The notes under the pieces are model-generated. The model searched no databases and had not been told where the DNA came from. It saw only the letters and a list, made by a program, of their open reading frames with translations. 26,543 bases of DNA from a virus (lineage: Duplodnaviria; Caudoviricetes). The number at the start of each line of letters is the position of its first letter. Within the stretch, counting starts at the first letter, position 1. The stretch covers positions 1 to 26,543 of IMG/VR virus record IMGVR_UViG_3300030433_000473, one strand, 5' to 3'. A program made the translations under genes and the position numbers. Positions 1 to 26,543 of the stretch are shown in pieces.

Positions 1-1
1 C

Positions 2-190
2 TGGAAGGATGAACTTTGGACACTTGTGTTTGTTGTTATCCTTATTGCTAATTTTATTCCTTCTCTACAAGAAACTATGGCACGAGGATTTGCCAACCTT
101 GAGACTCCCCCCCTCTGGGTTCAATGGGGGATGTATGCGTCCATTGCCGCCTCGTTTGGAATAAGAACTATGAAAGGATTTGGAAAATGA
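2..190 (+). CDS. Holin, 3' part (5'-truncated by the window); 3TM/GTA-holin-like
   Basis: Not in the ORF track. Frame 2 reads WKDELWTLVFVVILIANFIP...GFANLETPPLWVQWGMYASIAASFGIRTMKGFGK*. It has hydrophobic segments and WKDE / ASFG.R motifs, and its TGA overlaps the endolysin ATG (ATGA). Confidence 0.75.
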   Translation, partial: WKDELWTLVFVVILIANFIPSLQETMARGFANLETPPLWVQWGMYASIAASFGIRTMKGFGK

Positions 191-660
191 CATTTAAATT
201 AAGTAGGCGCAGTCTTGATAGACTAGAAGGGATTGACGAGGGATTACAAGAAGTTGTGAAAATGGCTATCACGCTTACCAAAACCGATTTCGGAGTGGTG
301 CAGGGTATGAGAACCCTCGAACAACAGAAGGAACTTGTAGCCAAGGGTGCATCGAAAACCCTAAAATCTAAACACCTTGAGGGGAAAGCTTTTGATATCA
401 TGGCGTTCGTAAACGGACGGGCATCTTGGGAGTTGAACTTGTACGATGATTTGGCTGACGCAATCAAGGAAGCAGCAATTACACTTGGTATTCCAATTTG
501 TTGGGGCGCAGCTTGGGGGACTCCTCAAATGCCGTATCCAATGGATATACGAAAGTGGGAAGGCACAATGGAAGAGGCTATGAACGCTTACATAGACCTA
601 AGACGTTCTCAATCACGACGTCCATTTATTGATGGGCCACATTTTGAACTTATAGATTAG
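187..660 (+). CDS. Endolysin, M15 family L-Ala-D-Glu peptidase-like
   Basis: Motifs FKLSRRS..RLEG, G.RT.EQQ..LV.KG.S, SKH..G.A.D, WGAAW and DGPHFEL. Start reassigned to ATG 187, coupled to the holin stop. Confidence 0.9.
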   Translation: MTFKLSRRSLDRLEGIDEGLQEVVKMAITLTKTDFGVVQGMRTLEQQKELVAKGASKTLKSKHLEGKAFDIMAFVNGRASWELNLYDDLADAIKEAAITLGIPICWGAAWGTPQMPYPMDIRKWEGTMEEAMNAYIDLRRSQSRRPFIDGPHFELID

Positions 661-670
661 GAGATAGCTA

Positions 671-856
671 ATGGAGCGTAAGTTTAGAAAGGTAGCCAAG
701 GATAAAAAGTCTGGCTTGCCAAAGAAGTACGTTAGTGGCTCCAAGAACCCGGACAAAACTAGAAACGAAATCAAGAGGACAAGACGCTTGTATCTAATGG
801 GCAAGCTGACCCCCGCAATGATGGATAGAATCTCAAAGCAAAGGAGCAAAACCTGA
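671..856 (+). CDS. Small basic hypothetical protein (61 aa)
   Basis: AGGAG RBS upstream, K/R-rich, TGATG coupling to the next gene. Confidence 0.75.
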   Translation: MERKFRKVAKDKKSGLPKKYVSGSKNPDKTRNEIKRTRRLYLMGKLTPAMMDRISKQRSKT

Positions 857-1059
857 TGGCTAAATTTGATAGTATTCCAGGAGCAAGTAGGTTTTCAAAG
901 TCTACTCTAAATAAAGTGTACCGTCGTGGCTTGGGTGCATTTTATTCTAGTGGTAGTAGACCCGGTCAAAGCGCACACAGTTGGGCTATGGGCCGGGTCA
1001 AATCTTTCGTTAGTGGTAAGGGTGGTGCAAGAAAAGCTGACAAAGATTTATTGTCATAG
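856..1059 (+). CDS. Small basic protein, DUF5824-like (67 aa)
   Basis: AAGGAG RBS at 841-846. The motif VYRRGLGAF.SSGSRPG..AH.WAM.RV.SF...ADKDL is recalled from DUF5824-type viral proteins. Confidence 0.7.
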   Translation: MAKFDSIPGASRFSKSTLNKVYRRGLGAFYSSGSRPGQSAHSWAMGRVKSFVSGKGGARKADKDLLS

Positions 1060-1296
1060 AACTCGCAACCCTCGCTCAGTGTAAGGCAATACCTCAATGT
1101 AACCTCGTTGCTTTAGTCGGGTCATGATAGCCCAGCAAGCAGACTTGTGACGCTTGGGAAGTATCTGTCTACCGTCTATCTCACCCGCCGCTATCTCAGC
1201 CGTAGAGGGATAGACCCCGTAGGTTTTCTGGTAAGCAATTAAAAAGTCATAGACCTTTTTCTGCTTCGGGGTCATACCAAACTTCTCATCTTTCAT
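1054..1296 (-). CDS. LexA N-terminal-like winged-HTH regulator (no peptidase domain)
   Basis: MTPKQKKVYDFL..YQ...GVYPS..EIA and L.QRGYI....RGL match the LexA DNA-binding domain pattern. Start placed at ATG 1296, overlapping the RecT 3' end. Confidence 0.8.
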   Translation of the reverse strand: MKDEKFGMTPKQKKVYDFLIAYQKTYGVYPSTAEIAAGEIDGRQILPKRHKSACWAIMTRLKQRGYIEVLPYTERGLRVL

Positions 1297-2251
1297 TGTC
1301 TCTCTCCTCAATGCTCAAACCTTTATTGTATTGAATACGTTTCTCCTTGAGTTCCTTCGCCATATCTTCAGGAATTGTTTTAAATGTTTCCAAATTAGCT
1401 TGCTCAAGTTCTTTCATCTTGGTACGTTTCTGTGCCGGAGCAAGCTTTGAAGCCTTCACGACTTTCAAAAGCAAATCATTGTAAGCATCCATGTAATCTA
1501 ACGGTTGTTGAAAAATGACAGGCTCCTTGTTGGGAACGCAAAGATAAAATTCTTCTGCGACTATGTCTTCTCCTTTCTCCGGCACGACACTCAAGCCCTC
1601 TAAAATTTTATCAAACTGTGAGGTCGGTGGCTCTTGCACAACTTCTGCTTCTTCAATCTTTGGTTGGGTCAAAGTTTCTATTGTTGGTGCGGCTACAGCT
1701 TCTTGAGTTGGGGTTACATCCTTCGGCTCTTCAATGTCCTGTGCTTCCTCACTTGTTATGATGCCTCGAAGAACGTCAGGGAAAGCGTCACGCAGTGCGT
1801 TGCCCCTCGCCCGGTGTTGTAACATTCTGTCCGGGTAAGCTTTCCATGTGGGTCTGTTTGATAGCCCGGCTTGCTCTGCTTGTTTCATTGAGAAGGTTCT
1901 TTTGACTTCTTCAATGCTACCGTCAGATAGTCTACGTTTAACTATGCAAGTAGCAACCCCACCCTCTTGAGTTTCTTCTACACCCATACAACGGTCATCA
2001 GCCCTCACCATAGCCAGTAGTGAATCTCCATAAACTGAGGGCTTGCCATTGATAACAGCGATGTTCTGAAGTGCTTGTAGCGGTGCTAGACCTAACTCCA
2101 TACCCCATTGAATAGCAACTAGGCAGTTAGCTGGCTTCCCTTGGTAGTCTTTTGGTAGAAGTCCAGACTTACTAATTACCTCAGAAAATTTTATTGCCTC
2201 TTCCATTGTTTGGGGCTGCAAGGTTTTCCGGCTTGTTACTAAACTATTCAT
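1286..2251 (-). CDS. recT: RecT-like single-strand annealing protein
   Basis: P..Y.GKP.NCL.AIQ.G.ELGL.P.QAL.NI.VING.P and W..YP.RML..RA...ALRD.FPDVL.G motifs. Adjacent to the YqaJ exonuclease. Confidence 0.88.
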   Translation of the reverse strand: MNSLVTSRKTLQPQTMEEAIKFSEVISKSGLLPKDYQGKPANCLVAIQWGMELGLAPLQALQNIAVINGKPSVYGDSLLAMVRADDRCMGVEETQEGGVATCIVKRRLSDGSIEEVKRTFSMKQAEQAGLSNRPTWKAYPDRMLQHRARGNALRDAFPDVLRGIITSEEAQDIEEPKDVTPTQEAVAAPTIETLTQPKIEEAEVVQEPPTSQFDKILEGLSVVPEKGEDIVAEEFYLCVPNKEPVIFQQPLDYMDAYNDLLLKVVKASKLAPAQKRTKMKELEQANLETFKTIPEDMAKELKEKRIQYNKGLSIEERDNER

Positions 2252-3170
2252 TGCTCGTTTCCTTTATTGCGAAAGACACAGAGTCATAGAACTCTCCCGT
2301 GCCTACCTGTGTTTTTCTTTCTCTGGGTTGTGACGCTGCTTTGATTTGAAAGCCGGGTATCTTGGCATACTCAACGTCAAGACTATCCAGGCACATTGTT
2401 ATGTTGTCTTTGAGCTTATCCTTCTCAACCTTCGCCGCACGTTCTGCACCAGCCCACTTGAGATAGTCACTACAAAGCAAAGCCAAGTCCTGATTGGTTT
2501 TTTCTAGGTGCTTAGTTATGTCCTCATACTCAGGCTTTGCGTCTTCAGCTATCGGCGGGTACTCTCCGTCTTCTTTGACCAAAGTCCAGAACTCGGCATA
2601 ACAATCAGCCATAATCTCAACCATCAGTCCATCCCATTCTACCGGGTACAGATGCAACCTTCCCTTCTGGCACATACAAGCAATGATTGCCCAAGACATT
2701 TCCGCACAAAACATTTGGTGCATGACCTGAATAATCCACTCTTGTTTAGGCTTGTCGTTGTGATAGAAGTCAGTCTTTATCTCGACAATGCCTTGCCCCA
2801 CGAACGTCGCCTGACCACCATCATGCTTATCAAGTGTTATGGGTTCAGACAGTTCAATTATTCTGTCTATGCTACTGGCAATGCCTAGCCCTTCCTTTCG
2901 ATACGCTTCAGTAGGTTCAAACATTATGGCGTCGCCGCCAGACAAACGCTCTATTTCTTCATTAGCCCAAGAAGCGACGCTAGGTTCTAAATGAGTACCA
3001 CGACGTAAAGCACGTTCGTTACGCACTTCCTCTATAGTCTCTACCCCGGCACGGGCTAGCTTATGTTTGCGTAAAACGTCATGCCTAGTTTGGAAGCTAG
3101 TCTTATGTAAAACAATCGCACCCGCTTCGCTGCTACCTATCTCGTAGCCTGTTTTTGTAAATTTTGGCAT
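2244..3170 (-). CDS. YqaJ/lambda-exonuclease-like viral recombination exonuclease
   Basis: IGSSE, RG..LEP, ASS.D, EIKT and Q..HQM motifs of the YqaJ PD-(D/E)XK family. Confidence 0.85.
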   Translation of the reverse strand: MPKFTKTGYEIGSSEAGAIVLHKTSFQTRHDVLRKHKLARAGVETIEEVRNERALRRGTHLEPSVASWANEEIERLSGGDAIMFEPTEAYRKEGLGIASSIDRIIELSEPITLDKHDGGQATFVGQGIVEIKTDFYHNDKPKQEWIIQVMHQMFCAEMSWAIIACMCQKGRLHLYPVEWDGLMVEIMADCYAEFWTLVKEDGEYPPIAEDAKPEYEDITKHLEKTNQDLALLCSDYLKWAGAERAAKVEKDKLKDNITMCLDSLDVEYAKIPGFQIKAASQPRERKTQVGTGEFYDSVSFAIKETSNE

Positions 3171-3173
3171 GGC

Positions 3174-3401
3174 TCAATATCCTTGAGCCGCAGCACAGTT
3201 ATCGTCGAGGGCGCAACCAAACATTAAAAACCAGTACATACTGTATGCAATCAGTATTAACAGCATAGTTTCTAAACAAACTGTGCTGTACAGTTTTACC
3301 TGTCTATTCTGTAAACCTGTTCGGGCTGTTAACACTAAGATAGTATATATTATGCGAAAAACTTCTATAGTTTCCCTCGCAAAGCTCCTTATTTTACTCA
3401 T
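3174..3401 (-). CDS. Small putative membrane protein (75 aa)
   Basis: AAAGGAG RBS and a hydrophobic C-terminal segment. The ORF contains the dif-like site at 3333-3360. Confidence 0.6.
   Translation of the reverse strand: MSKIRSFARETIEVFRIIYTILVLTARTGLQNRQVKLYSTVCLETMLLILIAYSMYWFLMFGCALDDNCAAAQGY
3333..3360 (-). other. dif-like XerCD site (XerC arm + spacer + degenerate XerD arm)
   Basis: Minus strand reads TTTTCGCATAA-TATATA-CTATCTTAGTG versus E. coli dif GGTGCGCATAA-TGTATA-TTATGTTAAAT, 19/28 identical by manual alignment. Confidence 0.55.
3344..3362. repeat. 19-bp perfect direct repeat, copy 1 (TATATATTATGCGAAAAAC)
   Basis: Identical to 5242-5260. Confidence 0.95.
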
Positions 3402-3460
3402 TGTCTACTCCTTTTCTACCCCCTGTATAACTGAAAGAGGGTTTTTTACAAACGTAAAAC

Positions 3461-3874
3461 CTACCCTTTGGGGTCAAATTCTACGGGTTTTGGGTATTCC
3501 AACAGGTCTTCACGTTTAGCTATTTCGTCGTGTCCATTTTTATCTACCAACCCTTGATTGGTATATTCTAAATGTTCTGCGCCCCTGTCTCTTGGGTCGC
3601 TTGGCGTCATAGCTGCGAAACGCTGGTTCGCTGCTGTTAAGGTCATTTGAGCGTATAAACATTTGTCAGAATTTCTAAGCGTGTTAGAGTTCTTTATTCT
3701 TTTTAGCTCATCAACCAAAGCGGAGAGTTCATCAATGCTCTTAGTGAGATGGTCTATATGCCACATCTGTATGTCGAGCCTACGCTTAAAGCGCATTACG
3801 CCCTTACGGATGTTATACAACGTATAGTTAAAACCCTTACGTTTGTAGGCCGGGTATAACGTGCGTTTACTCAT
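3461..3874 (-). CDS. Hypothetical protein (137 aa)
   Basis: AGGAGAG RBS, co-oriented with the left operon, with a possible coiled-coil segment. Confidence 0.7.
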   Translation of the reverse strand: MSKRTLYPAYKRKGFNYTLYNIRKGVMRFKRRLDIQMWHIDHLTKSIDELSALVDELKRIKNSNTLRNSDKCLYAQMTLTAANQRFAAMTPSDPRDRGAEHLEYTNQGLVDKNGHDEIAKREDLLEYPKPVEFDPKG

Positions 3875-3951
3875 CGTTCACTCTCCTACCTCTGTGTGTA
3901 TCACAATAAAATCAAAAAAAAATATCAAGCGGTTTAACATTTTTTGTTAAG

Positions 3952-4449
3952 TTACTTATATTTTTCTGCGGTTTCTGTATCAATCAAATATTGCAGCTCA
4001 ACAATAGCACTGGCGGTCGTTCGTATCCCAATATTTTTGCAAGAGCGACGTATCCATGCAACGTAATTGTCGTATGTTTTTATAAGGTTATCGTTTGCTG
4101 TGAATGTACAGTCTACTCTTTTGTCAGATTGATGTTCAATAACCCATCCAGCACCCACGCATTCGTCAACCATAGTGTCTAAAGCATTGCGAGAAATGTT
4201 AAGTGACTTGATAAGTTCCTTAAATGAAATTGGCTCTGCGTCGTAAGCTGCCCTAACTACATACATTAAAAATCGTCGCCTCTTTGAGGATGACAATGAG
4301 TATTCTGCAATATCACGCTCCCATTTATTTTCTATAATCCGACCAGCTTCAGCGGTCGCAATTTCAAGTGTCAGATTTTTTCTATTATATTCTCTTTCTA
4401 ATTTAACAAGTGCATCTGTAAAAGTTTGTAAGTTACTCTCTTGTTTCAT
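3952..4449 (-). CDS. Winged-HTH (MarR-like) DNA-binding protein
   Basis: ISFKELIKSLNISRNALDTMVDECVGAGWV fits an HTH plus wing. AAGGAG RBS, and ATGA coupling to the recombinase. Confidence 0.65.
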   Translation of the reverse strand: MKQESNLQTFTDALVKLEREYNRKNLTLEIATAEAGRIIENKWERDIAEYSLSSSKRRRFLMYVVRAAYDAEPISFKELIKSLNISRNALDTMVDECVGAGWVIEHQSDKRVDCTFTANDNLIKTYDNYVAWIRRSCKNIGIRTTASAIVELQYLIDTETAEKYK

Positions 4450-5225
4450 TGATTTGCTCCTTTCATTCTCTTAATGTAATTGTTTACAGACGACGCATAC
4501 CATTCTGTATTCTTTGCTAAATCTGGATTGCGGCGTTTGGATGGTGTAGGTACTTCCATCCTGTTTAACTGTCGTGCGATTGCTCGTAAGCTGTGACCTT
4601 GTGCCAACATATTTTGTATCAGAGGCCAAACATCTGACGCTCGTTCGTCAGCTAGTTCAGCTTGTTTAGCTCTACCGTTCACGGCTGCTTGGGCTACTGA
4701 GGGATGACCAAGCTTTTTAATTACTTTACCTGTTTTAGTGGTAAAGCTCCCCTTCTCTTTTATTTCAGCTTTGATACGGTTCATAGATGCTTGGGTTCTA
4801 TCGCGTATCATTTGCCGTTCCATTTCGTAGACCCCAGCAAGCAATCCGATAGTCTTATGGTCTAGTGTTGGATTGTCCACGACAACTAGCTTGATTTTGC
4901 CAGTCTTTACCTCTTGGTCAAAGAAACGCATTGTCTCCCAGGTGCGGCGCGACATACGGCTAAGTGAGTACAGAACCATAGTAGCCCCAGTTTTGCGGCA
5001 ATAATCAAAGCACTTGTGCAGTTCTTTACGGCTGTGCCAATCGCTTGCGGCACTCACGCCCTCCTCTTTGAACCATTTAACGGTATGGTCACCGCCATTG
5101 AGATAAGCTTTGATGCCGTGCATTTGGTTTTTAACATCTTGCTTATCTGTACTGACCCGAACGTAACAAGCGTACTTGCCTGTGTGTTCTACCCCGTGGT
5201 CAGGTCTAGTTTGAACTAATGTCAT
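4446..5225 (-). CDS. Serine recombinase (resolvase catalytic domain + C-terminal recombinase-type HTH)
   Basis: YVRVSTDKQ catalytic Ser motif, EEGVS, SRMSR, E.ER..IR.RT, and C-terminal SLRAIARQLN...PTP...W..SSV. Confidence 0.92.
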   Translation of the reverse strand: MTLVQTRPDHGVEHTGKYACYVRVSTDKQDVKNQMHGIKAYLNGGDHTVKWFKEEGVSAASDWHSRKELHKCFDYCRKTGATMVLYSLSRMSRRTWETMRFFDQEVKTGKIKLVVVDNPTLDHKTIGLLAGVYEMERQMIRDRTQASMNRIKAEIKEKGSFTTKTGKVIKKLGHPSVAQAAVNGRAKQAELADERASDVWPLIQNMLAQGHSLRAIARQLNRMEVPTPSKRRNPDLAKNTEWYASSVNNYIKRMKGANQ

Positions 5226-5241
5226 TGTATCCCCTTTCGAA

Positions 5242-5260
5242 TATATATTATGCGAAAAAC
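5242..5260. repeat. 19-bp perfect direct repeat, copy 2 (dif-like half site just upstream of the recombinase RBS)
   Basis: Identical to 3344-3362. Minus strand reads TTTTCGCATAA-TATATA-TTCGAAAGGGG. Confidence 0.95.
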
Positions 5261-5327
5261 CAATATACGGTTACCTTTCGTTTATACATCGTTCACCTAT
5301 GCATACGCATATCATGTGTATATCATC

Positions 5328-5362
5328 TGTACAAGTGGAAAATGTTAGGGTTGATTTGTACA
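5328..5362. repeat. Dyad element TGTACAA...TTTGTACA, copy 1
   Basis: 28/36 identical to 7766-7801. Intergenic, ending 10 nt before ATG 5373. Confidence 0.8.
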
Positions 5363-5372
5363 GGTAATTTTT

Positions 5373-5768
5373 ATGCAGAAATACAAAGCCAAAAAGGTTA
5401 AATTAGACGGTCATACCTTTGATAGTATGGCTGAAGCTAAACACTATTGGTTTGGAATAAAGCCACGGCTTGAGGCCGGGGAAATCCTAGACCTCAGACT
5501 TCAACCATCATTCAGATGCGAAATAAATGGGAAACTAATATGCAAGTATCTAGCAGACTTTCAATACACGGACACCAAAGAGATAGGACCACAGGGACAA
5601 CTGGGTTGCACGGTGGTCGAGGACGTAAAGGGGTTCAAGACCCCAGTTTATCGGCTGAAGAAAAAACTGGTGGAAGCGATACACCTGGGAACAAAAATTA
5701 TAGAAGTCTCACCGAAGCTGTATCAATCGAAAAAATACAACTTGCCATCTCACGCCATAGTAACATAG
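5373..5768 (+). CDS. DUF1064-like endonuclease
   Basis: KY.AKK...DG..FDS..EA..Y, L.LQP.F, Y.ADF.Y and VVEDVKG..T.VYRLKKKL motifs. Confidence 0.88.
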   Translation: MQKYKAKKVKLDGHTFDSMAEAKHYWFGIKPRLEAGEILDLRLQPSFRCEINGKLICKYLADFQYTDTKEIGPQGQLGCTVVEDVKGFKTPVYRLKKKLVEAIHLGTKIIEVSPKLYQSKKYNLPSHAIVT

Positions 5769-6004
5769 AGCCTGAAGTTCTTATTGGTAAAACCCGGCAA
5801 GGTGTTATCATTCCTTGGCGACAAATGTTGTACACCCTCGCCTACGAGCTAACAGGTCATGGCTTGCCAGAGATAGGTCGCCAACTAAACCGTGACCACA
5901 CGACAATCCTTCACGGCATCAAGAAGTTCAACAAACTGTGTGAGCAAAACCCAATGGTTTATAAAATATATAAAAGTTTGCGTGATGAACTGTCCAGAAT
6001 GTAG
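5720..6004 (+). CDS. DnaA C-terminal (domain IV)-like DNA-binding protein; start uncertain
   Basis: IEKIQ.AI....I....L.GK.R......RQ...YL..ELT...LPEIGR..NRDHTTILHG..K. There is no canonical start codon near the domain start (see findings). Confidence 0.8.
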   Translation, partial: VSIEKIQLAISRHSNIEPEVLIGKTRQGVIIPWRQMLYTLAYELTGHGLPEIGRQLNRDHTTILHGIKKFNKLCEQNPMVYKIYKSLRDELSRM

Positions 6005-6176
6005 CAACACAAGAACCGTCGTGGTCAACAAGTCCAAACGTAACGGTAAGATGTTACGGCTCTACTCTTGCCCGTCTTGTAAAATCCGTTTCCAAACAAA
6101 AGAAATACTCCGAGCGCAGCCAGACGACGAAACAATAGAATTTAAACTCAAAGCTAATCGCAGAAAGTATGGGTAA
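5985..6176 (+). CDS. NrdR N-terminal-like zinc ribbon protein (63 aa)
   Basis: MNCPEC...T.V.......R...C..C..RF.T.E pattern. Start reassigned to ATG 5985. Confidence 0.75.
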   Translation: MNCPECSNTRTVVVNKSKRNGKMLRLYSCPSCKIRFQTKEILRAQPDDETIEFKLKANRRKYG

Positions 6177-6179
6177 ACT

Positions 6180-6701
6180 ATGACCAAAGTGTACAACCCG
6201 AATACCAACCCACCAGCTTATGAACACCGACCACGCTACGCGGATTGGAAAACCAAGAAAGCAGAAGGTGACTACTTTGAGCGTCGTGTACTGAGATATC
6301 TTAAAGATGAAGGGTACGAAGTCTTCAAGCCCAAAGAGAATACCTACGACCTACGTTTGAATATTGAGGTCCCCTTTTACGGCACATTAGCCCTAACAGG
6401 TGAGGTCAAGAACGACAAGCTAGCGGAATACTCAAAGAAGCTGGCACTGCAAACATACGACCACGGGCAACCGTCAGGCATACATCCAAAGGGTCCAAAC
6501 CCAGACTTGTGGTTTCACGGCGTTGGTGACGAACTATTCATAATCAAAACGTCCATACTTCAAAGCCTGTGCGTCACCTACAGAACATCATGGGGCGCAG
6601 ATACCATACAGATGGGTAACCCAGAATCCAAAGCCTCCGGGATACTCATGCCAATCTCCGTAGCTAGAAACGTAAAGGGTGGACGATGGGTAAAACTATA
6701 G
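6180..6701 (+). CDS. PD-(D/E)XK restriction-endonuclease-fold protein
   Basis: G..FE..V, YDL, EVK.D and G.PSGI...D.W motifs. Confidence 0.65.
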   Translation: MTKVYNPNTNPPAYEHRPRYADWKTKKAEGDYFERRVLRYLKDEGYEVFKPKENTYDLRLNIEVPFYGTLALTGEVKNDKLAEYSKKLALQTYDHGQPSGIHPKGPNPDLWFHGVGDELFIIKTSILQSLCVTYRTSWGADTIQMGNPESKASGILMPISVARNVKGGRWVKL

Positions 6702-6838
6702 CTTGCCCTCACTGCGACGGTGAAGGTGAATACTACGCAGAAGTACCAGTCATAGACTACCAACACGGCGGGTTCCTAGACGAAGTCATAGTCGAGTGTG
6801 AAGAGTGCGACGGTTACGGGGAAATAGAGCAAGAATAA
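6686..6838 (+). CDS. 50-aa DnaJ-type zinc finger protein
   Basis: Not in the ORF track. MGKTIACPHCDGEG...ECEECDGYGEIEQE* has two CxxCxGxG motifs, and TAATG couples it to the initiator gene. Confidence 0.8.
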   Translation: MGKTIACPHCDGEGEYYAEVPVIDYQHGGFLDEVIVECEECDGYGEIEQE

Positions 6839-7764
6839 TGCTAAAGTCAGAACTCACACCAGACCCGGTACGCGACGCACCAGACGGTCACGGCGAAAAC
6901 CAAAGCCCCGGCGCATACTCCGCACTTCCGGGCAGAGCCATAGTCGATGAACGCTTCTACCAATACCCCATGACAATGGTCGTACTCGCTCATTGCTGTG
7001 GTCACGTTAACTACCACACAGCCATATTCTGGGTAAACCAAAGCACCCTCGCCCGTCGAATGAACTGTACACAGCAAGCTATCTCTCAGCATATGCGTAA
7101 GCTCGTCCAATGGGGCTACATAGAAAAGATACGCAAGGAGGCTCCTATCAGAGCCTACGGACGTAAAGGAGCCGCTTGGAGAGTTATCTATGACCCAAGG
7201 GTATCACTAGACGAAGCACTCGCCACAATCCCTTCAGACGCAGCTACACCAGAGCAACAAGCAGAGGAGGCTAAGAAAACTATGGAACTCGCTACAACAG
7301 GACCAAAAGGTCAGAAGAAACGGTCAACAAAGCCTGTGGATAAGTCTACAACCCACAAGCCCCAGCTTGTAGATGATGATGACAAGTACAAGCCCCAGCT
7401 TGTGCATAGCCACAAGGTGCAGCTTGTTCATAAAGACTTACATAGAACTATAAATAAAGAGATAAAGGATATTGATTGCAAAAGATTATGTGAGCAATTC
7501 AGCGCGGAAATAATGAAAAGATATGGAAAAGGTTGGGTGTATGACTTGAGGCAGATGGAGTTGGCAAGGCAACTGTACGGACTTGGCTACACTGTCGATA
7601 GCTTTGGCAAGGATGCCGGGTATGTACTCGATTGGTTGGTAAAGAATAACAAGCAACACCCAGTATCGTTGCAGTATTTCATAGCCAGAAAGCAGAACAA
7701 GAAGGTAAACAAGACAGCAGAGGAGCATATAAAACATCTGACAAACAAGATGCGAATAAGGTAA
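6838..7764 (+). CDS. HTH replication initiator (lambda O-like architecture)
   Basis: N-terminal HTH (QSTLARRMNCTQQAISQHMRKLVQWGYI) and a central linker encoding iteron repeats (HKPQLV/YKPQLV/HKVQLV). Start reassigned to ATG 6838. Confidence 0.78.
   Translation: MLKSELTPDPVRDAPDGHGENQSPGAYSALPGRAIVDERFYQYPMTMVVLAHCCGHVNYHTAIFWVNQSTLARRMNCTQQAISQHMRKLVQWGYIEKIRKEAPIRAYGRKGAAWRVIYDPRVSLDEALATIPSDAATPEQQAEEAKKTMELATTGPKGQKKRSTKPVDKSTTHKPQLVDDDDKYKPQLVHSHKVQLVHKDLHRTINKEIKDIDCKRLCEQFSAEIMKRYGKGWVYDLRQMELARQLYGLGYTVDSFGKDAGYVLDWLVKNNKQHPVSLQYFIARKQNKKVNKTAEEHIKHLTNKMRIR
7335..7480. promoter_or_regulatory. Putative replication origin: DnaA box + 3 palindromic iterons + A/T-rich tract
   Basis: TGTGGATAA at 7335-7343, ACAAGCCCCAGCTTGT at 7355 and 7388, ACAAGGTGCAGCTTGT at 7412, followed by an A-rich stretch. 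Confidence 0.8.
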
Positions 7765-7765
7765 T

Positions 7766-7801
7766 TGTACAAATGGTAAAGGTTCGGATACAGTTTGTAC
7801 A
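7766..7801. repeat. Dyad element TGTACAA...TTTGTACA, copy 2
   Basis: Starts 1 nt after the initiator stop codon. 28/36 identical to 5328-5362. Confidence 0.8.
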
Positions 7802-7919
7802 ACCCATAAACAAAGGGGGGGGTATGCGTTGCAAAACAGGCACCTTATGCCCCCCCGCCCCCTGTCGCGTAGTATAGGGGTCACTCAAAAATATTTTGCT
7901 AAAAAACATGGAGAAGTAA

Positions 7920-8192
7920 ATGGTCAAGATAATGGAGATTAAGCAGCCGAGGGCTGGCAAGGAAGGAAAGACGTACTGGCACAAGTTGGGTGTTAAGTTT
8001 CTTTGGGATGATGGGAACGAGAGTATTAAGTTAGATTCATTGCCGTTGCCTAATGAGAAGGGTGAAGTTTGGATGAATGTATTTGAGCAGAAGCCGCGAG
8101 AGGATGCGGGTGCGACGGGTACTTGGGATAAGCCTGAGGATACGGCTAACGATACGGACCCAGAGGATAAGCCTGATGAAATCCCGTTCTAA
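7920..8192 (+). CDS. Small SSB-like protein with acidic tail
   Basis: GGAG RBS, KTYW..LG..F...G..SIKLD.LP core, and a C-terminal DEIPF SSB-type tip. Confidence 0.7.
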   Translation: MVKIMEIKQPRAGKEGKTYWHKLGVKFLWDDGNESIKLDSLPLPNEKGEVWMNVFEQKPREDAGATGTWDKPEDTANDTDPEDKPDEIPF

Positions 8193-8607
8193 CAGTCCGA
8201 AGGTTCCCCGGGTAACGCCGTTTGCTACTCGGGGGATAACGAAGCGGTTACGTGGTTCTAAGATAATTTATGAGCAGCGTGACGAGTTAGCGATGGATTT
8301 GCTGGGTTTGTATTCTGCGAAGGTTACGGATGTTGTGGATATTGTTCATCGTGAGGATGGTTCTACGAGTGTGGATTTGAAGGATGTGGGGGATATTCCT
8401 GAGAATGCTTTGAGGGCGATACGAAAGATTAAGGTGACCCCTACCCGGCATGGTGAGCAAGTTGAGGTTGAGATGATTGACAAGGTTAGGATAGGTCAGA
8501 TGTTGGCGAAGTCTGCGGGGTTACTGGATAACGAGAAGGAGATTGATAAGCCGGGTGTGGTGAGCATTGAGATGGTTATGCCGAAGGAGGACGGTGATGA
8601 GAGTTAG
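8176..8607 (+). CDS. terS: Terminase small subunit (putative)
   Basis: Lies upstream of TerL and has the AI..IKV.....G...EVEM.DK...L.K..G.L pattern. Start reassigned to ATG 8176 (GAGGA RBS). Confidence 0.7.
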   Translation: MKSRSNSPKVPRVTPFATRGITKRLRGSKIIYEQRDELAMDLLGLYSAKVTDVVDIVHREDGSTSVDLKDVGDIPENALRAIRKIKVTPTRHGEQVEVEMIDKVRIGQMLAKSAGLLDNEKEIDKPGVVSIEMVMPKEDGDES

Positions 8608-8878
8608 AGAAAAATATGGTTATACAGTTTTTTTTAGGCATGATTATGACAATCAAAAGCTAAATGATTTGTTGGCAAGTGATGGCGTAAAATTACTGTT
8701 TCAAAACTTTTATGAATTTAATTGTTTAGGGTGCGGTAAAGAATTTTTAGCTCAAAATAAAGGCACTGGCACAAAGTATTGTAGCAGCAGTTGTAGAAAC
8801 AAAGCTTCACGACAACGTTTAGTAGACAGGTTGGTTGAAGAAGAAATTGCAAGAAGAAAAAAAGAGGGGTTGCTATGA
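8597..8878 (+). CDS. Treble-clef/CGNR-like zinc finger protein
   Basis: GGAGG RBS. C..CGK.F........KYCS..CR.KA.R.R motif. Visibly more AT-rich than the flanking genes. Confidence 0.7.
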   Translation: MRVREKYGYTVFFRHDYDNQKLNDLLASDGVKLLFQNFYEFNCLGCGKEFLAQNKGTGTKYCSSSCRNKASRQRLVDRLVEEEIARRKKEGLL

Positions 8879-10401
8879 GTGAGCCTTTGAGCAGCATGAA
8901 GCTGGACTTTTCTTCGTCGCCTACGATAGCCAAGTTTTTCAAGAGCAAGGGTTTTGTCCGGGGGATTATGGGGCCTGTGGGCAGTGGTAAGAGTTACGCT
9001 TGCTGCGCGGAGATATGGCGTAGGGCTATTGAGCAGAAGCCTAGTCCGAGGGATGGGATAAAGTACACGAGGTTTGCGATTGTTCGGAATACCAACCCTA
9101 TGTTGAGAACGACAACGTTAAAGACTTGGTTGGAGTTGATGCCTGAACATGTGTGGGGTCCTGTGAAGTATTCGCCGCCTATCACGCATCATATCAAGTT
9201 ACCGCCTAGAGATGGGGCGGCTGGTATTGATTGTGAGGTTATATTCTTAGCTTTGGATGACCCGAAGGATGTTAGGAAGCTGTTGTCTTTGGAGTTGACG
9301 GGTGCGTGGGTCAATGAGTGCCGTGAGCTTCCCAAGGCTGTAGCGGACGGATTGACGCATAGGGTTGGACGTTTTCCGACGAAAGCTGACGGGGGTCCTT
9401 CCTGGCATGGGGTCATCATGGATACAAACCCTATGGATGATGACCATTGGTATTATCGCATTGCGGAGAAAGAACGGCCTAGAGGCAAGTATGCGTGGGA
9501 TTTTTTTAAGCAGCCCGGCGGTGTGTTGGAAGTAGGCATTGATGAATTGCCTGACGAAATGCCGGAAGCTCAAGGGTTTATTCATCAAGCGGGGAGATGG
9601 TGGCGCACCAACCCCAAGGCTGAGAACATCAAGAACCTACCGACGGGATATTATGAGCAGCTTCTCGGCGGTAAGAACCTAGATTGGATTCAGTGCTATG
9701 CCGAGGGTAAGTATACGTTTGTTCAGGAAGGTAGACCCGTTTGGCCTGAGTACAATGATAGCCTTATGGCGGCTGACCTAGAGCCTGACCCGGAGTTGCC
9801 TGTTCATGTGGGCTTGGACTTTGGTTTGACCCCGGCGGCTATCTTTGCCCAGAAAATGAGAAACGGTAGATGGCATGTGTTGCATGAGCTTGTCACGTTT
9901 GACATGGGGCTAAATCGGTTTGCGGAAATGCTCAAAAGCGAGTTAGAAGCCCGGTTTCCTAGATATGAAACTCTGATATGGGGTGACCCTGCGGGTATGC
10001 AGCGTGACCAAATATTTGAGACTACAGCCTTTGATCATCTTAAAACTCTGGGGCTACTGGCTAGACCTACGGCAACGAACGAGTTTAGAACTCGGCGGGA
10101 AGCTTTGGCAATACCGATGGGTAGGCTCATAGATAGCAAGCCCGGGTTTTTGATTAGTCGAAAGTGCAATCGTTTACGCAAGGCTTTAGCGGGTGGGTAT
10201 CACTTCAAGCGTGTTGCTATTGGAGCCGGACAAGAACGGTTTAGAGATACGCCCAACAAGAACGAACACAGCCACGTAGGCGATGCGGCGGGGTATTGTT
10301 TGTTAGGTTCTGAGCATAGAATTATGACCAAGGCCCCTACCCGTGGTCGAGTTGCGACAACACAAGCTAAAGTTTTAAGTTTTGATGTATTCGCTAACTG
10401 A
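8875..10401 (+). CDS. terL: Terminase large subunit
   Basis: Walker A GPVGSGKS, Walker B GAWVNE, coupling motif DTNP, nuclease motifs GLDFG and SHVGDA. Confidence 0.95.
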   Translation: MSEPLSSMKLDFSSSPTIAKFFKSKGFVRGIMGPVGSGKSYACCAEIWRRAIEQKPSPRDGIKYTRFAIVRNTNPMLRTTTLKTWLELMPEHVWGPVKYSPPITHHIKLPPRDGAAGIDCEVIFLALDDPKDVRKLLSLELTGAWVNECRELPKAVADGLTHRVGRFPTKADGGPSWHGVIMDTNPMDDDHWYYRIAEKERPRGKYAWDFFKQPGGVLEVGIDELPDEMPEAQGFIHQAGRWWRTNPKAENIKNLPTGYYEQLLGGKNLDWIQCYAEGKYTFVQEGRPVWPEYNDSLMAADLEPDPELPVHVGLDFGLTPAAIFAQKMRNGRWHVLHELVTFDMGLNRFAEMLKSELEARFPRYETLIWGDPAGMQRDQIFETTAFDHLKTLGLLARPTATNEFRTRREALAIPMGRLIDSKPGFLISRKCNRLRKALAGGYHFKRVAIGAGQERFRDTPNKNEHSHVGDAAGYCLLGSEHRIMTKAPTRGRVATTQAKVLSFDVFAN

Positions 10402-10876
10402 GCTAAACCAGATGATGCCATTGGACTATCCCAGGCACAAGCTTGTTGATTGGTCACCCGCTCACTACCTCATGTGCGATTTAAACGAGTTTGACGTCAA
10501 CCTTGCCAAGTATCACGATGATTATTTAGCTGTACTAAGTCAGTATGCTCATTCTGGGGTAGCTTATACCGGGATTGGTGAAGGTGTTGTTTATGCAATG
10601 TTCGGGGTTTACGAGTACTGGAAGGGCAGCGCAGAAGCTTGGCTTATTCCTAGCAAACACATAGGCCGCAAAACGATATCTTTTCACCGCACTGCTTTGT
10701 TGTTTTTTGAGCTTGCCGCCAAGCAAATGCAGATAAAACGTCTACAGTTCACCATTCATTCACACAACGTTCAGGCAGTCAAATGGGCTGAAAGATGTTA
10801 CTTTGAATATGAGGGGACCATGCGGTGTTATGGTCCTGATGGCAATGACTATAAAATTTATTCGAGGTTATTCTAA
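10382..10876 (+). CDS. GNAT-fold acetyltransferase-like protein (T7 gp13-like)
   Basis: AMFG....W.G.AEAW, RLQ.TI...N..A..W.....F..EG.M..YG.DG.D motifs. Confidence 0.75.
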   Translation: MMYSLTELNQMMPLDYPRHKLVDWSPAHYLMCDLNEFDVNLAKYHDDYLAVLSQYAHSGVAYTGIGEGVVYAMFGVYEYWKGSAEAWLIPSKHIGRKTISFHRTALLFFELAAKQMQIKRLQFTIHSHNVQAVKWAERCYFEYEGTMRCYGPDGNDYKIYSRLF

Positions 10877-11127
10877 TGGGTGGTTTATTTAAAAAACCTA
10901 AAGCTCCAAAGCCAGACCCAAGGGTTGAGCAAAACTTACGGGAGCAAGAAATTCAAGCGGAACAAGAACGAATTGATAAAGGTAAGCGTATAGCTGCACA
11001 AGCTAAGTCTCGTGTTACTGGTGGAACTCGTCGATTGATGGCAGAGGGCGTAACGGCGGGTACTCAGGGCAGAAATACCACAGACTCATTGCAAACAACA
11101 TTGGGGCGTAACCCAAGGTCAGGCTAA
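10876..11127 (+). CDS. Small virion-associated protein (83 aa)
   Basis: MGGLF..PK.PKP N-terminus typical of pre-portal genes in podoviruses, ending TLGRNPRSG. Confidence 0.75.
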   Translation: MGGLFKKPKAPKPDPRVEQNLREQEIQAEQERIDKGKRIAAQAKSRVTGGTRRLMAEGVTAGTQGRNTTDSLQTTLGRNPRSG

Positions 11128-11255
11128 TGAAAAAATATATTCGCAACCCAAGACATACGGAGGTGCATGATGTACGGGGCAAAAAAAGGCAAGAAGCCAA
11201 TGAGCGGGAAGATGAACAGCAAGATGAACAACCTTCGAAAGAAAATGAAGACTAA
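11127..11255 (+). CDS. 42-aa hypothetical protein (basic N-terminus, acidic C-terminus)
   Basis: Not in the track. TAATG-coupled, MKKYIRNPRH...EDEQQDEQPSKENED*. Overlaps 11167-11286 in another frame. Confidence 0.5.
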   Translation: MKKYIRNPRHTEVHDVRGKKRQEANEREDEQQDEQPSKENED

Positions 11256-11286
11256 GTATGGTAAAAAAGGCTCATCAAAATCCTGA
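11167..11286 (+). CDS. 39-aa Lys/Met-rich basic peptide
   Basis: Not in the track. GGAGGT RBS at 11159-11164, MMYGAKKGKKPMSGKMNSKMNNLRKKMKTKYGKKGSSKS*. Confidence 0.7.
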   Translation: MMYGAKKGKKPMSGKMNSKMNNLRKKMKTKYGKKGSSKS

Positions 11287-11530
11287 AGGTGGTTTGAATG
11301 AAGAAGGTCGTAAGCACTTTAAAAGAACAGAAGGTGCGAACTTAAAACGACCTCTAAGAACAGGCACAAGTCCGAGACGGGTTTCATTTGCGGCAAGGTT
11401 TTCTGGCATGAAAGGGCCAATGAAAGACGAAAAAGGTCGACCCACAAGAAAAGCTTTAGCATTAAAACGTTGGGGTTTTGGCAGTGTAGAAGCTGCTAGA
11501 AATTTTGCGAGAAGGAATAGACAGGCATGA
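11258..11530 (+). CDS. Small basic protein, DUF6321-like (90 aa)
   Basis: NP.GGLN..GR, NLK.P, RR.SF.AR..GMKGPMKD.KG.PTRKALAL..W recalled from conserved marine phage proteins. Confidence 0.8.
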   Translation: MVKKAHQNPEGGLNEEGRKHFKRTEGANLKRPLRTGTSPRRVSFAARFSGMKGPMKDEKGRPTRKALALKRWGFGSVEAARNFARRNRQA

Positions 11531-11679
11531 GTAGCTTGACTGATGGGCAGAAAAAAACGCTCAAAAAACATTCCAAGCATCATAGCGAACGCCATATGCG
11601 AAAGATGCGAAATCTTATGAAGGATGGCAAAACTTTTACTCAAGCTCATAAAGTCGCACAGAAAGAGGTAGGGAAATGA
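11527..11679 (+). CDS. 50-aa His/Lys-rich basic protein
   Basis: Not in the track. ATGA-coupled, MSSLTDGQKKTLKKHSKHHSERHMRKMRNLMKDGKTFTQAHKVAQKEVGK*. Confidence 0.8.
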   Translation: MSSLTDGQKKTLKKHSKHHSERHMRKMRNLMKDGKTFTQAHKVAQKEVGK

Positions 11680-11813
11680 AAAAGCCATTTGATAAAAAGG
11701 CAATGAATAAAATGGTCGGCAAGAAAGCTGATAAAATTATGAAAGAAGGTAAAGCCAAAAATAAAAAACAAGCTTTTGCCATAGCTTACGCAACGCTTGG
11801 AAAAAAATCATAA
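11676..11813 (+). CDS. 45-aa Lys-rich basic protein (KQA.AIA motif)
   Basis: Not in the track. GAGGT RBS, ATGA-coupled, MKKPFDKKAMNKMVGKKADKIMKEGKAKNKKQAFAIAYATLGKKS*. Confidence 0.75.
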   Translation: MKKPFDKKAMNKMVGKKADKIMKEGKAKNKKQAFAIAYATLGKKS

Positions 11814-11814
11814 A

Positions 11815-13365
11815 ATGTTAGACGTAGAACAAATTAAAAAACGCTTTAAAAAAGCGGAAACTCACAAAGACCAATGGCGGTCTATCTATGAGGAAGCCTA
11901 CGAGTATGCGCTTCCTATGCGTAACTTGTACGACGGTTACTATGAGGGCAATGTTCCTGGTCAAAATAAAATGAAACGGGTATTCGACAGCACTGCCATA
12001 CATAGTACGGCCCGGTTTGCTAATCGGATACAATCCTCCCTTTTCCCGCCGCAAAGACCGTGGTGTAGATTAGAGCCGGGCCTTGAAATCCCTGAACAAA
12101 ATAAAATTGAAGCACAGCAAGCGTTAGATTTTTATTCTGAAAAAATGTTTGGGATTATGGCGCAGTCTGGTTTTGACCTAGCTATTGGTGAGTTTTTGCT
12201 TGACCTTGCTGTCGGCACGGCGGTCATGCTGATACAGCCCGGAGATGAAATAACGCCCATACGTTATACGGCTGTACCGTCCTATCATATTTGTTTTGAG
12301 GAAGGGCCAAACGGCACGGTTGATACGGTGTACCGTAAGTTCAAGCGACCGTTTAACGTTATTCAGCGTGAATGGCCTGATGCAAATATTCCTGACCATA
12401 TTATAAAAAAATATGAGGATGATGATACTAAACCTCTAGAAATGATAGAGGCTACCTACACAATAGATAATCAAATATTCTATTGCTTGGTTACAGCAGA
12501 AGAAGACTTCAAACTTGTGCATCGTGACCTCAAGTCTTTTCCTTGGGTTATCTCCCGATACATGAAAGCGAGTAACGAACGGTATGGTCGTGGCCCGGTG
12601 CTATACGCCCTACCTGACATTAAGACATTGAACAAAGTTGTTGAATTAACTCTTAAAAACGCCAGTATAAGTATTGGTGGAGTGTTTACCGCTGTTGATG
12701 ATGGTGTCTTAAATCCCCAGACAATTAGCATCGTTCCCGGAGCGGTAATAGGCGTTAGCTCGAACGGAGGTCCTCGCGGTCCTTCTTTGCAACCTTTGCC
12801 TCGTTCGGGCGACGCCAACCTAACACAAATCGTTAGCAATGACTTGCGTATGAACATCAAGAAAACATTGCTAGACGAAAGCTTGCCGCCCGACAATATG
12901 TCCGCCAGAAGTGCGACTGAGATTGTTGAACGTATGAAAGAGCTATCGCAGAATTTGGGGTCAGCGTTCGGGCGGCTCATCAGCGAGACAATGTTTCCAA
13001 TAGTTCGTCGCACACTAGAGCTTATGGATGAAATGGGTGAAATTGAATTACCGTTAAAAATCAATGGTCTTCAAGTCAAAGTTGTACCAGTGTCACCTTT
13101 GGCTATGGCAAACAATGCGGAAAAAATGAATGAGGTTATGCAGTTTATGCAGATATCTCAGATGATGGGGCCGCAAGGTCAGACGTTACTCAGAATGGAT
13201 GCCGTAGGTGATTACATAGCTGACCAGTTAGGTATCCCGGCAAAGTTAAGAACGACGCCGCAAGAACGTCAGCAGATGCAAGAAGAGATGATGCAGATGG
13301 CACAGATGGTGGCGCAACAACAAGGCGTGTTGCCGCCTGAAGGTGAACAGGAACAAATGCAATGA
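11815..13365 (+). CDS. Portal (head-tail connector), T7 gp8/Bbp21-like
   Basis: FDSTA, LFPP..PW.RL, DL..GTA, E.YGRGP...ALPD.K.LN and SATEI.ER..E motifs. Start at ATG 11815. Confidence 0.95.
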   Translation: MLDVEQIKKRFKKAETHKDQWRSIYEEAYEYALPMRNLYDGYYEGNVPGQNKMKRVFDSTAIHSTARFANRIQSSLFPPQRPWCRLEPGLEIPEQNKIEAQQALDFYSEKMFGIMAQSGFDLAIGEFLLDLAVGTAVMLIQPGDEITPIRYTAVPSYHICFEEGPNGTVDTVYRKFKRPFNVIQREWPDANIPDHIIKKYEDDDTKPLEMIEATYTIDNQIFYCLVTAEEDFKLVHRDLKSFPWVISRYMKASNERYGRGPVLYALPDIKTLNKVVELTLKNASISIGGVFTAVDDGVLNPQTISIVPGAVIGVSSNGGPRGPSLQPLPRSGDANLTQIVSNDLRMNIKKTLLDESLPPDNMSARSATEIVERMKELSQNLGSAFGRLISETMFPIVRRTLELMDEMGEIELPLKINGLQVKVVPVSPLAMANNAEKMNEVMQFMQISQMMGPQGQTLLRMDAVGDYIADQLGIPAKLRTTPQERQQMQEEMMQMAQMVAQQQGVLPPEGEQEQMQ

Positions 13366-13661
13366 GCCAGGCAGAGCGTATTCGCAGCATAAACTCACCG
13401 GGTTGGGATGGTGTAGACTCAAGCGTTACACACTTAGAACTGCCCAACACATCGACACAAAGAGATTTAGATATTCAGTTCAAACGATGTTTTGATACTG
13501 AAGCCGGGCAAAAGGTATTAGAAAACTTACGGGCAATAACTATCGAGCAACCCGCATGGATACCCGGCGCAGACCCTTCTTTTGGATACGCACGGGAAGG
13601 GCAAAATAGTTTAGTGCGTGAAATTGAACAGAGGATAAAACGAGCAAATGAGCGAGAGTGA
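13362..13661 (+). CDS. Bbp19-like post-portal protein
   Basis: F.TEAG.KVL..L......REGQ.SLVR.I motif and position after the portal. Confidence 0.8.
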   Translation: MSQAERIRSINSPGWDGVDSSVTHLELPNTSTQRDLDIQFKRCFDTEAGQKVLENLRAITIEQPAWIPGADPSFGYAREGQNSLVREIEQRIKRANERE

Positions 13662-14460
13662 CAACCAAGAGGTCGAGGGAACAACCGAAGAAGTATCGGC
13701 TCCTGATGGCTTGATGGCCGCTACAGCTTTAGAACAAGAAAAAGCCGTAGAAGAAGGTGATACTATTGAGCATCGTGCAGATGCCGAAGTAGAGGACCAG
13801 CCCACAGAAGAAGAAACGTTTGAGCGTCCTGACTTCATACCTGAAAAATTTTGGGATGAAAAAGAAGGGCCTGACTTAGAAAAGATGATGAAGTCTTATG
13901 ACGAGTTAGAAAAAAAGTTTTCACAAGGTCAGCACAAAGCACCAAAAGAATATAACACAGAAGTGTTGACGGAAGCTGGATATGAAGCTGATGACCCGCT
14001 TGTATCTACCTATTTAGATTGGGCGACTAAGTACGGGGTCAACCAAGCAGCATTTGACGAGCTTGCCTCTAGTATTACTAGTATGGCGGGTGAAGACATG
14101 GCGGCTGTTGAGTTAGACCTACAGCGTGAACGTGAGGCTCTTGGGCCTAATGCTGATGAAATATTAAAATCAAATATAAATTGGGCTGATGGTTTAGAGC
14201 GTAAAGGTATTATCTCTGAAGCAGAAAGGGCTGAGTTAAACATTTGGGGTGGCTCTGCTGTTGGTCAGCGTCTTATGCAAAAGGTACGCTCAATGACGGG
14301 TGATATGTCAAAAATACCAGTGGCAGATGTAGCAGATGCCGGAATGAGTGAAGACGATTTCAAACGCTCAGTGCAAAGCAAAATGAGTGACCCACGCTAC
14401 GGAAATGACCCAGCGTTTACTAGGGCAGTAGAAAAGGAATTTGAGCAAAGATACGGATAA
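13648..14460 (+). CDS. Capsid scaffold/assembly protein
   Basis: Acidic, with RP...PEKFW and KSY.ELEKK motifs and C-terminal M.DPRY..DP.F...VE. Confidence 0.85.
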   Translation: MSESDNQEVEGTTEEVSAPDGLMAATALEQEKAVEEGDTIEHRADAEVEDQPTEEETFERPDFIPEKFWDEKEGPDLEKMMKSYDELEKKFSQGQHKAPKEYNTEVLTEAGYEADDPLVSTYLDWATKYGVNQAAFDELASSITSMAGEDMAAVELDLQREREALGPNADEILKSNINWADGLERKGIISEAERAELNIWGGSAVGQRLMQKVRSMTGDMSKIPVADVADAGMSEDDFKRSVQSKMSDPRYGNDPAFTRAVEKEFEQRYG

Positions 14461-14488
14461 TGCCTGTGGCGTTATACTTCGCCTGACT

Positions 14489-14523
14489 AGCCCTCGCTTC
14501 CTACTCCCAGCGGGGGCTTTTTT
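14489..14523 (+). terminator. Rho-independent terminator after the scaffold gene
   Basis: Stem AGCCCTCGCT / AGCGGGGGCT, 10-nt loop TCCTACTCCC, followed by a T tract. Confidence 0.8.
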
Positions 14524-14553
14524 GTACAAACGCAATATGTGGGGTATAAAGTA

Positions 14554-14582
14554 TTTACAAGCTACAGCTTGTAGTATATCCT
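14554..14582 (+). promoter_or_regulatory. Sigma70-like promoter for the capsid operon, overlapped by an iteron-like palindrome (14557-14572)
   Basis: TTTACA-17 nt-TATCCT. ACAAGCTACAGCTTGT overlaps the -35 element and spacer. Confidence 0.65.
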
Positions 14583-14588
14583 CCTTAT

Positions 14589-14679
14589 AACAGATAACCC
14601 TCTGGGCCTGTTTGGCGTGTAGAAATACACCGGGCGTGGACGTATCCACGAAGCCAAAGGCCGGAACTCCCGACAACCT
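14589..14679 (+). ncRNA. Candidate structured 5' leader RNA of the major capsid gene
   Basis: Three-way junction with a GAAA tetraloop hairpin, flanked by two hairpins carrying the same AYAA/C internal loop. Pairings were found by eye. Confidence 0.6.
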
Positions 14680-14725
14680 ATTACGGCGACAAATTTAACT
14701 GGTTCAATAATAGGAGCTATAAATT

Positions 14726-15574
14726 ATGTCTACGAACCTATCTCCGGCGTTCGTCCAGCTATTTGAAGCGGAAGTACATCAAGCATACCAAGGTGCTGCT
14801 GTTCTCCGTGGGGCTGCACGTACACGCACAGGTGTGACGGGAGACACCGTAAAATTCCCGAAAGTTGGTAAAGGGTCAGCAACAGTTCGTGTACCACAAA
14901 CTGATGTAACCCCAATTAATGCCGCATTTTCACAAGTATCCGTAAGCATGACTGACTACGTTGCTGCTGAATACAGTGACATTTTCAATCAACAAAAAGT
15001 TAACTTTGACGAGCGTCAAGAGTTGGCTCAAGTTGTTGGTAATGCTATTGGACGCCGTGAAGACCAAATCATCATTGATGCACTAAACGCCGCATCTGCT
15101 GGTTCTACAGTTGCTAAAACTGTGGTGACCTCTGGTTCGGCTGCTGCTTCAAACTTAAATGTTGGTAAAATATTAGCGGCAAAAAAAGCATTGGACGCGA
15201 AAAACGTTCCAGCAACAGACCGTCATTTTGTAATTCATGCAAATAACTTGTCTGGTTTGCTTGGTGATGAACGTGCAATTTCGAGTGATTTTCAGACGGT
15301 CCAAGCCTTAGTAAGCGGAAGCGTCAATTCTATGCTAGGCTTTCAATTCCATATTGTAGGTGACCGTGATGAAGGTGGCTTACCGTTGGCAACTGCTGAT
15401 AGAACTTGTTTTGCTTTCCATCGTTCAGCACTTGGTGTTGGTGTTGGTATCGCTCCAAAGACAGAAATTCATTACATTGCTGAGAAAACGTCTTTCTTGG
15501 TAACTGCAATGCTCTCTATGGGTGCGGGTGCTATCGACACAGACGGCATCGTTGATGTGATTTGTGAAGAGTAA
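14726..15574 (+). CDS. Major capsid protein (T7 gp10/Bbp17-like HK97 fold)
   Basis: AGGAG RBS, position after the scaffold, F...V..AYQ, FPK.G, A.GRR.DQ.II.AL, SSDF and LGF.F motifs. Confidence 0.93.
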   Translation: MSTNLSPAFVQLFEAEVHQAYQGAAVLRGAARTRTGVTGDTVKFPKVGKGSATVRVPQTDVTPINAAFSQVSVSMTDYVAAEYSDIFNQQKVNFDERQELAQVVGNAIGRREDQIIIDALNAASAGSTVAKTVVTSGSAAASNLNVGKILAAKKALDAKNVPATDRHFVIHANNLSGLLGDERAISSDFQTVQALVSGSVNSMLGFQFHIVGDRDEGGLPLATADRTCFAFHRSALGVGVGIAPKTEIHYIAEKTSFLVTAMLSMGAGAIDTDGIVDVICEE

Positions 15575-15585
15575 GGAGAGATATC

Positions 15586-15870
15586 ATGGCATTTTCAAGC
15601 ACAGGTTTTTCCGCTTTAGGTGGTCAAAGCATGAGAGGTACGGTTCCCGCACTCTATTGCTATACCACTACGGACGCACATACAGTTGTTGATGGCTCCG
15701 GCTACTTCAACGATTTGTCAGACACACTAGTTGTTGGCGATATGATTATCGTCCACGGTGCAACTGGTGGCACAAGAACGATTACAATGCACGTTGTAGT
15801 CAGTAACGCTTCTGGCGTTGTTGATATGTCAGACGGCACTGTAATCGCTGTGGTGACTGACGGCGACTAA
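15586..15870 (+). CDS. Putative capsid decoration/minor head protein
   Basis: AAGGAG RBS, directly after the capsid gene, Y.T.D....V...GYFN.....L..GD.I motif. Confidence 0.7.
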   Translation: MAFSSTGFSALGGQSMRGTVPALYCYTTTDAHTVVDGSGYFNDLSDTLVVGDMIIVHGATGGTRTITMHVVVSNASGVVDMSDGTVIAVVTDGD

Positions 15871-15876
15871 TTTGGT

Positions 15877-15896
15877 TGGGGGCGGTTACGCCCCCA
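15877..15896 (+). terminator. GC-rich hairpin without a U tract (pause, stabiliser or weak terminator)
   Basis: TGGGGGCG-GTTA-CGCCCCCA between the head and tail genes. Confidence 0.5.
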
Positions 15897-15918
15897 CCCC
15901 TAACTCAAGGAGACACTT

Positions 15919-16551
15919 ATGGCGTCTGGCGATACTAACGTAGGTATATGCAACAAAGCCCTTATTTTCCTTGGGGCTAATTCTATTACTAGTTTTACAG
16001 ATGGTACTGCGGCGGCAAATGCTTGTAACGCTATCTATGACGAAGTAAAGCTTTCAACTCTGGCAATGTATTCTTGGTCGTTTACTGTGGCTAAGTCTAC
16101 TTTAACGAGACAAGTTACTACACCTACCTCTGAGTGGACTTATCAATTTACACTTCCTTCTGATATGCTTACGGGCGTTCCAAGAGCAGTTCGAGCTAGC
16201 ACTACTGCTGGGTCTCCTCTTATAACAAATTGGGAGATTGGGCAGTCTAGCACGGGTGGCGCGGTTTTGTTTTCAGACGAAACATCCATTACAATAGATT
16301 ACCAAAAGTCCATCGGTGAAGGTAATATGCCGACGTACTTTGTAACACTCCTGGCTTATCAGCTTGCGTGGCATTTAGCTGAAACAATTACGGATCAATC
16401 TGCTAAAGCTGACTTGTGGAGAGGAATAGCTTTAGGCTCTCCAGCCGAGGGTATGCGTGGTGGTTATTTTCGTCAGGCTGTGAGCATTGATAGTGCGGGT
16501 CAAACACCTCAAGTTATTAGTGATTATATGCTGACGGAGCTTCGCGGTTGA
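15919..16551 (+). CDS. Tail tubular protein A / adaptor (T7 gp11-like)
   Basis: ICNKAL..LG...I.SF, W.F, Y.F.LP.D and F...L...LA..LA motifs. Confidence 0.85.
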   Translation: MASGDTNVGICNKALIFLGANSITSFTDGTAAANACNAIYDEVKLSTLAMYSWSFTVAKSTLTRQVTTPTSEWTYQFTLPSDMLTGVPRAVRASTTAGSPLITNWEIGQSSTGGAVLFSDETSITIDYQKSIGEGNMPTYFVTLLAYQLAWHLAETITDQSAKADLWRGIALGSPAEGMRGGYFRQAVSIDSAGQTPQVISDYMLTELRG

Positions 16552-18614
16552 GTTCATTCCAAGCATATCAAGCAAGCTTCACAGGCGGGGAAATGGACCC
16601 GTTGTTGCGTGGTCGCACTGACTTGCAGCAATATTATTCAAGTGTGGCTATAGCTGATAATGTGCTTTTTGAACCTCAAGGGGGATTTTCTAGACGCCCC
16701 GGTCTTAGATTTTTACTAGATATAACTGCTGATAATCCAGCTTCAGGTGTTTTGCTTATACCTTTTGAATTTAGCACGACACAAAATTTTATGATTGTTG
16801 CAAGCGTTTATGCGTCAACGACAATTAGATTTAGATTTTTTGCAGATCAGGTTTTGCTTACAAACATCAACGGCTCTGGAAATAGCTATTTAGATTTCAA
16901 TGTTGGTACGCTGTTCGGCGGCGGTTCAATAGATATGGATAAAACATATTTTACTCAATCTGCTGATACGTTGATTATAGTAAACGAGAACTTTGAACCT
17001 TTCAAAGTTTTAAGGGGTGCTAACAATACGACTTGGACAGCTTCAACTCTAAGCTTAACAAAACCCAAATCAGGTTTTACTCTAAGCACTTCAAACCCTG
17101 CTGGAACAATTACGGCGTCTGCGGTTACTGGTGCCATAACAATAACAGCAAGCTCAAGTGTATTTACCTCTTCTCATGTTGATCAGTTCATAAATGTTTT
17201 GAATGGTTTTGGTCGAGCTAGAATAACAAAACACAACTCAGGAACTGTTGTTGAAGCTGTTACGGAAATACCCTTTTTTGGCACATCTGCTATAGCTAAT
17301 GGAGATTGGGAGCTAGAAACGGGTTATGAAGATGCTTTTAGCTCAACAAGAGGCCACCCAAGAACGTGTAGCTTTCATGAGGGGCGTTTGTACTTTGGTG
17401 GCTCTGCCTCTGAACCCTCTACTTTATTTGGCTCAAAGGTTGGCGATTTTTTTAACTTTAAACCCGCCGAGGGTTTAGACGATGACGCTATTAAGGTTAC
17501 GCTTACAACTGATAGTGTGAACGCAATAACAGCCTTACGTTCTGGGCGTGACTTGCAAATCTTTACGTCTGGTGCAGAGTTTTTTATTCCACAAGCTGAC
17601 CTAGACCCAATTACACCATCAAACATAACGGTAAAGTCGGCAACTCGTAGAGGTTCTAAGTTTGGTATTAGGCCGCAAGCTGCTGAAGGCGGTACCTTAT
17701 TTATTCAACGTCAGGGCAAAGCTCTGCGCGAAATGCTATTTAGTGACGTAGAATTAAGCTATGTAGCTAACAATGTGTCGCTGCTTAACTCGCACCTTCT
17801 CCTAGACCCTCAACGCATGGCTCTCAGAAATGCCACAGATACGACTGAGGGTGACTTGTTAATGATTGTAAACGGTACAACGACAACGGGTTATAGAGCG
17901 GCGTCTATTGGGCTTGCGGGTACAATTACAGCTTACATGTTAAACAGAGCGCAACAGATTGTTGCCCCTGCTGTTTGGACAACCGACGGTGTTTTTTGTG
18001 ATATAGGTGTGGACCTTGACACAATCTACACAGTTGTAAAAAGAACGATAGGCGGTGCTACAAAATACTATCTGGAAGTATTTGACGATGACAGAACAAC
18101 AGACTCAGCACTTCAGTATTTTTCAGGTGCAACAAGTCCAGACCAATCTTTGCCGGGTAGCACTACGGCTGGAAGTCTTTCACATTTAGAGGGTAAAACT
18201 GTTAAGGTCATTCGGGATGATATAGTTGACCCTGACCGAACAGTTAGCTCTGGAAACGTAACACTAGCCGCAACTGCTAGTTCATATGTTGAAGTTGGTT
18301 TAAATTTTAGTGTTGAGGTAACCACACAACCTGTAGAGCTACGGTTACCAACAGGCTCCATGCAATCAACTCTTCGACGTATTCTAGAAGTTAGCCCGGT
18401 TATGTATCAAACCCAAAACCTGACCGTAGCAGGGCAAGAAGTGCCAACACAAGAAACTGTGTCTGGATCAGGTGGAGCGGTAGCGTTTACGGGCATAAAA
18501 ACTTTAGAGGGGTTAACTGGGTATTCATTAGGTGGACAGGTTACAATTTCTCAAGACCAACCTCTTTTTATGACGGTTTTAAGTTTAGATTATAAAGTGA
18601 GTACAGGACAATGA
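16548..18614 (+). CDS. Tail tubular protein B / nozzle (T7 gp12 / P22 gp10-like)
   Basis: TTG start with GGAG RBS. Q.SF.GGE.DP.L.GR.DL, GG..RRPG, G.P....F.E.RL.F.G and LFIQR.G..LRE motifs. Confidence 0.88.
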   Translation: MSSFQAYQASFTGGEMDPLLRGRTDLQQYYSSVAIADNVLFEPQGGFSRRPGLRFLLDITADNPASGVLLIPFEFSTTQNFMIVASVYASTTIRFRFFADQVLLTNINGSGNSYLDFNVGTLFGGGSIDMDKTYFTQSADTLIIVNENFEPFKVLRGANNTTWTASTLSLTKPKSGFTLSTSNPAGTITASAVTGAITITASSSVFTSSHVDQFINVLNGFGRARITKHNSGTVVEAVTEIPFFGTSAIANGDWELETGYEDAFSSTRGHPRTCSFHEGRLYFGGSASEPSTLFGSKVGDFFNFKPAEGLDDDAIKVTLTTDSVNAITALRSGRDLQIFTSGAEFFIPQADLDPITPSNITVKSATRRGSKFGIRPQAAEGGTLFIQRQGKALREMLFSDVELSYVANNVSLLNSHLLLDPQRMALRNATDTTEGDLLMIVNGTTTTGYRAASIGLAGTITAYMLNRAQQIVAPAVWTTDGVFCDIGVDLDTIYTVVKRTIGGATKYYLEVFDDDRTTDSALQYFSGATSPDQSLPGSTTAGSLSHLEGKTVKVIRDDIVDPDRTVSSGNVTLAATASSYVEVGLNFSVEVTTQPVELRLPTGSMQSTLRRILEVSPVMYQTQNLTVAGQEVPTQETVSGSGGAVAFTGIKTLEGLTGYSLGGQVTISQDQPLFMTVLSLDYKVSTGQ

Positions 18615-19084
18615 CGGCACCCTTATTTCAATTAGTTGGAGCGGCATTGAGCGGCTTGGCACAAGTTAGAGCAGCCCAAGCACAGCAAGTACAATATGAA
18701 ATGAAAGCTCGTAATGAGGTTATTCAAGCTCGGACTGATGCGGTTAATTATAAAAAAGAAGGCAACGAGCGTATGCAAGAACTGCTTGTAGCAATGTCTA
18801 GTTCTGTTGCTCGTAGTGCTGCGGGTGGTCTTGACCCCTATGGCGCAATGGAAACGAAAGACTTGATAAATCTTAACTCGATGAAAATGGCTGGTATGGA
18901 TTTAAGAAGCCTTAACTTAAATGCTGAAAGTGCAATCTTACGAGGTGAGGCTAACGCCCAACAAGCACGAATGGCTGGTGATGCTGCGGTGAGGTATGCC
19001 AAAGTTGCAGCTTTTTCTAACTTTGCAACAACAACGGCTGATGTCATGGCAAGCGGTCAACCTATTTTACCTAAGAGGGCATAG
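18611..19084 (+). CDS. Internal virion (ejection) protein, gp14-like
   Basis: Ala/Gln-rich helical sequence with the A..AAGG.D motif, located after the nozzle gene. Confidence 0.7.
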   Translation: MTAPLFQLVGAALSGLAQVRAAQAQQVQYEMKARNEVIQARTDAVNYKKEGNERMQELLVAMSSSVARSAAGGLDPYGAMETKDLINLNSMKMAGMDLRSLNLNAESAILRGEANAQQARMAGDAAVRYAKVAAFSNFATTTADVMASGQPILPKRA

Positions 19085-20872
19085 ATGGCAGAGAGCGTAC
19101 GATATCAAGGACGCCGGGTAGCACTTAGAATACCTGATGCACAAGCGTTTGAGGCTCAAGCCATAGAGCGTGGCATGGGTCAGCTTCAGCGGTCTCTTAA
19201 CCGTATGACTAGCTTCTTTGCAGAACAAAGCCGAGTTCAAGCAAAGATAAAGGGTGAAGAGTACGGAGCGGCTAATGCCCCTACCCTTGAGCAAATACAA
19301 GCAGCTAAAGAAACGGGTGAAGAACTTAAATTGCCCGGTAATAACAATACATTATATGGTCGAGCGGCACGACAGGCGGCGGCAACGGTTGTGTCTTCTG
19401 AGTTAGAGCTTGCGGCGCATCAAGAAATGAACGCTGCTATATTAGACTTTAAAACTAGAGAAGCTAACCCGGCTGGCCTACAAGATAAGCTAGACGCAAT
19501 CATATTAGGATATTCTTCTACGTTTGAGGAAACTGTTCCTTCTATGGCTAGAAGCATGAAGGCTAAGTTATCTCTTAATGCTCAAACTAAGTATGCAAAC
19601 TATCACAGCGCATATATTACAAACCAACAAGAAAAATCTAGAGCATCTTGGATAGCAAACAGTAGTCTAGAATTTGATAATTTACCTAACCTTTTTAGAG
19701 TTGGCATTGTTGAAAAAGACCAAAAAGGGAATGAGATAACAAGACCAGTCAAACCTGAAGACATTGCTCTTTTTAAATTTAATAAATTAAACGAAATGAA
19801 AAATCTTAATTTTTCTGAAGGGCAAATTAACTCTTGGTCAACTGGTTTTGATGCACAAGTATTAGCGTCGGCTAAATCAAATTTATCAGATACTGTTTTA
19901 AAATCTTCAAAGGCTCCTCAAATTATAAAACAAATACAAGCAAGCAAGATTGAGGCTTTGCCAGAAAATATAAAAGTTCCGATACAAATACTGCAAAATG
20001 GTGATGTTTCTCTTAACGATATAGCTAGAGAGTTACGAACTGGTCTATCTGAGCAAATAAATTTTGAAAATAAACTTGAGGAAAATCAAAATAAAAACAC
20101 TGAGGACAATGAGCAAATTTTTACAAATCGCGCTAAAAAAGCTATTATGATTGGAGATACAGGAGAATTTCAACAAGCTATTCAATCACTTAGTCAAACG
20201 AACGAAGCGGCGGCTCTTGAGTTAGAAAGAGAATTTCTTGAGGCTGGTATGCGTCGCACAATAAGTGAGCCAAGGGCGCAAAACTTTCTAATTGATAAGG
20301 GCGACAATATTACGATTGACGACGTTGTTTCTGTAGCAAATTTGTTGAGCAATGAAGACCGAGTAAAATTTTCTAATAAAGCAGATGAAGTTCAAAACAA
20401 AGAAACTAAAGAAGCTATTAGTATTATGCGTGGGCGTTTTTTATTGCCTCCAGGTTACGAGCCAGCATCTAGCAAAGACCCTAATTTTAAAAAGGCAACG
20501 GCGTTTGCTAGGCTTGTAGGTCGATTAACGGACAAAGTTCAAGATGCAAGAAGACAGGGTAAAGATATAGATGCAACGGCTGAAGTAAATTTACTAATTG
20601 CTGAAATGGGTCAAGAATTTGATAACGTTATAAACGAAATTGTTAAAAAATCTGCGGTAGATGTTTTAGAAAAATATATCCCGACTACAGAACAGGATTT
20701 AAGTGAACTTTCTTCTGGTTTGTCTTATTTAAAAGAACTGAGGTCAAAGGTTGTTAGTGATGGTAGAGAAGCTTATCCAATACTTTTGCGTCGTGGTGGT
20801 TTGACACAAGCAGATATTATCAAAAAATTAAACAGAGAAATTAAAGCTATTGAAAAGGCTATAGGTGGATGA
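19085..20872 (+). CDS. Internal virion (ejection) protein, gp15-like
   Basis: Long helical protein with G..YGA.NAPT motif, in the expected position. Confidence 0.65.
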   Translation: MAESVRYQGRRVALRIPDAQAFEAQAIERGMGQLQRSLNRMTSFFAEQSRVQAKIKGEEYGAANAPTLEQIQAAKETGEELKLPGNNNTLYGRAARQAAATVVSSELELAAHQEMNAAILDFKTREANPAGLQDKLDAIILGYSSTFEETVPSMARSMKAKLSLNAQTKYANYHSAYITNQQEKSRASWIANSSLEFDNLPNLFRVGIVEKDQKGNEITRPVKPEDIALFKFNKLNEMKNLNFSEGQINSWSTGFDAQVLASAKSNLSDTVLKSSKAPQIIKQIQASKIEALPENIKVPIQILQNGDVSLNDIARELRTGLSEQINFENKLEENQNKNTEDNEQIFTNRAKKAIMIGDTGEFQQAIQSLSQTNEAAALELEREFLEAGMRRTISEPRAQNFLIDKGDNITIDDVVSVANLLSNEDRVKFSNKADEVQNKETKEAISIMRGRFLLPPGYEPASSKDPNFKKATAFARLVGRLTDKVQDARRQGKDIDATAEVNLLIAEMGQEFDNVINEIVKKSAVDVLEKYIPTTEQDLSELSSGLSYLKELRSKVVSDGREAYPILLRRGGLTQADIIKKLNREIKAIEKAIGG

Positions 20873-22167
20873 ATCTATTAGAAGCTAGAAGACAATCGCA
20901 CGACATACGAAATGCTGTAACGTACGACATAAGATTTGGTAATGACGGCGTTGTCTTAGAGCCTGACAATACTTTTGCTAACATGATGGGCGGCATGACT
21001 ACACCTGAACAAACTGGTGAAGACTTGTTTGGTTTCACTGGTGCAGACGTTGTAGATACAGCTAAAGCTGCTGGTCGTGCGGTTGCCGGAGGCGTACAAG
21101 ATACGGCCTTGGGTGTTGTTGATTTAGCTGATGACATAGTAAATTTTTTAAATACAAACATAGAACCTACCTTAAATTTTAAAAGAAGACCTGAAGGTTA
21201 TCAGCCACCTGAAGGCGAAGTTAATATGAAAGAATTATTAGATGCTGGGCTTCAAGAGCTTGGTGTAAAGGTTCCTCAAGGAGATAGCCCGGTTGAGGCT
21301 TTGTCTAGAAGCTTAGTGCAGTTTGGTGCTGGTATGGCTGTTGCGCCTATCCGTGGCGTTGGGTTTGCTAACACAATGTTGCGTGGGGGTTTTGCTGACG
21401 CATTGTTTGACCCAGAAGAAGGTAACCTTTCTACGCTTTTAAAAGAGTTTGGTTTAGATAATGCAGTTCTTGATTTCTTAGATAGTAAAGTTGATGAGGA
21501 AGCTTCTGCTGAAGAGCGATTAACCGCGAGAATGAAACAAGCTTTAGAGGGTACTGGGATTGCGTTACCTATAGACCTTATTGTTGATGGTTTTAAAGCT
21601 GTGCGTTCTGACGAAGGTGCTACTAAAATAATCCGTAATAAACTGTCAACTGTTAAAGAAAGACTAACGCAGCCCGGTGATATGCCTACGGTTGGTAGCA
21701 CTGGTGGAAATATAGGCGTTGATACTTCTTACAGAATGCAGCATCAGCCCAATGAAGAAGGTGCGCCACTTTTTGACATGACAGGAGGTGGATTTTTTCC
21801 TGATGACATATATTCATCTAATGGTTTAAGGTTTTACGGAAACCCAAAGAATGAATTTGATAGAGAAAGCTATGAAATAATACAAAAGGTAAGAGGCAAC
21901 CCAGAAGCAGAAGTTACTATCTATAGAGCAGTTCCAAACGAAGATAGCATATCTACTATTAACCCCGGTGATTTTGTAACAATAAGCAAAAAATATGCAG
22001 AATTACATGGGGAAAGTGGTTATGGAAAAGATGGAACTGACAAAGGTAAAATTTTAAGCATTAAAGTAAAAGCAAAAGATTTAAGGTCTGAAGGTAACGA
22101 CTTAAATGAATTTGGTTATTTTCCAAAAAGTGTACAAAAACCAGACGATATTAAGGAGCCTAACTAA
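20869..22167 (+). CDS. Internal virion protein with C-terminal ADP-ribosyltransferase-like domain
   Basis: N-terminal LFDPEEGNLS...RL.AR...LEG ejection-protein motif. C-terminal IYRAVP...INPGDFVTIS..YA..HG...NEFGY. Confidence 0.65.
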   Translation: MNLLEARRQSHDIRNAVTYDIRFGNDGVVLEPDNTFANMMGGMTTPEQTGEDLFGFTGADVVDTAKAAGRAVAGGVQDTALGVVDLADDIVNFLNTNIEPTLNFKRRPEGYQPPEGEVNMKELLDAGLQELGVKVPQGDSPVEALSRSLVQFGAGMAVAPIRGVGFANTMLRGGFADALFDPEEGNLSTLLKEFGLDNAVLDFLDSKVDEEASAEERLTARMKQALEGTGIALPIDLIVDGFKAVRSDEGATKIIRNKLSTVKERLTQPGDMPTVGSTGGNIGVDTSYRMQHQPNEEGAPLFDMTGGGFFPDDIYSSNGLRFYGNPKNEFDRESYEIIQKVRGNPEAEVTIYRAVPNEDSISTINPGDFVTISKKYAELHGESGYGKDGTDKGKILSIKVKAKDLRSEGNDLNEFGYFPKSVQKPDDIKEPN

Positions 22168-25076
22168 TGGCAAGCGGTTTAGCACAAGGCTTAAAAGCAT
22201 TTTTTAAAAAGCAAATAGACGATGCTGAAAGTCGGTCTTACGGGGGTCTTACTCCGACTGAAGATATAACCCCTGGCCCCGGTGGTTCATTGATTATAAA
22301 GGGTATGGATGACTCTGATGTTGAAGCTCTTAACGCCACACTAGAAGCTGGTGGTTTTCAAGGTGGTTTAGACCTTGGACGTATTGGTGAAATGTTTAAA
22401 GGCAATGCAGATGATTTTAATCTAGAAACAGTTCTTACTAATATTAAAAACAAGAACAAAGAATTGTTTAAGCACTTACGCCGTGACAAAAAAAGTATGG
22501 AACAACTTTTAAACAAGTCTGGTTTTGAAGAAGCTGCTTATAAATTGTTACAAAGAAAACCGGGTGAAGTGTTGCCGCCAGATGACGTCCTTACTGGTAT
22601 AGTTGCATTTATTAAACTTGGTAAAGAATTACAGCATACAGCCTTAAAAGCTAGAAATAGCACTGACCTTGATGTTCGTAAGGCAGAGTTTAAAAAACTT
22701 CAGATAATGGCAACTATTCAATCGAATTTAGCGGCGCAAGTCTCTGGCAATGTTTCTGAGTTTGCTAGAGGTATGGCTGTAGTAAGAAATGTAAAATCTA
22801 TAAAAGATTTAAATTTGGACGAAATCTCACAGAGTTTAGACCAGTGGGCTAACGAAGCTGACGAAGGAATGATTGATTACCACCTTGAAGCTTTTCTTCA
22901 AATGAATAGCCCATTGGCTAGAGCCAAGTATGCCAAGCAAGGTTTCTTAGCAAAAACTTATGATGTTGCTATGGAAAACTATATTAACGCCCTACTAAGC
23001 TCACCAACAACGCATATTGTCAACATGGCGGGTAATACAAGTTTTCAGTTTCTTTCTCTAGCAGAGCGTGGCCTTGCTGGAACGATAGGTAATGTTAGAA
23101 CACTTGGCGGTTTGCGTGGTGAGATTGGTGACCAAAGATATGTGGGCGAAGCAGCCGCTGAGTTGCATGGCATGATAATGGCTCAGAAAGATGCTTTTAC
23201 ACTTATGGCTAATACCTTTATTACGGGTGAAGGCGGTGACCTTGTTTCTAAAATTGATTTGAAAAACAGACGGGCTTTAGGTAGTTCTGATAATGTGACA
23301 GACGTTTATGAAGCGATGGCACAAGGGGACTTTTTCAAAGCAGCTATTGATAGTCTAGGTATTGCCACAAGAATACCGGGTCGTTTTTTAGCGTCTGAGG
23401 ATGAATATTTCAAAGTTATTTCTATGCGGCGTGTGCTTTACCGAGAAGCTCACCGAGAGTCACAGATAGCTTATACAATGGCAAGAAGAAGCGGTATTGA
23501 TAGAGCAACCGCTAAACAAATGGCGCAAGATAAATACGTCAATGTTATGATGAACCCTGAAGACTATAAAGAAATGATGATATCTGAAGCTCGTAAAATG
23601 ACGTTTCAAGGAACGCCAGAAGGTTTTTTTGGATTTGTAGCCAGAGGTGTAAACAGTCCATTTTTAAAACCAGTTGTTCCTTTTGTTAACACGCCAACTA
23701 ATATCGTAAAAGAAGCATTTGACAGAAGCTTAAATATTTATCCTGTGTACAAAGCAATAAAACAAACCAACTTGCCCGGAACACAACTGATGCCCTTGTT
23801 GCCCGGTGACAGCGCAGAAATAACAGGCAAACAATTAGACGACGCATTAGCTAAACTAGCTCTAGGAAATACTATTGCTATGACTATGTTTGGTATAGCT
23901 AAAGGAGACTATGGTGATGAAATTGTCATAAACGGAAGTGGTCCTGAAAATTTTAGTACAAACATGAATGTTATGGCAGCGGCTAATGTGCCGCCCTATT
24001 CTTACGGAATAAAACAAGAAGACGGGTCGTATGAATATACAACTTTTAGCCGTTTAGACCCACTTTCTGCCTTATTAATTATGGGCGCAGATTTGGCTCA
24101 ATATTCTAAGTATCACGAAGAAGACATTTCTTTATTAGACCCTTCAGATTATGATACCTTAGTAAAACATTATGTTTTAGCTGTTTCTGATTACGCAACC
24201 AATATGCCGTTCTTACAAGGCGTTGCTGAGTTTCAGGCTGCGGCGGGTGGGCAATATCAAACAAAAGAAGATTTTATAAAGCGGATGGCTAAATGGACAG
24301 GTCAAACAGTAGGAAGTGTTGGCACTAATGTTGTTGGAAATATTGACCGAGCGATGTTTGGATTGCCAAGTTATGGAGTTGAAACAATAAGTGGCGGTAA
24401 ATATAAACTTATTAGTCAAACATCTTTAAGCGCATTGATGGAAAGGATGCACAATCCGCTTGCTAGCAACACAATGTTGGGAGAAGGTATAGACCCCCTA
24501 ACTGGTGAACTGATGACTGAAGTGCCAGCGTTTCTTCAAGGTTTTTACATTGCAATGAATAAAGCAAAATCTAGAAACCCATACAGAAGTGGTGATTTGC
24601 CTGTTGGTTTAAATTTTTGGGGCAACGCTAGAACACAAGGTAAAGGAACTCTTGGTGAATCTCTCAGCCCGTTCAGAGTGCAACAAGGTGGTTATAGTGA
24701 ATTAGACAGAGAACTTATTAGATTGAGTGAAACAGGTGCTGGCTCTATAAGTTTTCATAGTCAAAGAATACAATCAGTATTGCTTAACTCTTCTGAGTTT
24801 AATCAGTTTATACGTCTTGTAAATGATGTTGATAGTGAGGGGCGTGTTCTAGGTGAGCTTGGGTTTGAGCCAGAGGATACATTGTTAAACGCTTTACAAA
24901 ATGAAATAACTAATCCTGACTCTGACTATCTTCTTCTACCTACCGATGAAGACAGGTTTAACGCTTTAAATTCTATTATTACAATTCGCCGCCAAGAAGC
25001 TAGAAAAAGATTAATTTTAGAAACTGAGTCTCTTCAACATTTAAATACAGATAATAATGATATGGTGACACAATGA
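22167..25076 (+). CDS. Large internal virion (ejection) protein, gp16-like
   Basis: AAGGAG RBS. INALLS.P.TH.VN..GN, RFL..EDE.FK, TFQ, PFV.TP.NI, PYS and RLDP motifs. Confidence 0.8.
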   Translation: MASGLAQGLKAFFKKQIDDAESRSYGGLTPTEDITPGPGGSLIIKGMDDSDVEALNATLEAGGFQGGLDLGRIGEMFKGNADDFNLETVLTNIKNKNKELFKHLRRDKKSMEQLLNKSGFEEAAYKLLQRKPGEVLPPDDVLTGIVAFIKLGKELQHTALKARNSTDLDVRKAEFKKLQIMATIQSNLAAQVSGNVSEFARGMAVVRNVKSIKDLNLDEISQSLDQWANEADEGMIDYHLEAFLQMNSPLARAKYAKQGFLAKTYDVAMENYINALLSSPTTHIVNMAGNTSFQFLSLAERGLAGTIGNVRTLGGLRGEIGDQRYVGEAAAELHGMIMAQKDAFTLMANTFITGEGGDLVSKIDLKNRRALGSSDNVTDVYEAMAQGDFFKAAIDSLGIATRIPGRFLASEDEYFKVISMRRVLYREAHRESQIAYTMARRSGIDRATAKQMAQDKYVNVMMNPEDYKEMMISEARKMTFQGTPEGFFGFVARGVNSPFLKPVVPFVNTPTNIVKEAFDRSLNIYPVYKAIKQTNLPGTQLMPLLPGDSAEITGKQLDDALAKLALGNTIAMTMFGIAKGDYGDEIVINGSGPENFSTNMNVMAAANVPPYSYGIKQEDGSYEYTTFSRLDPLSALLIMGADLAQYSKYHEEDISLLDPSDYDTLVKHYVLAVSDYATNMPFLQGVAEFQAAAGGQYQTKEDFIKRMAKWTGQTVGSVGTNVVGNIDRAMFGLPSYGVETISGGKYKLISQTSLSALMERMHNPLASNTMLGEGIDPLTGELMTEVPAFLQGFYIAMNKAKSRNPYRSGDLPVGLNFWGNARTQGKGTLGESLSPFRVQQGGYSELDRELIRLSETGAGSISFHSQRIQSVLLNSSEFNQFIRLVNDVDSEGRVLGELGFEPEDTLLNALQNEITNPDSDYLLLPTDEDRFNALNSIITIRRQEARKRLILETESLQHLNTDNNDMVTQ

Positions 25077-25093
25077 TGTTAATAGTGTACAAT
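25065..25093 (+). promoter_or_regulatory. Sigma70-like promoter upstream of the tail fibre gene
   Basis: GTGACA-17 nt-TACAAT, followed by AAGGAGG RBS. Confidence 0.55.
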
Positions 25094-25115
25094 TCGAAAA
25101 GGAGGGCTTTACCAA

Positions 25116-25946
25116 ATGGCTACCTTTAGTGTTTTAGACCAACTAAGAAGAACTCAGGGAACTGGTGACGGTTCTAATACTGAGTTTAGTTTTAGTTTTC
25201 AGGTCAACAATACATCAGATATAAAAGTTCATGTAGGCACTACGCTCCAAACAGAAAGTACCCACTATGATATAGTGGACTCTTCAAATGCGGCTGGTCT
25301 GAACGCAGACGGTACGGGTAAAGTTAAATTTAAAACTAGCCCTACTGACTACACCCCGGCTAATGGTGCTACTGTTACTATTCATTCAGATGTACCTTTA
25401 GCTCGGACGTCTGTCTATAACTCGGGTGGCAACATCACAGCTACAGCTTTAGAAAGTGATTTCGACACAATCACTATGCAAGTAGCTGACAGAGAGGAGC
25501 GTGACGCTAGAGCGTTGACTGCTCCTATCACTGACCCGGTTACTGTAGATATGAGTATACCCGCAAAGTCTGCACGATTAGGGTATGTATTGGGTTTTGA
25601 TGATAGTACGGGTAACCCTATTCTCGGCCCTAAAATAAGTAACTTTAGTACGCTTACTTCTATATCTGCGGATATTGCGACACTTGCCGATATAGAAGAC
25701 GGTACAGTAGCGACAACGGCAATCTCTAGATTAGCTGCTGTTGATACTGACATAGATGCGTTGGCAGCAATTAAACAAGAAATCATAGATTGTGCGGCTG
25801 GTTTAATTCACACCACCCCAATTAGTCGTGGCGGTACTGGTGCGACTACAGCCGCACAAGCAAAAATTAACTTAGGAATAACGGATGGAATTACACTTCA
25901 AGAAGCTTCAGACGAAGCTCTCGCTCTGGCGATTGCTCTTGGCTGA
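25116..25946 (+). CDS. Tail fibre protein (T7 gp17 N-terminal-like anchor), short
   Basis: GDGS.T.F.F.F.....DI.V, LE.D.D..T...Q, P...R....LGFD..G.P, GGTGATTA..A..NLG motifs, ending ALALAIALG. Confidence 0.85.
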   Translation: MATFSVLDQLRRTQGTGDGSNTEFSFSFQVNNTSDIKVHVGTTLQTESTHYDIVDSSNAAGLNADGTGKVKFKTSPTDYTPANGATVTIHSDVPLARTSVYNSGGNITATALESDFDTITMQVADREERDARALTAPITDPVTVDMSIPAKSARLGYVLGFDDSTGNPILGPKISNFSTLTSISADIATLADIEDGTVATTAISRLAAVDTDIDALAAIKQEIIDCAAGLIHTTPISRGGTGATTAAQAKINLGITDGITLQEASDEALALAIALG

Positions 25947-25980
25947 TCAATGGTAACACAGCTCAAAATAGGAGATAATT

Positions 25981-26430
25981 ATGGCTGATGATGCAGTAGT
26001 AACAGTCTCGGCAACGGTGTTGCCAGACGAAATACAAAAGACGTTCTCGTCCTCAATGACAGTAAGTCCAGCAGACGGTAACGACAAATGGTACTATAAA
26101 CTAACAAGCGTAAGTAACGCTAGCACAGACCTTATGGCTGGCTATTACACTGACTATACGGCTGTGGACGATGACACAGCACCAACTGCGATTGACGCAG
26201 CAGATAAGGTAAAGTTTTTATACGTAAAGAATACTGACTCTGCTGAAAGCGTATACATAGTTTTGGATGGCGGTACTGCTGGCCCTACCACAGCAGACGG
26301 TATTCACTTAGGTCCATCAGAGTCTTTGGCATTGCGAGTACCAAATGCAACTGTAGCTGATGTACATGCAATCAGTTCTGCTAGCACAGTAACTTGCATA
26401 GTGTGCGCTTTACTTGACGATGTAGCGTAA
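25981..26430 (+). CDS. Hypothetical beta-rich structural protein (149 aa)
   Basis: AGGAG RBS, located in the tail region. Confidence 0.75.
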   Translation: MADDAVVTVSATVLPDEIQKTFSSSMTVSPADGNDKWYYKLTSVSNASTDLMAGYYTDYTAVDDDTAPTAIDAADKVKFLYVKNTDSAESVYIVLDGGTAGPTTADGIHLGPSESLALRVPNATVADVHAISSASTVTCIVCALLDDVA

Positions 26431-26439
26431 GGATAGGTT

Positions 26440-26543
26440 ATGGCTAATACATTTAAAAACCATACTAAAGCTTCTATAGGAACAACTGGTCAAAGTATCT
26501 ATACAGTTCCAAGTGGCACTACGTCTGTTATGATTGGCCTTAA
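26440..26543 (+). CDS. Tail-region protein, 5' part (3'-truncated by the window)
   Basis: MANTFKNHTKASIGTTGQSIYTVPSGTTSVMIGL... stays open to the window end. The MANTFK...YTVP start is typical of marine phage tail modules. Confidence 0.7.
   Translation, partial: MANTFKNHTKASIGTTGQSIYTVPSGTTSVMIGL

Follow-up and report, generated by a model that had tools for sequence, protein, structure and literature searches.

A dif-like site in the early region of a marine podovirus, copy 1 of a direct repeat, is likely the attP at which the phage would recombine with chromosomal dif through the XerC and XerD of its host, and the podovirus itself is likely to be temperate, exploiting Xer in marine Rhodobacteraceae; a probability of about 0.8 is given to this reading, which was reached by comparing sequences. 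A complete 36.2-kb tailed prophage with the same gene module sits in dif of genome G834, which comes from the family of a Planktomarina MAG and which we take to belong to the Rhodobacteraceae. Together with the conservation of the site, decayed remnants at dif and xerC genes carried by related phages, this prophage points to attP as the most likely role of copy 1. Integration at host dif by XerCD, with a TLC-like XerD arm, had been proposed from the letters of the DNA before any database search (the sequence-only reading), and it is strongly supported here for copy 1 only.

The window, that is, the whole stretch of DNA analysed (26,543 nt), holds by its gene content most of a podovirus genome; the record has 26.5 kb, against 30-34 kb for the contigs of the longest relatives. 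It encodes a T7-like head-tail connector, scaffold, capsid and tail tubes, a replication initiator, and a terminase 68.5% identical to that of Methylophilales phage MEP301. The sequencing runs that contain at least half of the window's words are marine metagenomes, runs with small word shares being left out of this statement. A leftward early operon comprises the serine recombinase, the winged-helix protein (wHTH), the 137-aa gene, the 75-aa membrane ORF, a RecE-like exonuclease, RecT and a LexA-like HTH (Table 1). The three ORFs said earlier to be enclosed by the repeat were recovered (137 aa, a 165-aa wHTH and a 259-aa Resolvase plus Recombinase protein), and a fourth gene, absent from that account, was found at the repeat, since copy 1 lies inside the membrane-protein ORF. 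In agreement with the earlier remark on a missing tyrosine integrase, searches of the window with Pfam, PHROGs and an XerD profile run over six frames of this partial record detected no tyrosine recombinase. Partition genes were not recognised there by Pfam or PHROGs, a single ParB C-terminal PHROG match falling within the virion-protein block, and a promoter scan of the window gave nothing above chance.

Table 1. Positions of the repeat copies and of the neighbouring early genes in the window
Feature	Position	Strand	Remarks
RecE-like exonuclease, RecT, LexA-like HTH	1054..3170	-	downstream of copy 1; Pfam/PHROGs
Small membrane-protein ORF, 75 aa	3174..3401	-	holds copy 1 at codons 15-24
Copy 1, predicted attP	3333..3360	-	XerC arm 3360-3350, spacer 3349-3344, degenerate XerD arm 3343-3333
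137-aa protein, unknown fold	3461..3874	-	linked to copy 1
MarR-like winged-helix protein (wHTH), 165 aa, fast evolving	3952..4449	-	structure model
Small serine recombinase, 259 aa, Resolvase N-terminal and short Recombinase domain	4446..5225	-	Pfam
Copy 2, half-site of XerC arm and spacer lacking an XerD arm, joined to the RBS	5231..5260	-	sequence

The repeat, TATATATTATGCGAAAAAC, occurs identically at 3344-3362 and 5242-5260 (19 bp, direct orientation), as had been read before. No other exact direct repeat of the window is as long, and the longest in 100 triplet shuffles reached 12-16 bp; its chance expectation is 0.01, two matches were seen in 0/100 shuffles, and a search allowing up to 3 mismatches gave no third copy in the window. 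The minus-strand sequence of copy 1 is TTTTCGCATAA TATATA CTATCTTAGTG, and that of copy 2 is TTTTCGCATAA TATATA TTCGAAAGGGG, which then enters the recombinase RBS. The XerC arm and spacer of copy 1 are identical at 17/17 positions to chromosomal dif of several Alphaproteobacteria, and its XerD arm has 4-7 of 11 matches to dif in the seven genomic sites compared. The dif-like XerC arm and spacer, the degenerate XerD arm of copy 1 and the lack of such an arm in copy 2, all put forward earlier, were thus confirmed.

Conservation was followed in 74 distinct loci with recombinase and exonuclease, a site being accepted at no more than 2 mismatches to a 13-bp core. A copy 1-type site follows the 137-aa gene in 64 of the 69 loci that have this gene, the remaining five carrying a more diverged version at the same place, and it occurs in 0/5 loci without the gene. 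When viral and metagenome loci were pooled, the window's own record included, copy 1 was found to be conserved in 123 distinct contexts, which are related sequences and not independent events; by the rule applied, loci L246 and L354 of this pool had no such site. The membrane ORF has an RBS and a start 15 codons upstream of the site in many relatives, and the site reads R-I-I/M-Y in most of them. The second codon at the site is ATA in 123/123 contexts (Ile elsewhere in the ORF is ATT/ATA/ATC 150/136/132 times), and the Tyr codon is never TAC in these contexts. The site is retained in 20 contexts where the frame of the membrane ORF closes within 30 codons, and 858,398 downstream background bases held no core match at 1 mismatch. 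With its synonymous positions invariant and the site kept even where the frame is lost, copy 1 is, as judged from these contexts, constrained at the DNA level beyond its coding.

The clearest evidence for integration is found in G834. Its site at 3,116,165 (attR), where KOPS polarity inverts, reads TAGGCGCATAA TATATA TTATGTTAAAT; it is preceded by homologues of the recombinase, the wHTH and the 137-aa gene and followed by a host luxR-like gene. The second site (attL), 36,246 bp from attR, reads AAGTCGTATAA TATATA CATTGTTTGAT and is followed by the remainder of the membrane ORF and a LexA-like HTH. The prophage is siphovirus-like, with terminase, portal, protease, capsid, head-tail, tail-tube, baseplate-like and lysin genes; none of its 63 ORFs was recognised as a tyrosine integrase (best E 0.24 with the XerD profile). 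Beyond attL, about 3.5 kb outside the prophage, there is a tyrosine-recombinase-like ORF, which is also present at the empty locus of the sister genome G638. This empty locus reads AAGTCGTATAA TATATA TTATGTTAAAT, with the same 17 bp as G834 attL, and its left and right flanks align with the left and right junctions of G834, respectively. attL is made up of the host XerC arm, the spacer and the degenerate phage arm, while attR joins the phage XerC arm and spacer to the canonical host XerD arm and so forms a new dif; the exchange lies at the spacer, as in Xer reactions. The two prophage ends hold parts of the membrane ORF in frame across the site, and integration therefore splits this gene. The 137-aa protein and the recombinase of G834 are 39% and 28% identical to those of the window, and the module is shared across podovirus and siphovirus-like backbones.

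Decayed forms of the module were also found at dif. The remnants in G738 and G825 consist of the recombinase 3' end, an intact wHTH and a broken 137-aa gene followed by dif, the distance from this gene to dif being 99 bp (G738) and 101 bp (G825) against 101 bp in phage L258; the 137-aa gene adjoins attR in both genomes as in G834. Only the wHTH is left in G824 and G638, 320-470 bp from dif, so that members of the wHTH family stand intact beside dif in all five of these genomes. On a quick tree with 68 phage copies, from which host genes away from dif (G703, G822, G808) and the long branch L215 were excluded, six dif-adjacent wHTHs need 3 changes and a single clade for them is rejected (p-AU 7.7e-7); several integrations at dif are therefore indicated. 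The wHTHs of two of the dif remnants group with podovirus wHTHs, with 67% identity to L027 and 52% to L182. The wHTH codons of G738 and G825 show 20 synonymous and 9 non-synonymous differences, much as those of the host luxR do (38 and 12), whereas the neighbouring 137-aa gene carries frameshifts; for this reason the host appears to retain the wHTH after decay of the prophage. The structure model of the wHTH has a pLDDT of 93 and finds its top matches in the MarR family. A role as FtsK-gamma mimic was considered and rejected, given the match of the model to MarR repressors and the existence of several loci with the site but no longer with the gene.

The predicted occurrence of prophages of this kind at dif thus held for a siphovirus-like phage sharing the module and for remnants, and no podovirus junctions were found. 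An exonuclease profile, used without a positive control, detected an integrated RecE/RecT podovirus in 0/401 family genomes, hybrid podovirus att junctions numbered 0 by pattern in metagenomes, and pattern searches of GTDB combined with exonuclease and 137-aa alignments yielded only short phage-like contigs in MAGs. The only complete prophage found is siphovirus-like and not a podovirus.

Some relatives of the phage carry Xer genes of their own. The podovirus relatives L286 and L346 have a full xerC after the LexA-like gene, its product being 55% identical to the XerC of G738; its best match is TIGR02224, below the cut-off, as is the case for the host's own XerC. An XerC/D-like catalytic domain precedes the recombinase in L217, L218 and L293. 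In all, an Xer-like gene was found in 6 of 269 related loci, two of which (L217, L303) come from one contig.

The XerD side of the phage sites departs from dif in a regular manner. TTATG occurs in 0/123 contexts and in 0/69 metagenome loci, TTAT in 53/123 and C at position 5 in 91/123; the window's own arm, CTATC, has neither T1 nor G5, as in 31/123 contexts. According to the Vibrio data in PMC9226527, FtsK-driven integration requires TTATG, and C at position 5 is tolerated with XafT only if the four inner bases match dif. By these Vibrio rules the common phage arm TTATC fits the XafT-tolerated class, and the window's CTATC would belong to neither favourable class and fall in the poorest one.

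The 137-aa protein is predicted to form a helical hairpin with no known fold; no match was found in Pfam, PDB or the atlas, and BFVD returned only unnamed phage proteins. DUF3653 (XafT) gave no hit in 35 ORFs of the window, 14 proteins of the 137-aa family and 63 prophage ORFs, though a distant analogue may be present. A profile of the protein found 2/401 family genomes, 0/231 class genomes and 1/71 G834 relatives, the last being G834 itself. By analogy, the protein may be an Xer accessory or activation factor. A second, unknown class of such factors has been proposed for elements lacking DUF3653 in PMC6744903, and the 137-aa protein would be a candidate for it.

With regard to the host, the exact 17-mer was found in 120 genome stretches, 30 of which continue with TTATG; the named genomes with both include Rhodobiaceae, Sneathiella, Devosia, OCS116, Paracoccaceae and Verrucomicrobiota. 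A generic pattern of core plus TTATG matched 164 of 401 genomes, nearly always once, against about 9 matches of a reversed-pattern control, in a sample drawn from the alphaproteobacterial class of G002, a Rhodobiaceae genome; the commonest dif spacers in it were TATATA and TGTATA. As the 17-bp core is also present in SAR86, other Gammaproteobacteria and Verrucomicrobiota, it does not by itself name the host, and an attempt to do so from the core alone failed. The suggested comparison with alphaproteobacterial dif therefore succeeded as a match (17/17) and failed as a host prediction. Three spacers that are rare among the phages, TTAGTA, TAGGTA and TCTATA, are also seen in dif of the Planktomarina genus, and G738 and four relatives possess both xerC and xerD.

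On the attP reading, host XerC and XerD would catalyze the exchange between copy 1 and chromosomal dif; the spacer is fully homologous to dif, so that either an XerC-first or an XerD-first order is allowed. Integration would split the membrane ORF and part the RecE, RecT and LexA-like genes from the upstream operon, and this split may form part of a lysogeny switch. With an XerD arm that has no TTATG (no G5), FtsK-driven resolution would not excise the prophage at each division, as with TLC-phi and the gonococcal island. The neighbouring 137-aa protein could take the place of XafT as an accessory factor, the MarR-like wHTH may confer immunity, and the podovirus of the window would itself still integrate.

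Copy 2 lies between the divergent DUF1064 gene and the recombinase, in a stretch of 131-2,184 bp that holds a variable set of small ORFs. A half-site was found in this stretch in 25 of 84 distinct loci, a count that includes the window's record and a probable chance match inside the Xer-like ORF of L217; the check whether relatives keep the site, positive for copy 1 in the 123 contexts, shows copy 2 to be optional. The half-site never has an XerD arm, it usually stands after a stop codon or hairpin and before an RBS, and it precedes different ORFs, two copies bracketing one small ORF in L004/L008. Similar extra half-sites occur before the exonuclease in L034, L198, L227, L231 and L320, with RBSs and promoter-like sequences nearby. 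It is likely that copy 2 represents a secondary XerC half-site within this variable early-gene array and not the end of a cassette, and the odds are about even that it serves as a secondary att or exchange point, or as an Xer-sensitive operator.

It had been suggested that a 1,898-bp cassette is bounded by the two copies and excised as a switch by XerCD or the serine recombinase. The direct orientation, the identical 17-bp cores and the agreement of the spacers of copies 1 and 2 in 24/24 pairs (17 TATATA, 7 TGTATA) favour this, but copy 2 is missing in 59 of 84 relatives and in the G834 prophage, the recombinase is kept in 52/52 distinct loci holding both DUF1064 and the exonuclease, and natural losses of the wHTH or the 137-aa gene end elsewhere than at the sites. 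The deletion junction proposed as a check, a 3362/5260 joint, was not found in contigs of 4 runs, from which rare forms are dropped. Such a cassette is very unlikely, and a pdif-like excisable module or resolvase cassette was likewise rejected, with copy 2 optional and devoid of an XerD arm and 0/52 empty forms. Hardly any credence can be given to insertion of the phage genome into dif by the serine recombinase in place of Xer, even though the gene is always upstream in the module and the window's protein keeps the YVRVST motif in alignment. By Pfam this protein has only Resolvase and a 51-residue Recombinase match; a large serine integrase was dismissed, since the 259-aa protein is not full-length with a zinc-ribbon domain and the motif is lost in the integrated G834 prophage. 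The G834 recombinase retains the serine and lacks three conserved arginines, which are presumably catalytic in resolvases. The nearest relatives of the G738 remnant also have copies without the conserved arginines, and the siphovirus-like carriers have lost the catalytic motif and kept the site. Conversely, in MEP301 a gene annotated as a recombinase occupies the corresponding position, before the YqaJ exonuclease, and no dif-like site was found in its genome with two patterns; the functional status of that recombinase is doubted in PMC8024684. Since the site persists beside motif-less copies and MEP301 has the recombinase with no site, the serine recombinase is probably a part of the module and not the enzyme acting at the site, contrary to one suggestion of the sequence-only reading; the exchange at the spacer in G834 argues in the same direction.

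The likeness to dif could also be incidental, the motif being a phage promoter element, an operator for a phage protein or a coding motif. A sigma-70-like arrangement, TTGACC 17 bp before TAATGT, overlaps the half-site in 6 of 20 exact upstream copies, those of one clade, and R-I-I/M-Y is encoded in most relatives; copy 1, however, has no -35 element (the best is 4/6, in 7/123), the fixed synonymous positions and the survival of the site after frame loss oppose a coding motif, and the prophage junctions, which fall exactly on the site, already make incidental likeness unlikely. Altogether this explanation is highly improbable. A further proposal is that the podovirus site is bound by Xer and rarely or no longer used for integration, serving dimer resolution in a plasmid-like state or acting as an Xer-bound operator or roadblock. 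It draws on the failure to find a podovirus prophage in the searches above, on the CTATC arm, a poor substrate by the Vibrio rules (PMC9226527), and on the RBSs and promoter-like sequences that adjoin the extra half-sites. We nevertheless regard it as unlikely, because the podovirus site has the same sequence, position and spacing as in integrated relatives and the wHTHs of two remnants at dif cluster with those of podoviruses, to which they are 52-67% identical, while a plasmid-like state is disfavoured by the lack of recognised partition genes in the window.

If copy 1 is attP, Xer exploitation extends to tailed phages of 33-36 kb. The prediction of tailed-phage lifestyle leans on finding an integrase; here is a phage family with apparently none acting at its att site, and yet a member lies whole in dif. 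Abundant marine phages related to MEP301 may accordingly be temperate, hosts may be predictable from the site and from remnants at dif, and the full locus of G834 and the empty locus of G638 provide a sister-genome pair for direct tests. A wider picture is tentative and somewhat doubtful: widespread marine podoviruses and siphoviruses may share a portable Xer-hijacking lysogeny module with an operon flip at a split-gene attP, a non-XafT activator of 137 aa, an immunity wHTH kept by hosts, and half-sites that shuffle or control early genes. Should it be true, many integrase-less marine tailed phages scored as lytic would be temperate, with hosts in the Roseobacter group.

The literature covered, mainly main texts from outside subscription journals, gave no tailed phage at dif; the IMEXs described there are inoviruses, microviruses, double-jelly-roll phages, satellites and islands. 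What seems new from our comparisons is that tailed phages behave as IMEXs, in a case that comes with a module found throughout the family, with both an occupied and an empty locus, and with a host family. The closest cultured phage by terminase, Methylophilales phage MEP301 (MW452941), also has a resolvase-domain gene before a YqaJ exonuclease (PMC8024684); unlike in the window, the exonuclease is annotated directly after the recombinase and neither a wHTH nor a 137-aa gene intervenes, and the two patterns gave no dif-like site. According to PMC6744903, PMC9226527 and PMC5357621, the TLC-phi satellite of Vibrio cholerae is similar in its dsDNA attP with dif-like XerC arm and spacer and divergent XerD arm, in having no integrase of its own, as appears to be the case here, and in regenerating a new dif on one side. 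The carriers described here differ in being full tailed phages of about 33-36 kb with an attP inside a coding gene, and in having an unrelated 137-aa gene in the neighbouring position, with no DUF3653/XafT detected. The gonococcal genetic island of Neisseria (difGGI) is likewise a large element held stably at dif by a degenerate XerD arm, but it is a conjugative island and not a virion-forming phage (PMC5357621).

Temperate gokushoviruses resemble the present phages in XerC/XerD-dependent integration, which is predicted here, in a variable XerD arm and in a motif sometimes placed at the 5' end of a coding gene, whereas they are ssDNA microviruses of less than 5 kb (PMC7062461). Parallels in organization are offered by the Vibrio dif-type double-jelly-roll prophages (PMC12715192), Jorvik of Rhodobacter (PMC10589892) and phiCAH24 (10.64898/2026.02.19.706829). 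According to these sources, they are dsDNA phages with no integrase, their dif-like attP includes 17-bp one-armed forms, and a lysogeny module is common to unrelated phage groups. In contrast to the phages described here all of them are tailless, and the Vibrio module consists of a repressor, an XafT homologue and attP (PMC12715192).

The serine recombinase homologue, a common gene of marine phages, is retained by the siphovirus-like carriers L249, L255, L256, L258, L273 and L591 despite the loss of its catalytic motif, which suggests that it may have a non-catalytic role. Full-length xerC genes of the Rhodobacteraceae type are present in the podovirus relatives L286 and L346, where they are immediately preceded by a LexA-like gene and match the XerC of the bacterial genome G738 at 55%. 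In the related loci L217, L218 and L293, the serine recombinase lies just downstream of an XerC/D-like catalytic domain that has no N-terminal domain.

Phage-derived wHTH genes adjoin dif in the bacterial genomes G738, G825, G824, G638 and G834; these have stayed intact while the remaining prophage has decayed, and their domestication for immunity is possible. In the sisters G638 and G834 alike, a small separate element lies a few kb from dif.

The small early ORFs form a hypervariable array, near-empty in the window; an Arc-like ribbon-helix-helix ORF, recognised by eye in many relatives, has no counterpart there. In the clade of L201, L202, L212 and L198, a unit of ~30 bp, made up of a stop, a GC-rich stretch and an RBS, recurs between these ORFs and is another shuffling-type repeat. 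Copy 2 and its upstream flank share 29 bp with another phage of the same run (run X1 record 6), in which they constitute a copy-1-type site, and the flank of copy 2 may stem from exchange between co-occurring phages. The direct repeat in the replication initiator gene is iteron-like.

Coordinates of the features discussed
Feature	Location	Detail
Serine recombinase homologue	L591:1635-2336	
xerC	L286:3014-3979; L346:3293-4234	
XerC/D-like catalytic domain	L217:963-1646	
wHTH adjoining dif	G738:C1:1837652-1838212; G834:C1:3152737-3153222	
Small separate element	G638:C1:1830599-1838449; G834:C1:3153725-3158684	two tyrosine-recombinase-like genes
Early ORF array	window 5226-5372	homologous regions in relatives
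Shared 29 bp	window 5239-5267	
16-bp direct repeat	window 7355-7403	ACAAGCCCCAGCTTGT; copies at 7355 and 7388
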